Shown: in pieces, positions 1-64,000 of the stretch
How the letters are laid out: every line of letters begins with the position of its first letter
How positions within the stretch are numbered: position 1 is the first letter of the stretch
Source: Halarcobacter sp.
GTDB lineage: Bacteria; Campylobacterota; Campylobacteria; Campylobacterales; Arcobacteraceae
Reading direction: 5' to 3'
Assembly (NCBI GenBank): GCA_963676565.1
Contig: OY781089.1
Span: forward strand, 32,001 to 96,000
Length of the DNA: 64,000 nucleotides
Notes under the pieces: generated by a model
Told to the model about the DNA's origin: nothing
What the model saw: only the letters and a program-made list of their open reading frames with translations
The model's database searches: none
Position numbers and translations under genes: made by a program

Positions 1-204
1 ATCTCTTTTAATATTAGAGATGGTTCTGCCCATAGAGAAATTCTTGAAGAAGCAAGAAGAATAAAAGCAGATGCAATTGTTATGATGGCAACAAAACCAG
101 GACTTGGAAGCTATTTTATCAGTAGTACTCCTGAAAGAGTAATAAGACACGCAAATTGTTCAGTTTTTGTCATTAGACTTACTGATTATCAAAGTATAAA
201 ATAA
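1..204 (+). CDS. Universal stress protein (Usp), 5'-truncated by the window edge
   Basis: Frame 1 is open to TAA at 202-204 and reads ...DGSAHREILEEARRIKADAIVMMATKPGLGSYFISSTPERVIRHANCSVFVIR, a typical Usp C-terminus. Not in the ORF track. Confidence 0.85.
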   Translation: MSFNIRDGSAHREILEEARRIKADAIVMMATKPGLGSYFISSTPERVIRHANCSVFVIRLTDYQSIK

Positions 205-221
205 AAGCTCGTTAATAGTTT

Positions 222-261
222 AAAGTTATAGGGAGAAGAACAATCTCTTTATAACTTTTTT
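222..261 (+). terminator. Intrinsic terminator after usp
   Basis: Inverted repeat AAAGTTATAGGGAGA / TCTCTTTATAACTTT with G-U pairs, followed by a T-run. Confidence 0.7.
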
Positions 262-282
262 AAAACATTCTTAGGATAAATA

Positions 283-1236
283 TTGAACAAATTTAAAAAA
301 TATGAACACTCTCCCTCATTTTTACTTTTCATTGGATTATTATCCTCTTTATTTTTTACCGTAACTTTTTTAATAAATAGATCAATTTCCCTTGATGGAG
401 GACACTGGTTTTATTCTGGTGGTTTAAGACTTGTATATGCAATTTCATTTTTTACTTTTGGATTTATAGTTTTTAAAGGGATGTCTTATTTTAAATTAAT
501 TATCAAAGAATATTTAGAGAATTTTATATTTTGGACAGTAGCAGGTAGTATTGGATTTGGAGGTTTTTATTCTTTACTTTGTTATTCTGCTTCTTTTTCC
601 CCTGCATGGATTGTAGCTACAACATGGCAAATTACTATAATATCATCTTTATTTGTATTGACTTTTTTTGGCAAAAAGTTATCTAAAAAAATTTGGTTTT
701 TTACTATATTTATTTTTACAGGAATCATTTTAGTAAATTTAAGTCATTTTGAAAGTAGTAATTTAGAAGCTCTTTTTTTAGGTTCAATTCCCGTATTTGT
801 AGCATCCTTTTGTTATCCAATTGGAAATCAAATGGTATGGGAAGAAAAGAAAAAAAGGAAAGAAAAAAAAGAAGACTTAGGTGTAATAAACAATAGCTTT
901 GTAAAAGTATTTTTACTTGTTTTAGGAAGTTTCCCATTTTGGGTAATTCTTTACTTTTTATCTGATCCTGTAGCACCTAATACTTCTCAATATATTAGTG
1001 TTGCAATCATTACAATAATCTCAGGAATATTAGCTACATCACTTTTTTTGTATGCTAGATCTCAAGCTACTACTTCAAGTACATTAATGATTGTAGATTC
1101 AACACAATCAAGTCAAGTTTTTTTTGCCCTAGGAGGAGAAATGCTTTTTTTAAATGCATCTTTACCTAATACACTAGGGCTAATTGGAATTGCAATAACA
1201 ATTATTGGTTTAATTGCAATAACAAAAAGTAAATAA
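283..1236 (+). CDS. DMT-superfamily membrane transporter (YjlA-like multidrug efflux family)
   Basis: About 10 hydrophobic segments; motifs TFLINRSISLDGGHW, GSIGFGGFYSLLCY and FCYPIGNQMV. Confidence 0.75.
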   Translation: MNKFKKYEHSPSFLLFIGLLSSLFFTVTFLINRSISLDGGHWFYSGGLRLVYAISFFTFGFIVFKGMSYFKLIIKEYLENFIFWTVAGSIGFGGFYSLLCYSASFSPAWIVATTWQITIISSLFVLTFFGKKLSKKIWFFTIFIFTGIILVNLSHFESSNLEALFLGSIPVFVASFCYPIGNQMVWEEKKKRKEKKEDLGVINNSFVKVFLLVLGSFPFWVILYFLSDPVAPNTSQYISVAIITIISGILATSLFLYARSQATTSSTLMIVDSTQSSQVFFALGGEMLFLNASLPNTLGLIGIAITIIGLIAITKSK

Positions 1237-1255
1237 TTTAGATAAGGATTATAAA

Positions 1256-1768
1256 GTGGGAAATCTAATTTCTACAAAAAATTCAGATTATGATTTACAA
1301 ATAGCAACAGTTGAAGATTCGCAATTAATTGTAACTTTCATGAAAAAACTTGGTAAATATCAAAAAATGGAAGATTTGATAACAGCAACACCTGAACGTA
1401 TAAAAAGATTATTAGAAGAAAAATTAGGGGAAGCAGTTTTTGGTATTTATAAAAAAGAGATAGTTTCTTTTGCATATTTTCATCAAAAAAGTTCCGCTTT
1501 TTCTGGTCGAAAAGGAGTTTATATTGATGCTTTTTTTATAGAAGATCATGTAAGGGGGAAAGGTTTAGGGGAAATTATGTTTCATTATCTTTCAAAGTAT
1601 TCTGTAGATATAGGTTGTGAATACCTAGAATGGGCTTGTTTAGATTGGAATAAATCAGCAATAAAATTTTATGAAAAACAAGGAGCTTATTGCATAGATA
1701 ATTTAAGACTCTATCGATTATCTCCAGATACATTATTTTTAAATTCTAAAAATTTTGTGTCAAACTAA
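1256..1768 (+). CDS. GNAT N-acetyltransferase (SSAT/diamine acetyltransferase-like)
   Basis: Acetyl-CoA motif VRGKGLG; YIDAFFI and EWACLDWNKSAIKFYEKQGA are typical of SSAT-like GNATs. Confidence 0.8.
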   Translation: MGNLISTKNSDYDLQIATVEDSQLIVTFMKKLGKYQKMEDLITATPERIKRLLEEKLGEAVFGIYKKEIVSFAYFHQKSSAFSGRKGVYIDAFFIEDHVRGKGLGEIMFHYLSKYSVDIGCEYLEWACLDWNKSAIKFYEKQGAYCIDNLRLYRLSPDTLFLNSKNFVSN

Positions 1769-1807
1769 AATAATAAATATAAATTAAATTTAAAAAAAGG
1801 AAAATAA

Positions 1808-3199
1808 ATGAGTACAATAGAAGTAACATCACCATTTGATGGAAAAGTAGTAGGAAGTGTACCTTTTACAGATGTAGAAGGTGTTCAAAAAGCAATTGAT
1901 ACTGCTTATGAAAAGTTTTTAGATAAAGATAACTGGATTCCTAAGCATAAAAGAATAGAAATCTTAGAAAACTTAATGGGTATTATGTCTTCTCAGGTTG
2001 AAGAATTAACTATCCTTTGTGCTTCTGAAGGTGGTAAACCTTACATGGATTCTAAAGTTGAAATTCAAAGAGCTATCAATGGTGTTAAAATCGCTATTGA
2101 GCAAATTGGTGCTATTGAAGGTCAAGAAATTGCTATGGGTCATACTGCTTCATCTGCAAACAGAATGGCTTATACTATGAAAGAACCTATTGGGGTTGTT
2201 GCTGCAATATCAGCATTTAACCACCCATTTAACTTAGCTATTCACCAAGTAATCCCAGCTATTGCTGTTGGTTGTCCTGTTATTATCAGACCTGCAACTC
2301 AAACTCCTATGTCTGCTGTTAAATTAGTTGAATTATTAAAAGAAGCTGGTTTACCTGAAGGTTGGGCTCAAGCTGTTGTTTGTGACAGAGCTGGAGGAGA
2401 GTTATTAGTTACATCTCCAAAAACTGCTTTCTTTACATTTATTGGTTCTGGACCTGTTGGATGGTATTTAAATTCTAAGGCATCTCCTGGAACTAGATCT
2501 GCTTTAGAGCATGGTGGAGTTGCTCCTGTTATTGTTGAGCCTGATGCTGATATTGAAGCTATGATTCCTGATTTAGGAAAAGGTGGTTTTTATCATGCTG
2601 GTCAAGTTTGTGTATCAGTTCAAAGAATCTTTGTTCACGAATCAATTGCAGACGATATTGCAAACAGATTAGCTGATTATGCTAAGAACTTAGTTGTTGG
2701 AGATCAATTAGATCCTAAAACTGAGGTTGGTCCACTAATTAACCACAACGAAGTTAACAGAGTTGAAGAGTGGGTTAATGAAGCTGTTGAAAAAGGTGGA
2801 AAAATTTTAACTGGTGGAAAAAGAATTTCTGATTCTTTATATGAGCCAACAGTTATTGTTAATCCTTCTGACGATGCTATTATTTCACAAAAAGAGATTT
2901 TTGGTCCTGTAGTTGTTGTTTATTCATACAAAACTTTAGATGAGGCTATCAACAGAGCTAATCAACTTGATGTTTCATTCCAAGCTGCTGTATTTACTAA
3001 GAACATTGACACTGCACTTAAAGCTGTTAAGAGATTAAATGGTACTGCTGTTATGGTTAACGACCATACTGCATTTAGAGTTGACTGGATGCCTTTTGGT
3101 GGTGCTAAAACTTCTGGTTTAGGTTTAGGTGGTATCCCTGATTCTATGAACGAAATGCAAAACCAAAAGCTTATGGTTATTAAATCTAGCGCTTTATAA
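1808..3199 (+). CDS. NAD(P)-dependent aldehyde dehydrogenase (LEHGG subgroup, ALDH21/SSADH-like)
   Basis: AFNHP, FIGS, catalytic Glu in LEHGG, catalytic Cys in GQVCVS, EIFGP, PFGG. Confidence 0.9.
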   Translation: MSTIEVTSPFDGKVVGSVPFTDVEGVQKAIDTAYEKFLDKDNWIPKHKRIEILENLMGIMSSQVEELTILCASEGGKPYMDSKVEIQRAINGVKIAIEQIGAIEGQEIAMGHTASSANRMAYTMKEPIGVVAAISAFNHPFNLAIHQVIPAIAVGCPVIIRPATQTPMSAVKLVELLKEAGLPEGWAQAVVCDRAGGELLVTSPKTAFFTFIGSGPVGWYLNSKASPGTRSALEHGGVAPVIVEPDADIEAMIPDLGKGGFYHAGQVCVSVQRIFVHESIADDIANRLADYAKNLVVGDQLDPKTEVGPLINHNEVNRVEEWVNEAVEKGGKILTGGKRISDSLYEPTVIVNPSDDAIISQKEIFGPVVVVYSYKTLDEAINRANQLDVSFQAAVFTKNIDTALKAVKRLNGTAVMVNDHTAFRVDWMPFGGAKTSGLGLGGIPDSMNEMQNQKLMVIKSSAL

Positions 3200-3203
3200 T
3201 CTT

Positions 3204-3230
3204 AAATAAGAGGATTTAATCCTCTTATTT
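3204..3230 (+). terminator. Hairpin terminator after ALDH
   Basis: Perfect inverted repeat AAATAAGAGGAT-TTA-ATCCTCTTATTT. Confidence 0.7.
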
Positions 3231-3490
3231 ACACCTTTTTTTTCCATCTCCTTGCTTGAGATTTTTCCAAGAATATCCTATTGCAAAAAAATAATAATTA
3301 AGATAATTTAAACTCCTATAAAGCCCTTAAAATGGTTATTTTATATACAATTATTTTTATAATTTATATCCATATAAGATTATAATTTTCAACATAAATA
3401 TATATAGTTAATAAACGAAGGGGAGGCTTTAGTTTTACATAAAACTATAAGTATTTAAATATAAGTAAAAAATAAAAGGAGATTAAATAA

Positions 3491-4519
3491 ATGATAAATT
3501 TATTTAGGAGAGCTAAGAGAAATTTTTTAACAACAACAATTGTTGCCTTATTAGGTGTTATGACTTTAGTAGATACTGTAAGTGCTGCTGATTATAATTG
3601 GAGATTTGGTAATCTATATGGTAGAGGAACTGCCTTTGGTGAAGTTTATAAGAACTTAGCAGAAGGGATTGAAAAAAGATCAAATGGAAAAATCAAAGTT
3701 GAAATGAGATTTGCTGGCGAGGGTGTAGGACAAGCAGGTTTATTAGCAGCAACAAAATCTGGACTTATTACTATGGCAGCACCATTTCAGTCAATGCATG
3801 CAGGTGAATTACCTGCTGGTGTAGTTGAAATTGGTTTACCAGGTGGTACTTCTGATACTGATGAACTATATAAACTTTTTCATGAAGATGGTTGGGATAA
3901 AATTCTTAAAAAAGCATATGGTGCACAAGGTTTAGTATGGTTAGAACCTTATATCCAAACACCTGTATATATTATTACAAAAAAGCCTATTAACTCTGTT
4001 GAAGATTTCAAAGGTTTAAAAATTAGAGCTCCAGGTGCATATGGTAAATTTTTAAGAAACTTAGGTGCTACACCTGTTTCATTATCTTGGGGAGAAATAT
4101 ATACAAGTTTAGCAACTGGTGTAATTGATGGTTCAATTGGTAGTAACCTAATTGACCATAGAGATGGAAACCACGTAGAAGTTGCAAAATATATGTATAA
4201 ATTACCATTAGCAGGTGCTCAAGTTTTACCAATTGTTGTTAATAAAAGTGCTTGGAATAAACTAACTCCAGAACTTAAAAAAGCTGTTCATGCAGCAACT
4301 GTTGACCATGCAAAAGAGCAATTAGAAAAATCTAAAAAATGGGAATCGGAAGCTGTTGCAGAAATGGAAGCAAAAGGATTAAAATGGTCTCCTGAACCAT
4401 CTGCTGCTGATAAAAAAGCTTGGAAAGCTGCAGGGGCAAGTCTTTGGGATGAATACTCTTCAAAAGATAAATACTGTAAACAATTAATTGATGTGTTAAG
4501 AGCACAAGCAAGTAAATAA
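3491..4519 (+). CDS. dctP: TRAP transporter substrate-binding protein (DctP family)
   Basis: Signal peptide; KKPINSVEDFKGLKIR and EIYTSLATGVIDG motifs. Confidence 0.9.
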   Translation: MINLFRRAKRNFLTTTIVALLGVMTLVDTVSAADYNWRFGNLYGRGTAFGEVYKNLAEGIEKRSNGKIKVEMRFAGEGVGQAGLLAATKSGLITMAAPFQSMHAGELPAGVVEIGLPGGTSDTDELYKLFHEDGWDKILKKAYGAQGLVWLEPYIQTPVYIITKKPINSVEDFKGLKIRAPGAYGKFLRNLGATPVSLSWGEIYTSLATGVIDGSIGSNLIDHRDGNHVEVAKYMYKLPLAGAQVLPIVVNKSAWNKLTPELKKAVHAATVDHAKEQLEKSKKWESEAVAEMEAKGLKWSPEPSAADKKAWKAAGASLWDEYSSKDKYCKQLIDVLRAQASK

Positions 4520-4520
4520 A

Positions 4521-4547
4521 TTTAAGAGGGGGAATTCCTCTCTTAAA
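4521..4547 (+). terminator. Hairpin after dctP
   Basis: Inverted repeat TTTAAGAGGGGGA / TCCTCTCTTAAA. Confidence 0.6.
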
Positions 4548-4653
4548 AACTTTTTAAATACTCTCAAAACAGCTATTTAAGCACATTTACATCAACATTT
4601 TGGTATAAGCTTTTATTAACAATAAATACAAACTATAATAGGAACAATTCATT

Positions 4654-5823
4654 ATGAATTTACATGAATACCAAGCAAAAAATCTTTATAGAAAATATGA
4701 TATCCCTACTACAAAAGGAAAACTTCTTACACATCCATCTCAACTAGATGATATACTAAGAACCTTAGGTGGAGATAAATGGGTTATCAAAGCACAAGTT
4801 CACGCAGGTGGACGTGGGAAAGTTGGTGGAGTAAAATTAGTTGAATCAAAAATTGAAGCTAATGAAGAGGTTAGACATCTTCTAGGTAGTAGATTAGTTA
4901 CTCACCAAACCGATGAGAAAGGACAACCTGTTAACTCAATTTATATTGAACAACCTTGTGATATTGTTGATGAGATCTATTTAGCATTTACAGTTGATAG
5001 AACAAGCCAACGAATTATGATAATCACTTCAGGTGAAGGTGGTATGGAGATTGAAGAAGTAGCAGAAAAATTTCCAGAAAAAATTTTAAGAAATCCAATC
5101 AATCCTGTTGTTGGTATTATGCCAGCACAATGTAGACAAATTTGTGATGACTTAGGATTAGACAAAACGTTGAGTGCACAAATGATTGATATCATGCAAA
5201 AAATCTATAAAATGTTTATAAAAAATGATTTATCACTTGTTGAAATCAATCCATTAGTTGTTACGAAACAAGGTCATATCTTATGTCTTGATGGGAAAGT
5301 GCAAATTGATAATTCAGCACTTTATAGACAGCCAAAAATGAATGAGATTAGAGATGAATCTCAGGAAAATGAACGAGAATTAAAAGCTGAAAAACTTGAT
5401 TTAAATTATGTATCTTTAGATGGTAATATTGCTTGTATGGTAAATGGAGCAGGTCTAGCTATGGCAACTATGGATTTAATTAAAACCCATGGTGGAAATC
5501 CAGCTAACTTTTTAGATGTTGGCGGAAGTGTAAATGAAAAAAGAGTTATTGAAGCCTTTGAAATTATCCTTTCTGAAAAAAATGTAGATGGTATTTTAGT
5601 AAATATTTTTGGTGGTATTGTTAGATGTGACATCATCGCTTCAGGTATTATTAGTGCTGCACAAAAAATGCAACTAGATATTCCAATTGTTGTAAGACTT
5701 GAAGGTACTAATGCAGCAGAAGGTTTAGAACTAATTAGAAACTCAGATGTAAAAGTTTTTGAAGAAGCAAATCTTGATAAAGCAGCACAAAAAATCATTG
5801 AACTATGTGGAGGGTCAAAATAA
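4654..5823 (+). CDS. sucC: Succinyl-CoA synthetase beta subunit
   Basis: [48 protein letters not shown]. Confidence 0.97.
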
Positions 5824-6695
5824 TGGCAATTTTAATTGATAAAAACACAAAGGTATTAGTTCAAGGTTTAACTGGTTCTCAAGCAAGTTTCCACACACAA
5901 AGAGCATTAGCATATGGAACATCAGTTGTAAGTGGTGTGGTTCCAGGTAAAAGAGGTCAGAGACATCTTGACCTTCCAATATATAATACAGTTGAGTGTG
6001 CAAAAAGATTAACAGGAGCAAATGCTTCAATTATCTATGTACCAGCTCCATTTTGTAAAGATGCCATTATTGAAGCTAGTGAAAATGGGATTGAAACAAT
6101 TGTATGTATCACAGAAGGTATTCCAACGATTGACATGCTTGATGTAAAAGCGGCAATTGATTTAAATGGTTCAACTTTAATTGGTCCAAATTGCCCAGGA
6201 ATTATTACACCAGGTCAATGTAAAATGGGAATTATGCCAGAATCAATTCATATGCCTGGAAGTGTAGGTATTATCTCAAGGTCAGGTACATTAACATATG
6301 AAGCAGTTAATCAATCAACACAAGCTGGATTTGGTCAAAGTACTTGTGTAGGAATTGGGGGAGATCCAGTTCCAGGAAGTGATTTCATTGATATTCTTAG
6401 AAGATTTCAAGATGATCCTGAGACAAAAGCAATTGTAATGATTGGTGAAATTGGTGGAGCTAAAGAGGAAGCTGCAGCTGAATTTATAAAAGAGTATGTT
6501 ACAAAACCTGTTGTTTCTTATATTGCTGGAGTTACTGCTCCAAAGGGTAAAAGAATGGGTCATGCTGGAGCTATTATTGATGGAGGTAAAGGAACTGCAG
6601 ATGAAAAATACCAAGCTTTAGATAGAGCTGGTGTTTGTACTGTTAAAACTATTACTCAAATTGGTGATGCCTTAAAAGAAGTTCACCCTAAATAA
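5823..6695 (+). CDS. sucD: Succinyl-CoA synthetase alpha subunit
   Basis: Likely true start [11 protein letters not shown] at a TAATG overlap with the sucC stop; [16 protein letters not shown], phospho-His motif RMGHAGA. Confidence 0.97.
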
Positions 6696-6702
6696 TCAAT
6701 CT

Positions 6703-6729
6703 AATTAAGAGGAGAAACTCCCCTTAATT
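6703..6729. terminator. Bidirectional terminator between convergent genes
   Basis: Imperfect inverted repeat AATTAAGAGGAG-AAA-CTCCCCTTAATT. Confidence 0.6.
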
Positions 6730-6731
6730 TT

Positions 6732-7154
6732 TTAGTAACTTAATGTTGCAAAATCATCATTTAGAAGTTGTGCAGCTACTTTTGGTGGTTTAGCTACAGT
6801 GATTCCTTCAAGTAATACTGACTTATCTAAACCAGCATTTGGTAAAAATAGTGGACATACTTGAACATTAGCACCTTTTTTTATTAAACCTTTAAGTAAC
6901 ATTTTTGGACTTACATCTTTTGGTTTTAATTTAGGACTAGGAGCACCTTTAACAGCTAAATTACCAGCTTCAGAGCATAATGTAACGTTAACCATTTTCT
7001 TTTGTTTTAATGTCATAGTTGATAAAACCATTGCCATTAATTGAGTTTGAGCATCAGCAGCAGTAAGAACTACGTTTAGTCCTTTTTTTTCATCAGCCAT
7101 TGCACCTGTTGTTAATAAAGCTGATATAGCAGCGATAGAAAGTAATTTCTTCAT
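6732..7154 (-). CDS. Exported DsrE/DsrF-like family protein
   Basis: Signal peptide MKKLLSIAAISALLTTGAMA with SD GGAG upstream; DsrE-like segment LIKKGANVQVCPLFL with conserved Cys. Confidence 0.65.
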   Translation of the reverse strand: MKKLLSIAAISALLTTGAMADEKKGLNVVLTAADAQTQLMAMVLSTMTLKQKKMVNVTLCSEAGNLAVKGAPSPKLKPKDVSPKMLLKGLIKKGANVQVCPLFLPNAGLDKSVLLEGITVAKPPKVAAQLLNDDFATLSY

Positions 7155-7303
7155 ATATTTCTCCAAATTATTAGTTTGGATTAATTTTCATGCCCGATGA
7201 TTATAATAGTTTTATACTTAAATAAATTATAAATTACTTTTTTAATTAAACTGTGTAATATTAAAACTAAAGTAAAATTAGCCTTTTTATAAAGTGAGTT
7301 TAT

Positions 7304-8038
7304 ATGAATTTGACATCTAATCAAATAGAACAATTTAATAATGATGGTTTTTTAGTTTTAAAAGATTTTGTATCACATGAATTTTGTGATGAAATAACGA
7401 AAAAAGCAAAGAACCATTTAGAACAAAAGATTGCCCCAATAGAATCAGAACAAGAGTACTTAAATTTTAACGATAATAAAATTACTGTTAGAAGATTAAG
7501 ACAAGTTTATGATAGAGAAGATATTTTTAAAGAATGGATGACCTACAAAAAGATAAGACCTATTTTAAAACAGCTTTTAAATGATGAAATAGTTTTAACA
7601 TTAGCCCACCATAACTCTATCATGACTAAACTTCCAAAAGAGAGTACAAGAACCTATTGGCATCAGGATAGAAGATATTGGCATTATGAAAATGATAATT
7701 TAATATCTGTATGGCTAGCCTTAGATGATGAGTTTATAGAAAATGGTTTATTAGAGTTTATTCCTAGTAGTCATAAAATGAACTTTAGTTCAAACAGATT
7801 TGATAATGATTCAAATTTTTTAGATGAAAATGAAGATAATATTGCACTGATTAATAAAAAAGTTTCAACACCTTTGCAAAAAGGTGATGTAGTTTTATTT
7901 CATTGTAAAACTTTACACCATGCAAATAAAAACAATACTAAAAAAGCAAAAATCTCTTTTGTATATACAGTAAGAGGAAAAAACAATAAACCACTTACAA
8001 ATACAAGAAGTGATTTCAAGGAAATAGAACTTGACTAA
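7304..8038 (+). CDS. Phytanoyl-CoA dioxygenase family Fe(II)/2-OG oxygenase
   Basis: QFNNDGFLV, HxD in WHQD, SVWLALD, GDVVLFH..TLHHA. Confidence 0.85.
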   Translation: MNLTSNQIEQFNNDGFLVLKDFVSHEFCDEITKKAKNHLEQKIAPIESEQEYLNFNDNKITVRRLRQVYDREDIFKEWMTYKKIRPILKQLLNDEIVLTLAHHNSIMTKLPKESTRTYWHQDRRYWHYENDNLISVWLALDDEFIENGLLEFIPSSHKMNFSSNRFDNDSNFLDENEDNIALINKKVSTPLQKGDVVLFHCKTLHHANKNNTKKAKISFVYTVRGKNNKPLTNTRSDFKEIELD

Positions 8039-10136
8039 AAATTTAATTTCATTATTAGAAGAGAAAACTGCTCTTTCTACAAAAGTTATAAAGAATATAA
8101 TTAAGCTACTAGATGAGGGTTGCACTATCCCATTTATAGCTAGATATAGAAAAGAGTATACAGATGGTGCAACGGATGTTGAACTTAGAATATTTGAAGA
8201 GACATACAATTACTTCCAAAAGTTTCTACAAAGAAAAGAAGAGATAACAAATATACTAAAAGAGAAAAACTTTTTAAATGAAAAAATAGAAAAAAATCTA
8301 AATGAAGCTATAACCTTACAGGCTTTAGAAGATATATATACTCCATTTAAAGATAAAAAATCTTCAAGAACAAGTAATGCAATAGAAAATGGACTTGAAC
8401 CATTAGCAAATATTATTCAATGTATGAAATACTCTATTGAAGAAGTAGAATCTAAGGCAAAACAATTTTTAAATAAAAATATAAAAAGTATTGATGAAGC
8501 AATAAATGGTGCAAAGGATATTATAGCTCAAAGATATGCAGATGATTTTAAATCCAAAGAGATTATTAGAAACTTAATTTCAAACTGGGGAAGTTTAGAT
8601 ATAAAAGAGGGAAAACAATTTGATAAAAGTGGACTTTATTCCTCTTTTGCAAATACAAAAGAGAAACTAAAATATATAAAATCACATAGGGCTTTGGCAA
8701 TTTTAAGAGCAGATAATGAGAAACAACTAAGTATTAAAATTGATATTGATGAAAATCACATCTTAGAAAATATAAAAAAATATAAAATTCCTAATCATGG
8801 TAGTAGTTCAAAGAATTTAGTATTTGATGCATATAAAGATGGATTAAAAAGACTTTTACTACCAAGTTTAAAACGTGAAGCACTAGCAAATTTAAAAGAA
8901 AAAGCAAGTAATGAAGCAATAGAACTATTTGGTAAAAACCTAAAAGAATTACTTTTAACTGCCCCATTGGTTAATCATGTAATTTTAGGTATGGATCCAG
9001 GATATAAAACAGGTTGTAAACTTGCAGTAATTGATGAAAATGGAAACTTCTTAGATAGTGCAGTTATCTATCCAACAAAGCCAAAAGAAGATATTACAAG
9101 TTCAACAAAAACTGTTTTAAATTTAATTAAAAAACATAAAATATCTTCAATTGCCATTGGAAATGGTACTGCTTCTAGAGAAACTGCAAGCTTTATAAAT
9201 AATCTAATAAAAGAACAAAACTTAGATATAAATTATGCAATTGTAAGTGAAATTGGTGCAAGTGTTTATTCAGCATCTAAAATAGCACAAGAGGAGTATC
9301 CAAACCTTGATGTTACAATTAGAGGTGCCATCTCAATAGCTGGACGTCTTAGAGATCCAATGGCAGCCTTAGTTAAAATTGACCCAAAATCACTTGGTAT
9401 TGGACAGTATCAACATGACGTAAATCAAAAAGATTTAGCACTAAAACTTGAAAATATTACAGTTGACCTTGTAAATAAAGTTGGTGTAGATTTAAACTCT
9501 TCTTCATACAAACTTCTTTCCTTTGTTTCAGGAATTAGTGAAAAGCTAGCAAAAAATATTGTTGAACATAGAACAAAAATCAAAAGATTTACTTCAAAAA
9601 AACAATTACTTGAGGTAAAAGGTATTGGAGCAAAAGCATATGAACAAGCAGTAGGATTTTTAAGAATTAAAGATGGTAAATCTATACTTGATAATACAGG
9701 AATTCACCCAGAGGACTACACATTTACCTCAATTTTACAAAAAAACTACAAACTTGAAGAGATAAAAGATTTTGAAGAAGTAGCAAGTAATTTAAATATT
9801 AGTATTTTAAAAATAAAAGATATAATCCAAGAACTTTTAAAACCTGGCTTTGATGTAAGAGAAGAATTTAATCAAGTAAAATTTTCAAATGACATATTAA
9901 ATATTGAAGATTTAAAAGAGGGGTTTACTTTAAGTGGAATAGTAAGAAACATCACAGACTTTGGTGCTTTTATAGATATAGGACTTAAAAATGACGCCCT
10001 ACTTCATATTTCACAAATTAGTTCAAAAAGAATCTCACATCCAAGTGAAGTTTTAAGTATTAATCAAAATTTAGAAAATATAAAAGTTTTAAATGTAGAT
10101 TTAGAGAAACAAAGAGTTGCTCTTAGCTTGAAATAA
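8031..10136 (+). CDS. tex: Tex-like RNA-binding transcriptional accessory protein
   Basis: TIPFIARYRKE; YqgF-like GMDPGYKTGCK; GASVYSAS; C-terminal S1 domain RNITDFGAFIDIG. Confidence 0.93.
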   Translation: MTKNLISLLEEKTALSTKVIKNIIKLLDEGCTIPFIARYRKEYTDGATDVELRIFEETYNYFQKFLQRKEEITNILKEKNFLNEKIEKNLNEAITLQALEDIYTPFKDKKSSRTSNAIENGLEPLANIIQCMKYSIEEVESKAKQFLNKNIKSIDEAINGAKDIIAQRYADDFKSKEIIRNLISNWGSLDIKEGKQFDKSGLYSSFANTKEKLKYIKSHRALAILRADNEKQLSIKIDIDENHILENIKKYKIPNHGSSSKNLVFDAYKDGLKRLLLPSLKREALANLKEKASNEAIELFGKNLKELLLTAPLVNHVILGMDPGYKTGCKLAVIDENGNFLDSAVIYPTKPKEDITSSTKTVLNLIKKHKISSIAIGNGTASRETASFINNLIKEQNLDINYAIVSEIGASVYSASKIAQEEYPNLDVTIRGAISIAGRLRDPMAALVKIDPKSLGIGQYQHDVNQKDLALKLENITVDLVNKVGVDLNSSSYKLLSFVSGISEKLAKNIVEHRTKIKRFTSKKQLLEVKGIGAKAYEQAVGFLRIKDGKSILDNTGIHPEDYTFTSILQKNYKLEEIKDFEEVASNLNISILKIKDIIQELLKPGFDVREEFNQVKFSNDILNIEDLKEGFTLSGIVRNITDFGAFIDIGLKNDALLHISQISSKRISHPSEVLSINQNLENIKVLNVDLEKQRVALSLK

Positions 10137-10140
10137 GTAT

Positions 10141-10170
10141 TAAAAACTAGAAGAGTTCTTCTAGTTTTTA
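10141..10170. terminator. Bidirectional terminator between tex and ridA
   Basis: Inverted repeat TAAAAACTAGAAGA / TCTTCTAGTTTTTA. Confidence 0.7.
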
Positions 10171-10544
10171 AATGCAATTGCATCTACTTCAACTAAAACA
10201 TTTTTAGGTAAAGTTTTAACTGCTACAGTTGCTCTTGCAGGCGCTGTTTCACCATTAAAGTATTCTGCGTATACTTCATTAAATGCAGCAAAATTATCCA
10301 TATCAGATAGATAACAAGTTGTTTTTAATACATTTTCAAAAGAACTTCCACCCTCTTCTAAAACTGCTTTTAAATTTTCCATAACTTGTTTCGATTGAAC
10401 TTTAATATCACCTTCAATTAATTCCATTGTTTCGGCAATTAATGGAATTTGACCAGATAAAAATAATAAATCACCAAAGGCAGTTCCTTGATTATATGGA
10501 CCAATTGCTGATGGTGCTTTTGATGTTGAAATGATTGTTTTCAT
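10161..10544 (-). CDS. ridA: RidA/YjgF/UK114 enamine deaminase
   Basis: APSAIGPYNQG, SGQIP, PARATVAV, LPKNVLVEVD. Confidence 0.9.
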   Translation of the reverse strand: MKTIISTSKAPSAIGPYNQGTAFGDLLFLSGQIPLIAETMELIEGDIKVQSKQVMENLKAVLEEGGSSFENVLKTTCYLSDMDNFAAFNEVYAEYFNGETAPARATVAVKTLPKNVLVEVDAIAFKN

Positions 10545-10559
10545 TTATATCCTTTAAAA

Positions 10560-11393
10560 TTAAATTACATAATCAATATTAAGTGGTAATTCTATAAAAA
10601 ACTTAGCTCCATGCTCAGTATTTTTAACAAAAAGTTCTCCACCTAATTTATTAACTACAATATCATAGCTAGAATATAATCCTATCCCCGTACTATGTTC
10701 ATAAGCTTTTGTTGTAAAATACGAATCAAAGATTTTATCCATGATTTTTTCTTCTATTCCGCCAGCATTATCTTCTATTGTAATTTGAAGAGAATACTCT
10801 TTTTTTATTAACTCATACTTAATCCACTTATCTTTAATTTGATTTTCCAATAAGGCATCTTTTGCATTAGTTAAAATTGAGATAAGAACTTGTAGTAATT
10901 CCCCTAAAATCAATTTAAAAGGGATTTTTTCTTTCTCAATAAAGCCTTCAATTATTTTAATATTGTGTAAAGAAAAAGATGATTCAATTAAACTAATTGC
11001 CATCTTTAGTCTATCTTGAATAATAATCTCTTTTTTCTTATTTGTAAATTCTATATAATCTCTAAATTCATCTATTGTTTTAGAAAGATAAACTGAACTT
11101 TCAAGGATTGAATCTGAATAATTTAAAAAATCTTTATCATCTAAAACACCCATCTCTTTTTTCAGTTTCATTCCACTTGCAGCTGTAGAAATCACACATA
11201 AAGGTTTTCTCCATTGGTGGGCAATATTACCAATTAGTTCTCCCATTTGAGACATCTTGATTTGTTCAAATATTTTTTTTTCTTTTTGTGAATTTTGTTG
11301 TTTTATTAGATTGATTTCTTCTTTTAGCTCTTTTACTATTAGCTCTAATTTCTTATTTTTTGTTTCTAATTCATATAATTTATCGTCTAAGAT
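10560..11393 (-). CDS. Cytoplasmic histidine kinase (coiled coil + HisKA + HATPase); start probably at ATC 11393
   Basis: H-box IAHQWRKPL, N-box TNAKDA, DNAGGI, TGIGLY. The frame stays open 46 codons upstream of the tracked ATG (11255), up to an ATC with SD GGGAG 6 nt before it. Confidence 0.8.
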   Translation of the reverse strand: MLDDKLYELETKNKKLELIVKELKEEINLIKQQNSQKEKKIFEQIKMSQMGELIGNIAHQWRKPLCVISTAASGMKLKKEMGVLDDKDFLNYSDSILESSVYLSKTIDEFRDYIEFTNKKKEIIIQDRLKMAISLIESSFSLHNIKIIEGFIEKEKIPFKLILGELLQVLISILTNAKDALLENQIKDKWIKYELIKKEYSLQITIEDNAGGIEEKIMDKIFDSYFTTKAYEHSTGIGLYSSYDIVVNKLGGELFVKNTEHGAKFFIELPLNIDYVI

Positions 11394-11501
11394 ATTAAAC
11401 TCCCGGCTTTATATTCGCGATAGAATATTATTAAATATATTAAACTTTAAGTTGTTAGAAAAATTAATTTTTTCATTAAAGGTAATTATTACTTTTTATT
11501 A

Positions 11502-12257
11502 TTATAAATATAACTCAATGTTCTTTTTAAAGTTTTTTAAGAACTCTGGTTCATTGAGAGTTAAGCCCTTTTTACTGATTGCAACTCTTACAATATTTCT
11601 TGAAAACTCAGGCATTGAGTCATCGTTTAAGTACTTGTTTACATCAATCCATTTTGCTTCTTCAATCTCATGTGTATCTTGAATATTAATATCAAGACTT
11701 AATGGTTTTGCTAAACAAGCTATATATAAATTTGATTTGTGGAATTGATGGGGGTATAAATGACTTATCGAAAGTACAGATTTAAACTCAATATTTACAC
11801 CAGTTTCCTCAAAGACTTCTCTAATACAAGCATGAGAAATCATCTCTTTATTGTCTATATGACCACCTGGAAGTTTAAATACCTTAGAATAGATTTTTTC
11901 TTTAATTACTAAAAGTTCATTTTTTTCATTTATAACAACTGCTCCAACACCCAAGGTATGATTTGCAGCTGTTGGAATAATAGCATTTTCTTTTAATCTT
12001 TTTACAACTAATATGTAGTTTTCATCACAAGAGTGAAAGAAAAAACCATTTTTAGTTGCAATTGGTATAAAATCTGATTTTGAAATATCAATATAAATCC
12101 AAATCAAATTTCTTTTTTCTTTTACTTTTTTTATTAATAAAGCTAAATTTTCTTCAAATACTACATTTGAATTTGGTAATGATTCTATCTCAATTGTTAT
12201 TCCATTATATGGGTCTAAAATAGTTTTAAAACATCCTATAATTTCAACTGATTCCAA
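11502..12257 (-). CDS. Nudix hydrolase (NUDT6-like, with N-terminal domain)
   Basis: Nudix box GGHIDNKEMISHACIREVFEETGV. Confidence 0.88.
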   Translation of the reverse strand: MESVEIIGCFKTILDPYNGITIEIESLPNSNVVFEENLALLIKKVKEKRNLIWIYIDISKSDFIPIATKNGFFFHSCDENYILVVKRLKENAIIPTAANHTLGVGAVVINEKNELLVIKEKIYSKVFKLPGGHIDNKEMISHACIREVFEETGVNIEFKSVLSISHLYPHQFHKSNLYIACLAKPLSLDINIQDTHEIEEAKWIDVNKYLNDDSMPEFSRNIVRVAISKKGLTLNEPEFLKNFKKNIELYL

Positions 12258-12267
12258 AACATTGGCC

Positions 12268-12885
12268 TTATTTAATTAAATCAACTAAAGAATAAGCTAT
12301 AAAAAGCATAAATATTCCTATTGTCATATCAAGAATTTTCCATGTTATAGGTTTTTTAAATAAAGGTATTAAAACCCTTGCCCCAAAACCTAAAGTTGAA
12401 AACCAAATTGCTGAAGCACTAACAGCACCTAAAAGAAAATATAACTTCATACTCGATTCAATATTAGCACCAATTCCACCAATTAAAAGAACTGTATCAA
12501 GATATGTGTGTGGGTTTAAATAGGTAAACACAAAAAGCATTGTAAGTACTTCTTTAATAGGATTAGTTTTAACATTATCATCTATTTGCAATGACTCGTT
12601 TTTAAAAGCACTTTTAAAAGATTTTAAAGCATAGAAGCATAAAAAAACAATCCCAAAAATCGCAATACTGTTTATAAAAATTTGTTTCCCTTGAATGAAA
12701 AATCCAAGGCCTAATACACCTGCACTTACAAGTAAAAAATCTGAAAAGGTACAAAATAAAACTGCTTTTAAAACATGCTGTCTTAAAAGTCCTAGTTTTA
12801 GGACATAAGCATTTTGAGCTCCAATTGCAACTATTAAAGAAAATGTTACAATAAAACCTTTTATTAAAATATCTATTTCACTCAT
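12268..12885 (-). CDS. LysE/ArgO family amino-acid exporter
   Basis: SLIVAIGAQNAYVL, TYLNPHTYLDTV. Confidence 0.9.
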   Translation of the reverse strand: MSEIDILIKGFIVTFSLIVAIGAQNAYVLKLGLLRQHVLKAVLFCTFSDFLLVSAGVLGLGFFIQGKQIFINSIAIFGIVFLCFYALKSFKSAFKNESLQIDDNVKTNPIKEVLTMLFVFTYLNPHTYLDTVLLIGGIGANIESSMKLYFLLGAVSASAIWFSTLGFGARVLIPLFKKPITWKILDMTIGIFMLFIAYSLVDLIK

Positions 12886-13502
12886 AGATAACTTTTTCCT
12901 AAATGAACAACCCCTGAGATTATAAATTGCACAGCAATAGCTCCAACAATAAGTCCCATAAGTTTTGTAATAATATTTTGCCCTGTTAATCCTAAATATT
13001 TTTTAATATAAATTGAGTTTTTCAAAATTAGATAAAACAATAAAGCATTAACACAAAAAGCAAGAACGATTGATAAAACATCTAAAAAAGTTTGAGCTTG
13101 GTGTTTAAAGATGATAATTGTGGTAAAAAGTCCCGTACCAAAAGCAATTGGAATACCTATTGGAATTACTGCTAACTCCTCATCATTTTTACCCTCTTCC
13201 TCTTTCTTTGCTTCACTAGTTCCACCAACCATAGATATAGCCATTAAAAGTAAAATTATTCCACCCATCACTTTTAATGAGTCTTCACCTATACCAAATA
13301 GTTTTAAGATAAAATCCCCTGAAATTAAAACAACAATAAAAGCAATTAAAATAGTAAATGTAGATTTTTTTGCAATTGTAGAGATTTGACTTTTTGTAAT
13401 ATTTGTAGATAACAGAGATAGTGCAATAGCACTAACTCCTATTGGGTCCATAATAGCAAAAAAAGTAATAGTTTGTTGAAGAAAATCTTGAATAAGTTCC
13501 AA
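12882..13502 (-). CDS. MarC family membrane protein
   Basis: FFAIMDPIG, LAVIPIGIP, TKLMGLIVGAIAVQFI. Confidence 0.88.
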   Translation of the reverse strand: MELIQDFLQQTITFFAIMDPIGVSAIALSLLSTNITKSQISTIAKKSTFTILIAFIVVLISGDFILKLFGIGEDSLKVMGGIILLLMAISMVGGTSEAKKEEEGKNDEELAVIPIGIPIAFGTGLFTTIIIFKHQAQTFLDVLSIVLAFCVNALLFYLILKNSIYIKKYLGLTGQNIITKLMGLIVGAIAVQFIISGVVHLGKSYL

Positions 13503-14474
13503 TTAACTCATTCCACCTTTTGCTGCCATTCTTTTTTCTAATCTGTGTCCTATGAAACTCATTGTTGAAGTTATTATTAAATAAACTAAAGCAATAACAA
13601 TCCAAGTTTCAAATGGAGAAAAGGTATTTGCAACAATCTCTTTACCTACTTTTGTTAAATCAGTAATTGATATAACAGATACTAAAGATGAATCTTTCAC
13701 AAGGGCTATCATCTCACCCACAAGTGTAGGTAATGCTCTTTTAAAAGCTTGTGGTAAAATAATATATCTCATTGCTTGAAATTTTGATATTCCAAGTGAA
13801 TTTGCAGCTTCAAGTTGTCCTTTATCAATAGATTGAATTGCACCTCTTAAAATCTCTGCCATATAAGCACCAAAGAAAATTCCAAGAGCTAAAACCCCTG
13901 CTACGAATCTTTCTAACTCAAAGATATTAGCAACAATAAAATAGAATAAAAAGATTTGTACAAGTAAGGGAGTTCCCCTAATTATAGTTATATATACAGT
14001 AGCAATATCTTTTAAAAACTGATAAGAAGATAACTTCATAAGTGCAACAATAATACCAATAAAAAAAGTTAAAATTGCAGCAAAAAACGATATTTTAAGA
14101 GTAACCCAAAGACCATTTAAAACAGGACCTGCTTTATTTTTTGAACTAACGGCTAAATAATCGCCTTCATAAACATTTTCCCCAACAGTATAATCAAACT
14201 TTGCTTCACTGTTAAGTCCTTCTATTTTTACTTTCTCATCAGCTTTTACAACATAATAAACACCATTTTCTTCGATAAACTTTCCATCTACTGGTGCTTC
14301 ATAAGTTTTTGTTTCTGTATATACAAAGTACTCAGGAATAGAATTCCATTTCCAAACATAATTCATATTAGCCGCAGCTATATATAATGAATATCCTACT
14401 ATTATATAAAAAGCTAGAGCAATTAAATGCCCTAGATTTTTATTTTGTGCTAAACTTTGATGTTTTTTACTCAT
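13503..14474 (-). CDS. Polar amino-acid ABC transporter permease
   Basis: RGTPLLVQ, EAA loop GQLEAANSLG, VKDSSLVSVI. Confidence 0.93.
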   Translation of the reverse strand: MSKKHQSLAQNKNLGHLIALAFYIIVGYSLYIAAANMNYVWKWNSIPEYFVYTETKTYEAPVDGKFIEENGVYYVVKADEKVKIEGLNSEAKFDYTVGENVYEGDYLAVSSKNKAGPVLNGLWVTLKISFFAAILTFFIGIIVALMKLSSYQFLKDIATVYITIIRGTPLLVQIFLFYFIVANIFELERFVAGVLALGIFFGAYMAEILRGAIQSIDKGQLEAANSLGISKFQAMRYIILPQAFKRALPTLVGEMIALVKDSSLVSVISITDLTKVGKEIVANTFSPFETWIVIALVYLIITSTMSFIGHRLEKRMAAKGGMS

Positions 14475-14477
14475 AAA

Positions 14478-15293
14478 CTATTGAACTCTTTTTAACCAGT
14501 CAGTATCAACTAACCATTTTTTATATAATTCATCTGTAAATCCAAGAACTTTGTCTTCTTGCACTTGTCTTAAAAAGTTATTTAACCAATTTAAGAAATC
14601 AGGATCACCTTTTCTTATTGCCCATGCAAGAGGTTCATAAGTTAAAGGTTTATCTAAATGAACTAATTTACCTTTACCTTTATCAGACATAAATAAAACA
14701 TTATATGGTTGATCATAAATAAAAGCATCAGCTTTACCATTTAATACTTCAGCAGCAGCATCAGCTTCAGTTTCAAAAGTTACAAGTTTCGCATTAACAA
14801 AGAATTTTTTAGCAGCAACTTCAGCAGAAGTTCCTAACTTTGTAGTAATAGTATACTCTTTTGTATCTAATTGTTTTGCATCAGTAATTTTACCCTCTAA
14901 AGCTTTATTCATAAGCATAGTTTGACCAACAACAACATATGGCTCAGCAAAATTAACTTTTAAGTTTCTTTGTTGAGTAACTGTCATACCTGACATAATA
15001 ATATCGCATTTTCCAGTAACTAAAGCAGCAATAATTCCATCCCAAGCTGTTGGAAGTAATTTTAATTTAACTCCCATTTCTTTAGCCATTTTTTTAGCAA
15101 AGTCAACATCGTAACCAATAATTCTACCTTTTTTATCTTTCATCTCAAAAGGCATATATCCTGGTTCTAAACAAACTTGAAGTTCACCCCTTTGCAGAAC
15201 CTGATTTAGTGTAGACTTTTTCCATAAGTTTATATCATCACCAAATAAGTTTGTTGTTACAAACACCATAAGCGCCAAAATTAAATTTTTCAT
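14478..15293 (-). CDS. Polar amino-acid ABC substrate-binding protein (paralogue 2)
   Basis: Signal peptide; GYMPFE, GYDVD, SGMTVTQQR. Confidence 0.92.
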   Translation of the reverse strand: MKNLILALMVFVTTNLFGDDINLWKKSTLNQVLQRGELQVCLEPGYMPFEMKDKKGRIIGYDVDFAKKMAKEMGVKLKLLPTAWDGIIAALVTGKCDIIMSGMTVTQQRNLKVNFAEPYVVVGQTMLMNKALEGKITDAKQLDTKEYTITTKLGTSAEVAAKKFFVNAKLVTFETEADAAAEVLNGKADAFIYDQPYNVLFMSDKGKGKLVHLDKPLTYEPLAWAIRKGDPDFLNWLNNFLRQVQEDKVLGFTDELYKKWLVDTDWLKRVQ

Positions 15294-15320
15294 GTATACT
15301 CCTTTAATATTAAGATTGGT

Positions 15321-16142
15321 TTACTGAATATTCTTTAACCATCTAGTATCAACAAACCATTTTTCATATAATCTTCCATGTAAATCAAGAACCTTATCTT
15401 CTTTAATTTGTCTAAGAAAATTATTTAACCAGTTTAAAAAATCAGGATCACCTTTTCTAATACCAAAAGCTAATGGCTCATAAGTTAAAGGAGTGTCTAA
15501 ATGAATAAGTTTCCCTTTCCCTTTGCTATCCATAAACATAGAATTATATGGTTGATCATTTATAAAAGCGGCTGCTCTACCATTTAAAACTTCCGCAACA
15601 GCCTCTGCTTCTGTTTCAAATGTTATAACTTTTGCTTTTTTAAAAAACTTTCTTGCAACAATTTCACCTGTTTGACCAAGTTTTGCAGTAATAGTATATC
15701 TACTATTATCCAATTCTTTTGCATTTTTAACTTCATTCATTAAAGAATTATTTAATAATACTGTTTGCCCTACAACAATATAAGGATCAGAAAAATTAAT
15801 CTTTAAATTTCTTTGCTGAGTTACTGTCATTCCTGAAATGATAATATCAAACTTACTTGTAATTAAACCTGCAATAATTCCATCAAAAGCTGTTGGAACT
15901 ATTTCAAGTTCTACTCCCATAGCTTTTGCCATTGCCTTTGCAATATCAACATCATAACCTATAAGTCTACCTTTTTTATCTTTCATCTCAAAAGGCATAT
16001 AACCAGGTTCTAAACCAACTTTTAAAACTTTCTTTTCTAAAATACTATTTAGAGTAGATTTTCTCCATAAATTGATATCATCAGCAAATAAACTATTTAC
16101 TGATACCATTAATACTAAAGTTAACAAAAACTTTTTAAACAT
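15321..16142 (-). CDS. Polar amino-acid ABC substrate-binding protein (paralogue 1)
   Basis: Signal peptide; same family 3 binding-protein motifs as its neighbour. Confidence 0.92.
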   Translation of the reverse strand: MFKKFLLTLVLMVSVNSLFADDINLWRKSTLNSILEKKVLKVGLEPGYMPFEMKDKKGRLIGYDVDIAKAMAKAMGVELEIVPTAFDGIIAGLITSKFDIIISGMTVTQQRNLKINFSDPYIVVGQTVLLNNSLMNEVKNAKELDNSRYTITAKLGQTGEIVARKFFKKAKVITFETEAEAVAEVLNGRAAAFINDQPYNSMFMDSKGKGKLIHLDTPLTYEPLAFGIRKGDPDFLNWLNNFLRQIKEDKVLDLHGRLYEKWFVDTRWLKNIQ

Positions 16143-16166
16143 TCTTCTTCCTTCTTTTGTTTTTTG

Positions 16167-16907
16167 TTAATGAGTTAATATTTCATTCAAAAAGTTTTTA
16201 GCTCTGTCAGATTTTGGATTTTCAAAAAACTCTTTTGGGGTATTTTCCTCAACAATTACACCATGATCCATAAATACAATTCTGTCCCCTACTTCTTTTG
16301 CAAATCCCATTTCATGGGTTACACAAACAATAGTGAAATTTTCTTTTGCTAAGTCTTTCATTACAGAAAGTACATCTCCGATTGTTTCTGGATCAAGAGC
16401 AGATGTTGGTTCATCAAAAAGGATAATTTTAGGTTTCATAGCAAGACTTCTTGCAATAGCTACTCTTTGTTTTTGTCCCCCTGATAAATCAGCGGGATAT
16501 GAATTTGCTTTATCTTCAAGCTTTACTTTTTTAAGTAGTTCCATTGCTATTTTTTTAACATCATCACTTTTAGAGTTTTTTACAAGTGTTGGAGCTAATG
16601 TAATATTTTCTAATATTGTTAAGTGAGGAAATAGATTAAAATGTTGGAAAACCATTCCAACTTCACCTCTTATTTCTTGAAGATTTTTTTTACTTGCATG
16701 AATATCTATATTGTCAACTATAATTTGACCATTATCAATATCTTCAAGTCCATTAATACATCTAATCAGTGTTGATTTACCAGAACCTGAAGGCCCACAA
16801 ACCACAACAATCTCACCTTTTTTTACATAAAAATTTACATTTTTAAGAACATGGAAGTCATCAAAATACTTATTGATGGTATCCATTGAAATAATATTAT
16901 TACTCAT
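16167..16907 (-). CDS. Polar amino-acid ABC transporter ATPase (GlnQ-like)
   Basis: Walker [35 protein letters not shown]. Confidence 0.95.
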
Positions 16908-17051
16908 TTACATCTCTTTTTTTAGTCTAAAGCTATTATAGTATAATAAAATGATTTAAAGTTATATATAATGTGTGATAAATATACAATTTATATGCAA
17001 CTTATAGTTTATTAGTGTATAATCCCTTTTTTTATTTTAGGGAGAATAATT

Positions 17052-17930
17052 TTGATGAAAAAAAAATTATTAGAATTTCGTGCAGATTTTCTTTTATTAA
17101 CTGTTGCTATTGCTTGGGGTGTAACTTTTTTAATGGTACAAGATGCTATTAAAACTGTTCCTGTTTATGCTTTTTTATTTTACAGATTTTCACTTGCTAC
17201 AATTTTAATGGGAATAATTGCCTTTAAATTTTTTAAATCAATAAATAAAGAAACAGTTCTTTTTGGGATTATTTTAGGATTTTTTTTATTTGGAGGTTTT
17301 GCTACTCAAACCTTTGGTTTAGCCTACACAAAAAGTTCCATTGTTGCTTTTTTAACTGGACTTAATGTAATTATTGTTCCTTTTATTGCCTATGTTATAT
17401 TTAAACAACATGTAAGACCTATGGTTTTCCTAGGTTCTTTATTAGCAGTTGGCGGATTATACTTATTAACTATGAGTGGTGAATTAAGCCTTGGTTTTGG
17501 TGAAGCTTTAAGTTTAATATGTGCTGCATTTTTTGCCTTACAAATTGCCTATACTGATATTTTTTCAAAAAAAGTAAATGTCTTTTTATTAGTTTTCTTC
17601 CAGTTTTTAACTGTGTCAATTCTTTCTTTACTTTTTTCACTGTTTGTTGATGATGTTACTTTTAATGTTGGATTAGATTATACGTTTTTAAAAGCATTAA
17701 TAATCACTGCAATATTTGCAACTGTTTATGCTTTTTTAGTTCAAACATATATGCAACAATTTACTACACCAACTAAAACTGCAATTATTTTCACCATGGA
17801 ACCTGTAAGTGCAGGATTTTTTGGATATTTCATTGGTAATGAATTATTAACAATAACACAAATTTTTGGTGCGACACTAATCATCTTTGCTGTTTTATTA
17901 GCAGAAATAAAATTTTCAAGAAGTAAATAA
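17052..17930 (+). CDS. EamA/DMT family transporter
   Basis: Two EamA repeats; AWGVTF, AIIFTMEPV. Confidence 0.88.
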   Translation: MMKKKLLEFRADFLLLTVAIAWGVTFLMVQDAIKTVPVYAFLFYRFSLATILMGIIAFKFFKSINKETVLFGIILGFFLFGGFATQTFGLAYTKSSIVAFLTGLNVIIVPFIAYVIFKQHVRPMVFLGSLLAVGGLYLLTMSGELSLGFGEALSLICAAFFALQIAYTDIFSKKVNVFLLVFFQFLTVSILSLLFSLFVDDVTFNVGLDYTFLKALIITAIFATVYAFLVQTYMQQFTTPTKTAIIFTMEPVSAGFFGYFIGNELLTITQIFGATLIIFAVLLAEIKFSRSK

Positions 17931-17959
17931 ACTAAAATAGATCTCTCTATTTTAGTTTA
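17928..17959. terminator. Bidirectional terminator
   Basis: TAAACTAAAATAGA-TCTC-TCTATTTTAGTTTA. Confidence 0.7.
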
Positions 17960-17963
17960 AACT

Positions 17964-19130
17964 TTAAAAATTAACCTCTTTTTTGTAATATGTACATATG
18001 AAAAGTTTTTTCATATTTTCATCATCAATTTCTCTAGGATTTGCTCCTGTACAAGCATCTAAAACAGCGTTATGAGCTATAAACTCTAGATGTTCATTAA
18101 ATTCACTTTCTTCTATTCCATACTCTTGCATAGAATGGGGAATATCTAATTTGTTATTTAGATTGTCAATTAAAGCAATAAATGAATCAACTAATTCTTC
18201 ATTAGTCTTTCCATCTAACTCTAAATATCTTGCAATATCTACATATCTATCTTCACATGCTTTTCTATTATATGAAATAACATAAGGTAAAAATATAGCA
18301 TTAGCACATCCATGTGGAATCCCAAATACTGCTCCAACTTTGTGAGCCATTGAGTGAGTTATTCCAAGTAAGGCATTAGAAAAAGCCATTCCTGCAAGAC
18401 ATTGGGCTTCATGCATAAGCTCCTTTGCTTCTTCATTATCATTATAAGAATCAACTAAACTTTTCTTTATCATAGCCAAAGCTTTTAAAGCTAATGGATC
18501 TGAAAAATTACTATGTAATGCTGCAACATATGCTTCTGTTGCATGGGTTAAAGCATCCATTCCTGTGTGTGCTATAAGTTTTTTTGGCATTGTTTTAGCA
18601 ATATTAGGATCAATTATTGCAATATCAGGAGTGATATTAAAATCTGCCAATGGATATTTTATTTTCTCTTCATAATCTGTTATTACTGAAAACGCAGTGA
18701 CTTCTGTTGCTGTACCACTAGTTGAAGGGATAGCTACAAAAATTGCTTTTTGTCTTAATGTTGGCAAGTTAAAAGGTATAACAGCTTCTTTAAAAGTAAA
18801 GTCGGGATATTCATAAAATATCCACATCGCTTTTGCTGCATCAATAGCTGATCCTCCTCCAATTGATACAATAATATCAGGTTCAAATTCAAGCATTTTT
18901 TTTGCTCCATTCATAACTGTATCAACTCCTGGGTCAGGTTCAACTCCTTCTATTGTTTCAACTTCTAAACCTGCTTGTTTTAAATAATCTATAGTTTTAT
19001 CAAGAAAACCAAATTTCTTCATAGAACTTCCACCTGTTACTACTATTGCTTTTTGACCTTTTAAGTTTTTTAATTCTTCTAAAGAGCCTGTACCATGGTA
19101 TATATCTCGGGGTAAAGTAAACCGTGCCAT
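17964..19130 (-). CDS. Iron-containing alcohol dehydrogenase (NADPH-dependent butanol dehydrogenase-like)
   Basis: GGGSAIDAAK, PSTSGTATEVT; metal ligands in DALTH, HSMAH, PHG. Confidence 0.92.
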   Translation of the reverse strand: MARFTLPRDIYHGTGSLEELKNLKGQKAIVVTGGSSMKKFGFLDKTIDYLKQAGLEVETIEGVEPDPGVDTVMNGAKKMLEFEPDIIVSIGGGSAIDAAKAMWIFYEYPDFTFKEAVIPFNLPTLRQKAIFVAIPSTSGTATEVTAFSVITDYEEKIKYPLADFNITPDIAIIDPNIAKTMPKKLIAHTGMDALTHATEAYVAALHSNFSDPLALKALAMIKKSLVDSYNDNEEAKELMHEAQCLAGMAFSNALLGITHSMAHKVGAVFGIPHGCANAIFLPYVISYNRKACEDRYVDIARYLELDGKTNEELVDSFIALIDNLNNKLDIPHSMQEYGIEESEFNEHLEFIAHNAVLDACTGANPREIDDENMKKLFICTYYKKEVNF

Positions 19131-19280
19131 TTGATTGTCTCCTTCATAGTTAATATATGATAATTATATCTTAATTATAATTTAATTTAAATACTTAATA
19201 ACATTATTTTATAAATAATAATGCTTTTTTATTGCGACTATTTGGTACTATAATTTCTAAAATACTTTTAGGAGTTATGC

Positions 19281-20393
19281 ATGGAAAAAATTTTATACAT
19301 TACAGACCAAGATGAATATACAGATCACAGTTTTATAGGTCCACTTTTTGAAAAATATTTAAAAGAGTTTTATGAAGTTGATATTGTATATTTTAGTGAA
19401 TTTAAAGCAGAGTTTGAAAAAAAAGATGACCATAGATTTATTTTACCAATTGCAAGAAAAGAGAAATCTATCCAAGAATTAAATAATAGAGGTGTTGATA
19501 TATCCTCTTATTCATATGTATTTGTTAGAAACTCAGCACAAATACTTAAAAATGTACTTTCTTTAAGTGGTCAATATAATTACAAAGTTGGTTATAGACT
19601 ATCTTTTCCTAAAAGAATTGCAAAGATACAAGTTGATGAAGCAAACAATAAATCTAGCTTTTTAGGATATTTAAATAATAAACTTTCAACTTTTTCTGAA
19701 ACAAGAATGATAAACCAATGTGATATTTTCTTGCCCACTTCAAAAGAGATGCAAGAGGAGTATTTTAGTGGTGTAAATATTAAAACCTTTATCTGTCCAC
19801 CTGCAATTGATCCAGAAGTTTTACACGAAAACCTTCAACATGAAAAAGAAGAAAAAAGATTTTTTTATGCTGGAACATTAGACAAATTAAGAGAGTTTGA
19901 AACAGTATTAGAGGCTTTTAATGAATTAGAATCAACAAATTGGAAATTAACAATCTCAACAAAAGACCCAGAATATGCAGTTGATGTTGTTCATAATTAT
20001 TCAAATATTGCAGCAAATGTAGAGATTAATAATGCAAAAACAAAAAAAGAATTATTAGAGTTTATTGCTAAGGCAGATATTGGAATATCAGTATTACCAG
20101 AAATTGCTCTATTTAATACCTCAACACCAGTAAAAATTATGGATTACTATTCATCGGCTGTTCCTTGCATTATGACAAATAATGCCAACAATAATACAAT
20201 TTTTACAGATAACCACGATGCTTGGTTTTGTAAATTCAACAAAGATTCTATTAAAAATAAACTTGAGTATATTATAGGACTTTCAAAAGAAGATGTAGCA
20301 AAAGTTGGAGAAAGAGGTCAAGAAAGACTTCTTGATATCAGAAATTACAAAAGAATTGCAGCAGATTTAGCACACCAATTAAATGTGCTTTAG
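19281..20393 (+). CDS. GT-B (GT4-like) glycosyltransferase
   Basis: FFYAGTLDKLR, ADIGISV, TPVKIMDYYSSAVPCI (variant of P-x-K-x-x-E/D-Y). Confidence 0.75.
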   Translation: MEKILYITDQDEYTDHSFIGPLFEKYLKEFYEVDIVYFSEFKAEFEKKDDHRFILPIARKEKSIQELNNRGVDISSYSYVFVRNSAQILKNVLSLSGQYNYKVGYRLSFPKRIAKIQVDEANNKSSFLGYLNNKLSTFSETRMINQCDIFLPTSKEMQEEYFSGVNIKTFICPPAIDPEVLHENLQHEKEEKRFFYAGTLDKLREFETVLEAFNELESTNWKLTISTKDPEYAVDVVHNYSNIAANVEINNAKTKKELLEFIAKADIGISVLPEIALFNTSTPVKIMDYYSSAVPCIMTNNANNNTIFTDNHDAWFCKFNKDSIKNKLEYIIGLSKEDVAKVGERGQERLLDIRNYKRIAADLAHQLNVL

Positions 20394-20397
20394 TCTA

Positions 20398-20425
20398 TTT
20401 AAAAAGGGTTTTATCCCTTTTTAAA
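20398..20425. terminator. Bidirectional terminator
   Basis: Inverted repeat TTTAAAAAGGG / CCCTTTTTAAA. Confidence 0.65.
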
Positions 20426-20428
20426 AAA

Positions 20429-20935
20429 CTAATCTTTTTTAACCCAGACTTTAAATTTCCAAGCTGGAGTTTTAATCTTTCCATCTTCAGATAAAATAGC
20501 GTCATAATTTTTTTCTTCAGCTAAATCCCAAGCAGAAAAATCAATCTCTTTTAAATATGCATCTGCTTCACCTTCAAAGTCAACTTCAGTTAGATACATC
20601 TTATCAACATATGGAAATAATGTTTCATAAATATTAGCTCCACCTATAATAAAAAGTTCCTCTTCTGCATTAGCTCTTGCAAAATTAAAAGCTTCTTGAA
20701 CATCAGAAAATGTATGTACACCTTCATGTTTAAATTCACCCCTTGTTAAAACAAGAGAGGTTCTATTGGGAAGAGGTTTTCCTATGCTTTCAAAAGTTTT
20801 TCTTCCCATTAAGATATGATGTCCTGAAGTGATAGTTTTAAAATTTTTAAAATCTTCACTTATATGCCACAACATCTCATTATTTAGACCTATTTCCCAA
20901 TTTTTTCCATATGCAACAATCATTGAAATCTTCAT
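20429..20935 (-). CDS. folA: Dihydrofolate reductase
   Basis: MGRKTFESIGKPLPNR, IIGGANIY. Confidence 0.95.
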   Translation of the reverse strand: MKISMIVAYGKNWEIGLNNEMLWHISEDFKNFKTITSGHHILMGRKTFESIGKPLPNRTSLVLTRGEFKHEGVHTFSDVQEAFNFARANAEEELFIIGGANIYETLFPYVDKMYLTEVDFEGEADAYLKEIDFSAWDLAEEKNYDAILSEDGKIKTPAWKFKVWVKKD

Positions 20936-20952
20936 ATCTTGCTCTCTCCTAT

Positions 20953-21816
20953 TTATACAGCCATCACAGCTTTAATTGGTTCATCACACTCATACCCTAC
21001 AAGTTCAAAATCACTCATTTTAAAATCATTGATATCTTTTATATCTTTGTTTATCTTCATTGTTGGTAATTTATGTGGTGTTCTACTTAATTGTAAATTT
21101 ACTTGGTCCATATGGTTTGAATATATATGTGCATCTCCAAAAGTATGAACAAAATCTCCAAGTTCTAAATCACAAACTTGAGCTATCATCATTGTTAAAA
21201 GTGCGTAAGAAGCTATATTAAAAGGTACTCCTAAAAATACATCTGCACTTCTTTGATAAAGTTGGCAAGATAATTTTCCATTTGCTACATAAAATTGAAA
21301 AAATGTATGACACGGAGGTAATGCCATATTTTCAATTTCAGCTACATTCCATGCATTTAATATAATTCTTCTACTATCTGGATTCGTTTTTATTTGATTT
21401 ATTATATCAGCTAGTTGGTCATAAGATTTTCCATTCGCACCTTTCCAACTTCTCCATTGAGCACCATAAACTGGCCCTAATTCTTTTATGGTTTCAGTAT
21501 TTGTGTAACCTAAAGCCTTACCTTGTGCATCGGCATTTGCTGTCCAAACTGTATTTTTACCTATTATGTTTGAAGCTTTATCACCATAATGTATTTCAGC
21601 AAGTCTTCTTTCATCAGTACTACCTTCAATAAACCATAAAAGCTCACTTATAATACCTTTTAAGAAAGTTTTTTTAGTAGTAACTAAAGGAAATCCTTGG
21701 CTTAAATCAAATCTCATTTGATATCCAAAAACTGAAGTTGTTCCTGTTCCTGTTCTATCCTCTTTTGTAGTTCCATTGTCCAAAATATGTTGAAGTAAGT
21801 CTAAATATTGCTTCAA
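20953..21816 (-). CDS. thyA: Thymidylate synthase (ThyA)
   Basis: DRTGTGT, catalytic [24 protein letters not shown]. Confidence 0.97.
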
Positions 21817-21907
21817 GTTTTTTCCTTGATTGTATTAATTTGAATTGTTTATTGTATTAAAATAATTTGTAAGAGCGGTTTAAGTATAGAGATAAAATTA
21901 AATATTG

Positions 21908-21940
21908 AAAAATTCTAAATTTTACGAATAAAATTTAGAA
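21908..21940 (-). terminator. Intrinsic terminator of the small-peptide transcript
   Basis: 12-bp stem TTCTAAATTTTA / TAAAATTTAGAA; loop UUCG on the minus strand, followed by UUUUU. Confidence 0.75.
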
Positions 21941-22014
21941 CCTTCAGATAACATCATAGCAACTAACGTAGCAAGTGTAAAACTATAAACTACAATTCCA
22001 ATAAATTTTTTCAT
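21922..22014 (-). CDS. 30-aa hydrophobic peptide MKKFIGIVVYSFTLATLVAMMLSEGSKFYS (not in ORF track)
   Basis: SD AAAGGA 6 nt upstream of ATG; one TM-like stretch; own promoter and terminator. Confidence 0.7.
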   Translation of the reverse strand: MKKFIGIVVYSFTLATLVAMMLSEGSKFYS

Positions 22015-22043
22015 ATCTTATCCTTTAAAAAATTCTAAAACTC

Positions 22044-22129
22044 TTGACTAACCAGTCAAATTTTGAGACGAAAGAAGATCTTGACTGATTGGTCAAAGGA
22101 ATTATAACACCTTTTGACTATTTAGTCAA
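22044..22129. promoter_or_regulatory. Three TTGACT-N4-AGTCAA operators around an extended -10 promoter (minus strand)
   Basis: Sites at 22044-22059, 22081-22096 (one mismatch) and 22114-22129; TGTTATAAT on the minus strand at 22109-22101. Confidence 0.8.
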
Positions 22130-22145
22130 GACAATTTAAAAGATT

Positions 22146-22718
22146 TTATGATTTTATTTTTAATTTATCAAAATAGTAAGCTAGCTGCTCTATACAATTT
22201 GCAAATATTTTTCCATCTTGACTCTTCTTTGAAGATGACAAACACCCTTCAATAGAAGCAACAACAAATATAGCAAGCTCTTTCATATCTGGATGTGCTA
22301 TCTCTTTTCTTTCTTCTGCTTTTTTTAAGACTCTGTAGATAATATCTTCAAAATTTAAATATACCTTTTCTAATGCTTTTTTAAAATCATCATCATGGTG
22401 AGATAACTCTTGAACTAATGAGTTTAATCTGCACCCTAGTGTATGATTAAATGAATCTGTATTTCGTAAAACATTAAACATAGAATCAATATAATTTTCT
22501 TCTACATCTAAAATTGCACTATATTTTTTATCAATGTATCCATAAACATGTACATCAATAACTGCTAATACTAACTCTTTTTTTGATTTGAAATAATGGT
22601 ACATACTACCTTTATTTAATTGCGCTTTTTTTAATATTTTGTCAACTGAAACAGAATAATACCCATTTTCATATATCTCTTCAAAAGTTACTGCTAACAA
22701 TTTTTCCTTTGTTGTCAT
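22146..22718 (-). CDS. TetR/AcrR family regulator (NemR/LmrA-like)
   Basis: HTH SVDKILKKAQLNKGSMYHYFKSKKEL; GCRL motif in the C-terminal domain. Confidence 0.92.
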   Translation of the reverse strand: MTTKEKLLAVTFEEIYENGYYSVSVDKILKKAQLNKGSMYHYFKSKKELVLAVIDVHVYGYIDKKYSAILDVEENYIDSMFNVLRNTDSFNHTLGCRLNSLVQELSHHDDDFKKALEKVYLNFEDIIYRVLKKAEERKEIAHPDMKELAIFVVASIEGCLSSSKKSQDGKIFANCIEQLAYYFDKLKIKS

Positions 22719-22734
22719 TATTTATCCCACCTAA

Positions 22735-23712
22735 TTAATTTCTTTTTTGCCCTGGTTTTGGTTGACTTACTTGTTTTTGTAAATCCAGCGATAAGTTGTT
22801 AAAAAATAATTCACCATAATCAGTTGTTCTATTAATAGTTTCATATGCTTGTATAATACTATTGTTATATCTTACTGCATCTTGCAATATCTTTAAAATC
22901 TTAACTGATTCTAAAAAGTTTACATGTGATGGAGCTTCAATTGGAGAAGAATAATATTTATGCATTCTTTCAACTAAATTTTTATTTCTAATCTCAATAA
23001 ATACAGATTCTATAGGTGATTTAAAAAATAAAATCTTCTGCTTTACATTAATAGATATATATGTAGTATCCATACCATATATCTTTCTTGAAAAGGAATC
23101 AAACAAAAACAACTTTTTATTATAGTTATTATTAAATAGTTCATACATCAATTCCAAGATTTTAATTTTTTCCTCTTTAGTATAAAAGTTACCAAAGTTA
23201 GCAAAACAGAAGATTAAAACAGATTTAATTGAATACCACTCTGTAGTATCATAATCATACCTTAGCATCTGTTCAATTCTTAACTGTTTTAATTCCTCTA
23301 TTTCTGTTGATGTTCTTGTTCTATAAACTTTTTTTACAGCAGTATCTCTATACATAGGTCCAGGGAATTGTGCTTGTATTACAAATCTTCTATTTTTTTC
23401 AAGATCCATAATATATTTTAGTCTTCCTTCATAATCTTCATCAATAATTCTTACTTCTTTTTGAGGAATCTGACTAATTGACTTTATAAACTCTTCCCCT
23501 GTACATCCCTCTTCCCAGATAAAATCTGGATATCTAAAGACATTACAAATTTTATTTTTAACATCATCATTTGGCTCAATATCAGAAACATTATCTATCC
23601 ATGAAGTAACTGTACGTCTATCTTTTTGAATAAGTGAGGCAAATTTTGATATACTCAAATTTGATCTTTTAAAAATCTCTATAAATTTTTCTATTCCATT
23701 TTTATACGTCAT
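22735..23712 (-). CDS. Uncharacterised protein with N-terminal XRE-like HTH; probable regulator
   Basis: LSISKFASLIQKDRRTVTSWID resembles an XRE HTH; divergent from prpB. Confidence 0.6.
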   Translation of the reverse strand: MTYKNGIEKFIEIFKRSNLSISKFASLIQKDRRTVTSWIDNVSDIEPNDDVKNKICNVFRYPDFIWEEGCTGEEFIKSISQIPQKEVRIIDEDYEGRLKYIMDLEKNRRFVIQAQFPGPMYRDTAVKKVYRTRTSTEIEELKQLRIEQMLRYDYDTTEWYSIKSVLIFCFANFGNFYTKEEKIKILELMYELFNNNYNKKLFLFDSFSRKIYGMDTTYISINVKQKILFFKSPIESVFIEIRNKNLVERMHKYYSSPIEAPSHVNFLESVKILKILQDAVRYNNSIIQAYETINRTTDYGELFFNNLSLDLQKQVSQPKPGQKRN

Positions 23713-23888
23713 TCTAAGTCCCTAATAGTTTTTTGAGATTTATTGTACCATTAGTATACATAAGAACAAATATTGTACATAACTTCTATTTCTTATAAAA
23801 AATTGTATTTTCTAAATCAAAAAATATACAATACTACATTTGTAAAGAGTAGTATAATGATTATCACTTAATTTATATAAGGATTCAT

Positions 23889-24773
23889 ATGAGCGCAGGA
23901 AAAAAATTTAGAGAAGCATTAAAAGAAGAATCTCCACTACAAATCGTAGGGACAATCAATGCTTACCAAGCATTACAAGCTACTAAAGTTGGATACAAAG
24001 CTATCTATTTATCAGGTGGTGGTATTGCTAACGCTTCATACGGTTTACCAGATTTAGGTATGACTATGATTGAAGATGTTTGTATTGATATTAGAAGAGT
24101 TACTTCTATTTGTGATACTCCATTAATTGTTGATGCAGATACAGGTTGGGGACATGCATTCAACGTTGCTAGAACTGTTAAAGAATTTATCAGAGCTGGT
24201 GCTGCTGGATTACATATCGAAGATCAAGTTGCTGCAAAAAGATGTGGTCACAGACCTAATAAAGAGTTAGTTACAACAGAAGAGATGTGTGACAGAATTA
24301 GAGCTGCAGTTGATGCAAAAATGCAATTAGACCCAGATTTCTACATTATTGCTAGAACTGATGCACATGCATCTGAAGGTCAAGAAGCTGCAGTAGCTAG
24401 AGCAAAAGCTTATGTTGAAGCTGGAGCAGATGCAATTTTCGCTGAAGCAGTTCATACATTAAAAGAATACAAAGAGTTCTGTGAACAAATGACTGTACCA
24501 GTATTAGCAAACATTACTGAGTTTGGGGCAACTCCAATGTTTACTACTGAAGAGTTAGGTTCAGTTGGAATTGAAATGGTTCTTTATCCATTATCTGCAT
24601 TTAGAGCAATGAACAAAGCTGCATTAAATGTATATAAAGAACTAAGAGAAAAAGGTACTCAAGAAGGTGTTCTTGATACTATGCAAACAAGAATGGAGCT
24701 TTACGATATGTTAGGTTACCATGACTATGAACAAAAAATGGACGAGTTATTTTCTAAGGGAAAAGCTAAGTAA
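23889..24773 (+). CDS. prpB: 2-methylisocitrate lyase
   Basis: KRCGH catalytic loop, [15 protein letters not shown]. Confidence 0.96.
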
Positions 24774-24831
24774 TTAGACTTAAAAAATAAAAATAAAAAA
24801 ACTAGGGAAAAGTTTACAAAAGGAGAAATTT

Positions 24832-25980
24832 ATGAGTACTACTACGGGATTTAAACCAAAAAAATCTGTTGCTTTATCAGGGCACGCTGCAGGGAACACT
24901 GCTATTTGTACAGTTGGAAAAAGTGGAAATGATTTACACTATAGAGGGTATGATATTTTAGAATTTGCTAACACTGCAGAATTTGAAGAGATTGCATACT
25001 TAATTGTACATGAAAAATTACCTAATAAAGCAGAATTAGCTGCTTATAAAGAAAAACTACAGGGGATGAGAGATATTCCAGATGGTGTTAAAGTTGCATT
25101 AGAGCAATTACCAAAAACTTCTCACCCAATGGACGTAATGAGAACTGGTTGTTCTGTTCTTGGAGCAATTATGTCTGAAGATGAGTCTCACCCAAAAGAG
25201 GGAGCACAATTAATCGTTGATAAATTAATGGCATGTTTTGGTTCTATGTTATGTTACTGGTACCACTATGCATATAATGGAAAAAGAATTGATGTTGTAA
25301 CTGATGATGATTCAGTTGGTGGTCACTTCTTACACCTATTACATGGTGAAAAGCCAAGAGAATCTTGGGTTAGAGCTATGCATACATCATTAATTTTATA
25401 TGCAGAGCACGAATTTAATGCATCTACATTTACTTCAAGAGTAATTTCTGGAACTAACTCAGATATGTTCTCTTGTATTACTGGTGCAATTGGAGCATTA
25501 AGAGGTCCTAAACATGGTGGAGCAAATGAAGTTGCATTCTATATCCAAGAAAGATACTCTTCACCTGATGAAGCAGAAAAAGACATCTTAGAAAGAATGG
25601 CAAGAAAAGAGATTATTATTGGTTTTGGACACCCAGTTTATTCTGTATGTGACCCAAGAAACGTTGTAATCAAAAAAGTTGCTGAAGACTTATCAAAAGA
25701 AAACAACAACACTTTAATGTATGATGTTGCTGAAAGAATTGAATCTGTAATGTGGAAAAACAAAAAAATGTTCCCTAACTTAGACTGGTTCTCGGCTGTT
25801 TCTTATAACCAAATGGGAATCCCAACTGATATGTTTACTCCAATTTTCATTATCTCAAGAGTTACTGGATGGGGAGCACATGCTATTGAGCAAAGAGAAG
25901 ATGGTAAAATCATTAGACCTTCTGCAAACTATACTGGTCCAGAAGATTTAAAATATGTTCCAATAGAAGAAAGAGAATAA
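24832..25980 (+). CDS. prpC: 2-methylcitrate synthase
   Basis: [11 protein letters not shown]-terminus, [30 protein letters not shown]. Confidence 0.96.
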
Positions 25981-26000
25981 TCAAAAGATTATTGAAGACT

Positions 26001-26037
26001 TAAAAGCCATCAAGTTTTTTGATGGCTTTTATTTTTT
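26001..26037 (+). terminator. Intra-operon hairpin/terminator between prpC and acnD
   Basis: Inverted repeat TAAAAGCCATCAA / TTGATGGCTTTTA followed by a T-run. Confidence 0.65.
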
Positions 26038-26070
26038 ATAGAGAAAAAATTAAAAATAGGTATAAATAAT

Positions 26071-28665
26071 ATGACAAACGAAAAATATCTTAAAGACCTT
26101 GATGGTGTTGATGGTGTTAAATTTTACGATGTTAAAGCAGCGGTTGAAGATATTCAAGCTGGTTCATTTGAAAAATTAAACTATACTTCAAGAGTTTTAG
26201 CAGAGAACTTAATTAGAAAGTGTCCTAGTGAAGATTTAGAAGATTCATTAGTTCAATTAATTGAAAAAAGAACAGACAAAGATTTCCCTTGGTATCCATC
26301 AAGAGTTATTTGTCACGATATCTTAGGATTAACTGCATTTGTTGACTTAGCAGGATTAAGAGAAGCAGTTGCAGAAAAAGGTGGAAACCCAGATAAAGTA
26401 AATCCAGTAGTTCCTACTCAACTTATCGTTGACCACTCATTAGCAGTAGAGTGTGGTGGATTTGATCCAGATGCATTCCAAAAAAATAGAGATATTGAAG
26501 ATAGAAGAAATGCAGATAGATTCCACTTTATTAACTGGACAAAAGAAGCATTTAATAATGTAGATGTTATTCCTCCAGGTAATGGTATTATGCACCAAAT
26601 CAACCTTGAAAAAATGTCTCCAGTAGTTCACTTAAATGATGGAATTGCTAGTCCAGATACATTAGTTGGTACTGACTCACATACTCCACACGTTGATGCA
26701 CTTGGTGTTATTGCAGTTGGTGTTGGTGGATTAGAAGCTGAAAATGTAATGCTTGGAAACCCATCTTATATGAGAGTTCCTGAAATCATTGGTGTTGAAA
26801 TAGTTGGAGATAGAGCTCCTGGAATTACAGCAACTGATATTGCACTTTCTATGACTTCATTCTTAAGAGAAAACAATGTAATTTCAGCTTACTTAGAGTT
26901 CTTTGGACCTGGTATTAAATACCTTAACTTAGGTGATAGAGCAACTATTGCAAATATGACTCCTGAGTATGGTGCATCTGCTGGTATGTTCGCTATTGAT
27001 GAACAAACTATTTCTTACTTAAGAGTAACTGGTAGAGAAGAAAAACAATGTCAACTAGTAGAAGCTTATGCTAAAGCTAATGGTTTATGGGCAGATCAAT
27101 TTGAAAATGCTACATATGCTAGAACAATTCAATTTGACTTATCTAAAGTAACTAGATCTTTAGCAGGTCCTTCTAAACCTCACAAATTAGTTCCAACTTC
27201 AACTTTAAAAGAAGAAGGTATTGTAAAAGAGTGGACTCAAGAAGGTGATTTAATTCCAGATGGTGGTATTTTAATTGCGGCTATTACTTCTTGTACAAAT
27301 ACTTCAAATCCAAGAAATGTTATTGCTGCTGGATTACTAGCTAAAAAAGCAAATGAGCTAGGTCTATCTAGAAAGCCATGGGTTAAGTCTTCATTAGCAC
27401 CAGGTTCAAAAGTAATTGAAGTTTACTTAAAAGAAGCTGGATTATTACCAGAGATGGAAAAATTAGGATTTGGTGTAGTTGGTTTTGCATGTACTACTTG
27501 TAATGGTATGTCTGGTGCACTTGATCCAAAAATCCAACAAGAAGTAATTGATAGAGATATATACTCAACTGCTGTACTTTCTGGTAACAGAAACTTTGAT
27601 GGAAGAATCCACCCATACGTAAAAGAAGCATTCTTAGCATCTCCTGCATTAGTTGTTGCATATGCATTAGCTGGTACTGTTAGATTTGATATTGAAAATG
27701 ATTCTTTAGGTAAAGATAAAGATGGTAACGATATTAAATTAGCTGATTTATGGCCATCTGATGAGGAAATTGATGCAATTGAAAAAGAATTCGTTAGACC
27801 AGAAATGTATAATGCTATTTATGATCCAATGTTTGCAAGAGATGGAATTGCTGGAGTTAAAGTAGAACCATTCTATAAATGGAATCCAAACTCAACATAT
27901 ATTAACAAACCACCTTATTGGGAAGATGAATATATGCAAATGCCAGCATTAAAAGGTATGAGACCATTAGGTGTATTCCCTGATAATATCACTACTGACC
28001 ACTTATCACCATCAAATGCTATCTTACCAGATTCAGCTTCTGGAGAATATTGTATCTCTAAAGGTCTTCCAATCCCTGACCTTAACTCTTATGCAACGCA
28101 CAGAGGGGATCACAATACAGCTTCTAGAGCAACATTAGCAAATCCAAAACTATTTAACGAAATGGTTAAAGATGAAAATGGAAATGTTAAACAAGGTTCA
28201 TTAACTAAGATTATGCCAGAAGGTAAAGAATCTAGAATGTGGGAAGCTATTGAAGAGTATAACAATAGAAAACAACCACTTATTATCATTGCTGGTACTA
28301 ACTATGGTCAAGGTTCATCAAGAGACTGGGCTGCAAAAGGTGTACGTCTAGCTGGTGTTGAAGTTTTAATCGCTGAGTCAATTGAAAGAATCCACAGAAC
28401 TAACTTAGTTGGAATGGGTGTATTACCATTACAATTTAAAGAGGGTGATACTAGATTTACTTATGAAATTGATGGAAGTGAAACTTTTGATATCGAAGGT
28501 GAAATTACTCCTAGATGTGACTTAACTGTTGTTATGACTAGAGCAAATGGTGAAGTTGTTAAATTCGATGTTTTATGTAGACTAGATACTTCTGCTGAAG
28601 TTGAAGTTTATAAAAACGGTGGTATTTTACAAAAATTCGCTAAAGATGTTGTTGCTGAAGGTTAA
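26071..28665 (+). CDS. acnD: Fe/S-dependent 2-methylcitrate/2-methylisocitrate dehydratase AcnD
   Basis: Aconitase fold: IVDHSL, GTDSHT, TSCTNTS, CTTCNG, GSSRDWAAKG; lies between prpC and prpF. Confidence 0.95.
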   Translation: MTNEKYLKDLDGVDGVKFYDVKAAVEDIQAGSFEKLNYTSRVLAENLIRKCPSEDLEDSLVQLIEKRTDKDFPWYPSRVICHDILGLTAFVDLAGLREAVAEKGGNPDKVNPVVPTQLIVDHSLAVECGGFDPDAFQKNRDIEDRRNADRFHFINWTKEAFNNVDVIPPGNGIMHQINLEKMSPVVHLNDGIASPDTLVGTDSHTPHVDALGVIAVGVGGLEAENVMLGNPSYMRVPEIIGVEIVGDRAPGITATDIALSMTSFLRENNVISAYLEFFGPGIKYLNLGDRATIANMTPEYGASAGMFAIDEQTISYLRVTGREEKQCQLVEAYAKANGLWADQFENATYARTIQFDLSKVTRSLAGPSKPHKLVPTSTLKEEGIVKEWTQEGDLIPDGGILIAAITSCTNTSNPRNVIAAGLLAKKANELGLSRKPWVKSSLAPGSKVIEVYLKEAGLLPEMEKLGFGVVGFACTTCNGMSGALDPKIQQEVIDRDIYSTAVLSGNRNFDGRIHPYVKEAFLASPALVVAYALAGTVRFDIENDSLGKDKDGNDIKLADLWPSDEEIDAIEKEFVRPEMYNAIYDPMFARDGIAGVKVEPFYKWNPNSTYINKPPYWEDEYMQMPALKGMRPLGVFPDNITTDHLSPSNAILPDSASGEYCISKGLPIPDLNSYATHRGDHNTASRATLANPKLFNEMVKDENGNVKQGSLTKIMPEGKESRMWEAIEEYNNRKQPLIIIAGTNYGQGSSRDWAAKGVRLAGVEVLIAESIERIHRTNLVGMGVLPLQFKEGDTRFTYEIDGSETFDIEGEITPRCDLTVVMTRANGEVVKFDVLCRLDTSAEVEVYKNGGILQKFAKDVVAEG

Positions 28666-28779
28666 TAAACCTTTTTATCAATATCTATAATTTTAGGGCA
28701 CTTTTGCCCTAAAATATTAAATTTTTTCTAAAAAATCTTATTGATTTTTTAGTAAGAATTTATAATAAGGGAAAAGATT

Positions 28780-29955
28780 ATGGCTTACAAACCGCAATTT
28801 AAAGTAAAAGCTACATATATGAGAGGTGGAACTTCTAAAGGAACATTTTTCAATATTGCAGATTTACCTGAAGAAGCAAAACAAGATCCAAGAAAAAGAG
28901 ATAAATTATTACAAAGAATCGTAGGATCTCCAGATTTGTATAAAAAACAAATTGATGGTATGGGTGGAGCAACTTCATCTACTTCAAAAGCTATTTTAGT
29001 TGGAAAATCTGATGTTCCAAATCACGATGTTGATTACTATTTTTGCCAAGTAGCTATTGATAAAGACTTTGTTGATATGAGTGGAAACTGTGGAAACTTA
29101 TCAAGTGCTGTTGGTCCTTTTGCTATACATGAGGGATTAGTAGATAATGTACCTGAGAATGGAGTTTGTTGTGTAAGAATTTGGCAAGCAAACATCAAAA
29201 AAACTATTCTATGTTATGTAACAATGGAAAATGGAATGGTTAAAGAGATGGGTGATTACGAGATTGATGGAGTTGCCTTTCCAGCAGAAGAGATTGTTTT
29301 AGAATTTGTTGAGCCAGTTGATCCATCTGAAGAGTTATTTCCAACTGGTAATTTAGTAGATGATTTAGAGGTTCCTGGTGTTGGAACTTTTAAAGCTACT
29401 ATGATAACTGCTGGTATTCCAACTGTATTTGTAAATGCAGATGAAATTGGATATAAAGGAACAGAACTTCAAGGTGATATTAACTCTGATGTTGAAGCAC
29501 TTGAGAGATTTGAAAAAATTAGAATTGCAGGTGCACTTAAAATGGGCGTTATGAAAAGTGCAGAAGATGCATTAACTCAACAACATACACCAAAAATTGC
29601 ATTTGTTTCACCTCCACAAGATTTTACTACTTCAAGTGGAAAGGAAGTAAAAGCTGATGAGATGGATTTACATGTAAGAGCATTATCTATGCAACAACTT
29701 CACCATGCTATGATGGGAACTGCTTCAGTTGCAATTGGAGTTGCAGCTTGTGTTCCTGGAACTTTAGTAAATATTGCTGCAGGTGGGGGAGAAAAAGATT
29801 CTGTTACTTTTGGACATCCAAGTGGAGCTATTAAAGTTGGTGCAACACTATCTAAAGATGGTGATAAATATATTGTTGAAAAAGCTAGTATGAGTAGAAG
29901 TGCTAGAATTATCATGGATGGGAATGTTCATGTTCCTGCTGGGACTATGGATTAA
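28780..29955 (+). CDS. prpF: 2-methylaconitate isomerase PrpF
   Basis: YMRGGTSKG, GATSSTSK, SGNCGN, HHAMMGT, FGHPSG. Confidence 0.95.
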   Translation: MAYKPQFKVKATYMRGGTSKGTFFNIADLPEEAKQDPRKRDKLLQRIVGSPDLYKKQIDGMGGATSSTSKAILVGKSDVPNHDVDYYFCQVAIDKDFVDMSGNCGNLSSAVGPFAIHEGLVDNVPENGVCCVRIWQANIKKTILCYVTMENGMVKEMGDYEIDGVAFPAEEIVLEFVEPVDPSEELFPTGNLVDDLEVPGVGTFKATMITAGIPTVFVNADEIGYKGTELQGDINSDVEALERFEKIRIAGALKMGVMKSAEDALTQQHTPKIAFVSPPQDFTTSSGKEVKADEMDLHVRALSMQQLHHAMMGTASVAIGVAACVPGTLVNIAAGGGEKDSVTFGHPSGAIKVGATLSKDGDKYIVEKASMSRSARIIMDGNVHVPAGTMD

Positions 29956-29990
29956 TTTATAAACTTTTAACAAAAATAATTTTAATCACT

Positions 29991-30023
29991 AAAGGAAGGG
30001 TATTTTTTACTTTTCCTTTTTTT
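29991..30023 (+). terminator. Terminator after the prp operon
   Basis: Imperfect hairpin AAAGGAAGGGTA / TACTTTTCCTTT plus T-run. Confidence 0.55.
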
Positions 30024-30096
30024 ATTTAACTTATTGATACCCTTTTAATACTATCTTACACTATAATTATGTTAATATATGAAAGGGGAGACTATT

Positions 30097-30672
30097 ATGT
30101 CTAAAACAAAAATAATTTTTGGTATATTTTTAATAACTTTAATGTTATCGACACTTTTGTTTACAGCATTCCCTTCTCTTTATTCTAATAATGAAACTGG
30201 GAAGATATATAAACAAGTTGATACAAATTTTAATTTTTTAAAAAATGAAGACTCTGAATATGTACTACTTTATTTTGGTTATGTTGGTTGTACAACAATT
30301 TGTTCACCTGCATTAAATGAGATTAGCCAAATATACAAAAAACTTGATAAAAATAAATTTACTTTCTATTTTGTAAATTTACAAGAAAATATACCAAAAG
30401 AGAATGTTGATTTATTTGCAAAAGTTTTTGATGAAGACTTTACAGGAATTTATCTAAATAATCAAGAGATAAAAAAAATAATAAATACACTTAATATAAA
30501 ATTTGTACCTTCAATGTTAGATAAATATGAAATTGACCATTCAGGTTTTTTACATGTTTTAAAAAAAGAAGAGAACAATATATATCAACAAAAGTTTATT
30601 TATACAACAAGACCACTTCAAATTGAAGAAATAATTAAAGATTTAAATAATACAAAAGGAGCGTCATCATGA
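30097..30672 (+). CDS. SCO1/SenC family copper chaperone
   Basis: N-terminal TM anchor, [10 protein letters not shown] (CxxxC), distal His in IDHSG; SD AAGGGGAG before ATG 30097. Confidence 0.85.
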
Positions 30673-32537
30673 TAAAAATATTTTTTCCATTTTTGGATAA
30701 AAGTTTACCACAAAAGGTTCAGGAGAGTTTAGCAGAAGACTATAGAAATGCTGACAAAATCATGCTTATAGTTTCGTTTATAAGCTTTTTACTAGTAGCT
30801 GGCGTAACATCGTATAGTAATGGTACTTATTTTATAGGTCTTGTTGGTGGAGGGATAACATTTGTATCAACTTTTATAGCATATAAAATATTTAGAGGTA
30901 CAGTATTATCTCGTATTATATTTGGTACAGCCTTTGTAATATATCCTGCTATCATGATTTCACAACAACTAGGTATGATTGAGATGCACTTCTTCTTTTT
31001 TGTATATGTTGCTGCATTTGTTGTATATAAAGATATTACTGCAATGATGGCAATGACAGCGGTAACAGGTGTGCATCACCTTTTATTTACCTACTTACAA
31101 CTAAATGGTGTTTCAATTATGGGTAAAGAAATTATACTTATGAGTACTAATTGTAGTTGGTTATTTACATTTATTCATATTTTTGTATTTTTAATAGAAC
31201 TTATAATTTTAATTTATGCAGTTTATACGCTAATTAATCAATTTATTCAAGCTAAGACATTACAATTTGAATCGGCTGAAGCATTTGAAAGATTAGAAGA
31301 AACAACTTTATTGAATAAAAAAATTATTGATGAAACTATTGATGTGGCAAATAGTGTAAATTCTGGTGTTTTAACAGCAAGAGTACAAAGTGATACAAAA
31401 GATGAAAATATAAAAGCATTAAAAGATATTATAAATGATATGATGAATAATCTTGAAAGAAAAATTGCATCTGATTTAAATGAAATTACATCAGTCTTAC
31501 AAGAATTTACAAATAACAACTTCACTTCAAAAATAAATTCAAAAGGTGAACTTGCGCAGAACCTTAATATTCTTGCTGATGTGATTACAAATATGCTTAT
31601 TGAAAATAAAGAAAATGGTTTAACTCTTCAAAGTAGTGCATCAATGCTTTCATCAAATGTAAATAATCTTAATACATCATCAAATACTGCAGCAGCCTCA
31701 TTGGAAGAAACAGCCGCAGCAGTAGAAGAGATAACATCAATTATTAAAACAAATAATGAAAAAGTAAATAGAATGTCTATTTTGGCAAATGATTTAAATA
31801 AATCAGCACGTGATGGAGAAAGTTTAGCAACTAAAACAACTTCAGCTATGGATGATATTGATACACAAGTTCAAGCTATCAATGATGCAATTACTGTTAT
31901 TGATCAAATTGCTTTCCAAACAAATATTCTATCTTTAAATGCAGCAGTTGAAGCAGCAACAGCAGGGGAAGCTGGAAAAGGATTTGCAGTTGTAGCCCAA
32001 GAGGTAAGAAACCTTGCAAGTAGAAGTGCGGAAGCAGCAAAAGAGATTAAAAATTTAGTTGAAAATGCTACAACAAAAGCAAATGAAGGTAAAACAATTG
32101 CTGATAATATGATTAAAGGATATTCTGATTTAAATAGTAAAGTTAGTGAAACAATTGAACTAATTGCAGATGTTGATTCTGCTTCTAAAGAGCAAGAAAC
32201 AGGTATTGTTCAGATTAATGATGCTATTAACTCTTTAGATAAACAAACTCAAGAAAATGCAATGATTGCAAGTGAAACAAATGATATTGCAACTCAAACA
32301 AATCAAATTGCAGAAATTATTCTAACTAGTGCAGATGAAAAAGAGTTTGAAGGTAAAACTTCTGTAAAAGCAAGGGATATAAAAGTTAGTAAAGCCTCAA
32401 CTTCAATATCTACTAAGCCATATGAAGCAACTGCTAAACCAAAAGCAGAGATTAAAAAAGTAGAACCTAAAGCTACAAATTCACAAAAAACAGTAACTGC
32501 AAATAATACTAACGATGATGAGTGGGAAAGCTTTTAA
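30669..32537 (+). CDS. Methyl-accepting chemotaxis protein with multi-TM membrane sensor domain
   Basis: About 6 TM segments; signalling hairpin [38 protein letters not shown]-terminal pentapeptide EWESF. Confidence 0.95.
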
Positions 32538-32546
32538 TATAAAAAA

Positions 32547-32569
32547 AGGATAGTTTTAAAAACTATCCT
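32547..32569. terminator. Hairpin between convergent MCP and thioredoxin genes
   Basis: Inverted repeat AGGATAGTTTT / AAAACTATCCT. Confidence 0.55.
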
Positions 32570-32942
32570 CATTATCTAAAACCTTAAGAATATTCTCTTT
32601 TTTTTGATAACCTTGAAATTCATATAAAATAGTTAACTCCCCATCATTTTTTTCAATAACATAAGAAGTGGGAAAATATTTTATAGAAAAAGAATACTTT
32701 TCTAAAAGCTTTTTGAAAATATCACTAGAATCATTCACATAAAACATATATAAATCATCTCTAATCACATCAATCTCTTCAAGTACTCTTTTTTGTTTAG
32801 CACACCAAGGACAGTAATCGGTACTAAATATAAGAAAGGTGTTTTTATCTTCTTTAATTTCATCAAGGGTTTTTAACTCTTTAATTTCTGAAGAGACTAA
32901 AAAGCTTGATAGTACAAAAATTAAAAAAACAATCTTTCCCAT
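32556..32942 (-). CDS. Exported thioredoxin-like protein
   Basis: Signal peptide, CPWC, cis-Pro motif YFPT. Confidence 0.8.
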   Translation of the reverse strand: MGKIVFLIFVLSSFLVSSEIKELKTLDEIKEDKNTFLIFSTDYCPWCAKQKRVLEEIDVIRDDLYMFYVNDSSDIFKKLLEKYSFSIKYFPTSYVIEKNDGELTILYEFQGYQKKENILKVLDNEDSF

Positions 32943-32954
32943 AATCAATCCCTT

Positions 32955-33497
32955 TTATTTTACCAGTTTTGAAATCTCTTTAAATACTGGATTTTTTGCA
33001 TTTACAGTTAACTCAAATAATAATGATTCATAAGTTGTTGGAATCACTCCTGCTTGAATCATTCTTTGTATTGCCATCTCTTTATCTTTTTCTTTTCTTG
33101 AGTTAACACAATCAGTTACAAGAACAGGTTGAAAACCCTCTTCTAATAAATCAAGGGCTGTTTGTAAAACACAAACATGAGTCTCAATACCAGCTAAAAT
33201 AACAATCTTTTTACCTGTGTCTTTTATAGCACAAAGTCCATCTTCATTTCCACAACAAGAAAAACTTGTCTTCTCAAAATGTGGATATTCATCTGTTAAC
33301 TCTTTTAAACTTGCAATTGTTTCACCAATACCTTTTTTATATTGTTCGTTTACAATCATAGGAATTTCATGTAATTGTAAACCTTTTACTAATGTTACTA
33401 AGTTTTTTTCTAACTCTTCATTGTTTTGTATATGAGGAAATAACCTTTCTTGCACATCAACTTGAACAAATACACAATCTTCTGCTTTAATTCTCAT
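32955..33497 (-). CDS. Isochorismatase-like cysteine hydrolase (YcaC-related)
   Basis: VDVQERL, EKTSFSC, GIETHVCV. Confidence 0.88.
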   Translation of the reverse strand: MRIKAEDCVFVQVDVQERLFPHIQNNEELEKNLVTLVKGLQLHEIPMIVNEQYKKGIGETIASLKELTDEYPHFEKTSFSCCGNEDGLCAIKDTGKKIVILAGIETHVCVLQTALDLLEEGFQPVLVTDCVNSRKEKDKEMAIQRMIQAGVIPTTYESLLFELTVNAKNPVFKEISKLVK

Positions 33498-33515
33498 TAA
33501 CTACTCCTAAAAAAT

Positions 33516-33536
33516 AGTCCCTATTTTTTAGGGACT
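33516..33536 (-). terminator. Terminator after hemC
   Basis: Inverted repeat AGTCCCTA / TAGGGACT; T-rich tract on the minus strand. Confidence 0.55.
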
Positions 33537-33583
33537 TTGAATTTATTTTATATTAACAAAACTTCGTAACATTAAACTAGCAT

Positions 33584-34525
33584 TTAATCTTCAAATGCTA
33601 CTTTTTCAGCACGAGCTAATAACTCCTTAGCCCCTTGGTCAATAAATGTTTGAGCTAAATTTTTACCTAAATTTTCAAAGTTTTCAAGATCTGCAACTAT
33701 ATCTTCTTGGATATATTCACTACCATCTGGCATACCAACTATTGCTTTTACATCAATAGAGTTTTCATCTAAAATTGTTGCTTTTACTCCAATTGGAACT
33801 TGACAACCACCCTCTAATGTTCTTACAAAATCTCTTTCAATAGTTGATTCAATATGTGCATTTTTATCATGTAATACAGAAACAATATCAATAATCTCTT
33901 TATTATCTAAAGTTTCAATACCTAAAGTTGCTTGCCCCATAGATGGAATCATATCATCTGTTGAAATAGGTTTGAAATATTTTACCTCATCTTCTATTTG
34001 AAGTTTTTGTAATCCAGTTGCAGCAAGAATAATTGCATCATACTCACCAGCTTTTAATTTTGCAATTCTAGTGTTGATGTTTCCTCTTAAATCTTTTAAA
34101 ACAATATCTGGTCTTAAAAGTTTTAATTCTAATCTTCTTCTTAAACTTGTTGTTCCAACAACTGCACCATTTGGTAAATCATGAAGACCTTCATATTTTT
34201 CACTTAAAAAAGCATCCCTTGGATCAAATCTTTTTGTAACTGCAGCTAATGCAAATCCCTCTTCAAAATTAACAGGAACATCTTTTAAACTATGTACAGC
34301 TATATGAGCTTCTTTTGAAGCAAGTGCAATCTCAAGCTCTTTTGTAAATAATCCCTTACCTCCAATTTTTGCTAAAGGTACATCTAAAATCTTATCAGCT
34401 TTTGTAGAAAATGTTTTTAACTCAATCTCCATATCTGGGTAATGTTTATTTAATTCAGCTTTTATATATTCACTTTGCCATAGTGCTAATTTGCTTTTCC
34501 TTGTTGCAATTATCAATTTTTCCAT
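33584..34525 (-). CDS. hemC: Hydroxymethylbilane synthase
   Basis: ATRKSKLALWQ, GGKGLFTKE, VHSLKD, GTTSLRR, GGCQVP. Confidence 0.97.
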   Translation of the reverse strand: MEKLIIATRKSKLALWQSEYIKAELNKHYPDMEIELKTFSTKADKILDVPLAKIGGKGLFTKELEIALASKEAHIAVHSLKDVPVNFEEGFALAAVTKRFDPRDAFLSEKYEGLHDLPNGAVVGTTSLRRRLELKLLRPDIVLKDLRGNINTRIAKLKAGEYDAIILAATGLQKLQIEDEVKYFKPISTDDMIPSMGQATLGIETLDNKEIIDIVSVLHDKNAHIESTIERDFVRTLEGGCQVPIGVKATILDENSIDVKAIVGMPDGSEYIQEDIVADLENFENLGKNLAQTFIDQGAKELLARAEKVAFED

Positions 34526-34526
34526 T

Positions 34527-35363
34527 CTAATTTCCTAACATTTCATATTTTAATTTTGATTTATCTTGCTCACCATTAACAAAAATAGTTGGTGTTCCTT
34601 GAACCATCACATTATCTCCTTTAGAGATATCAGCTGATAATTCATCTCCAATTTTTTCATTTTTGATATCGTTTATTGTGTATGAAGTATTAAACTCTTT
34701 ATTGAACCCATCAATAACTTTTTGAGCATTTGTCTCTTTTGAATCAAAATATTTATCCCAATCTGCTTCATATACTTTTAATTCAATATCAGTCATCCCA
34801 TCATTTTTTGCGACTACCATAAGAGCTGATAAAGGGGCAGATGCTGGATGAATTCTTAATAATGGGAAATGATAATAATACAATGCAATACTATCTTTAT
34901 GTTTTTTTACATAATTTATTACATCAGGTAAATAATCCATACAAAAAGGGCATAAAGGGTCTGAAAATACAACTAGCTTATCTTTTGCTTTAGGATTTCC
35001 TGCAATTAATTTTTTTTCATCATAATAATCTTTAGTTAATGTTGGATTCATCAAATCTTTTAATGCCATACCTGTTTTTATATCAAAAAGTTCAGGGGCA
35101 ATAATCTCACCATTTGAAAAAACAACATCTTTTGCTTTTATCTCTTTTCCTGCCATTTTTGCATCTAAATCAATGATATATCCATACCAACCTTTTTGTG
35201 GCATCTCTTTTTTAGTATTTATTTTTACACTATTAATCTCTACTCTTTTATTTTTTGAAAATCTTTCTTTCTCAAATTTAAGTACATTATCATCAACAGT
35301 ATCATTTGCTAATAAACTTCCAAACATTAGTGCTGTTGCACCAATAACTGATATTAATTTCAT
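34527..35363 (-). CDS. Periplasmic thiol-disulfide oxidoreductase (DsbA/DsbC-like)
   Basis: Signal peptide, FSDPLCPFC, VQGTPT. Confidence 0.85.
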   Translation of the reverse strand: MKLISVIGATALMFGSLLANDTVDDNVLKFEKERFSKNKRVEINSVKINTKKEMPQKGWYGYIIDLDAKMAGKEIKAKDVVFSNGEIIAPELFDIKTGMALKDLMNPTLTKDYYDEKKLIAGNPKAKDKLVVFSDPLCPFCMDYLPDVINYVKKHKDSIALYYYHFPLLRIHPASAPLSALMVVAKNDGMTDIELKVYEADWDKYFDSKETNAQKVIDGFNKEFNTSYTINDIKNEKIGDELSADISKGDNVMVQGTPTIFVNGEQDKSKLKYEMLGN

Positions 35364-35427
35364 TTATGTCCTTTCATAGTCTTTTCATATCTTAAACCAA
35401 GAATTATATTCTTAACAAACTTAAGAG

Positions 35428-37476
35428 TTAAGTTTTAGTCTTAACAGTGATTTTCTTAATATGAAACAACTCTTTTGTTGTATTTAATTGACTAGAATTT
35501 AGTATATCATTTAACTGTAATTCTTTTTGAGAAGGGCTAGGATTTGCTGTTTTTTGCATATCTGCAACACAACCAGAACCAACTTCTATGTCTTCAATCA
35601 TTGAGCCTGAATCAGTATTTGTTTCTTCCAAAGTATCAGGCTTTTCATTACTTTGGAAGTTATCCTTTTTTGAAACGGGTTCCTCTTTAATAAATTCTAT
35701 TTCAATATTCTCACCAAAAATATCATATATAAAAAGTTTTAATATTCCATAATGTTTTAGTAAAAACTTTCTTTCATCACCTTGTGCATAAGAACTAATT
35801 TCAAGTTTATTATTTGAAAAGTTTTTATAAACAAAATTTTTCTCAAAGGCTTCACCTAACTCATCATCTCTCTCATAAACCTTTGCAATCAATTGTTTAT
35901 ATGCCTTTGTATTTTCATCAACTACTTCATCCCTAGCTTGAGGAATTGGTTCATAAATTGGTTCTTCTACAATTGAGTCTTCATTAATCTCTTGAATTGT
36001 TTCACTAGATATTTCTTGAACTGTTTCATTAGGTATTTCATCAGATATCTTTTGAATTGGTTCTTCAATCACCTCATTTTGTTTTTCTTCTATAGGTGCT
36101 GTGAAGCCTTCATCAAAAGGGTTTGGAAAAGGATTAGTATTTTGTTCAACAACTTCAATTGGTTGAACAGTAGGTATTGCATTTATACTATCTGTTGAAA
36201 TTGTTGTTTCATTTTCGATTTCTACAATCTCTTCAATTTCATTTTCTTCTATTTCTGCTGGAGTTTCTTCATTTAAGGCTTTTTTATTTTCCATAAATGT
36301 TTCATCAACTTTTACTACCACATCATCATAGGCATGGTTAATATCATTATGTGCATGTTCTACAACTTTTTCTTTAGAGATTACATCTTTAATTACAGGT
36401 TTAACCTCAATATCTTGAACTTGATTTATAATCTCATCAATAGTTTTTAAATTTGTTGCTTCAACCATTTTTGATAAAGTTAAAATCAAAACAAATCCAC
36501 CATCTGAATTTATTGCTAATAGATGTTTTGCATCACTTAGTATTCTAAAGAATCTATCAAATAAAAGAATATTAAATTTTGCATCTTTTTCAAGCATTTT
36601 TTGTTTTAAATATATTGTCATCTCATCACAAACTTGTGATATCTCATAGTTTTCTAATTCTTGTACTAATTTAGTGAAATCTTGTTTTCTTAATATAGTG
36701 TCAAAAAGTTCATCCATAAGTTTGGGTTCAATAAGTCCCAACATATCAACAACAGCAGTTGTTGTAATCTTACCCTTTGAAAAGATTATTGCTTGGTCTA
36801 ATAAAGTTAAGGTATCCCTTAAACTTCCTTGTCCTGTTCTTGATAATATCTCTAAAGCATCAGTTTCAAAATCAATATTTTCTTCATTTAAAATATGTGA
36901 TAAATGATGCATAACATCAGAGTTTGCAATTTTATTAAATCTAAAATGTTGAGTTCTACTTAAAATAGTTGCTGGAAGTTTAAGTGGATCTGTTGTTGCA
37001 AGTATAAACTTTACAAACCCTGGAGGTTCTTCTAAAGTTTTAAGTAAGGCATTAAATGCTTGAGTTGTAAGCATATGAACCTCATCGATTATAAAGACTT
37101 TAAATCGGGCACTACTTGGTTTATATTTCGTATGTTCAATTAAATCTTTAATATCATCAATACCCCTATTTGATGCGGCATCCATCTCTATAATATCAAG
37201 GTGTTTGTTTGTATTTGCACTTTGACAATTTTCACACACTTCACAAGGTCTTGATGTAGGTCCATTTGAACACAATAGTGCCTTTGCCATAATTCTAGCA
37301 GTAGAGGTTTTACCACTTCCCCTTAGTCCACTAAAAAGATAGGCATGGGATAATCTACTTGAATCTAAAGCTAAAGACAAAGTTTGAGAGATTGTTGTTT
37401 GTCCAACTAAGTCTTCAAATCTTTTTGGTCTATATTTTAATGCTAACACCCTATTCTCTACAATTTTTTCATCCAT
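35428..37476 (-). CDS. dnaX: DNA polymerase III subunit gamma/tau
   Basis: LALKYRP, Walker A GLRGSGKT, Zn cysteines, DEVHML; long acidic linker. Confidence 0.96.
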   Translation of the reverse strand: MDEKIVENRVLALKYRPKRFEDLVGQTTISQTLSLALDSSRLSHAYLFSGLRGSGKTSTARIMAKALLCSNGPTSRPCEVCENCQSANTNKHLDIIEMDAASNRGIDDIKDLIEHTKYKPSSARFKVFIIDEVHMLTTQAFNALLKTLEEPPGFVKFILATTDPLKLPATILSRTQHFRFNKIANSDVMHHLSHILNEENIDFETDALEILSRTGQGSLRDTLTLLDQAIIFSKGKITTTAVVDMLGLIEPKLMDELFDTILRKQDFTKLVQELENYEISQVCDEMTIYLKQKMLEKDAKFNILLFDRFFRILSDAKHLLAINSDGGFVLILTLSKMVEATNLKTIDEIINQVQDIEVKPVIKDVISKEKVVEHAHNDINHAYDDVVVKVDETFMENKKALNEETPAEIEENEIEEIVEIENETTISTDSINAIPTVQPIEVVEQNTNPFPNPFDEGFTAPIEEKQNEVIEEPIQKISDEIPNETVQEISSETIQEINEDSIVEEPIYEPIPQARDEVVDENTKAYKQLIAKVYERDDELGEAFEKNFVYKNFSNNKLEISSYAQGDERKFLLKHYGILKLFIYDIFGENIEIEFIKEEPVSKKDNFQSNEKPDTLEETNTDSGSMIEDIEVGSGCVADMQKTANPSPSQKELQLNDILNSSQLNTTKELFHIKKITVKTKT
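35625..35686 (-). other. Programmed -1 ribosomal frameshift cassette in dnaX
   Basis: GAGG (35685-82), 10 nt, in-frame A AAA AAG (35671-65), 5 nt, 11-bp stem CTTCCAAAGTA/TACTTTGGAAG; the -1 frame reads AAA AAA GGA TAA. Confidence 0.75.
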
Positions 37477-38266
37477 TAATATCCCTTACTTTTATCTTTC
37501 CACCAATTGTATATTTATCTAATATTAAATTAACCATATTTAAATTTATATCTTTTGTATAATAAAGTTTGATATCTAAATCCCCTTTATTAATATGTCC
37601 CTTTTTAGAGCTTAAATCTTCAAGCCTTTTTGCTATTGCAAAACCAGTCTCGATTAAATTAATATCTTTACCCATATAATCTTTTATAATATCTGCAACT
37701 AATGGGTAGTGAGTACAACCTAAAACAATTGTATCAACACCATTTTTTTTCATAGGCTCTAACCAGTTTTTTAACATTTCATGTGTTTTACTATCTTCAA
37801 TCATTCCATTTTCAATTTTCTCAACTAAACCTGGACATGCTTGTTCAAATAATCTTATCTCTTTTAAAATAGCTAAATCATTAAGCAAACTTTGGTATTT
37901 TTGCCCCTTTAATGTAGCACTTGTCGCTAGAACTCCTACACTATTACTTCTTGTAATATTAATTGCAGGTTTGATACCAGGTTCAGTTCCAATAACTATT
38001 AAATCTTTAAACTTCATTCTAAGTTCTTTTACAGCAGCTGATGTAGCTGTATTACATGCAATAATTAAAGCTTCAATGTTATGATTTTTTATCAAATATT
38101 TAGTAATAGATAAAGAGTGTTTTAAAATCTCTTCTTTACTCTTTTCTCCATAGGGAGCATATTCAGTATCAGCTATATAAAAAATTTCAGCCCCTTTAAA
38201 TAGCTTTGAAATCTCTTTTACAACTGTTAAACCACCAAGACCTGAATCAAAAATCCCAACTTTCAA
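37469..38266 (-). CDS. murI: Glutamate racemase
   Basis: FDSGLGG, ACNTA, GCTHY. Confidence 0.96.
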   Translation of the reverse strand: MKVGIFDSGLGGLTVVKEISKLFKGAEIFYIADTEYAPYGEKSKEEILKHSLSITKYLIKNHNIEALIIACNTATSAAVKELRMKFKDLIVIGTEPGIKPAINITRSNSVGVLATSATLKGQKYQSLLNDLAILKEIRLFEQACPGLVEKIENGMIEDSKTHEMLKNWLEPMKKNGVDTIVLGCTHYPLVADIIKDYMGKDINLIETGFAIAKRLEDLSSKKGHINKGDLDIKLYYTKDINLNMVNLILDKYTIGGKIKVRDING

Positions 38267-38465
38267 TAAATACCTTTAAAAGTTCCTACTTTTAAAGGAA
38301 CCATATATTTATGACTACTTTTTAGCAAGATTTATAAAAAACTTTAAAAGTAGCAAAATCCTAAAGAGTACAACTAATTGTACTTAAAATAAATTAATGA
38401 GGATTATATCAAAAAAGTTATAACTAATTTGTTAAAATAAAATATATAAATTGCTAAGGAGCTTT

Positions 38466-39128
38466 ATGTTTTTTCATTTCCATCCATATAAACCTTTTTT
38501 AAATAAAGATACAAAAACTATAATAATGGGAACCCTACCACCACCTAGATTTTGTATAGAAGAATATATAAAAGAGGATGTACTTTTTTGTTATGGTTCA
38601 AAGGATAATCTTCTGTGGAAAGTTCTTAATAAAATCTATAATCTAAATTTACTTTTTGATAATTCACAAGAAGCAATAGAACAAAGAAAATCATTTTTAG
38701 TAAAAAATAAAATTGGTATTTGTGATATAGTAGAATCTTGCCAAAGGGGAAAAATTGATGCAAGTGATATTGGTATGAAAGATATTAAATTAAGAGATAT
38801 ACTCTATTATTTGGACAAATATAACAAGATTTCAACTATTATCTTTACTGGTGGGCTTTGTAAAAATTCACCTGAATATTTTTTAAGAAAAATTCTAAAA
38901 GAGCAAAATATTATGTTTGAAAATATCTCAAATGAAATTCCTAAAACCCACCAATTTTTATTTAACAAAAGAATAATAAAAACCATAAGTCTAAGTTCTC
39001 CATCTAATGCTGCAAATAGAAGTATCGGTGCAAATAAAAATTTTAAAAAAAATAAAAAACTTAATAAAAACTATACCACCTTTGATTTTAGGGTATCTCA
39101 ATATAAAGATGTATTTAAACTAGTATAA
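38466..39128 (+). CDS. Uracil-DNA glycosylase superfamily protein (mismatch/hypoxanthine-specific-like)
   Basis: HPYKP..IMGTLPP, FCYGSKDNLLW, SPSNAA; SD AAGGAG before ATG 38466. Confidence 0.75.
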   Translation: MFFHFHPYKPFLNKDTKTIIMGTLPPPRFCIEEYIKEDVLFCYGSKDNLLWKVLNKIYNLNLLFDNSQEAIEQRKSFLVKNKIGICDIVESCQRGKIDASDIGMKDIKLRDILYYLDKYNKISTIIFTGGLCKNSPEYFLRKILKEQNIMFENISNEIPKTHQFLFNKRIIKTISLSSPSNAANRSIGANKNFKKNKKLNKNYTTFDFRVSQYKDVFKLV

Positions 39129-39212
39129 AAATTTAAATTTTATTTAAGTATAACTTTAAATTTATTTTATTATAATTTTGAATGATTATTCATTTACATT
39201 TAGGAGAGAGAA

Positions 39213-39308
39213 ATGTTTATACAAGAAACACTATTATTCGTGGTATTTGGATTAGCCGCTTTTACTGCAGCTTCGTGGTTTATAACTTTTTTTGTGAAAG
39301 AAAATTGA
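39213..39308 (+). CDS. 31-aa single-TM peptide MFIQETLLFVVFGLAAFTAASWFITFFVKEN (not in ORF track)
   Basis: SD AGGAG upstream; TATAAT at 39171-76; hairpin downstream. Confidence 0.65.
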   Translation: MFIQETLLFVVFGLAAFTAASWFITFFVKEN

Positions 39309-39314
39309 TTTTTA

Positions 39315-39345
39315 AGAGCCATTTGAAAAGATTCAAAATGGCTCT
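39315..39345. terminator. Bidirectional hairpin
   Basis: Inverted repeat AGAGCCATTTGAA / TTCAAAATGGCTCT. Confidence 0.65.
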
Positions 39346-39350
39346 ATAAT

Positions 39351-40172
39351 TTAAAATGCTTCTACAATAGCACCATTATATTTTTCAAGGATGAATTTTT
39401 TAATCTCATCTGAGTTTAATACTTCATCTAATGCTTTGATATATTCCTTATTTTCATTACCAGCTTTTACTGCAACAATATTTGCATATGGAGAATCTTT
39501 TGATTCAATAACTAAGGCATCTTTTAAGGGATTTAAATTAGCAGCTAATGCATAATTTGTATTGATAATTGCTGCGTCAATTTCATCGATAACTCTTGGT
39601 AATTGAGGAGCATCTAATTCTTCAATTTTTAAATTCTTCGGATTTTCTATAATATCAAGTGCAGTTTTAAATTCTACATCTTTGAATTTTAATAAACCTT
39701 GTTTAACTAAGATATCTAATGCTCTACTTCCATTTGTTGGGTCATTTGGAACAGCAATTGTTGCACCATCTTTTAATTCACTAATATTTTTGATTTTCTT
39801 TGAATATAATCCCATTGGTTCTAAATGAACATTTACTGTTTTTACTATATTTGTATTTTTGTTTTTATTAAACTCTTCTAAATATGGTAAATGTTGGAAA
39901 AAGTTAGCATCTAATTCACCCTCATCAACAGCAATATTTGGAGTAACATAATCTGTAAACTCAACAATCTCTAAATCATAACCTTTCTGCTTTAATAAAG
40001 GTTTTGCAGCTTCTAAAATTTCTGCGTGAGGAACTGGTGTAGCTCCAACTTTAATTACAGTTTTTTTCTCTTCAACTTTAACATTTTCTTTTTTCTCTTC
40101 ACTGCCTGTACAAGCAGTTAAACCTAAAGCAACTGCCCCTGCAATTGCAAACTTTAAAATATTTTTTATCAT
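39351..40172 (-). CDS. metQ: Methionine ABC transporter lipoprotein
   Basis: Lipobox LTAC; GATPVPHAEIL, DANFFQH, VPNDPTN. Confidence 0.93.
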   Translation of the reverse strand: MIKNILKFAIAGAVALGLTACTGSEEKKENVKVEEKKTVIKVGATPVPHAEILEAAKPLLKQKGYDLEIVEFTDYVTPNIAVDEGELDANFFQHLPYLEEFNKNKNTNIVKTVNVHLEPMGLYSKKIKNISELKDGATIAVPNDPTNGSRALDILVKQGLLKFKDVEFKTALDIIENPKNLKIEELDAPQLPRVIDEIDAAIINTNYALAANLNPLKDALVIESKDSPYANIVAVKAGNENKEYIKALDEVLNSDEIKKFILEKYNGAIVEAF

Positions 40173-40181
40173 GTATATCCT

Positions 40182-40820
40182 TTATTTTTTAGTTTTTTTA
40201 TAAATATAATCGCCAGCACTTTGACATACTTGCACTAAGGCAATTAGTATTAGTACTGTATAAATCATAGTTTCAGTTTGAAATCTGTAATACCCATATT
40301 TAATGGCTACATCTCCTAAACCTCCACCACCAACAGCTCCTGCCATAGCAGAAAATCCAACAACAGTAATTAGTGTTAATGTAATTGCAGAAATAATACT
40401 TGGTAATGCTTCTACAAGCATTACTTTGAAGATTATTTGAAAATCACTTGCTCCAAATGATTTTGCAGCTTCTATTACCCCTTGGTCTACTTCTTTAAAA
40501 GCACTTTCAATAAGTCTTGCAATAAAAGGAGCAGCTCCTATTGTAAGAGGGATAATTGCAGCTGTTGTACCAATACTTTTTCCTATTAAAAATTTTGTTA
40601 GGGGAAATAACACAATCATCAATATAATAAAAGGAAATGATCTTAAAGTATTAATTACAACATCAAGCACTGAATAGATTTTTAGATTCTCTTTTAAACC
40701 ATCTTTCGAAGTTAGTATTAAAATAATTGCAAAGAAAAAACCAATAACTACTGCAAAAAATGTTGAAACAAACGACATATAAACCGTTTCACCTAGTGCA
40801 GGTAATAATATATCAACCAT
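40182..40820 (-). CDS. metI: Methionine ABC transporter permease
   Basis: LRSFPFIIL, SAMAGAVGGGGLG. Confidence 0.93.
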   Translation of the reverse strand: MVDILLPALGETVYMSFVSTFFAVVIGFFFAIILILTSKDGLKENLKIYSVLDVVINTLRSFPFIILMIVLFPLTKFLIGKSIGTTAAIIPLTIGAAPFIARLIESAFKEVDQGVIEAAKSFGASDFQIIFKVMLVEALPSIISAITLTLITVVGFSAMAGAVGGGGLGDVAIKYGYYRFQTETMIYTVLILIALVQVCQSAGDYIYKKTKK

Positions 40821-41776
40821 TATAATACCTCCCAAACAATATCATGTTCTTTTATATAATCAGTAACTTTTCGTCTATCTTCTTCTTTTATGTTTATAAC
40901 CATATTTCCAACAATATGAGTATTAATCTCTTCTAATTTACCCCAAACAATATTGAAGTCCATATTTAATTCTCTTGCCATTTTAGTAATAAAAGATTGA
41001 TATGCATTATCTTTAGGGAAATATAATTTTATATTTACACCTTCATTTGGTACAACCTCAATCTCCCCTAAAAACTCTTTCATCTTTTCATCTGGTTTTA
41101 AAAATAACTCTTCAGTATCATCAAAACCAATAATATTTCCATGATCAAGCAATAATGCTTTTTGTGCAATTTGCTTAACAACTTCCATCTCATGGGTTAC
41201 TATTACTATGGTGATATTTAGTTTTTCATTAATCTCTTTTAATAGATTTAATATCGATGTAGTAGTATTTGGATCAAGTGCAGAAGTAGCCTCATCAGAA
41301 AGTAGAATCTCAGGATCCAAAGTTAATGCTCTTGCTATAGCAACACGCTGTTTTTGTCCTCCACTTAACTCTTTTGGATAAGAATCAAGTTTATTTTCAA
41401 GTCCAACTAATGCTAAAAGTTCTTTTACTTTTTTATCAATCTCACTTTTTGTATATCCCCAAAGTTGCATTGGAAGTGCAACATTTTCAAATACAGTTTT
41501 TCTTTGGATTAATGAAAAATGTTGGAAAATCATCCCAATATTTTTTCTAAAGCTTCTAAGTTCTTCTTTTTTTAGAGTTTTTATCTCTTTATTATTAACT
41601 TTTAATGAACCCTCACTATAATCTTCAAGACCATTAATACATCTAAGAAGTGTAGATTTACCTGCACCACTATGCCCTACAATAGAGAATACTTCACCCC
41701 TTTTTATATCAATTGAAATATTATTTAAAACTTTTGTTTTTCCATAATATTTATTTAAATTTTTAATATTAATCAT
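40820..41776 (-). CDS. metN: Methionine ABC transporter ATPase
   Basis: [26 protein letters not shown]-terminal NIL-like domain. Confidence 0.93.
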
Positions 41777-41885
41777 AATAGATCCTTATAAGGTCGGAAT
41801 ATTATAGAAAAAATAATAAGTTTTAAATTAAAAAGACAATTTATATGTAACTTTTTAAGAATTATGATGATTATTTATTGGAGAG

Positions 41886-41914
41886 GTAGCAAAACTTATA
41901 AAAAGTTTTGCTAC
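41886..41914 (-). terminator. Hairpin downstream of rho
   Basis: GTAGCAAAACTT-ATAAA-AAGTTTTGCTAC; no clear U-tract. Confidence 0.45.
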
Positions 41915-41939
41915 TAAATTTAATATGTATTTATTTAGA

Positions 41940-43286
41940 CTACTCGTTCATTGAGGCAAAGAACTCTTCATTGTTTTTAGTCTTTTGCATTTTTGAATAT
42001 AAGAATTTAAGTGCTTCAACTTCATCCATTTGTGAAATAGCATTTCTTAAAATCCATGTTTTTTGTAAAATATCTGGAGAAAGTAATAACTCTTCTTTTC
42101 TAGTACCTGATTTGATAATATCTAATGCAGGGTAAACTCTTCTATTAGCTGCGTTTCTACTTAATACAACTTCAGAGTTACCAGTACCTTTAAACTCTTC
42201 AAAAATAACTTCATCCATTTTTGAACCAGTTTCAATAAGTGCAGTTGAGATAATAGTTAAAGAACCACCCTCTTCAATATTTCTAGCGGCACCAAAAAAT
42301 CTTTTTGGTTTATGTAATGCATTTGCATCAACCCCACCCGAAAGAACTTTACCAGAACTTGGAGTTACAGTATTATAAGCTCTTGCTAATCTTGTAATTG
42401 AATCTAGTAATATAACCACATCTTTTTTCATCTCAACAAGTCTTTTTGCTTTTTCAATAACAATCTCGGCAACTCTCACATGGTTGTGAGCAGGAAGGTC
42501 AAAAGTAGAAGAGTAAACTTCACCTTTTACACTTCTTTGCATGTCAGTTACCTCTTCAGGTCTTTCATCAATTAATAAAACCATTAGATGTGTATCAGGA
42601 TGATTTCTACTTATACCGTGAGCTAAGTCTTTTAAAAGTTCTGTTTTACCAGTTTTAGGAGGTGCAACAATAAGTCCCCTTTGACCTTTACCCATAGGTG
42701 CAAAAAGATCAAGCATTCTTCCTGTCATTCTATTTTGATCATACTCAAATGTAAATCTTTCAGTAGAATATAATGGTGTTAAGTTATCAAATAGTGGTCT
42801 ATTTTTTGATTCATTTATAGGTAAGTAATTAATTGCTTCAATTTTTAATAATGCATTGTACTTTTCACTATCTTTATTTGGAGGTCTAACTTGTCCTGTT
42901 ACAATATCTCCTGTTCTTAATGCAAACTTTCTAATTTGTGTTGCAGAAACATAAGAATCATTTGAAGTATCTGAGAAGTTTCCATCAATTGCTCTTAAGA
43001 AACCAAATCCACCCTCTTTAATTTCTAAAATTCCAGTAAATAAAATAAATCCACCAGCATCTATTTGATGTTGTAGAATGCTAAACATTAAATCTTGTCT
43101 TTTTAATTCTTGTGGGTTTTCTACATCTAGTTCTTTTGCGATTTTAAGAAGATCATTTAAAGGTAATTCTCTTAGTTGTTCAATTTTGTAACCTTCAACA
43201 GGAACATGAGTTCTTGCTTTTCTAGAGTTCCCGTTTGAGTGCGAGCCTCTTGCTTTAGTTTTAGTTTGAGTTTTTGACTCTTCCAT
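41940..43286 (-). CDS. rho: Transcription termination factor Rho
   Basis: [40 protein letters not shown]. Confidence 0.98.
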
Positions 43287-43416
43287 GAGTTTATTTTGCC
43301 TTTTTTTGATTTACATATTAAGTTATGTGTTTTGTAGTTATATCTAGTATATTTCTTTAAGTCTTGTAATTTTAGTGTTTATTTAGAAAAAAGTCAATTA
43401 ATTAACTTGTGTTGAG

Positions 43417-43445
43417 AAAAAAAGCGCCATAAAAGCGCTTTTTTT
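43417..43445 (-). terminator. Terminator after ahpC copy 1
   Basis: Inverted repeat AAAAAAAGCGC / GCGCTTTTTTT. Confidence 0.7.
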
Positions 43446-43457
43446 AAGGAAAAGATA

Positions 43458-44054
43458 TTATAAGTTACCTTCGTTTTTACCTAAGTACTCAGCTACACCT
43501 TCAGTAGATGGTTTCATACCTTCGTCACCTTTATTCCACCCAGCAGGACAAACTTCACCATGCTCATTAGTAAAAATCATTGTATCTACCATTCTAATCA
43601 TTTCATCAATGTTTCTACCTAATGGTAAGTCGTTAATTACAGCGTGTCTTACAGTACCATCTTTGTCAATTAAGAATGAACCTCTTAATGCAACAGAATC
43701 ACCAAATAGTACATCATAATCTCTTGAAATTTGTTTTGAAAGGTCAGCAACTAGAGGGAATTTAACTCTACCAATACCACCATTTTCAACTGGAGTTTCT
43801 CTCCATGCAAAGTGAGAGAATTGTGAATCTACAGAACAACCAATAACTTGGATTCCTCTTGAAGTAAACTCTTCAATTCTTTTTGAGAATGCAATAATTT
43901 CTGATGGACAAACGAAAGTAAAGTCTAGTGGATAGAAAAATAATACCGCACCTTTTTCACCAATATTGTCATATAAATTAAAATCTTCAACGATTTGACC
44001 ATCAGCAAGTACAGCTGTTGCTGTAAAATCTGGAGCTTTTTTTGTAACTAACAT
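43458..44054 (-). CDS. ahpC: 2-Cys peroxiredoxin (AhpC), copy 1
   Basis: FYPLDFTFVCP, GEVCPAGW; divergent from ferredoxin. Confidence 0.96.
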   Translation of the reverse strand: MLVTKKAPDFTATAVLADGQIVEDFNLYDNIGEKGAVLFFYPLDFTFVCPSEIIAFSKRIEEFTSRGIQVIGCSVDSQFSHFAWRETPVENGGIGRVKFPLVADLSKQISRDYDVLFGDSVALRGSFLIDKDGTVRHAVINDLPLGRNIDEMIRMVDTMIFTNEHGEVCPAGWNKGDEGMKPSTEGVAEYLGKNEGNL

Positions 44055-44344
44055 GTAATTTCCTTTATTATAAATTGTTTTGTGAGTGAAAGTATAGTAT
44101 AATTTTTTTAAATAACATTATGTATAAAATATAAATTTATAAATTTAAGATAGGTTTTATTTTTGGAAAATTTTTATCCCTTAATAGAATATAGTTCAAA
44201 ATTTTTCTTGATAACTGTAATTACTTTCATTATCTAGAATTACCTAATTCTAGGGAATTATAAACCAAACTTATAACTATTCTCATTTAAAGTTAAATTT
44301 ATTTTTTGTGTGATAAAGTTGAATAAATTTTTCAAGGAGTTATA

Positions 44345-44614
44345 ATGGCAGTAAAAATTACTGATATTTGTATTAACTGTGATGCTTGTTTAGATGAGTG
44401 TCCAACAGAATCAATTGTTGATAACGATGAGAATCCTACAGGTGAAGATATTTATTATGTAAACCCAGAAACTTGTACAGAGTGTATCGGTGATCATGAC
44501 GAGCCAGCATGTGCAGAAGCATGTCCTACTGAAGGATGCATTGTTTGGGATGCTAGAGAAGGTGATAATATAAGAGAAGGAATGACTGCTGGTGAGCCAG
44601 TTGTAGAAGACTAA
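44345..44614 (+). CDS. fdxA: 2[4Fe-4S] ferredoxin
   Basis: CINCDACLDECP and CTEC..C...CP. Confidence 0.9.
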   Translation: MAVKITDICINCDACLDECPTESIVDNDENPTGEDIYYVNPETCTECIGDHDEPACAEACPTEGCIVWDAREGDNIREGMTAGEPVVED

Positions 44615-44639
44615 TCTTAATATCATTTTAATTAATTTT

Positions 44640-44688
44640 AATAAAAAGGTAAGTAATTTTTCAAATTGCTTGCCTTTTTTTATTTTTT
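44640..44688 (+). terminator. Terminator after fdxA
   Basis: Hairpin AAAAAGGTAAGTAATTT / AAATTGCTTGCCTTTTT plus T-run. Confidence 0.65.
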
Positions 44689-44733
44689 TAGGTATAATCC
44701 GCGGCTTAAAAAATAAAAGAGGAATGAATACCT

Positions 44734-45147
44734 ATGGAACAAACACTTTCAATCATTAAACCTGATGCAGTGGCAAAGAACGTTGTTGGTAAAATCTTAG
44801 ATAGATTTGAATCTGCTGGATTAAGAATTGCAGCTACAAAAAAAGTTCAATTAAGTAAAGCTGATGCGGAAGCATTTTATGCAGTACATGCAGAAAGACC
44901 TTTTTTTGGTGAATTAGTAGACTTCATGATTTCTGGACCAGTTGTAGTTTCAGTACTTGAAGGTGAAAATGCAATGACTAAAAACAGAGAACTAATGGGT
45001 GCAACTAATCCAAAAGAAGCAGCAGCTGGTACAATTAGAGCAGATTTCGCTGATTCTATTGATGCTAATGCAGTACATGGTTCTGATTCATTAGAAAACG
45101 CAGCAATTGAAATTAAATTTTTCTTCTCAGATAGAGAGATTTGCTAG
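44734..45147 (+). CDS. ndk: Nucleoside diphosphate kinase
   Basis: [15 protein letters not shown]. Confidence 0.97.
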
Positions 45148-45156
45148 TATTTTCAT

Positions 45157-45540
45157 ATGAAAATAGAATTTAGAAAGGTACCTTTTACTCCAAAAGAGTT
45201 TGAAACTGAACTTAATTCAGTTAAAATTGAAGGTACTTTTTGTAAAATATCGCCATCTTTAGTCAAAATTGACAGTAAACTTACAGGGAACACCACTGTA
45301 AATTGCATTAGATGCGGTGAAGAAGATACTATTACATTAAATGAAAATTTAAATTTTTTACTTAGTGATGGTATCTATAAGTCTGATTCACATAATGATG
45401 AAGACTTAGATATAATAGAAATAGATGGTAATATTATTGATTTTAATGAAATTATTGAAAGCGAAGTATCATCTATATACACAGATTATCATATTTGTTC
45501 AAATTGTACAGATAGTGATTTAATCGAAAAAGAATATTAA
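45157..45540 (+). CDS. YceD/DUF177 family protein
   Basis: Cysteine pairs CIRC and C..NC; immediately upstream of rpmF. Confidence 0.8.
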   Translation: MKIEFRKVPFTPKEFETELNSVKIEGTFCKISPSLVKIDSKLTGNTTVNCIRCGEEDTITLNENLNFLLSDGIYKSDSHNDEDLDIIEIDGNIIDFNEIIESEVSSIYTDYHICSNCTDSDLIEKEY

Positions 45541-45553
45541 ATAAGGAGAAAAC

Positions 45554-45706
45554 ATGGCAGTACCTAAGAGAAGAGTATCACATACTAGAGCAGCTAAAAG
45601 AAGAACTCACTATAAAATTACTTTAAAAAGACCAGTAAAAGATAGTGATGGAACTTGGAAAATGCCTCACATGGTTAACCCAAATACTGGTGAATATAAA
45701 GCATAA
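45554..45706 (+). CDS. rpmF: 50S ribosomal protein L32 (Cys-free form)
   Basis: [21 protein letters not shown]...; SD AAGGAG; TAATG overlap with plsX; absent from the ORF track. Confidence 0.96.
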
Positions 45707-46704
45707 TGCTAAGAATAGCAATTGATGCGATGGGTGGGGATTTCGGTCCTCAACCTATTATGGAGGGTCTTATTTCAGCTCTTCGGCACAATACTGCATT
45801 TACTGCAATAGCAGTAGGTGATGAAAATGAAATTAAACCTCTAATCCCAGCATACTTAATTGATAGAATCGAAATACTACATACAACTGATGTAATTAGT
45901 ATGACTGATTCAGCTACTGAAGCACTTAAAAGAAAAGAATCTACTATATATAAAGCAATAGACTTAGTAAAAGAAGGAAAAGCAGATGCTGTTGTTTCTG
46001 CAGGACACTCTGGAGCTTCTATGTCTTTAGCGACACTAAGAATTGGTAGAATCAAAGGTGTAAGTAGACCAGCAATTGCAACATTGATGCCAACAAGTGA
46101 AAATCAAAATACTTTGGTTTTAGATGTTGGAGCAAATGTTGATTGTGATGCTAAAAATTTATTTGAATTTGCAATTATGGGACAAGTTTATGCACAAGAT
46201 GTATTACAACTTGATGAACCTTTAGTTGGATTATTAAGTAATGGTGAAGAGGAAAGTAAAGGTAATGAAATTACAAAAGAAGCATTTGCAATGCTTTCAA
46301 AAATTCCTAATTTTGCGGGGAATGTTGAAGGAAGTGATGTATTTAAGGGTACAGTAGATGTTGTTGTTTGTGATGGATTTATTGGTAATATTTTACTAAA
46401 AACTGCAGAAGGTGTTGCAGATACAATTGGTAAAATTATAAAAAAAGATTTAAAAAGATCTCTTATCTCTATTGCAGGTGCAGTGTTGATGAGAAAAGTA
46501 TTCAAAAATCTAAAAGTAAGAGTTGATTACGCAGAATATGGTGGAGCTCCACTATTAGGAGTTAAAGCACCAGTAATTATTGCCCATGGTAAATCAAATA
46601 ATAAAGCAATTCAAAATGCAATTTATCAAGCAATTAATGCTGCTAGCTCAAACTTAGACTCTGATATTGAAGAAAGATTAGAACTATACGCAATTGAAAA
46701 ATAG
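45706..46704 (+). CDS. plsX: Phosphate acyltransferase PlsX
   Basis: [32 protein letters not shown]. Confidence 0.97.
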
Positions 46705-46732
46705 CGTATTAGTTTTTTAAGGAAATTTTATA

Positions 46733-47731
46733 ATGGCATATGCAGCATTTAGATCAATAGGGGCTTATGTTCCTTCTAAAGTTATGACCAACGTTGACTT
46801 TGAGAAAATCATTGAAACTAGTGATGAATGGATTACAAAAAGAACTGGTATAAAAGAAAGAAGATATGCAGAAGAGAATGAAAACCCTTCTGATATGGGT
46901 GCAAAAGCAGCTACTCAAGCTATTGAGAGAGCTGGAATTGCTAAAGAAGATATTGATTTAGTAATCTGTGCTACAGTTACTCCTGATTATTTATGTATGC
47001 CTTCAACAGCATGCTTAATTGCTTCAAAAATAGGACTTCCTCCTACTCAAGCCTTTGATATAAGTGCGGCTTGTACAGGTTTTGTTTATGCAACTTCTAT
47101 TGCAAAAGCTTTTATTGAATCAGGAATGAAGAAAAATGTACTTATTGTAGGTGCTGAGAAATATACTTCTATTTTAGATTTTACAGACAGAACAACTTGT
47201 TTTATCTTTGGTGATGGAGCTGGTGCGGCAATTATATCTGCAACTGACGAAAAAGCCGAAGCAATCATTGATGTAAACTGTTCAAGTGATGGAAACTACG
47301 ATGATTTAATCAAAACTCCAGGTGGAGGAAGTAAGAATCCTTGTTCTCAAGAAGTAGTTGATTCGAAAATGGCTTGTATTCAAATGAAAGGGAATGAAAC
47401 TTTCAAACTAGCTGTTAAAACTTTAACATCTGATGTTGAAGATATGTTAAAAAAACACAATATTCAAAGTGAAGATATTAATCACTTTATTCCTCATCAA
47501 GCTAACTATAGAATTATTTCTGCAGTTGGAAAAGCATTAGGTTTTAATGAAGATCAAACTGTTATCACTGTACATAAATACGGTAATACATCAGCTGCAT
47601 CTATCCCTATGGCTATGAATTATGCTTATGAACAAGGTAAAATAAAAGCTGGAGATAAAATTTTATTTGATGCCTTTGGTGGTGGACTTACTTGGGGTTC
47701 TGCACTTTTCCCATTTTCTCCAAAAAAGTAA
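46733..47731 (+). CDS. fabH: 3-oxoacyl-ACP synthase III
   Basis: Catalytic triad motifs AACTGF, PHQAN, YGNTSAAS. Confidence 0.97.
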   Translation: MAYAAFRSIGAYVPSKVMTNVDFEKIIETSDEWITKRTGIKERRYAEENENPSDMGAKAATQAIERAGIAKEDIDLVICATVTPDYLCMPSTACLIASKIGLPPTQAFDISAACTGFVYATSIAKAFIESGMKKNVLIVGAEKYTSILDFTDRTTCFIFGDGAGAAIISATDEKAEAIIDVNCSSDGNYDDLIKTPGGGSKNPCSQEVVDSKMACIQMKGNETFKLAVKTLTSDVEDMLKKHNIQSEDINHFIPHQANYRIISAVGKALGFNEDQTVITVHKYGNTSAASIPMAMNYAYEQGKIKAGDKILFDAFGGGLTWGSALFPFSPKK

Positions 47732-47737
47732 TTAGTT

Positions 47738-47757
47738 AAAGAGGTTTAAACCTCTTT
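47738..47757. terminator. Bidirectional terminator
   Basis: Inverted repeat AAAGAGGT / ACCTCTTT. Confidence 0.6.
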
Positions 47758-47761
47758 GCAC

Positions 47762-48082
47762 CTATAAATACTGAACTAATCCCATATAAAATATCGTACC
47801 AAAAAATATAGAAATCAAATAGTTTTTAACACTTAAGTGTAAAACTAAAGTAAAAATTATTCCACTAATCTCTTTTAAACCATATGGATATAAAGCGAAA
47901 TCAACATCTTTTAAAGTATAAAAAATCAATATTGTCATAATAGTAGGTGGGAAAAAATTTTCAATAAAAACTAAAGGTTTTGGTAATTCATTTTTCCTAA
48001 AAAATAAAAAAGGGAAAACTCTAGTAAATAAATTAACTAAAGACATAACCAAAATAGCTAAAAATAACTCTAAATTACCCAT
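47762..48082 (-). CDS. azlD: AzlD branched-chain amino-acid transporter subunit
   Basis: TRVFPFL, FPPTIM; follows azlC. Confidence 0.85.
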   Translation of the reverse strand: MGNLELFLAILVMSLVNLFTRVFPFLFFRKNELPKPLVFIENFFPPTIMTILIFYTLKDVDFALYPYGLKEISGIIFTLVLHLSVKNYLISIFFGTIFYMGLVQYL

Positions 48083-48764
48083 TATCTTCTAATTTCCTTC
48101 TAAAAGTAAATAATAAAACCAAGGACAAGAATATAGATACAATAAGCATCTTATCAGAAGGTATAGTAAGTAAAGCAATAATAGAGACAAAAGAACCTAT
48201 CAAAAAAGGAATTGGATTTTTTAAACTTTTATATTGTTCAACACATAAAACTACAAATAATGCAGTTAAAGAAAACTCTAATCCTGCTGTATTAAATTCT
48301 ATATTAGAGCCTACAATTGCTCCTAAAGTAGAACCTACAAACCAATAGCTTTGATTAAAGGCTGTAAGGAAAAAGTAATACCAATGTTTTTTTAAATTAT
48401 CATCATCTTTTAAAGTTGTAAGAAGTGCATAGGTTTCATCTGTAAGTCCAAAAATCAAATAGGGTTTTAATTTACCACTTTTTTTAAATCTTTTTAATAA
48501 AGATAATCCATAAAAAGATTGTCTTAAATTTACAAACCACGAAGCAATAGCTATATCAACTAAACCAGCTTTTACATTAAAAAAGTTTATGGCAACAAAC
48601 TGTAAAGCTCCAGCATAAATAAAAAGGCTCATAATTGGAGCTAAATACCAACTATAATTAAAGGAAACTAATAATAATCCAAAGGCAAAACCTAAAATCC
48701 CATACCCCATCATCACAGGAATAGAAACTTTAAAAGCAGCCTTAATCTCTCTTTCGTATCTCAT
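48075..48764 (-). CDS. azlC: AzlC branched-chain amino-acid permease
   Basis: YAGALQF, VNLRQSFYG, GLTDETYA. Confidence 0.9.
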   Translation of the reverse strand: MRYEREIKAAFKVSIPVMMGYGILGFAFGLLLVSFNYSWYLAPIMSLFIYAGALQFVAINFFNVKAGLVDIAIASWFVNLRQSFYGLSLLKRFKKSGKLKPYLIFGLTDETYALLTTLKDDDNLKKHWYYFFLTAFNQSYWFVGSTLGAIVGSNIEFNTAGLEFSLTALFVVLCVEQYKSLKNPIPFLIGSFVSIIALLTIPSDKMLIVSIFLSLVLLFTFRRKLEDNG

Positions 48765-48779
48765 TTAAATTAAAAACTT

Positions 48780-49217
48780 TTATTTCATTAATTTTTTATT
48801 GTTTGGATTGTTTTTAAATATATTATATGATTTCTCTTTTGTATCTTTATTAAATTTATCAACTGTTGCAACAGAGTTAACAAAAAGTATTGACTCCCCA
48901 ACAACTATTTGAAATACTGCATAATATGGTATTTTTACAGTTGAACCAAAATTTTCACTTCCAAAGCCTGCTTCAAAAGTTAAAAAAGTATTTTCTAAAT
49001 TAATTGTTGAATAAGTGTAATTAGATAGAACAAATAAAGAAAATTTTGATAGTTGCTGATATGTGTTACTTGGTAATTCTGGATTGAATTTTACGGCATC
49101 TAAGTTTGCTGTTATTGCAAATTCTTGATTTTGATTTAATAAAAATTGTATAGTCTCTTTAACTTGTGAACTTACTAAATCTTTATATTCACTGTTTTCA
49201 ATAATCTTATTTATCAT
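48780..49217 (-). CDS. Hypothetical protein, possibly SspB-like fold
   Basis: ORF with SD AGGA; LTFEAGFG...VKIPYYAVFQIV is reminiscent of SspB. Confidence 0.5.
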   Translation of the reverse strand: MINKIIENSEYKDLVSSQVKETIQFLLNQNQEFAITANLDAVKFNPELPSNTYQQLSKFSLFVLSNYTYSTINLENTFLTFEAGFGSENFGSTVKIPYYAVFQIVVGESILFVNSVATVDKFNKDTKEKSYNIFKNNPNNKKLMK

Positions 49218-49257
49218 TTTTAATCCTAAGTTCATTTTCGCTTAGTTATTATAACGT

Positions 49258-49911
49258 ATGAAACAATTACTTTTACTTATTTTTCTATCATCAATATATT
49301 TACATTCAAAAAGTATTACTTTAAATGAAAATGATTTAAAAACAATTGACAACTCAAAAGATTCAAAAGCTATTAAAATAAGACTTGTAAAGTATGTAAA
49401 ACTAAAACAAAAGGTAAGGCCTTTTACAAATACTCTAAAAAAACTATCCCATATAAACTCATTTTATAATAAGATACTTCCTGTTAATGACTCAACAAAA
49501 TACAATGTTGATGATCACTGGGCAACACCAAAAGAGTTTTTAATACAAGGTCGTGGTGATTGTGAAGATTATGCAATTGCTAAATATTTCACTCTATTAG
49601 AAGTTGGTATTCCTAAAGAGAAACTATATTTTGCCATTGTAAAAGTCAAGGGTGAAACAAACTATCATATGGTTTTATTATATTTTGAAAACAAAAACTC
49701 TATGCCACTGGTTTTAGATAATCTAAGTTTTAAAGTTGTTCCTTTTGATATTAGAAAAAGACTTGAACCCAAGGTTATTTTTAATGAATTTGGAAGTTTT
49801 ACATTAAAAAATAAAAAGATATATAAAAAAGTAAGAATCAATTGGGGTAAAAATAAAGATGACAATAAATGGGAAAAACTATTAAATAGAGTTTATTCAA
49901 AAAATGAATAA
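49258..49911 (+). CDS. Transglutaminase-like cysteine peptidase (LapG/BTLCP family)
   Basis: Signal peptide; DHWATPKEF, GDCEDYAIAKY, HMVL, VLDN (Cys-His-Asp). Confidence 0.9.
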   Translation: MKQLLLLIFLSSIYLHSKSITLNENDLKTIDNSKDSKAIKIRLVKYVKLKQKVRPFTNTLKKLSHINSFYNKILPVNDSTKYNVDDHWATPKEFLIQGRGDCEDYAIAKYFTLLEVGIPKEKLYFAIVKVKGETNYHMVLLYFENKNSMPLVLDNLSFKVVPFDIRKRLEPKVIFNEFGSFTLKNKKIYKKVRINWGKNKDDNKWEKLLNRVYSKNE

Positions 49912-50456
49912 TCCTCTAAAATATCAAAACCTATCATAGCATTCATCAAAGCTATTTTTTTTGCATTTTTTAACATATCAATATCAATATCAGTTTCAAT
50001 TATGTCTTTACTTTCAAGTAATCTATTCCTTGTCGTCCCTTCCAATAAAGGTTTTTTTGCAGTTAGCCAATTATCCCCATCAAATAAAGCAATATTTGCA
50101 ATAGAAGTATCAGTTAAAAGGTTGTTTTTAAAAATCATTATCTCATCTGCTAATTCTTTTTTTAAGAATAGTTCATCAATACAGCTTCTATCTAAAAACT
50201 TTTTTGAATATTCTATTTCATCATCAAATATAAGTTTAAAACTTTTAATTTCTCTTTTTTTATATTCAAAAAATTCTACATTGATAACTTCGTTTTCATC
50301 ATAAATAAGTTTACATCTTAAAAGTTTATTTGATAATGGATAGATATAATCTTGTAGATTTAAATTTAGTCCAACAGTTTTAGCAACACGATTTTCATGG
50401 AAAGGAAGATTAAAAATCTCATAATCTTCACATTTAATAGTTTCAAAATATTTCAT
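49893..50456 (-). CDS. pabC: Aminodeoxychorismate lyase-like class IV PLP enzyme
   Basis: YFETIK, LTDTSIANI, PLLEGTTR. Confidence 0.8.
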   Translation of the reverse strand: MKYFETIKCEDYEIFNLPFHENRVAKTVGLNLNLQDYIYPLSNKLLRCKLIYDENEVINVEFFEYKKREIKSFKLIFDDEIEYSKKFLDRSCIDELFLKKELADEIMIFKNNLLTDTSIANIALFDGDNWLTAKKPLLEGTTRNRLLESKDIIETDIDIDMLKNAKKIALMNAMIGFDILEDYSFFE

Positions 50457-50487
50457 AAAAGTATGATATCAAATTTTTTATTTTAAA

Positions 50488-50520
50488 AATACCTTGTGAG
50501 GAGATTCCTCACAAGGTATT
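50488..50520 (-). terminator. Terminator of the fructose PTS operon
   Basis: Perfect 15-bp stem AATACCTTGTGAGGA-GAT-TCCTCACAAGGTATT; T-run on the minus strand. Confidence 0.8.
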
Positions 50521-51913
50521 AATTAGCAGTGATTGGTTTTTTAAGAATCATTAACATAATAGCAGTAACTACTGCACCTGCTGCAATTGATAATCCATAC
50601 ATTGCTAAATTTGTAACTGCATTTGGGATTGCAAGTACAAAAATACCCCCATGTGGAGCTGCTAATTTACATCCAAATGCCATACTCATAGCACCAGCAA
50701 CTGCAGAACCAGCCATAAGTGATGGAATAACTCTTAATGGATCTTTTACTGCAAAAGGAATAGCACCTTCTGTAATAAAGCAAATACCTAAAACACCTGC
50801 TGCTTTTCCAGCTTGTAATTCTGATTTTTCAAATCTATTTTTTGCAATCATAGTTGCAATAAAAATACCAAGTGGAGGAGTCATACCAGCTGCCATAGCA
50901 GCAGCAATTGGTCCTGTAACACCACTGGCAAGTAATCCAACTGAAACGGTATAGGCAGCTTTATTAACTGGTCCACCCATATCAAAGGCCATCATAAGAC
51001 CAATTATAAGCCCAACTAATACAGCATTTGAACCACTCATACTTTCTAGGAAATGTTTTAATGAATCATTGATATATCCAACTGGCCCACCAACAATATA
51101 AATCATAACTAAACCAACAACTAAAGTTGCAAGTAATGGCACTACTAATACAGGCATTAGTCCTTCAAAATTTTCAGGTAATTTAATATTTTCAACAATC
51201 CATTTTGACACATACCCTGCTAAAAAACCTGCAACAATACCACCTAAGAAACCAGCAGCTATATTAGAAGCTAACATACCACCAATAAGTCCAGGGGCAA
51301 GTCCAGGTCTATCTGCAATAGAAAAGGCAATATATCCAGAAAGAACTGCAACCATAATATGGAATGCTGCACCACCACCAATATCCATTAAGGCTGCTGC
51401 TAAAGTTCCTTTTTCTTTAAAAGCTTCAATACCAAAAACAAATGATAATGCAATTAAAAGTCCTCCTGCAACAACCACTGGAAGCATATATGATACACCA
51501 GTTAAAAGGTGCTTATATGCACCTGTTGTTTGAGATTTTCTTTCACTTTTAATCTCTTTTACTTGCTCTTTTAATGCCGATGAATCTACGCCACTATTTG
51601 AGTGAACTAATGTTGAAGCCAATGCACTACTAATTACTTCATTAGTATTTTTTATTGCTTCACCTGTTGAAGTCTCAAAATATTTTTTACCTTCAAATCT
51701 TGTCATTTCAACATGAGTATCTGCTGCAATTAATACAACATCTGCATTTGAAATTTCCTCTTCTGTTAGTGCATTTTTTGCCCCAACTGAACCTTGAGTT
51801 TCTACTTTTATTTCATGTCCATTGTCAGCTGCAATCTTCTCTAATGCGGAAGCCGCCATAAATGTGTGTGCTATACCTGTAGGACAAGCTGTAATTGCTA
51901 CAATCTTTGCCAT
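50519..51913 (-). CDS. fruA: PTS fructose-specific EIIBC
   Basis: EIIB ACPTGIAHT; EIIC HLLTGVSYMLP, DMGGPVNK, FITEGAIPF, APHGG. Confidence 0.96.
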   Translation of the reverse strand: MAKIVAITACPTGIAHTFMAASALEKIAADNGHEIKVETQGSVGAKNALTEEEISNADVVLIAADTHVEMTRFEGKKYFETSTGEAIKNTNEVISSALASTLVHSNSGVDSSALKEQVKEIKSERKSQTTGAYKHLLTGVSYMLPVVVAGGLLIALSFVFGIEAFKEKGTLAAALMDIGGGAAFHIMVAVLSGYIAFSIADRPGLAPGLIGGMLASNIAAGFLGGIVAGFLAGYVSKWIVENIKLPENFEGLMPVLVVPLLATLVVGLVMIYIVGGPVGYINDSLKHFLESMSGSNAVLVGLIIGLMMAFDMGGPVNKAAYTVSVGLLASGVTGPIAAAMAAGMTPPLGIFIATMIAKNRFEKSELQAGKAAGVLGICFITEGAIPFAVKDPLRVIPSLMAGSAVAGAMSMAFGCKLAAPHGGIFVLAIPNAVTNLAMYGLSIAAGAVVTAIMLMILKKPITAN

Positions 51914-51936
51914 AATTTTCCCTTTATGTAAATTTT

Positions 51937-52881
51937 TTAGTCCAAACTAATTGGAACAACGTCTAGATCATTACTTAGTTTTTTCAACTCCTCCTTGGAT
52001 GATAGGTAGGCACCTATAGTTTTTAATGCATTTAATGAATAAGTTGATGCTAACTTAATACTCTCTTCTAAAGATAATTCATTTATTTTTGAATATACAA
52101 GTCCAGAAAGTAATGCATCCCCCGCTCCAACAGTTGTATTAACTTCAGCTTTTAATGTAACTGCATGAAAAGCCTCTTTTTCATTTACAATTAAAGAACC
52201 CTTTTCACCCATAGAAACACATACAGTTTCAATACCATCATTTATTAAATCTTTTGCTATAGGTAAAATCTCTTTTATCTCACATGAAATATTTTTTGAT
52301 AAAAGTTGTGAAAGTTCATGGTTATTTGGTTTTATTAAATTTGGTTTTGCTTTTATACCATTTATCAAAGCATCACCACTTGCGTCAAAGGCAACCTTTA
52401 TCCCTAATTCATGAGCTTTATTTATCCATTTTTCATAAATATTACTTTCAATTCCCTTTGGTAAACTTCCTGAAAAAACATACCAAGAAGCTTCTTTTTT
52501 TGAAAAAAGTATTTTCTCTAATTTATCTAAATTCTCATCATTTATTTCAAATCCAGCTTGGTTTACATCTGTAACTGTTTTATTTTTAGGGTCAACAATT
52601 TTTACATTTACTCTAGTTTGTGTATCTAAATATATAAATCTATTTTCTATATTTTGTTTTTTAAAAAACTCTTCAAAAATCTCACAGTTTTTTGAACCTA
52701 AAAAACCTGTTGCACCAACTTTTAAATTTGAACTTGCTAAATATGAAGCTACATTTACACCTTTTCCAGCAGCACTATTTTGAAGCTTTTCAACTCTATT
52801 TACACTATCTATTTTAAAATTGTTGATATTTACCGTTTGATCAATTGCAGGGTTTAAGGTAACTGTTAATACATCTAACAT
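51937..52881 (-). CDS. fruK: 1-phosphofructokinase
   Basis: TVTLNPAID, GKGVNVA, IKPNNHEL, TVGAGD. Confidence 0.95.
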   Translation of the reverse strand: MLDVLTVTLNPAIDQTVNINNFKIDSVNRVEKLQNSAAGKGVNVASYLASSNLKVGATGFLGSKNCEIFEEFFKKQNIENRFIYLDTQTRVNVKIVDPKNKTVTDVNQAGFEINDENLDKLEKILFSKKEASWYVFSGSLPKGIESNIYEKWINKAHELGIKVAFDASGDALINGIKAKPNLIKPNNHELSQLLSKNISCEIKEILPIAKDLINDGIETVCVSMGEKGSLIVNEKEAFHAVTLKAEVNTTVGAGDALLSGLVYSKINELSLEESIKLASTYSLNALKTIGAYLSSKEELKKLSNDLDVVPISLD

Positions 52882-52886
52882 AACAG

Positions 52887-55334
52887 TTACTTTTCTAGAA
52901 ATCTAACTTCATCAGAAGTTTGAAGATCTAATGCTTTTAATGCAAGTTCTTCACACTCTTTAAGTGAAGTTTTTCTAATTTCTGATTTTATATTTGCTAT
53001 GGAAGAAGCAGTTACAGATAACTCTTTTACTCCAAGACCTGTTAAGATTTTAGCTGCAAGTGGGTTTGCAGCTAAATTTCCACATACCCCTACCCATTTA
53101 TTCTCTTTTTTTGCAGCATCACAAGTCATCTTGATCATTTTTAAAACAGCAGGATGTAGGGCATCTGCTTTTTTTGCTAAACCTTGATGTCCCCTATCCA
53201 TTGATAATACATATTGAGTTAAATCATTTGTTCCTATTGAGAAGAAATCAGCTTCTTTTATAAAATGCTCAGCCATTAAAACTGCACTTGGCACTTCAAT
53301 CATCATACCAATATCAATTTTTGAAGCACCAACCTCAACTCTAACCTCTTCAGCTATTTTAGAAGCTTCTCTAAACTCTTCTAATAATCCTACCATTGGA
53401 AACATGATTTTTATTGGACCATATTTACTAGCTTGATATATAGCCCTTAATTGCTCTTTAAATAAATCTTTATATTCAAGACACAACCTAATTCCTCTAA
53501 TACCTAAAAATGGATTATCTTCCTTTGGCATATTTAAATAAGGAACAGCTTTATCTCCACCAATATCTAAAGTTCTTACAATTAATGGCAAACCATTTAG
53601 ATGTTGAACCATTTTCTTATAAGCTTGAAATTGTTCTGTTTCATTAGGAGCACTATCTCTTTCTAAAAATAAAAATTCTGTTCTTAGAAGTCCAACACCT
53701 TCAGCTCCATTATTAACTGCTTCTAAGGCTGCATCGGCATTGGCAATATTTGCAACAATTTCCATTCTATGTTTATCTTTTGTAATTGCAGGTTCAAATC
53801 TTTTGGCAAACTCTTTTTCTTTTTGAATCTCTTCTTGTTCTTTTATTTTTTTTGCTAAGTCTAAATCATTTTTTGTAGGATTTATAACTAAAATTCCTGA
53901 ATCCCCATCGGCAATTGCATTTTGTGAACTAATATTTAAAACACCCTCTCCTGCACCAGCAATTGATGGAATTCCCATAGATCTTGCTAAAATTGCTGTG
54001 TGTGAAGTACTTCCACCCTTTGCAGTTACTATTGCTAAAACCTTTTGTTTATCAAGTTTTGAAGTTTCAGATGGTGTCATATCTAAAGATATTAAAATTG
54101 AAGGTTCTTTTATATCAATTTTTGTAGATTTAATTGCATTTTCATCTAAATATCTTAAAACTCTTTTACCAATATCTTTAATATCATTTGCCCTTTGGGA
54201 TAACCTTAAATCATTTAATGAACTTAATGCTTTCATTTCATCTTTTATAATTTCCCACCATGTATATTCTGCACTTACACCTTCAACAATTGCATTTAAA
54301 GCTTTGTTTTGTAATTCTGGGTCTTTTATTAAACTTAGGTGAGCGATAAAAATATCCATTCTATTTTTATCAACTGTTTCATGCTTTTTATGTAACCATT
54401 GGTTTAAATCATATGCAGCTTTATCTAAAGCATTTCTTAGTTTTTTTCTCTCTTCATGGGGAGATTTACCCTCTTTTTTTATCTCTATTGTATCTTCATT
54501 TAAAACAATCACTGGGCCAAGTGCCATTCCAGGAGCTGCTGGAATCCCTTCTATTTTATCACCTTGATATTCCCTTTTAGCAATTTCAGTTTTAAGCTCT
54601 TCACTATTTTTTTCACCCATTCCACCATTTACTAAATTCACCAAAGCTTCTAAAGCTTCCTTCTCATCTTTACCTTTTGTTGAAATTATAAAAGTGCTTT
54701 TTCCTGTAATTCCAAGTTTTAAGATAGAAGCTACAGATTTTCCATTTGCTACTTTTTCATTAAACTCTATTTGAACTTCACAATTATATTTACTAGCTTC
54801 ATCAACAAATAAAGATGCAGGTCGTGCATGAAAACCAACTGCACCTGGAAATACCACTTCTTTTTTTGTATCAAAATGTTCTATTTTTTGATTATCTTCT
54901 TTTTTTTCATTTGTATTTAAAGTATTTAGTATAAGGTTAATATCTTTTGTAGTTGCTAGTTTTTTTGCTGCATCATCATCCATTAGAAGATTTGTAAGTT
55001 GTGATAATATTTCAATATGCTCATCACTTTTTGCTGCAATCCCTACAATTATATATGCTTTTTCATCATCTTTCCATACTACACCATCTGGAATTTGTAA
55101 AACAGCAATCCCTGTCTTTAATATAAGATTTCTATTTTCTTGAAGTCCATGGGGGATACAAATACCATTTCCTAAATATGTATTTGAGATCTCTTCTCTG
55201 CCAAAGATAGAGTCAATATAAGCAGTTTTTATATAACCACCATCAACAAGAAGTTTCCCAACCTCTTCTATCGCCTTCTTTTTCGAGTCAATATTAGATC
55301 CTAATTTGACCATATTTTTTTCTAGTTCTAGCAT
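52887..55334 (-). CDS. fruB: Multiphosphoryl transfer protein EIIA(Fru)-HPr-Enzyme I
   Basis: EIIA ICIPHG, HPr GFHARPA, Enzyme I TSHTAILAR, GLLRTEFLF, SIGTNDL, GVCG. Confidence 0.95.
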   Translation of the reverse strand: MLELEKNMVKLGSNIDSKKKAIEEVGKLLVDGGYIKTAYIDSIFGREEISNTYLGNGICIPHGLQENRNLILKTGIAVLQIPDGVVWKDDEKAYIIVGIAAKSDEHIEILSQLTNLLMDDDAAKKLATTKDINLILNTLNTNEKKEDNQKIEHFDTKKEVVFPGAVGFHARPASLFVDEASKYNCEVQIEFNEKVANGKSVASILKLGITGKSTFIISTKGKDEKEALEALVNLVNGGMGEKNSEELKTEIAKREYQGDKIEGIPAAPGMALGPVIVLNEDTIEIKKEGKSPHEERKKLRNALDKAAYDLNQWLHKKHETVDKNRMDIFIAHLSLIKDPELQNKALNAIVEGVSAEYTWWEIIKDEMKALSSLNDLRLSQRANDIKDIGKRVLRYLDENAIKSTKIDIKEPSILISLDMTPSETSKLDKQKVLAIVTAKGGSTSHTAILARSMGIPSIAGAGEGVLNISSQNAIADGDSGILVINPTKNDLDLAKKIKEQEEIQKEKEFAKRFEPAITKDKHRMEIVANIANADAALEAVNNGAEGVGLLRTEFLFLERDSAPNETEQFQAYKKMVQHLNGLPLIVRTLDIGGDKAVPYLNMPKEDNPFLGIRGIRLCLEYKDLFKEQLRAIYQASKYGPIKIMFPMVGLLEEFREASKIAEEVRVEVGASKIDIGMMIEVPSAVLMAEHFIKEADFFSIGTNDLTQYVLSMDRGHQGLAKKADALHPAVLKMIKMTCDAAKKENKWVGVCGNLAANPLAAKILTGLGVKELSVTASSIANIKSEIRKTSLKECEELALKALDLQTSDEVRFLEK

Positions 55335-55418
55335 TTCTTTTCCCTTATTTACTAAAAAACATTTTTAATTACATTTTCCTATATTCAAATTATGACAACA
55401 ATGAATTTAATAGAAACT

Positions 55419-55449
55419 TAAACAAACGTTTGAATTAAACAATTGTTTA
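55419..55449. promoter_or_regulatory. Tandem TAAAC-N4-GTTTR operators between fruB and the TetR gene
   Basis: TAAACAAACGTTTG (55419-32) and the perfect palindrome TAAACAATTGTTTA (55436-49). Confidence 0.65.
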
Positions 55450-55501
55450 TATAACCTTTTATTTGTTATAATCCCTTTGAATAAATTATAAAAGAGAAAA
55501 A

Positions 55502-56200
55502 TTGTTTGAAATTAAAGATAATCATTTAAAATTGTTCGAAGAATTTAATCTTGAAAATACAAGAGATAGACTTATTAAAAATGCAATGGAGATGTTTGCT
55601 GAGCAAGGTTATGATAAAACCTCTGTTAGGGAACTTGCCCGTAAATCTGATGCAAATATTGCTGCAATAAATTATCACTTTGGCGGGAAAGAAGGACTTT
55701 ATCAAGCTGTGCTTGAATACATAGTAGATTACATGGATTCTTGGGCAATGCCCCTTGTAAATGCCTATGATGATTTTTTAAAAGAACAAAATGGAACCTT
55801 TGAGATGAATAAAACTATCAATTGGATTGAAGAGTTTATTGATACTTTTATAACAAGAGCTTTTGAGTCATACGAATCAAATATCCTACTTCATAAAATT
55901 ATTGTTAGAGAACAATTAAAACCAAGTCTTGGTTTTAACAAAATATATAGCATGGCCTCTTTGAAACTAGCTGAACATATTATTAGTGATTTATTAAGTA
56001 AAATCTCTGATGCAAATGAGGATAAGATTATCATCTATACAAACTCTATTATAGGTCTTATGCATAGATTTGTTTCTGCAAATAGTTCTGTTAGAGCAGA
56101 ATTAAATGTTAAAGATTTTACTAAATCTCAAAAACAAGATATTAAAGAGCTTATTATCTATCAAGTAAAAAATACCCTCTTACAATTTTTAAAAGGGTAA
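55502..56200 (+). CDS. TetR family regulator (CecR/PsrA-like)
   Basis: HTH TSVRELARKSDANIAAINYHFGGKEGLY; REQLKPS. Confidence 0.9.
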   Translation: MFEIKDNHLKLFEEFNLENTRDRLIKNAMEMFAEQGYDKTSVRELARKSDANIAAINYHFGGKEGLYQAVLEYIVDYMDSWAMPLVNAYDDFLKEQNGTFEMNKTINWIEEFIDTFITRAFESYESNILLHKIIVREQLKPSLGFNKIYSMASLKLAEHIISDLLSKISDANEDKIIIYTNSIIGLMHRFVSANSSVRAELNVKDFTKSQKQDIKELIIYQVKNTLLQFLKG

Positions 56201-57142
56201 ATATATTTTATCAACTAACTCTTCAAACTCGCTAGTGGCATCTGAGTCACAAGTTATTCCACCACCACTTTTATAGAAAAACTCTCCATCTTTATTTTTT
56301 TCAATAAATCGAATCATAACTGCACTATTTAAGGTTTTATTTTCATACACACCAAAAACTCCAGTATAAAAATCTCTTTCATAGTTTTCACATTTTTTTA
56401 AAATCTCAACTGTTTTTTTCTTTGGACAACCAGTAATAGAACCAGCAGGTAGAATTGAAGTTAGAATATCCCCTATTCTCTCATTCCAATCTTCTTCAAG
56501 ATGTCCTGAGATTTTTGAACTTACTTGTAGAAGTTTTTTCTCCCCAGCATTAATCTTATCAATATATCTAAATTTATCAACCCTGATTTTTTTGGCAACT
56601 ATTCCTAGGTCATTTCTTAATAAATCAACAACCATAGTATGTTCAGCCATCTCTTTTTTATCACCTAAAATCATAGCTTCTGCATTTGGAATTTTTGAGT
56701 CAATTGTTCCTTTCATAGGATATGTATATATTTTATTTTTCTTAATTTCTATAAATTTTTCTGGAGAAAAACACACAAAATCATCAAAAAATTTTAATTT
56801 GAATTTTGCATTTGCTTTTTCATAAATCTCATCTAAGGATAGTTTTGGGTCTATTTTAGTTTTAGAAGTTAAGTTTAAGAGGTATGAATTCCCAAGTCTT
56901 ATATTCTCTTGTATAAAATCAAATCTTTTTTTATACTCCTCATAGGAGATTGGCTCTTTAATAATTCTATGTTTTTTTGAGATTTTAGAAGAGACTTTTT
57001 CATCTATACTATATTTTATATCAGAAGGAAGTTCTTTTAGAGGTTTTACAAAAAATTTTGATAGGTCATATGAGATACAAAAAAAGAATGGCTCATCTAA
57101 AGAGCCATACTTATTTAATATTTTTTTTAGTTCTTCGTTCAA
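56189..57142 (-). CDS. pabB: Aminodeoxychorismate synthase component I
   Basis: FSPEKF, PMKGT, AEHTMVVDLLRNDL, PAGSITG, SGGGIT. Confidence 0.9.
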   Translation of the reverse strand: MNEELKKILNKYGSLDEPFFFCISYDLSKFFVKPLKELPSDIKYSIDEKVSSKISKKHRIIKEPISYEEYKKRFDFIQENIRLGNSYLLNLTSKTKIDPKLSLDEIYEKANAKFKLKFFDDFVCFSPEKFIEIKKNKIYTYPMKGTIDSKIPNAEAMILGDKKEMAEHTMVVDLLRNDLGIVAKKIRVDKFRYIDKINAGEKKLLQVSSKISGHLEEDWNERIGDILTSILPAGSITGCPKKKTVEILKKCENYERDFYTGVFGVYENKTLNSAVMIRFIEKNKDGEFFYKSGGGITCDSDATSEFEELVDKIYLPF

Positions 57143-57145
57143 ATC

Positions 57146-58033
57146 TTATTTTTTTTGATCTGCTATAAGTTTTTTTAAAATTGCCATTCTAACAGCAACT
57201 CCATTTGTAACTTGTTCTAAAACTTTGTTTCTTGGATCAATTAACATCTCATCAGAGATATCAACATTCCTATTTACTGGACCTGGGTGTAATAATAGAA
57301 TATCTCTATCACCAAAAGTCTCTTTTGTAATACAATAATCTTTTGCATATTCTTGTAAAGAAGCAAAATATATTTCATTATGTCTTTCAAGCTGAGTTCT
57401 TAAACTCATTACAACATCAACTTCATCAATAACTTCTGAAATATGATCATATTGCTTAAATTCTCCTGTGTCATCTTTAAAGCAATCAGGGGCAACAAAA
57501 CAAACATCTATTCCAAATCTAGGAAGAAGTCTTTTATTTGAACCTGCAACTCTTGAAGTTCTTACATCACCAACAATTGCAATTTTTTTACCTTCTGTTT
57601 TACCATCAAAATGTTCCATAATAGTAAAAAGATCTAATAAAGCTTGAGTAGGATGGGCATTATTACCATCTCCAGCATTTATAATAGGACAATCTACATA
57701 ATCAACTAAACTTGCAGGTAAGCCACTTTCAGAGTGTCTAATAATAATTGCATCAGGTTTTGTGGCATTAATATTTGCAACTGTATCAAAAGTAGTTTCA
57801 CCTTTATTAATTGAAGACGTAGCTAGATCAAGTGCAATTATTTCTGCTCCTAACCTTTTTGCTGCTGTTTCAAATGCACTTCTCGTTCTTGTTGAATTTT
57901 CAAAAAACAAAACAACAATTATCTTACCTTTTAGAATCTCTCTTGATTCCATATCCAAAAATTCTCTAGCATCATCATAAAGTTCAAGTATTTCTTCTTT
58001 TGTAAAGTCACTAGTTGATATTAAATGCTGCAT
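57146..58033 (-). CDS. pyrB: Aspartate carbamoyltransferase catalytic subunit
   Basis: FFENSTRT, HPTQALLD, RTQLER, LHPGP. Confidence 0.97.
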   Translation of the reverse strand: MQHLISTSDFTKEEILELYDDAREFLDMESREILKGKIIVVLFFENSTRTRSAFETAAKRLGAEIIALDLATSSINKGETTFDTVANINATKPDAIIIRHSESGLPASLVDYVDCPIINAGDGNNAHPTQALLDLFTIMEHFDGKTEGKKIAIVGDVRTSRVAGSNKRLLPRFGIDVCFVAPDCFKDDTGEFKQYDHISEVIDEVDVVMSLRTQLERHNEIYFASLQEYAKDYCITKETFGDRDILLLHPGPVNRNVDISDEMLIDPRNKVLEQVTNGVAVRMAILKKLIADQKK

Positions 58034-58201
58034 TTTCCACCTTTAATTTTGATTTTGATTTTAGCTAAAAGCAGATTAATAAATATTTACATTCTCAAAT
58101 ATTTTCATGTTTGTTTATATCTTAATAAAAGAACTTGAAAATGTTAATTTTCTGTTTAAATAAATTAGATATAATTTCATCCAATAAAACAAGGAAAACT
58201 T

Positions 58202-59386
58202 ATGTTAGAACAATTAGATAAACAATACGTATTAAATACTTATCCAAGAAATTACATAAACTTTAAAAAAGGTATTAATGCAACACTATATGATGAAAAC
58301 AATAAAGACTATATAGATTTCACTTCTGGTATTGGTGTTGTATCTGTTGGTCATGGAAATAAAGAGCTTGCTGATGCAATTTATGAACAAGTTAAAAACA
58401 TCACACATATTTCCAATTTATATGCAATAGAACCACAAGCAAAGCTTGGTGAAAAGATTGCCAAACTGTCAAATATGGATGTTGCTACATTTTTTGCAAA
58501 CTCAGGAGCTGAGGCAAATGAAGGTGCTATTAAATTAGCAAGAAAATATGGTGAGACTAAATTTGATAAAAAGAAATATAAAGTTATAACTTTAGAACAC
58601 TCTTTTCATGGAAGAACAATCACAACTGTAAAGGCAACAGGACAAAGCTCTTTTCATAATCCTAGTTTTGCCCCTTACCCAGAAGGTTTTTCTTTTAATA
58701 GTGCCATTGAAGATATTTATAATTCAATTGATGATGAAACAGTTGCAGTTATGATTGAACTTGTTCAAGGTGAAGGTGGAGTACAACCATTTGATAAAAA
58801 AGAGATTCAAGAATTAGCAAAATTTTTAAAAGAGCAAAATATACTTTTAATAATTGATGAAGTTCAAACAGGGATATATAGAACTGGAGAATTTCTAGCA
58901 ACTAACCTTTATGAAATTGAACCAGATATTATAACCCTAGCGAAAGGTTTAGGTGGTGGTGTTCCAATTGGAGCAGTGGTAACAAAACATAAAGATATCT
59001 TTGTTCCAGGCGATCATGGTTCTACATTTGGAGGAAACTATCTATCAACTGCAAGTGCAAATAAAGTTTTAGATATTTTAGATGAGTATAAAAACTCAGG
59101 TGCTTTAGATGAAGCTATAATCTATTTTGGTAATAAACTATCAGAAATATATAAAAAATATCCAAATATATTCACTTCTGAAGTTGGTTTAGGATTAATG
59201 AGAGGATTAAGAGCAAAAGATAGTGAAACTCTTCAAAAAGTTATAAAAAACTGTTTCGAAGAAGGTGTTCTTGTTTTAAAAGCAGGTAAAAATACTATGA
59301 GACTTTTACCTCCATTAACAATCACAAAAGATGAGATTAACATAGGATTTGAAAGGCTAGATAATGCACTCTCAAAAATTAAATAG
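58202..59386 (+). CDS. argD: Acetylornithine aminotransferase (class III)
   Basis: NSGAEANE, SFHGRT, DEVQTG, LAKGLGGG, HGSTFGG. Confidence 0.9.
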   Translation: MLEQLDKQYVLNTYPRNYINFKKGINATLYDENNKDYIDFTSGIGVVSVGHGNKELADAIYEQVKNITHISNLYAIEPQAKLGEKIAKLSNMDVATFFANSGAEANEGAIKLARKYGETKFDKKKYKVITLEHSFHGRTITTVKATGQSSFHNPSFAPYPEGFSFNSAIEDIYNSIDDETVAVMIELVQGEGGVQPFDKKEIQELAKFLKEQNILLIIDEVQTGIYRTGEFLATNLYEIEPDIITLAKGLGGGVPIGAVVTKHKDIFVPGDHGSTFGGNYLSTASANKVLDILDEYKNSGALDEAIIYFGNKLSEIYKKYPNIFTSEVGLGLMRGLRAKDSETLQKVIKNCFEEGVLVLKAGKNTMRLLPPLTITKDEINIGFERLDNALSKIK

Positions 59387-60551
59387 TCTATTTTTAGTAT
59401 CTTTTTTAACATTTTCTTTAGGCTTAAATGCCCAAGATAAATTAGATGAAAATATACTTTCAAAAGATAGACTTAATCTTTTTGAATACAATAGTAAAAA
59501 AAATGAAGAAAATAGTTCTAAGTTAAAAAAAGATTGGGTTAATCCTATAACCCTATCTTTTGCAAAAAGTTATACAGATACAAATAATACTACAACTAGT
59601 TCTATTAGTATAAATCAACCTATATTTAAAAGTGGGGGAATCTATTCAGCTATTAAATATGCAAATGCAACTTATGAGTATAATAATTTTGATATAGAAC
59701 TTCAGAAAAAAGAGTTAATTAAAACAGCAACTACTTTACTTTTTAATTTAAATATTATTGATTTAAATATTAAAAAAAATGAATTACTACTAAAAAATAA
59801 AGAGATTGAAGTTCAAAGAAAAAAAGAACAAGTAATGAACGGCTTTTTAGATACTTCTTCTTTAGACAATGCAATTATTGATGCGAATTCTATTAAAAAC
59901 AACCTTGCAGATTTATATTATCAAAAAGAGGAGTTAAACTATAACTTTTCAAATATTGCAAGTGGTGATTATAAAAGCTTTGAACTTCCTGTATTATCAT
60001 TAAACGATGAAAATACTTATTTAAAAAACAATTTAGAATTAGCAAAAGCAAAAGCAGATATTGAACAAAATGATAATTTTGTAGATATGACTATATCAAA
60101 ATATTTGCCTCAAGTAAATGCAAATTTTAACCATAAACAAAACCATGAAAAAGATAATGGCTTTCCAACAAATGAAAATGTAAATAGCTATGGTTTTTCA
60201 GTTTCTATTCCTTTAGATATTAGAACTTTTAATGATATTGAAACCCAAAGAATCAATTATTTAAGTTCTAAATTAAACCTAAAGAATCAAGAATTAGAAG
60301 AGAAAAACTTTTATAGAACTAAACTTTCTAAAATAAAAATGTATGATAATAAAAAAGAGATTGCAAAAAGTGATTATGAACTTTATAGTTCTTTATTAGA
60401 AGTTATTATTGAAGAAAGAGATGCACAATTAAAAACACAAAGTGATGTTGATATTCTAAAAAATTCACAAGAGATTAGATCAATTGAATTAAATATTTTA
60501 GAACTTCAAAAACAAATAGAACTTCTTGAACTATACGCTAAAATGAGCTAA
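59364..60551 (+). CDS. TolC-like outer membrane efflux family protein
   Basis: Signal peptide; SINQPIF and YLPQVNA...VSIPL beta motifs; coiled coils. Confidence 0.7.
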   Translation: MHSQKLNSLFLVSFLTFSLGLNAQDKLDENILSKDRLNLFEYNSKKNEENSSKLKKDWVNPITLSFAKSYTDTNNTTTSSISINQPIFKSGGIYSAIKYANATYEYNNFDIELQKKELIKTATTLLFNLNIIDLNIKKNELLLKNKEIEVQRKKEQVMNGFLDTSSLDNAIIDANSIKNNLADLYYQKEELNYNFSNIASGDYKSFELPVLSLNDENTYLKNNLELAKAKADIEQNDNFVDMTISKYLPQVNANFNHKQNHEKDNGFPTNENVNSYGFSVSIPLDIRTFNDIETQRINYLSSKLNLKNQELEEKNFYRTKLSKIKMYDNKKEIAKSDYELYSSLLEVIIEERDAQLKTQSDVDILKNSQEIRSIELNILELQKQIELLELYAKMS

Positions 60552-60579
60552 AGATAAGAAGTTATTACTTCTTATCTTT
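60550..60579. terminator. Bidirectional hairpin between the tolC-like gene and pyk
   Basis: Inverted repeat AAAGATAAGAAGT / ACTTCTTATCTTT. Confidence 0.65.
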
Positions 60580-62025
60580 TGGTAACTCTAAATAATATTC
60601 TAACTCTGATGGAGTTAAAATCTTAATAGTATTTGTACTTCCTGGAACACCTACTGGATATCCAAAGGTAGCAATATATGTTGCAGTTTTATCTAAATAA
60701 CCTTTTTCATCTAAAACTTTTAACATTTTTTGTATCATTTTTGAAGCACCCGCTTCTTTAATTTTAGCAATTGGTTCAACACCCCATAATCCACACATAG
60801 GATTTAATACTCTTCTTTGGTGTGTGAACATATAGATATTTGTTTTAGGTCTATATCTTGAGATTTTTCTACCTGATAAACCAGAACTTGTTAATGCAAT
60901 AATACCTTTAGCACCAATATCATCAGCTAACTTTGTAGCTGTTCCTTGAATAACATCAAAACTATCATGATAAGATAATTTATTGTGTTTATCATATGGA
61001 TAAATCTCTTCAGTTTTAGCAATAATATTTGCCATTGTCTTTACTGTATTAATTGGATCAATACCAACTGCACTCTCTTCTGAAAGCATAACAGCATCTG
61101 TTCCATCAAGTACTGCATTTGCTACATCTGAGATTTCTGCTCTTGTAGCTCTTTCGTTGTGAGTCATCGATAAAAGCATTTGTGTTGCTGTAATTACAGG
61201 GATACAAGCTTCATTTGCCTTTTTAATAAGTGTTTTTTGAATTGTTGGTACTTCATAATAAGGAACTTCAATTCCTAAATCTCCCCTTGCAACCATAAGT
61301 CCATCAGAAGCCTCAATAATCTCATCAATATTTTCAACTGCGTCAAACTTCTCAATTTTTGCAATTAATTTACCTTGATAATTTCCAAGAAGCTTTCTTG
61401 CTGTTAACATATCGTTTTTATTTTGTACGAAAGAGATTGCGAAGTAATCAACTTTGTTTTTAACACCCCATGCAATATCCTCTTCATCTTTTCTTGTAAT
61501 TACATTGATATCAATTACTGTATTTGGGAAGTTAATACCTTTTTTTGATGTTAAAGTACCATGATTCTCAACAGTAGCAACAACTTTTTCACCAGTTTCA
61601 ATAACTCTTGCTCTAATAGTTCCATCATATAAATATATATATTCATCAACTTTTACTTTGTCCAATAGTTCTGGATAGTTTGTTGAAACAACATATTTTT
61701 TATCTGATTCTTTATACCCTATAATCTCTTCTTTTAAAAATGTGATTTCATCACCTTGAAAAAGTTCAAACTTTTCTTTTAACTCACCTATTCTTACTTT
61801 TGGTCCAGAAATATCTTGTAAAACTGCAATTGTAACATCAAGTTTATTCATTACAGTTCTAATATTTTTTAAAGTTTCTTCATGATATTCATGCGAACCG
61901 TGAGAAAAGTTCAGTCTAAACATATTTGCACCAGCTTTAACTAATCCTTCAATCACTTCTACACTATTACTTGCAGGTCCAAGTGTTGCCAATATCTTAG
62001 TTTTTTTATAGCCTGTTTTATACAC
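60565..62025 (-). CDS. pyk: Pyruvate kinase
   Basis: KTKILATLGPAS, RLNFSHG, MVARGDLG, TATQMLLSM, AVMLSEE. Confidence 0.97.
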   Translation of the reverse strand: MYKTGYKKTKILATLGPASNSVEVIEGLVKAGANMFRLNFSHGSHEYHEETLKNIRTVMNKLDVTIAVLQDISGPKVRIGELKEKFELFQGDEITFLKEEIIGYKESDKKYVVSTNYPELLDKVKVDEYIYLYDGTIRARVIETGEKVVATVENHGTLTSKKGINFPNTVIDINVITRKDEEDIAWGVKNKVDYFAISFVQNKNDMLTARKLLGNYQGKLIAKIEKFDAVENIDEIIEASDGLMVARGDLGIEVPYYEVPTIQKTLIKKANEACIPVITATQMLLSMTHNERATRAEISDVANAVLDGTDAVMLSEESAVGIDPINTVKTMANIIAKTEEIYPYDKHNKLSYHDSFDVIQGTATKLADDIGAKGIIALTSSGLSGRKISRYRPKTNIYMFTHQRRVLNPMCGLWGVEPIAKIKEAGASKMIQKMLKVLDEKGYLDKTATYIATFGYPVGVPGSTNTIKILTPSELEYYLELPKDKK

Positions 62026-62207
62026 TTTTGGCTCCTTTTATATTTTGTAAACCATATTGTACCATAATTAAACTAGTATATTAGTTACATATATCAATTA
62101 GTTAACTAAGTTTAATTACATATCAATTACATCTAATTAAATTTCTTCACTTTTATTTCACAATATGATTGTTATAATAATCTTATACAAAAAAAAGGAT
62201 TAATACC

Positions 62208-62945
62208 ATGAAAAAGTTATCATTTTTTAAACAAATCACCTCAATTTCTGTTGTTGTAGCAGTTTTATCAGGATGTGCAGCAACACAAAGTACAAATACA
62301 TCATCAAATAATACTTCAATGAATAAAACTCAATCTGGAGCACTAATTGGTGGTATTTTAGGAGCTGTTATTGGTGCTTCTACATCAGGAGGTGGAGCAA
62401 AAAGAGCCGTTATTGGTGGTGCAATTGGTGCTGCAGTTGGTGGTGGAATTGGTTACTCTATGGACCAACAAGCAAAAGAAGTTGCACAAGAGCTAAATAC
62501 TAATGTTAACAATAATCCTAATGCTGCATTAGACCCAAATTCAGATTTAATTGTTTCAAATACCGACAAATACGTAAAAATAATGTTAAGAGATAGTATG
62601 GTTTTTCAAACAAACTCTGCTGTACCAACTGCAACTGCAGCAAGAAAAATCTCTAAAATTTCTGATGTATTAAGAAACTATCCAAATACAATTGTACAAG
62701 TTGTGGGCTTTACAGATAATAGAGGTTCATATGAATATAACCAGAAACTATCAAATCAAAGAGCAGCAAATGTAGGTAATACAATCTATAATAGTGGTAT
62801 ACAAAATCAAATCTTTTCAAAAGGTTGTTCTTACAATAAACCAATCGCACCAAATAATTCAACTGAAAACATGGGTTTAAATAGAAGAGTAGAAATTTAC
62901 CTTTATGCAAACCAACAATCAATCATTGATGCTTGTGTAGAATAA
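62208..62945 (+). CDS. OmpA-family lipoprotein with glycine zipper (YiaD-like)
   Basis: Lipobox LSGC, Gly zipper, GFTD..G...YNQKLS..RA, NRRVEI. Confidence 0.9.
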   Translation: MKKLSFFKQITSISVVVAVLSGCAATQSTNTSSNNTSMNKTQSGALIGGILGAVIGASTSGGGAKRAVIGGAIGAAVGGGIGYSMDQQAKEVAQELNTNVNNNPNAALDPNSDLIVSNTDKYVKIMLRDSMVFQTNSAVPTATAARKISKISDVLRNYPNTIVQVVGFTDNRGSYEYNQKLSNQRAANVGNTIYNSGIQNQIFSKGCSYNKPIAPNNSTENMGLNRRVEIYLYANQQSIIDACVE

Positions 62946-62955
62946 TTCTAAATAA

Positions 62956-62984
62956 AAAGTAAAAGGGAGAATTCCCTTTTGCTT
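62956..62984 (+). terminator. Terminator after the OmpA-family gene
   Basis: Inverted repeat AAAGTAAAAGGGA / TCCCTTTTGCTTT. Confidence 0.65.
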
Positions 62985-63110
62985 TAGTTTAAAACACCAT
63001 TCTTCACAAAGGAAAAAAATTATCCTTTACTAAAATTTATTAAGATTAGTTTAAATTTAAATATGTACAATTACACATCTTAAAAGAAAAAAATTATTAA
63101 AGGATATATA

Positions 63111-63707
63111 ATGTTAGTAACAAAAAAAGCTCCAGATTTTACAGCAACAGCTGTAATGGCAGATGGTCAAATCAAAGAAGATTTTAATTTATACAATAAT
63201 ATTGGTGAGAAAGGTGCAGTTTTATTTTTCTGGCCTTTAGATTTTACTTTTGTTTGTCCATCAGAAATTATCGCATTCTCAAAAAGAGTTGCTGATTTTG
63301 AAGAAAGAGGAATTCAAGTAATTGGTTGTTCAATTGACTCAGAATTTTCTCACTTTGCATGGAGAGAAACTGCTGTTGAAAATGGTGGAATTGGAAGAGT
63401 TAAGTTTCCAATGGTTGCAGATATCACAAAACAAATTTCAAGAGATTATGATGTATTATTTGGAGAATCTGTAGCACTTAGAGGATCATTCTTAATTGAT
63501 AAAGATGGTACAGTAAGACATGCAGTTGTAAATGACTTACCATTAGGTAGAAATATTGATGAGATGATTAGAATGGTTGATACTATGTTATTTACTAATG
63601 AACATGGTGAAGTTTGTCCTGCAGGATGGAGTAAAGGTGATGAAGGTATGAAAGCATCTACAGAAGGTGTTGCTGAATACTTAGGTAAAAATGAAAATAA
63701 ACTATAA
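63111..63707 (+). CDS. ahpC: 2-Cys peroxiredoxin (AhpC), copy 2
   Basis: FWPLDFTFVCP, GEVCPAGW; about 89% identical to copy 1 by manual count. Confidence 0.95.
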   Translation: MLVTKKAPDFTATAVMADGQIKEDFNLYNNIGEKGAVLFFWPLDFTFVCPSEIIAFSKRVADFEERGIQVIGCSIDSEFSHFAWRETAVENGGIGRVKFPMVADITKQISRDYDVLFGESVALRGSFLIDKDGTVRHAVVNDLPLGRNIDEMIRMVDTMLFTNEHGEVCPAGWSKGDEGMKASTEGVAEYLGKNENKL

Positions 63708-63719
63708 TATTTTTTAAAC

Positions 63720-63744
63720 AAAAGTGCCTTTTGGGGCACTTTTT
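63720..63744 (+). terminator. Terminator after ahpC copy 2
   Basis: Inverted repeat AAAAGTGCC / GGCACTTTT. Confidence 0.7.
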
Positions 63745-63758
63745 GCTAAACTAAATTT

Positions 63759-64000
63759 ATGAAAAATCAAAAATTTAGTGAATACTTCAACTCTTGGCTA
63801 TATGGCAAAGATGGATATTATGCAAACTACAAACAAATAGGTAAAAAAGGTGATTTCTATACATCTGTATCAAGTTCTTCTTTTTTTGGTGGTAGCATTG
63901 CAAAAAGAATAGTTGATAAAATCAATTCTAATGAGCTTCCAAACAATACAACAATTTTAGAAATTGGCGCACACCATGGATATTTATTAGCTGATATAAT
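63759..64000 (+). CDS. SAM-dependent methyltransferase (MidA/NDUFAF7-like), 3'-truncated
   Basis: MKNQKFSEYFNSWLYGKDGYY...IGKKGDFYTS...ILEIGAHHG; runs off the window end. Confidence 0.8.
   Translation, partial: MKNQKFSEYFNSWLYGKDGYYANYKQIGKKGDFYTSVSSSSFFGGSIAKRIVDKINSNELPNNTTILEIGAHHGYLLADI

What the first reader, a model, noticed from the sequence alone, without database searches (positions are those of the whole stretch)
30097..32537. SCO copper chaperone coupled to a His/Met-rich membrane-sensor chemoreceptor: candidate copper-cofactor chemotaxis system
Seen: a two-gene unit (TATAAT at 30062, ATGA overlap at 30669-72, hairpin after) of a SCO protein (CTTIC plus His) and an MCP. The MCP has no periplasmic ligand domain; its roughly 6-TM sensor carries EMHF, AMMAM, GVHH, NCSW and IHIF. 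There are no cytochrome oxidase genes in the window. Established: SCO proteins load copper into partner proteins, and ethylene receptors bind alkenes through Cu(I) held in TM helices. From memory (unverified), this TM domain resembles Pseudomonas aeruginosa CttP/McpA, a chloroethylene receptor. Inference: the SCO is a dedicated metallochaperone for an intramembrane copper site that senses a small hydrophobic gas, an alkene, or copper itself.
Basis: partly seen in the sequence, partly recalled or inferred. Interest (0 to 1): 0.75.

Follow-up and report, generated by a model that had tools for sequence, protein, structure and literature searches.

The report
SCO copper protein paired with membrane sensor
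A copper-chaperone-type protein and a chemotaxis receptor with an unnamed histidine-lined membrane sensor domain form a gene pair conserved across several bacterial phyla, pointing to a probable new kind of metal-dependent sensor.

Summary
Window 30097-30672 encodes a membrane-anchored SCO1/SenC protein with CxxxC and His intact. It overlaps by ATGA a 622-aa chemoreceptor (30669-32537) whose first 200 residues form six membrane helices with no Pfam, NCBIfam or PDB relative.

This domain is a widespread N-terminal sensor module: 887 representative clusters. It is fused to MCP, histidine-kinase, SpoIIE, GGDEF/EAL and HD outputs. E105, H107, H137 and H170 are invariant in 75 diverse members; H136, Q98, Q99 and Q144 are near-invariant.

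- An SCO gene abuts the sensor gene in 66 of 80 related loci, including 15 of 15 outside Campylobacterota.
- All 67 SCOs keep Cys-x3-Cys and His.
- SCO and sensor sequences co-diverge.
- A complex model passes its controls: 0.68 against 0.00.

Best reading: a dedicated two-protein sensor, in which the SCO most likely supplies or holds copper at the histidine site. Copper binding and the signal sensed are untested. The recalled CttP likeness is not supported, and the AMMAM and Cys motifs are not family features. I found no description in print.

The parts
29991..30019 (+). Terminator-like hairpin with T-run after the upstream PrpF gene; sets the pair apart as its own unit
   Evidence: 12-pair stem, then TTTTATTTAA
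30062..30067 (+).
   Evidence: read; promoter-like sites 21 against 18.9 +/- 4.2 expected
30097..30672 (+). SCO1/SenC-family gene, 191 aa: N-terminal membrane anchor (about residues 5-27) followed by a thioredoxin-fold domain, presumed periplasmic
   Evidence: PF02630, E 6.3e-11. Profile of 49 pair-linked SCOs hits only solved Sco structures (15 chains, best 2k6v E 1.5e-23)
30289..30303 (+). SCO C65-T-T-I-C69 (CxxxC metal/thiol motif)
   Evidence: read; both Cys kept in 67 of 67 pair-linked SCOs
30538..30540 (+). SCO His148, third canonical SCO copper ligand
   Evidence: read; kept in 67 of 67
30669..32537 (+). Methyl-accepting chemotaxis protein, 622 aa; its start overlaps the SCO stop (ATGA)
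30669..31268 (+). Unnamed six-helix membrane-embedded sensor domain (residues 1-200)
   Evidence: No Pfam hit at E<=10. No NCBIfam hit at E<=1. AF2 pLDDT 97.4, pTM 0.91. No PDB fold match at E<=0.001. No PDB sequence match at E<=1. 887 representative clusters carry it
30981..30989 (+). E105-M106-H107 at the periplasmic start of helix 4. E105 and H107 are invariant; M106 is kept in 57 of 75
31074..31079 (+). H136-H137 in helix 5. H137 is invariant; H136 is kept in 70 of 75
   Evidence: residue 136 lies in the predicted interface with the SCO anchor
31152..31154 (+). C162 just before helix 6; kept in only 47 of 75, so not a family-defining residue
31176..31178 (+). H170 in the outer part of helix 6; invariant. 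Helix 6 continues unbroken into the cytoplasmic signalling helix (164-231)
31782..32243 (+). MCP signalling domain (residues 372-525)
   Evidence: PF00015, E 5.6e-39
32520..32534 (+). C-terminal EWESF, resembling the xWxxF pentapeptide that tethers CheR/CheB (motif recalled, not tested)
   Evidence: read; the same ending is seen in close homologues
32546..32570 (.). Hairpin between the MCP stop and the convergent thioredoxin-like gene
   Evidence: 11-pair stem, scored on the minus strand

Best explanation
The two genes encode one sensor made of two proteins.

The receptor's input is a previously undescribed six-helix membrane domain. Its invariant Glu105, His107, His137 and His170, with near-invariant His136, Gln98, Gln99 and Gln144, lie in the periplasm-facing half of helices 3 to 6.

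The partner is a membrane-anchored SCO protein that keeps the full SCO copper-binding triad (Cys65, Cys69, His148). Its anchor helix is predicted to pack against helices 2, 3 and 5 of the sensor, which places its soluble domain over the sensor's periplasmic hairpin.

Most likely the SCO delivers copper to the His/Glu site, and may stay bound. That would create an intramembrane copper centre. The state of that centre would change on binding a small diffusible molecule or on a redox change; O2, NO, CO or sulfide are candidates, and none was tested. The change would be passed through helix 6, which is continuous with the cytoplasmic signalling helix, to CheA control.

Shown: the genes, motifs, conservation, linkage, co-divergence, and a complex model that passes its controls. 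Inferred: copper in the membrane domain, the chaperone role, and the identity of the signal.
For: 1. It is a sensor module, not a mere anchor. The domain is always N-terminal. Among 75 diverse members it is fused to MCPsignal in 35, HATPase_c in 22, SpoIIE in 5, GGDEF in 2, EAL in 2 and HD in 1.

2. There is a polar, metal-ligand-type invariant set inside the membrane. G102, E105, H107, F108, Y120, H137 and H170 are kept in 75 of 75. H136 is kept in 70, Q144 in 74, Q99 in 70, Q98 in 69 and H109 in 62 of 75.

3. By the helix limits of a confident model (pLDDT 97.4), H107 lies about 3 residues, H170 about 6 and H137 about 8 from the periplasmic helix ends.

4. Linkage. 66 of 80 related loci have an SCO ORF directly abutting the sensor gene: 58 upstream on the same strand, 6 divergent and 2 convergent. 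No SCO hit lies anywhere else among the 2247 ORFs of these loci. By record title, all 15 loci outside Campylobacterota have it. It goes with both MCP outputs (42) and other outputs (24). None of six other window neighbours tested recurs in the 80 loci.

5. All 67 SCOs, the window's included, keep C65, C69 and H148. Their profile hits only solved Sco proteins.

6. Pairing is specific. The Mantel correlation of sensor and SCO identities is r 0.78, reached by 0 of 2000 permutations. In two genomes with two pairs each, an SCO is 70-78% identical to the orthologous SCO in the other genome but only 29-33% to the other SCO in its own genome. The sensors show the same pattern: 85-89% against 35-36%.

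7. Complex model: ipSAE 0.68 (median of three runs), best of 3 controls 0.00. That mark was reached by 116 of 157 solved complexes and 2 of 215 mismatched pairs; these counts hold only roughly because my own alignments were used. The runs agree in at least 77% of contacts, and the partner's pLDDT is at least 76. The contacts fit the topology. SCO residues 1-6 meet the cytoplasmic loop 74-80. The anchor (8-29) meets helices 2, 3 and 5. SCO residues 37, 39, 151 and 170 meet the periplasmic hairpin 150-156. No solved relative of the sensor exists, so a pass from memory is unlikely.

8. Precedent. The MHYT membrane domain needs copper to sense CO (PMC11347149, abstract and passages).
Against: - No metal was measured or modelled. 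His/Glu/Gln clusters also bind Fe, Zn, Ni or haem.
- I could not measure His-His distances because model coordinates are not exposed, so clustering is inferred from helix depth only.
- The confident predicted contacts are mostly anchor helix against membrane helices. The SCO Cys/His site is not among them, so no copper-transfer geometry is shown. The interface looks permanent rather than chaperone-like.
- Eleven loci with enough flank have no SCO within 6 kb yet keep every invariant residue. The SCO would then have to act in trans, or not be needed.
- Met and Cys, typical Cu(I) ligands, are not invariant (M106 57 of 75, C162 47 of 75).
- The window's own receptor lacks His109, which 62 of 75 relatives have.
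- The 80 loci were found with patterns that include the IEMHF and HHL.FTY motifs, so motif counts in that set are biased. The 75-member set is not.
- The Mantel correlation is inflated by shared species history and by physical linkage.
Confidence: 0.5

Rival explanations
1. The SCO is a permanent co-receptor subunit and is itself the sensing element. Its periplasmic Cys/His site would report copper availability or periplasmic redox state (oxidants, sulfide). Its anchor helix would pass the change to the six-helix domain, which acts as transducer.
For: - The predicted interface is dominated by the SCO anchor packed into helices 2, 3 and 5, which suggests a stable rather than a transient contact.
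- Paralogous receptors in one genome each keep their own co-diverging SCO.
- Recalled precedent, not checked in a paper here: the SCO homologue SenC/PrrC is encoded beside the six-helix redox kinase RegB/PrrB and is thought to relay a signal to it.
Against: - It leaves the invariant E105, H107, H137 and H170 set in the membrane domain without a role.
- Eleven receptors with adequate flanks have no adjacent SCO.
- The anchor helix is only moderately conserved: G9, F25 and P26 in 25 of 49 each.
Confidence: 0.25
2. The histidine cluster binds haem b or a metal other than copper (Fe, Zn, Ni). The SCO would then serve another purpose, for example as a general thioredoxin-fold redox partner.
For: - Conserved histidines on separate membrane helices are typical of haem b ligation (established knowledge).
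- No test here tells metals apart.
- Many members have four or five histidines (H109 in 62 of 75, H136 in 70 of 75).
Against: The tight and specific SCO linkage, with all three copper ligands kept in 67 of 67, has no obvious reason under haem or another metal. The profile of these SCOs matches only bona fide Sco structures.
Confidence: 0.12
3. The SCO acts as a thiol-disulfide oxidoreductase on a receptor cysteine (C162 near the periplasmic face), making a redox switch without any metal cofactor.
For: - Some SCO proteins show thiol-disulfide oxidoreductase activity (recalled).
- C162 is present in 56 of the 66 SCO-linked receptors.
Against: - Nine full-length SCO-linked receptors have E, Q, T or V at position 162; one further locus, L050, is truncated there.
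- C162 is absent in 28 of 75 family members.
- The SCO His148, which disulfide exchange does not need, is kept in 67 of 67.
Confidence: 0.06
4. The six-helix region is only a membrane anchor, and the neighbouring SCO is a housekeeping oxidase-assembly gene placed there by chance.
For: - Neither protein has a specific annotation in the sources.
- The promoter motif is not significant.
Against: - There are invariant polar residues inside the membrane.
- The domain is reused with at least five output types.
- 66 of 80 loci show the adjacency across phyla, with no other conserved neighbour.
- No oxidase genes are nearby.
Confidence: 0.02

Closest known systems
MHYT membrane sensor domain (prototype CoxC of Afipia carboxidovorans)
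   Same: Six membrane helices, with conserved His (and Met/Tyr) near the periplasmic face. It is fused to varied signalling outputs. Copper is required for CO sensing (PMC11347149, abstract and passages). This is the best model for how the new domain may work.
   Different: - No sequence match: Pfam MHYT does not hit at E<=10.
- The conserved residues here are E-M-H-F on helix 4, H-H on helix 5 and H on helix 6, not three MHYT repeats on alternate helices.
- The passages I read mention no dedicated SCO partner for MHYT.
SenC/PrrC beside RegB/PrrB (Rhodobacter redox two-component system)
   Same: An SCO-family gene is encoded next to a sensor whose input is a six-helix membrane domain without a periplasmic domain. 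The SCO is implicated in signalling (recalled, not read here).
   Different: - The NCBIfam ActS/PrrB/RegB model matches only the kinase core of one family member (P0260 residues 242-481), never the membrane domain.
- The quinone-site motif recalled for RegB is not seen in the loop between helices 3 and 4, which reads [10 protein letters not shown] here.
- The pairing here spans MCP, kinase, phosphatase and c-di-GMP outputs.
SCO proteins as copper chaperones for cytochrome oxidases (CuA, and CuB of cbb3 oxidase)
   Same: Same family and the same Cys-x3-Cys plus His ligands. The protein is membrane-anchored with a periplasmic domain. It would deliver copper to a His-lined site in a membrane protein (established role).
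   Different: The client would be a signalling receptor, not a respiratory oxidase. No oxidase genes lie in the window. The loop motif here is FGYVGCxxICxP.
Plant/cyanobacterial ethylene receptor (ETR1-type) ethylene-binding domain
   Same: A membrane-embedded copper cofactor is used to sense a small hydrophobic gas. The copper is supplied by a dedicated delivery route (recalled).
   Different: Recalled as three helices with a Cys/His site on helix 2. Homology was not tested here, and nothing in this work points to alkenes.
CttP/McpA of Pseudomonas aeruginosa
   Same: A chemoreceptor with no recognisable periplasmic ligand-binding domain.
   Different: [quoted passage not shown] No direct sequence comparison was possible.

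Membership tests
SCO1/SenC (PF02630) | Sequence match to the family model and to solved Sco structures | tested here: met
   Pfam E 6.3e-11, 42.8 bits against a cut-off of 22.8. Profile of 49 pair-linked SCOs hits 15 PDB sequences, all Sco/SCO1/SCO2 type
SCO1/SenC (PF02630) | CxxxC motif plus the distal conserved His (copper ligands) | tested here: met
   C65, C69 and H148 in the window; kept in 67 of 67
SCO1/SenC (PF02630) | Binds copper and transfers it to a client | not testable with these tools
   Needs metal analysis
Methyl-accepting chemotaxis protein | MCP signalling domain | tested here: met
   PF00015, E 5.6e-39, residues 372-525
Methyl-accepting chemotaxis protein | HAMP linker after the last membrane helix | tested here: inconclusive
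   HAMP E 0.01, 16.6 bits, below the cut-off of 25, residues 224-263. The model shows helix 164-231, then a break
MHYT domain (PF03707) | Match to the MHYT model; three MHYT motifs on alternate helices | tested here: not met
   No Pfam hit for residues 1-200 at E<=10. MHYT is not among the 25 families listed of 33 for 75 members. The motif layout differs on reading
MHYT domain (PF03707) | Six membrane helices with conserved His near the periplasmic face | tested here: met
   depth inferred from helix limits, not from coordinates
ActS/PrrB/RegB membrane sensor | Match of the membrane region to NCBIfam NF033792 | tested here: not met
   P0001 has 0 NCBIfam hits at E<=1. NF033792 appears in one of the seven member tables, which show the best 25 families each, and there aligns only to the kinase core of P0260
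CttP/McpA-type receptor | Single N-terminal transmembrane segment, no ligand-binding domain (as described in 10.1101/081455) | tested here: not met
   Six helices here against one in the description. A direct sequence comparison was not done for lack of a CttP sequence
Ethylene-binding domain (ETR1 type) | Three-helix domain with a Cys/His copper site on helix 2 (recalled) | not tested
   No reference sequence or model in hand

The most novel reading that the evidence does not exclude
This is a new class of bacterial sensor: an intramembrane copper centre held by three invariant histidines, including an adjacent His-His pair as at the CuB site of haem-copper oxidases (recalled). It is built and permanently accompanied by its own SCO subunit. 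It reads a dissolved gas or reductant such as O2, NO or sulfide. Sulfur-oxidising gradient bacteria (Arcobacteraceae, Sulfurimonas, Sulfuricurvum, Thiomargarita and relatives) and some Balneolaceae would use it to steer chemotaxis, kinases and c-di-GMP enzymes. It would be the first SCO protein dedicated to signalling receptors rather than to respiratory oxidases.
Probability: 0.3. Interest if true: 0.9.

Novelty: new variant of a known kind. Interest (0 to 1): 0.8.

Why it matters
Membrane-embedded sensor domains are the least understood inputs of bacterial signalling. Only MHYT has recent experimental support for a copper-based gas sensor.

This domain has a confident fold prediction, no named family and no solved relative. 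It comes with a genetically linked SCO partner that names the likely cofactor. That turns an anonymous 'MCP without ligand domain' into a directly testable hypothesis: metal content, three His-to-Ala mutants, and an SCO deletion.

It would widen the role of SCO proteins from oxidase assembly to signalling. The carriers are mostly bacteria living at oxic-sulfidic interfaces, so the module may explain how they find their narrow niche.

Tried and rejected
- Pfam on residues 1-200 and 1-340 at E<=10: nothing for the membrane part.
- NCBIfam at E<=1: nothing for the domain. The RegB-family model touches only a kinase core. MASE3_PAS_HK alignments of two kinases (P0033, P0234) start inside the membrane region but sit far below that model's cut-off, and I take them to be driven by the PAS-kinase part.
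- ESM Atlas: the nearest clusters are unnamed. MASE11, MASE7, MASE6 and 6TM_PilS score only 0.82-0.85, which is lead level at best.
- Foldseek against PDB: 0 matches at E<=0.001; best E 0.93; TM-score no higher than 0.39 among the listed matches.
- PDB sequence profile search: 0 at E<=1.
- Promoter scan: no better than shuffles.
- Other window neighbours (thioredoxin-like, isochorismatase, the ORF at 33584-34525, DsbA-like, PrpF and the large ORF upstream): none recurs in the 80 loci.
- In the 14 loci without an SCO hit, 30 flanking ORFs show no SCO or other copper-chaperone family at E<=0.001.
- First attempt at the locus search with 24 diverse N-terminal sequences failed, because no stretch was conserved enough. 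It was repeated with 8 sequences.
- Literature searches found no paper describing this domain or the SCO-sensor pairing; I judged them from the search listings only.
- SCO-sensor fusion proteins: none among the 150 best hits, where the domain always starts within the first 46 residues. Not searched further.
- Sources give only generic names: methyl-accepting chemotaxis protein, PAS domain protein, hypothetical.
Full report
**1. What is in the sequence**

Two overlapping genes on the plus strand are present as described.

The first, 30097-30672, encodes 191 aa. I prefer the ATG at 30097 over the one at 30079 because AAGGGGAG lies 6 nt upstream of it. The protein matches SCO1/SenC above the curated cut-off (E 6.3e-11). 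It has a hydrophobic N-terminal anchor, C65-T-T-I-C69 and H148.

The second, 30669-32537, starts within the ATGA at 30669-30672 and encodes a 622-aa methyl-accepting chemotaxis protein. Its signalling domain spans residues 372-525. A HAMP match at 224-263 is weak and below threshold. The C-terminus reads EWESF.

Terminator-like hairpins at 29991-30019 and 32546-32570 bracket the pair. The TATAAT at 30062 exists, but promoter-like sites are no commoner than in shuffled sequence (21 against 18.9 +/- 4.2).

Pfam scans of 60 window ORFs found no cytochrome oxidase, copper enzyme or copper transporter. The surroundings are housekeeping genes. Neither gene has a second copy in the window. By its closest relatives, the window comes from a member of the Arcobacteraceae.

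**2. The receptor's input domain**

Residues 1-200 match nothing in Pfam at E<=10 or in NCBIfam at E<=1.

AlphaFold2 with a 136-sequence alignment gives a very confident model (pLDDT 97.4, pTM 0.91):
- an amphipathic start running into helix 1 (15-49);
- helices 54-75, 79-99, 104-120 and 124-145;
- a short hairpin at 149-154;
- helix 164-199.

In the full-length model, the last helix continues unbroken to residue 231.

The signalling domain must be cytoplasmic and there are six helices. The N-terminus is therefore cytoplasmic, and the loops 50-53, 100-103 and 146-163 are periplasmic. This is inference.

Foldseek finds no solved structure at E<=0.001 (best E 0.93). A sequence profile finds no PDB chain at E<=1.

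**3. It is a widespread sensor module**

A full phmmer scan of 1.84 billion representatives found 887 proteins at E<=0.001 and 288 at E<=1e-10. The domain starts within the first 46 residues in all 150 listed.

Among 75 diverse full-length members the C-terminal parts are as follows:

| Pfam family | Members of 75 |
|---|---|
| MCPsignal | 35 |
| HATPase_c | 22 |
| HisKA | 20 |
| PAS-type | up to 17 |
| Response_reg | 10 |
| SpoIIE | 5 |
| GGDEF | 2 |
| EAL | 2 |
| HD | 1 |

One input joined to many outputs is the signature of a sensory domain. Sources give these proteins only generic names.

**4. Conserved residues**

Counts in the same 75 sequences:

| Residue(s) | Kept in (of 75) |
|---|---|
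| G102, E105, H107, F108, Y120, H137, H170 | 75 |
| D29, G57, Q144 | 74 |
| G77, F111 | 73 |
| R82 | 72 |
| H136, Q99, D122 | 70 |
| Q98 | 69 |
| H109 | 62 (the window protein has Phe here) |
| M106 | 57 |
| E177 | 49 |
| C162 | 47 |

By the helix limits of the model, E105 and H107 open helix 4 at the periplasmic end. H136 and H137 lie 8-9 residues below the periplasmic end of helix 5. H170 lies 6 residues into helix 6. Q98, Q99 and Q144 sit at periplasmic helix ends. D29, R82, Y120 and D122 form a second conserved set at the cytoplasmic face.

The histidines therefore share the outer half of the membrane. I could not measure their distances, because the tools expose no coordinates.

**5. The SCO partner is conserved with the domain**

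I searched one genome per species with two domain motifs. That gave 255 confirmed loci, of which the best 80 were kept.

A phmmer search with the window's SCO against all 2247 ORFs of these loci found 66 hits. There was one per locus, and every one abutted the sensor gene: 58 upstream on the same strand (usually overlapping), 6 divergent and 2 convergent.

The 14 loci without a hit are all Campylobacterota.
- Three hold fewer than 450 nt upstream (L048, L068, L075).
- In the other eleven, the neighbours are unrelated housekeeping genes.
- One of them, L023, comes from a MAG that has an SCO-linked copy elsewhere (L041).

All 15 loci outside Campylobacterota have the SCO. These are Thiotrichales and other Gammaproteobacteria, five Balneolaceae, one labelled Deltaproteobacteria and three unclassified.

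The link holds for MCP outputs (42) and for other outputs (24). None of six other window neighbours tested recurs in these loci, so the pair moves as a two-gene unit.

All 67 SCOs keep both cysteines and the histidine. Their profile matches only solved Sco proteins.

**6. Specific pairing and predicted contact**

Pairwise identities of sensors and of their SCOs correlate (Mantel r 0.78, reached by 0 of 2000 permutations). Shared ancestry and linkage inflate this figure.

The two genomes that carry two pairs each are more telling:

| Comparison | SCO identity | Sensor identity |
|---|---|---|
| Orthologue in the other genome | 70-78% | 85-89% |
| Other copy in the same genome | 29-33% | 35-36% |

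Distinct sensor-SCO lineages therefore coexist in one genome.

A complex prediction of the domain with the full SCO scored ipSAE 0.68 (runs 0.70, 0.68, 0.66). The best of three controls scored 0.00. That mark was reached by 116 of 157 solved complexes and 2 of 215 mismatched pairs; these counts hold only roughly because my own alignments were used. The runs agree in at least 77% of contacts, and the partner's pLDDT is at least 76.

The contacts are topologically coherent:
- SCO residues 1-6 meet the cytoplasmic loop 74-80.
- The anchor (8-29) meets helices 2 and 3, and residues 132, 136 and 140 of helix 5.
- SCO residues 37, 39, 151 and 170 meet the periplasmic hairpin 150-156.

The model supports binding but does not show it. 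It does not place the SCO copper site on the histidine cluster with confidence.

**7. How it most likely works**

The shown facts fit a dedicated two-protein sensor. SCO proteins are known to bind copper through exactly the conserved triad and to hand it to His-lined sites in membrane proteins (established knowledge). On that basis, the most economical reading is that the SCO supplies copper to the E105/H107/H137/H170 site, and perhaps stays as a subunit. Ligand or redox changes at that centre would then move helix 6 and the signalling helix continuous with it.

The identity of the signal is open. The taxa involved are largely sulfur oxidisers of oxic-sulfidic gradients, which makes O2, sulfide or NO attractive. 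This is speculation.

I give the copper-cofactor reading 0.5. That the two proteins are functional partners I would put near 0.85.

**8. Rivals**

- **The SCO is the sensing subunit (0.25).** The anchor-dominated interface and one SCO per paralogue favour it. The invariant membrane histidines argue against it.
- **Haem or another metal (0.12).** Nothing here tells metals apart, but the SCO linkage would be unexplained.
- **Thiol-disulfide switch on C162 (0.06).** Nine full-length SCO-linked receptors lack C162, as do 28 of 75 family members.
- **Chance adjacency next to a plain membrane anchor (0.02).** Contradicted.

**9. Comparison with known systems**

The SCO is a true family member by every sequence test. 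The sensor domain fails the membership tests I could run:
- MHYT: no match.
- RegB/PrrB membrane region: no match.
- CttP: described as having a single transmembrane segment, not six (10.1101/081455, passages).

The domain may work like MHYT. In gene arrangement it resembles senC-regB (recalled).

Five literature searches turned up no description of the domain or of an SCO paired with chemoreceptors. The library lacks most subscription journals, so this is weak evidence of absence.

**10. What stayed unchecked**

- Metal content.
- His-His geometry.
- A direct CttP, ETR1 or MHYT profile comparison.
- The number of SCO paralogues per genome.
- The closed metagenome and viral collections.

**Verdict**

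The finding is a new variant of known membrane metal-sensor systems and has high follow-up value.

Noticed in passing
window 23889-29955: Upstream operon on the same strand that looks like a 2-methylcitrate (propionate) pathway. It holds a PEP-mutase/isocitrate-lyase family gene (23889-24773), a citrate synthase family gene (24832-25980), an 864-aa ORF (26071-28665, not scanned, aconitase-like by eye) and PrpF (28780-29955, Pfam E 1.5e-154). It ends at the hairpin 29991-30019 and is not linked to the SCO-sensor pair in other genomes.
   Followed up: partly
window 32556-32948 (-) and 34527-35363 (-): Two thioredoxin-fold proteins, probably secreted, lie just downstream. One is a small CPWC protein convergent with the MCP, and the other is DsbA-like. 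They are tempting as redox partners of the SCO, but neither recurs next to the pair in the 80 related loci.
   Followed up: yes
window 30993-30995 (receptor residue 109): The window's receptor has Phe at position 109, where 62 of 75 family members have His (motif HFH). Only 3 of 75 have Phe, so its clade has one fewer histidine than most of the family.
   Followed up: partly
window 32520-32534: The MCP ends in EWESF, like the xWxxF pentapeptide that tethers the adaptation enzymes CheR/CheB in major receptors (recalled). Many close homologues end the same way.
   Followed up: no
window 43458-44054 (-) and 63111-63707 (+): Two AhpC/TSA peroxiredoxin genes of equal length (198 aa) lie about 19 kb apart.
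   Followed up: no
window 10560-11255 (-): A 231-aa ORF with only a histidine-kinase ATPase domain and no recognisable sensor or membrane part. It may be a short soluble kinase or a remnant.
   Followed up: no
L053, L058, L065, L066 (SCO on the minus strand upstream): In four loci from unclassified or delta-type lineages, the SCO is divergently transcribed from the sensor gene and the sensor has Thr instead of Cys162. The partnership survives both a change of gene order and the loss of that cysteine.
   Followed up: partly
L050 5989-6462 and L025 5971-6771: In these two MAG loci the sensor ORF is short (157 and 266 aa). The genes may be broken, or these may be assembly errors; not examined.
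   Followed up: no

Follow-up and report, generated by a model that had tools for sequence, protein, structure and literature searches.

The dnaX gene of Halarcobacter sp. probably harbours a functional site for programmed -1 ribosomal frameshifting, of the type known from E. coli dnaX, from which a 682-aa and a 605-aa DnaX would be made, the tail of the longer product perhaps serving as a handle for DNA polymerase III alpha (Pol III alpha). This gene is a textbook case of recoding that sets the ratio of two replisome subunits, and what we describe seems to be the same two-product logic at a different cut point, where a 78-residue tail is removed and all folded domains are kept. The cassette was noticed in a reading of the sequence alone of our window, a stretch of 64,000 nucleotides (contig OY781089.1, positions 32,001 to 96,000), and was then taken to be undescribed in Campylobacterota. 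Our literature search agrees with that view: in the papers it covered, the main text of Antonov 2013 among them, we met no report of recoding at this dnaX tail boundary, the +1 shift presented below included.

Cassette elements and chance expectation

The features of the locus are collected in Table 1. GAGG, 10 nt, an in-frame A_AAA_AAG, 5 nt and an 11-bp stem with a 13-nt loop all lie exactly where the sequence-only reading had placed them, and its sizes for the two products are correct from the ORF and from the -1 frame, which reads AAA AAA GGA TAA. The first stop in the +1 frame is 21 codons away. The 3' end of the 16S rRNA of this genome (...GGATCACCTCCTTT) contains CCTCC, and the 49 tRNA genes found by Aragorn in the whole genome include two for tRNA-Lys(UUU) and no CUU isoacceptor; the shiftiness of A_AAA_AAG has been tied to a sole tRNA-Lys (Atkins 2016 review, PMC5009743).

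Table 1. Features of the dnaX locus and its candidate frameshift cassette, numbered along the window
Feature	Position	Strand	Description
dnaX ORF	35428..37476	minus	682 aa, tau-like full-length product (from the ORF list)
C-terminal folded domain	35686..35916	minus	DnaX residues about 521-597 (AlphaFold2); kept by both products
SD-like GAGG	35685-35682	minus	within the Lys-Glu-Glu codons closing the folded domain
Spacer, GAGG to heptamer	35681-35672	minus	10 nt
Slippery heptamer A_AAA_AAG	35671-35665	minus	0 frame; S602 ends at 35671, K603 35670-35668, K604 35667-35665
0-frame-only segment	35431..35664	minus	residues 605-682; low-confidence linker, then GSMIEDIEVGSGCVADMQK, two short helices
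Spacer GATAA, heptamer to stem	35664-35660	minus	
-1 frame stop TAA	35662-35660	minus	one sense codon (GGA) after the slip; would end the 605-aa product
Putative stimulatory hairpin	35659-35625	minus	perfect 11-bp stem, 13-nt loop, 5 nt past the heptamer
Stem 5' arm	35659-35649	minus	CTTCCAAAGTA
Hairpin loop	35648-35636	minus	13 nt
Stem 3' arm	35635-35625	minus	TACTTTGGAAG

Judged by the descriptions of E. coli dnaX in PMC5009743 and PMC3711429, the two systems have the gene and its heptamer in common. In both, the -1 frame reaches a stop after a single codon, a stem of about 11 bp stands a few nt 3' of the heptamer, an SD-like element precedes it by 10 nt, and tRNA-Lys(UUU) is the sole lysine tRNA. 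They differ in the position of the site, which here falls at codon 603 of 682, beyond the last folded domain, so that 78 residues would be lost, and in the poor conservation of the SD-like element, the AU-rich stem and the lack of an Rfam match. In 501 nt that include the cassette, Rfam places no family on it at E <= 10; four matches elsewhere in this segment were dismissed as chance matches to snoRNA or miRNA families. The hairpin folds with -12.8 kcal/mol, its stem is present in the minimum-energy fold and makes up the entire centroid structure, and its strength is modest.

A first alternative is that chance and protein constraint together produced the arrangement: an ordinary Lys-Lys pair in a lysine-rich, AT-rich genome, followed by stem arms that encode conserved residues, would experience background frameshifting and have no role. 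Several observations in the window and its genome fit this explanation. The 91-nt context folds unremarkably (z = -1.37, with 20 of 200 shuffles equally stable). A_AAA_AAG occurs in frame 615 times among 2803 crude ORFs, with a -1 stop within two extra codons in 201 cases, and such a stop is equally near at 24% of random coding positions. A stem of at least 9 bp beginning 4-8 nt downstream accompanies 24 of the 615 heptamers, and an SD-like tetramer at -16 to -5 also accompanies 24. Only the dnaX heptamer combines near stop, stem and SD-like tetramer, where about 0.3 would be expected under independence, these three criteria having been picked after the site had been seen. With a heptamer this frequent, about 0.3 such sites expected and criteria that are post hoc, the window alone does not convincingly beat chance. 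Comparison with relatives does, and it is from this comparison that all support for the frameshift reading comes.

Conservation and covariation in the genus

We found dnaX in all 25 genomes searched in the genus. In 10 of these 25 congeners an in-frame heptamer is followed by a -1 stop after one sense codon and by a stem of 9-12 bp starting 4-7 nt downstream. An alignment of relatives had been proposed at the sequence-only stage as a check, and it bears the proposal out, heptamer, -1 stop and stem occurring together in these ten with compensatory changes in the stem. Across the ten sequences 94.5% of the 110 stem cells are paired, compared with 40-56% when the partners are slid, although the sequences are kin and counts across them therefore overstate independence. 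Three of the 11 stem pairs are altered on both sides (CG/UA at 29-78, GC/AU at 37-70, and five CG to five UA at 38-69), and G-U is seen at two pairs.

The stem arms do encode conserved residues (Phe-Gln-Ser and Leu-Glu), as the chance explanation has it, but the compensatory changes couple synonymous with non-synonymous substitutions: at pair 38-69 a synonymous Ser change goes with a Thr/Ala replacement. Further points against it are that all ten retain the rare AAG codon as well as a rare Leu codon in the 3' arm (TTG, used 7.0 times per 1000 codons in G000 vs 55.7 for TTA), and that the -1 stop is kept in 10/10 through six 0-frame dipeptides (DN, YN, SD, HN, SN and DE). Locus L064, from another genus, also has heptamer and -1 stop at this boundary, and the stem that begins 6 nt downstream there is GC-rich and unrelated (-19.6 kcal/mol). 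Lastly, 95 of the 97 family loci with a tail show a candidate signal at this one boundary, and in 20 of these the tail, itself still under selection, can be reached only by changing frame (see below). The SD-like element is on the side of chance, because GAGG or AGGAG lies 8-11 nt upstream in only six of the ten and is missing in four. The SD element of the sequence-only reading is thus present as GAGG in the window yet is poorly conserved, and may simply result from the conserved Lys-Glu-Glu codons. On balance we regard an origin by chance and protein constraint as unlikely.

Alternatively, the hairpin might be conserved for some other cause, such as a pause for folding of the C-terminal domain, mRNA stability or an RNase site, with the heptamer incidental. 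The hairpin starts 12 codons past the end of the folded domain, a placement that would suit a folding pause, and covariation demonstrates that the helix is selected, not the reason for it. Such a cause would leave unexplained the invariant heptamer with its rare AAG, the 5-6-nt spacing and the conserved -1 stop, and where relatives lack the hairpin, an A9-A12 run or a +1 motif occupies the same place. This makes it very unlikely in our judgement. An intrinsic terminator was also considered and ruled out, because no T-run follows the stem.

The arrangement points instead to a frameshift mechanism like that of E. coli. Once the heptamer has entered the P and A sites, the hairpin, whose 11-bp stem begins 5 nt further on, would lie at the mRNA entrance and slow the ribosome. 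The sole tRNA-Lys, with anticodon UUU, would pair weakly with AAG, and we propose that because of this weak pairing the tRNAs re-pair on AAA AAA. After the slip, the efficiency of which we infer along with the slip itself, the ribosome would read GGA and terminate at TAA.

Domain boundary and the DnaX tail

DnaX begins with a clamp-loader ATPase module at its N-terminus; an acidic linker follows, then a C-terminal folded domain, and the tail comes last. Pfam recognises DNA_pol3_delta2 (1.5e-41) and DNAX_ATPase_lid (1.2e-18) within residues 26-235 only, and has no match in the C-terminal 450 residues. AlphaFold2, run on a 175-aa C-terminal piece with a 56-row alignment, gave pLDDT of 90-94 for the blocks of piece residues 21-90, with a helix-helix-strand-strand-helix-helix-strand topology that corresponds to a DnaA-domain-I-like fold. 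The best structural match among the VIA-align matches listed is DnaA domain I (4tps_B, Z 9.5, rmsd 2.4 Å over 79 residues), whereas a Foldseek search of the piece against the PDB had no match at E <= 0.001. The C-terminal chains of E. coli tau (5fku_E and 2aya) reached only E of about 0.4 in Foldseek and are absent among the VIA-align matches listed.

The slip site, codons 603-604 of 682, lies six residues past the last confident strand of the folded domain, which agrees with the sequence-only reading that just the terminal segment is lost. As judged from the reading frames, the 605-aa product would lose only the linker and a conserved two-helix tail within the last 78 residues. The two tail helices (piece residues 141-152 and 155-164) are predicted with pLDDT of 54-62, and the tail is conserved across the family, including those loci where it is in the +1 frame. 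All of the DnaA-domain-I-like domain would thus remain in the short DnaX, together with the ATPase module and the acidic linker. In E. coli the site comes after domain III, and the short form is without the helicase- and polymerase-binding domains; the Halarcobacter gene does not have this arrangement. The short product would keep the last folded domain, which E. coli gamma does not, and the analogy in function may fail for that reason. A shorter DnaX from the same gene is also known as gamma of Caulobacter crescentus (PMC5009743; bioRxiv 10.1101/2022.11.10.516041), but it arises there post-translationally by proteolysis of tau, with no recoding signal.

We postulate that the tail would be the handle by which full-length DnaX holds Pol III alpha, so that clamp loaders would contain both subunits that hold the polymerase and subunits that do not, much as E. 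coli has tau and gamma. A predicted complex of the tail with DnaE 620-1188 lends weak support to such binding, with an ipSAE of 0.52 vs 0.00 for the best of three controls. Of 157 solved complexes 116 pass the ipSAE mark, as do 2 of 215 mismatched pairs; only 18 of the passing solved complexes, and both passing mismatches, are at 0.60 or below. The runs agree in at least 43% of contacts, and the partner fold is uncertain at a pLDDT of about 50.

Candidate recoding signals at the same boundary in Arcobacteraceae

We compared 105 family loci and found the tail in 97. The 95 of these with a candidate signal at the boundary comprise 14 heptamers, 21 A9-A12 runs and 60 copies of the motif AAG GAN NNN NCC N, the last being present in 60 of the 61 tail-bearing loci outside the A-run class when the broken L109 is excluded.

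The A9-A12 class (21/105) has near stops in both alternative frames and no consistent hairpin. It resembles the Thermus pattern of the Atkins 2016 review (PMC5009743), namely transcriptional slippage on A9 in Thermus thermophilus dnaX, and so raises the question of whether RNA-polymerase slippage on the A run makes the short product in the window too. The Halarcobacter site differs from Thermus in having six A's before G together with a hairpin, and in a boundary that is near the C-terminus and not after domain III. Efficient slippage is placed at about 8-9 or more A's in PMC5009743 and PMC3711429, and the conserved hairpin at 5 nt and the close stop solely in the -1 frame fit a ribosomal shift. 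The RNA runs found come mostly from oligo-dT or poly-A libraries and are labelled as another organism. Two of the runs, X20 and X23, have no raw reads on dnaX; contigs from X1 (265 nt, at a depth of 3.4 and with 11 differences) and from X4 (569 nt, 2 differences) span the site without an indel, although contigs cannot show slippage or rare variants. For the window we therefore see little more than a slight chance of transcriptional slippage, and ribosomal -1 frameshifting remains the preferred reading.

The third class is divided by frame. At 40 of the 60 AAG GAN NNN NCC N loci the 0 frame continues into the tail, and shifting to +1 would yield a short form. At the other 20 (20/105 family loci, including 14 of the 25 congeners) the 0 frame ends early and the tail follows in the +1 frame, so that full-length DnaX could be made only through a +1 shift. 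This polarity has at least five origins among the 20 loci, and in L083 compared with L082 and L084 one nucleotide swaps which product needs the shift. In the tail frame of the 14 genus loci, codon differences are 1492 synonymous and 1257 non-synonymous, as against 278/2587 and 89/2743 in the other two frames; by these counts the +1-frame tail is still under protein-level constraint.

In these relatives an SD-like AAAGGA(A/G)G lies, when aligned to the anti-SD, 2 nt before the candidate shift codon NCC (CCC 28, GCC 27, TCC 5 of the 60 loci). The codon after it is a stop or very rare, in most cases a rare sense codon. G000 uses NCC and CGN codons very rarely. In prfB, which encodes RF2, an SD-like sequence stands 3 nt before CUU_UGA_C and a +1 frameshift takes place. 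The relatives, though not the window, resemble it in that the codon 2 nt past the SD-like sequence has a tRNA able to re-pair at +1 and that the next codon is a stop or very rare. They differ in the gene, in the absence of an evident autoregulatory logic, in NCC instead of CUU and in an A-site that usually holds a rare sense codon. The prfB of this genome is itself one uninterrupted 365-aa ORF.

For the two-frame relatives we rejected independent initiation of the +1-frame tail as a general mechanism. Ten of the 14 congeners have ATT, ATC, ATG or GTG as the codon that follows the SD-like motif, the other four have ACC, and in other genera it is AAC or CGC; the motif moreover abuts it by only 0-2 nt. 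It is the non-start codons and this spacing that argue against initiation there. A start at the conserved Met of GSM may occur.

A conserved C-terminal part in another frame, as at these 20 loci, is also the mark of the two-ORF ('reversed') dnaX genes (PMC3711429, PMC5009743), and that one nucleotide can swap which dnaX product needs the shift is noted in Atkins 2016 (PMC5009743). The two-ORF genes as described in Antonov 2013 (PMC3711429) are -1 at the DNA level and mostly involve poly-A. The second frame of our relatives, in contrast, is +1, with no homopolymer and the context AAG GAN NNN NCC N, and dnaX in the window, being a single ORF, is unlike either. An order-wide search with the last 174 residues, in 151 sampled genomes, revealed no frame-split match outside the family (three split matches were checked). 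One of the order-wide matches holds a TGA. In the one case checked in a public protein collection, no joined full-length product is present, so automatic annotation of those genomes probably yields a truncated DnaX.

From sequence comparison, the other signals at the same boundary argue that making DnaX both with and without the tail is under selection. We lean, by a narrow measure, towards the view that the boundary is a recoding hotspot of Arcobacteraceae, at which -1 slippage, A9-A12 slippage and a prfB-like +1 shift at AAAGGA(A/G)G-NN-NCC_N interchange over short distances, the +1 shift in both polarities. If so, dnaX would have its first known +1 frameshift, and the tail-less tau would be a gamma equivalent that retains every folded domain. 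The tail would then be the only part that needs to differ between the two forms, most simply as the holder of the polymerase. Signals swapped between close relatives would be unusually direct evidence that selection keeps the two-product output and not any one mechanism, and the family would offer a natural series of interchangeable recoding signals for comparison.

Elements of the dnaX cassette

The window carries the only full dnaX copy found in a search of its Halarcobacter genome (G000), and residues 1–235 of the product match DNA_pol3_delta2 (1.5e-41) and DNAX_ATPase_lid (1.2e-18), both of them clamp-loader ATPase families. A sequence-only reading had proposed a −1 frameshift cassette within this gene, and every element claimed for it (GAGG, 10 nt, heptamer, spacer, 11-bp stem, loop and −1 stop) was found on the minus strand. 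The −1 frame at the slip reads AAA AAA GGA TAA, and the sizes claimed for the two products, a tau-like full-length protein of 682 aa and a proposed gamma-like frameshift product of 605 aa, are correct. The GAGG sits within the conserved Lys-Glu-Glu codons that close the folded domain described below.

Positions of the cassette, its neighbours and the prfB comparison gene
Feature	Position	Strand	Basis or remark
dnaX ORF, 682 codons	35428..37476	minus	ORF read from window sequence
SD-like GAGG	35685-35682	minus	sequence; then 10-nt spacer
A_AAA_AAG heptamer	35671-35665	minus	phase gives K603 and K604
GATAA spacer, between heptamer and 5' arm		minus	sequence
Stem 5' arm, 11 nt	35659-35649	minus	sequence; then 13-nt loop
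Stem 3' arm	35635-35625	minus	sequence; perfect complement of 5' arm
ORF upstream of dnaX	37469-38266	minus	end overlaps dnaX by 8 nt; presumably resembles glutamate racemase
ORF downstream of dnaX	within 33584-35363	minus	presumably thioredoxin-fold-like, with CPFC motif
ORF downstream of dnaX	within 33584-35363	minus	presumably resembles porphobilinogen deaminase
prfB (RF2, 365 aa), uninterrupted ORF	L135 (G000:C1:1055589-1058915), ORF 1408..2505	minus	

In ViennaRNA the stem lies within the minimum-energy fold and is the sole component of the centroid structure (−12.8 kcal/mol), and 20 of 200 shuffles of the 91-nt context fold equally well. G000 has a G+C content of 28%, and a crude set of 2803 ORFs contains 615 in-frame A_AAA_AAG heptamers. 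A −1 stop lies at most two extra codons away in 201 of these (it is equally near at 24% of random coding positions), a stem of at least 9 bp begins 4–8 nt downstream in 24, and an SD-like tetramer occurs at −16 to −5 in 24. Stop, stem and tetramer come together in dnaX only; about 0.3 full cassettes would be expected under independence, by criteria chosen after the site was seen, and from G000 alone the cassette is hardly beyond chance.

Aragorn detects 49 tRNA genes in G000, with lysine served by two copies of a tRNA with anticodon UUU only and no C34 isoacceptor. In E. coli, where A_AAA_AAG is highly shifty, this property has been tied to the presence of only one tRNA-Lys, whose pairing with AAA is stronger than its pairing with AAG (Atkins et al. 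2016, PMC5009743), and G000 shares with E. coli dnaX the setting of a sole tRNA-Lys. The tRNA set is lean: Pro, Ala, Gly and Lys each rely on a single U34 tRNA, and a tRNA-Sec gene is present.

Conservation among the congeners

The closest DnaE and DnaX homologues bear the name Halarcobacter, and dnaX was found in 25 of 25 genomes of the genus. The sequence-only reading had put forward conservation in orthologues as a check, and heptamer, −1 stop and stem do occur together in 10 of the 25 congeners, G000 counted. In all ten the in-frame heptamer is followed by one sense codon and then the −1 stop, and a 9–12-bp stem begins 4–7 nt downstream; the ten are kin, and counts across them overstate independence. 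When they are aligned (alignment A1), 94.5% of the 110 cells of the 11-pair helix are paired, compared with 40–56% in a control with the 3' partners shifted by 1–3 columns. In three pairs both partners have changed (CG to UA, GC to AU, and one that is CG in five sequences and UA in five), and G-U is seen in two. The five-to-five pair joins a synonymous Ser codon change to a Thr/Ala replacement, a coupling that constraint on the protein does not readily account for.

Codon choice offers a further line of evidence. The rare Leu codon TTG is kept in the 3' arm of all ten (7.0 per 1000 codons in G000, against 55.7 for TTA), and the second Lys codon is always AAG, the rarer of the two (11.6 vs 82.5 in G000). 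The two codons 3' of the heptamer encode six different dipeptides, with T(A/G)A always kept in the −1 frame. Retention of TTG, AAG and the −1 stop fits selection on the RNA. The SD-like element, across these orthologues, is seemingly the weaker part of the cassette: GAGG does stand 10 nt upstream in the window, but GAGG or AGGAG at 8–11 nt occurs in only six of the ten. We conclude that the cassette is real, and that a dnaX −1 frameshift cassette yielding two products is quite probably its best explanation.

Position of the proposed slip and the C-terminal tail

We modelled the last 175 DnaX residues with AlphaFold2 from alignment A4, whose 56 rows were thinned by choice from the 75 in-frame loci on hand. 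The model has one confident domain (pLDDT 90–94 in ten-residue blocks over piece residues 21–90), whose secondary-structure elements extend over piece residues 14–90 (DnaX 521–597) and are arranged H H E E H H E. Piece residues 95–128 are of low confidence, and two short helices follow at 141–152 and 155–164 (pLDDT 54–62). Because K603 and K604 are piece residues 96–97, the slip would fall six residues past the final strand of the last folded domain, in agreement with the claim that only the terminal segment is lost; the short product would thus retain every folded part. What it would lose is the linker and the tail, GSMIEDIEVGSGCVADMQK followed by the two helices, which is conserved family-wide. 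Structurally, the domain is matched best by DnaA domain I (4tps_B, Z 9.5, rmsd 2.4 Å over 79 residues; Foldseek E 1.9e-3), and the C-terminal chains of E. coli tau reach a Foldseek E of about 0.4 only.

Of the two E. coli DnaX forms, only tau, and not gamma, binds Pol III alpha (PMC4756838, PMC11470591). A complex of the 76-residue tail (alignment A3, 55 rows of the 97 tails on hand) with G000 DnaE residues 620–1188 (alignment A2, 35 rows) was predicted with an ipSAE of 0.52 (runs 0.51, 0.52 and 0.52), the best of three controls scoring 0.00. Of 157 solved complexes, 116 attained the mark for this score, as did 2 of 215 mismatched pairs; only 18 of these solved complexes, and both of these mismatches, stood no higher than 0.60. 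The runs share at least 43% of contacts, and the partner pLDDT is about 50. In E. coli the contact with alpha is made by the extreme C-terminus of tau. A tau-alpha complex has a solved structure, and the predictor may owe some of its score to having learned that likeness. The predicted complex lends weak support to alpha binding, which, as the most likely function of the tail, we rate at roughly an even chance.

Candidate boundary signals across the Arcobacteraceae

The family search covered 151 genomes drawn evenly from a larger group, and outside the genus dnaX was fetched from 80 of 126 genomes, a self-chosen, non-random set with at least one per genus and long contigs preferred. A candidate signal stands at the boundary between domain and tail in 95 of the 97 tail-bearing loci. 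One of its forms, AAG GAN NNN NCC, occurs in frame only six times in 1,008,532 codons of G000. A quick tree built from DnaX residues 1–360, a single protein with an arbitrary root, requires the signal classes to change at least 21 times (minimum possible 6) and the +1 class seven times, at least five of these forced by well-supported branches. The locus L109 (G048) has its tail two frames off the N-terminal part, whose frame ends at about 464 aa, and is probably misassembled or else a broken gene copy; its heptamer region, read in the tail's frame, matches that of L063, a congener of L109.

Signal classes at the boundary among 105 family loci
Class	Loci	Members or remark
In-frame heptamer	14	
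A9-A12 run	21	
AAG GAN NNN NCC N, tail in frame	40	L040-L050, L110-L112, L038-L039, L051, L053-L055, L057, L058-L061, L080-L082, L084-L087, L090-L091, L093-L094, L096-L097, L102-L103
AAG GAN NNN NCC N, tail in +1 frame	20	L011-L020, L022-L025 (14 congeners); L052, L056, L062, L068, L083, L095 (other family genera)
Tail in frame, no recognised signal	1	L101
Broken upstream, 3.4-kb contig	1	L109
Tail not found (tblastn with G000 tail)	8	L072, L108 end at contig edge; others in genera g9, g22, g6

The boundary differs in the remaining 15 congeners. In L026 ten consecutive A's stand in frame, and the other frames meet stops two and three codons off. In the other 14 the 0 frame stops 3–5 codons past the conserved motif, the tail being encoded in the +1 frame. 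Over the 91 pairs of these 14, the tail frame shows 1492 synonymous vs 1257 non-synonymous codon differences, the other two frames show 278/2587 and 89/2743, and the old frame meets 6–19 stops; by these counts the tail is evidently under protein-level selection in the +1 frame. L025 and L024 have identical N-terminal parts, but the +1-frame linker from motif to tail is longer by about 26 codons in L025. In all 20 loci with a +1-frame tail a 0-frame stop lies 0–8 codons past NCC, and full-length DnaX would need a +1 shift.

The sequence AAAGGA(A/G)G complements the 16S rRNA 3' end of G000 (...CCTCCTTT), and by our own alignment NCC lies two nt downstream of it, as CCC (28), GCC (27) or TCC (5) in the 60 loci. 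Since Pro, Ala and UCN Ser codons are each served by one U34 tRNA in G000 (Aragorn), NCC would be read by weak U-C wobble; once shifted +1 onto CCN, that tRNA could pair at two or three positions. The 0-frame codon after NCC is a stop (L095), CGN, UCC, ACC or, in some genera, CAN; usage per 1000 codons of G000 is CGC 0.1, CGG 0.1, CGA 0.8, UCC 1.5, CCC 1.3, ACC 3.0 and GCC 4.0. Where the tail is in frame, a +1 stop lies at most four codons away in 37 of 40 motif loci (background 42%), with endings such as Pro-Pro-Tyr-stop or Pro-Gly-stop, which suggests a +1 route to the short product. In L102 and L103 (genus g15) a heptamer overlaps the motif (A AAA AAG GAA AAT CCC C), and both were assigned to the +1-motif class because the +1 stop is near (2 codons) and the −1 stop far (15–26 codons).

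Single-base indels have been fixed repeatedly directly after the motif, with the tail under selection every time. L083 carries one base more than its close kin L082 and L084, directly 3' of GCC_C GGA TAA; this extra base abolishes the +1 stop and shifts the tail to the +1 frame. Such indels are as expected if the motif already drives substantial +1 shifting, and the same argument has been made for −1 dnaX sites (Atkins 2016, PMC5009743). The classic prfB +1 frameshift is absent in G000, and as prfB is uninterrupted the genome offers no precedent for +1 shifting. A joined L012 product was not among the longer proteins matched by the +1-frame tail ORF (at least 120 matches, none of those listed more than 89% identical).

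Two further observations concern the motif. In L012, L015 and other two-frame congeners, GGA(A/G)G is followed three nt on by CCUCC, a possible 5-bp mini-hairpin (perfect in L015, GGAGG AUG CCUCC), and the mRNA could thereby hold its own anti-SD look-alike. In the window, AAA GAG GAA CCC G (35677-35688, minus) aligns with the relatives' motif (SD-like, 2 nt, CCC_N), and past it the +1 frame is open for more than 20 codons; the GAGG of the window may be a relic of that motif.

A query of the last 174 DnaX residues found matches in 138 of the 151 genomes sampled from the order, and in whole-query matches domain and tail share one frame. Among 20 regions hand-picked from 14 other families, A9-A10 runs occur soon after the domain (L118, L119, L130) or deeper in the linker (L121, L131), an in-frame A_AAA_AAG lies between domain and tail in L120 and L124, and the AAG GAN NNN NCC motif was not seen. 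A runs are likely anyway where an AT-rich genome encodes a lysine-rich linker, so we draw no conclusion from any of these.

Reported dnaX systems comprise −1 frameshifting of the enterobacterial type, A9 slippage in Thermus, and 17 two-ORF genes from 12 genera with a −1 offset and mostly poly-A (Atkins 2016, PMC5009743; Antonov et al. 2013, PMC3711429); the main text of the latter makes no mention of Arcobacter or Campylobacter. Full-text searches coupling dnaX or frameshifting with Arcobacter, Halarcobacter, Arcobacteraceae, Campylobacterota or Epsilonproteobacteria listed no such paper, in line with the earlier view that the cassette is not known to have been described in Campylobacterota. 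Nor did a +1 frameshift in dnaX appear in the portions of the literature covered, which were weakly probed on this point, '+1' being unusable as a search term. Drawn wholly from comparative sequence evidence, the family-wide picture, and above all its putative +1 form, is the more novel part of these findings.
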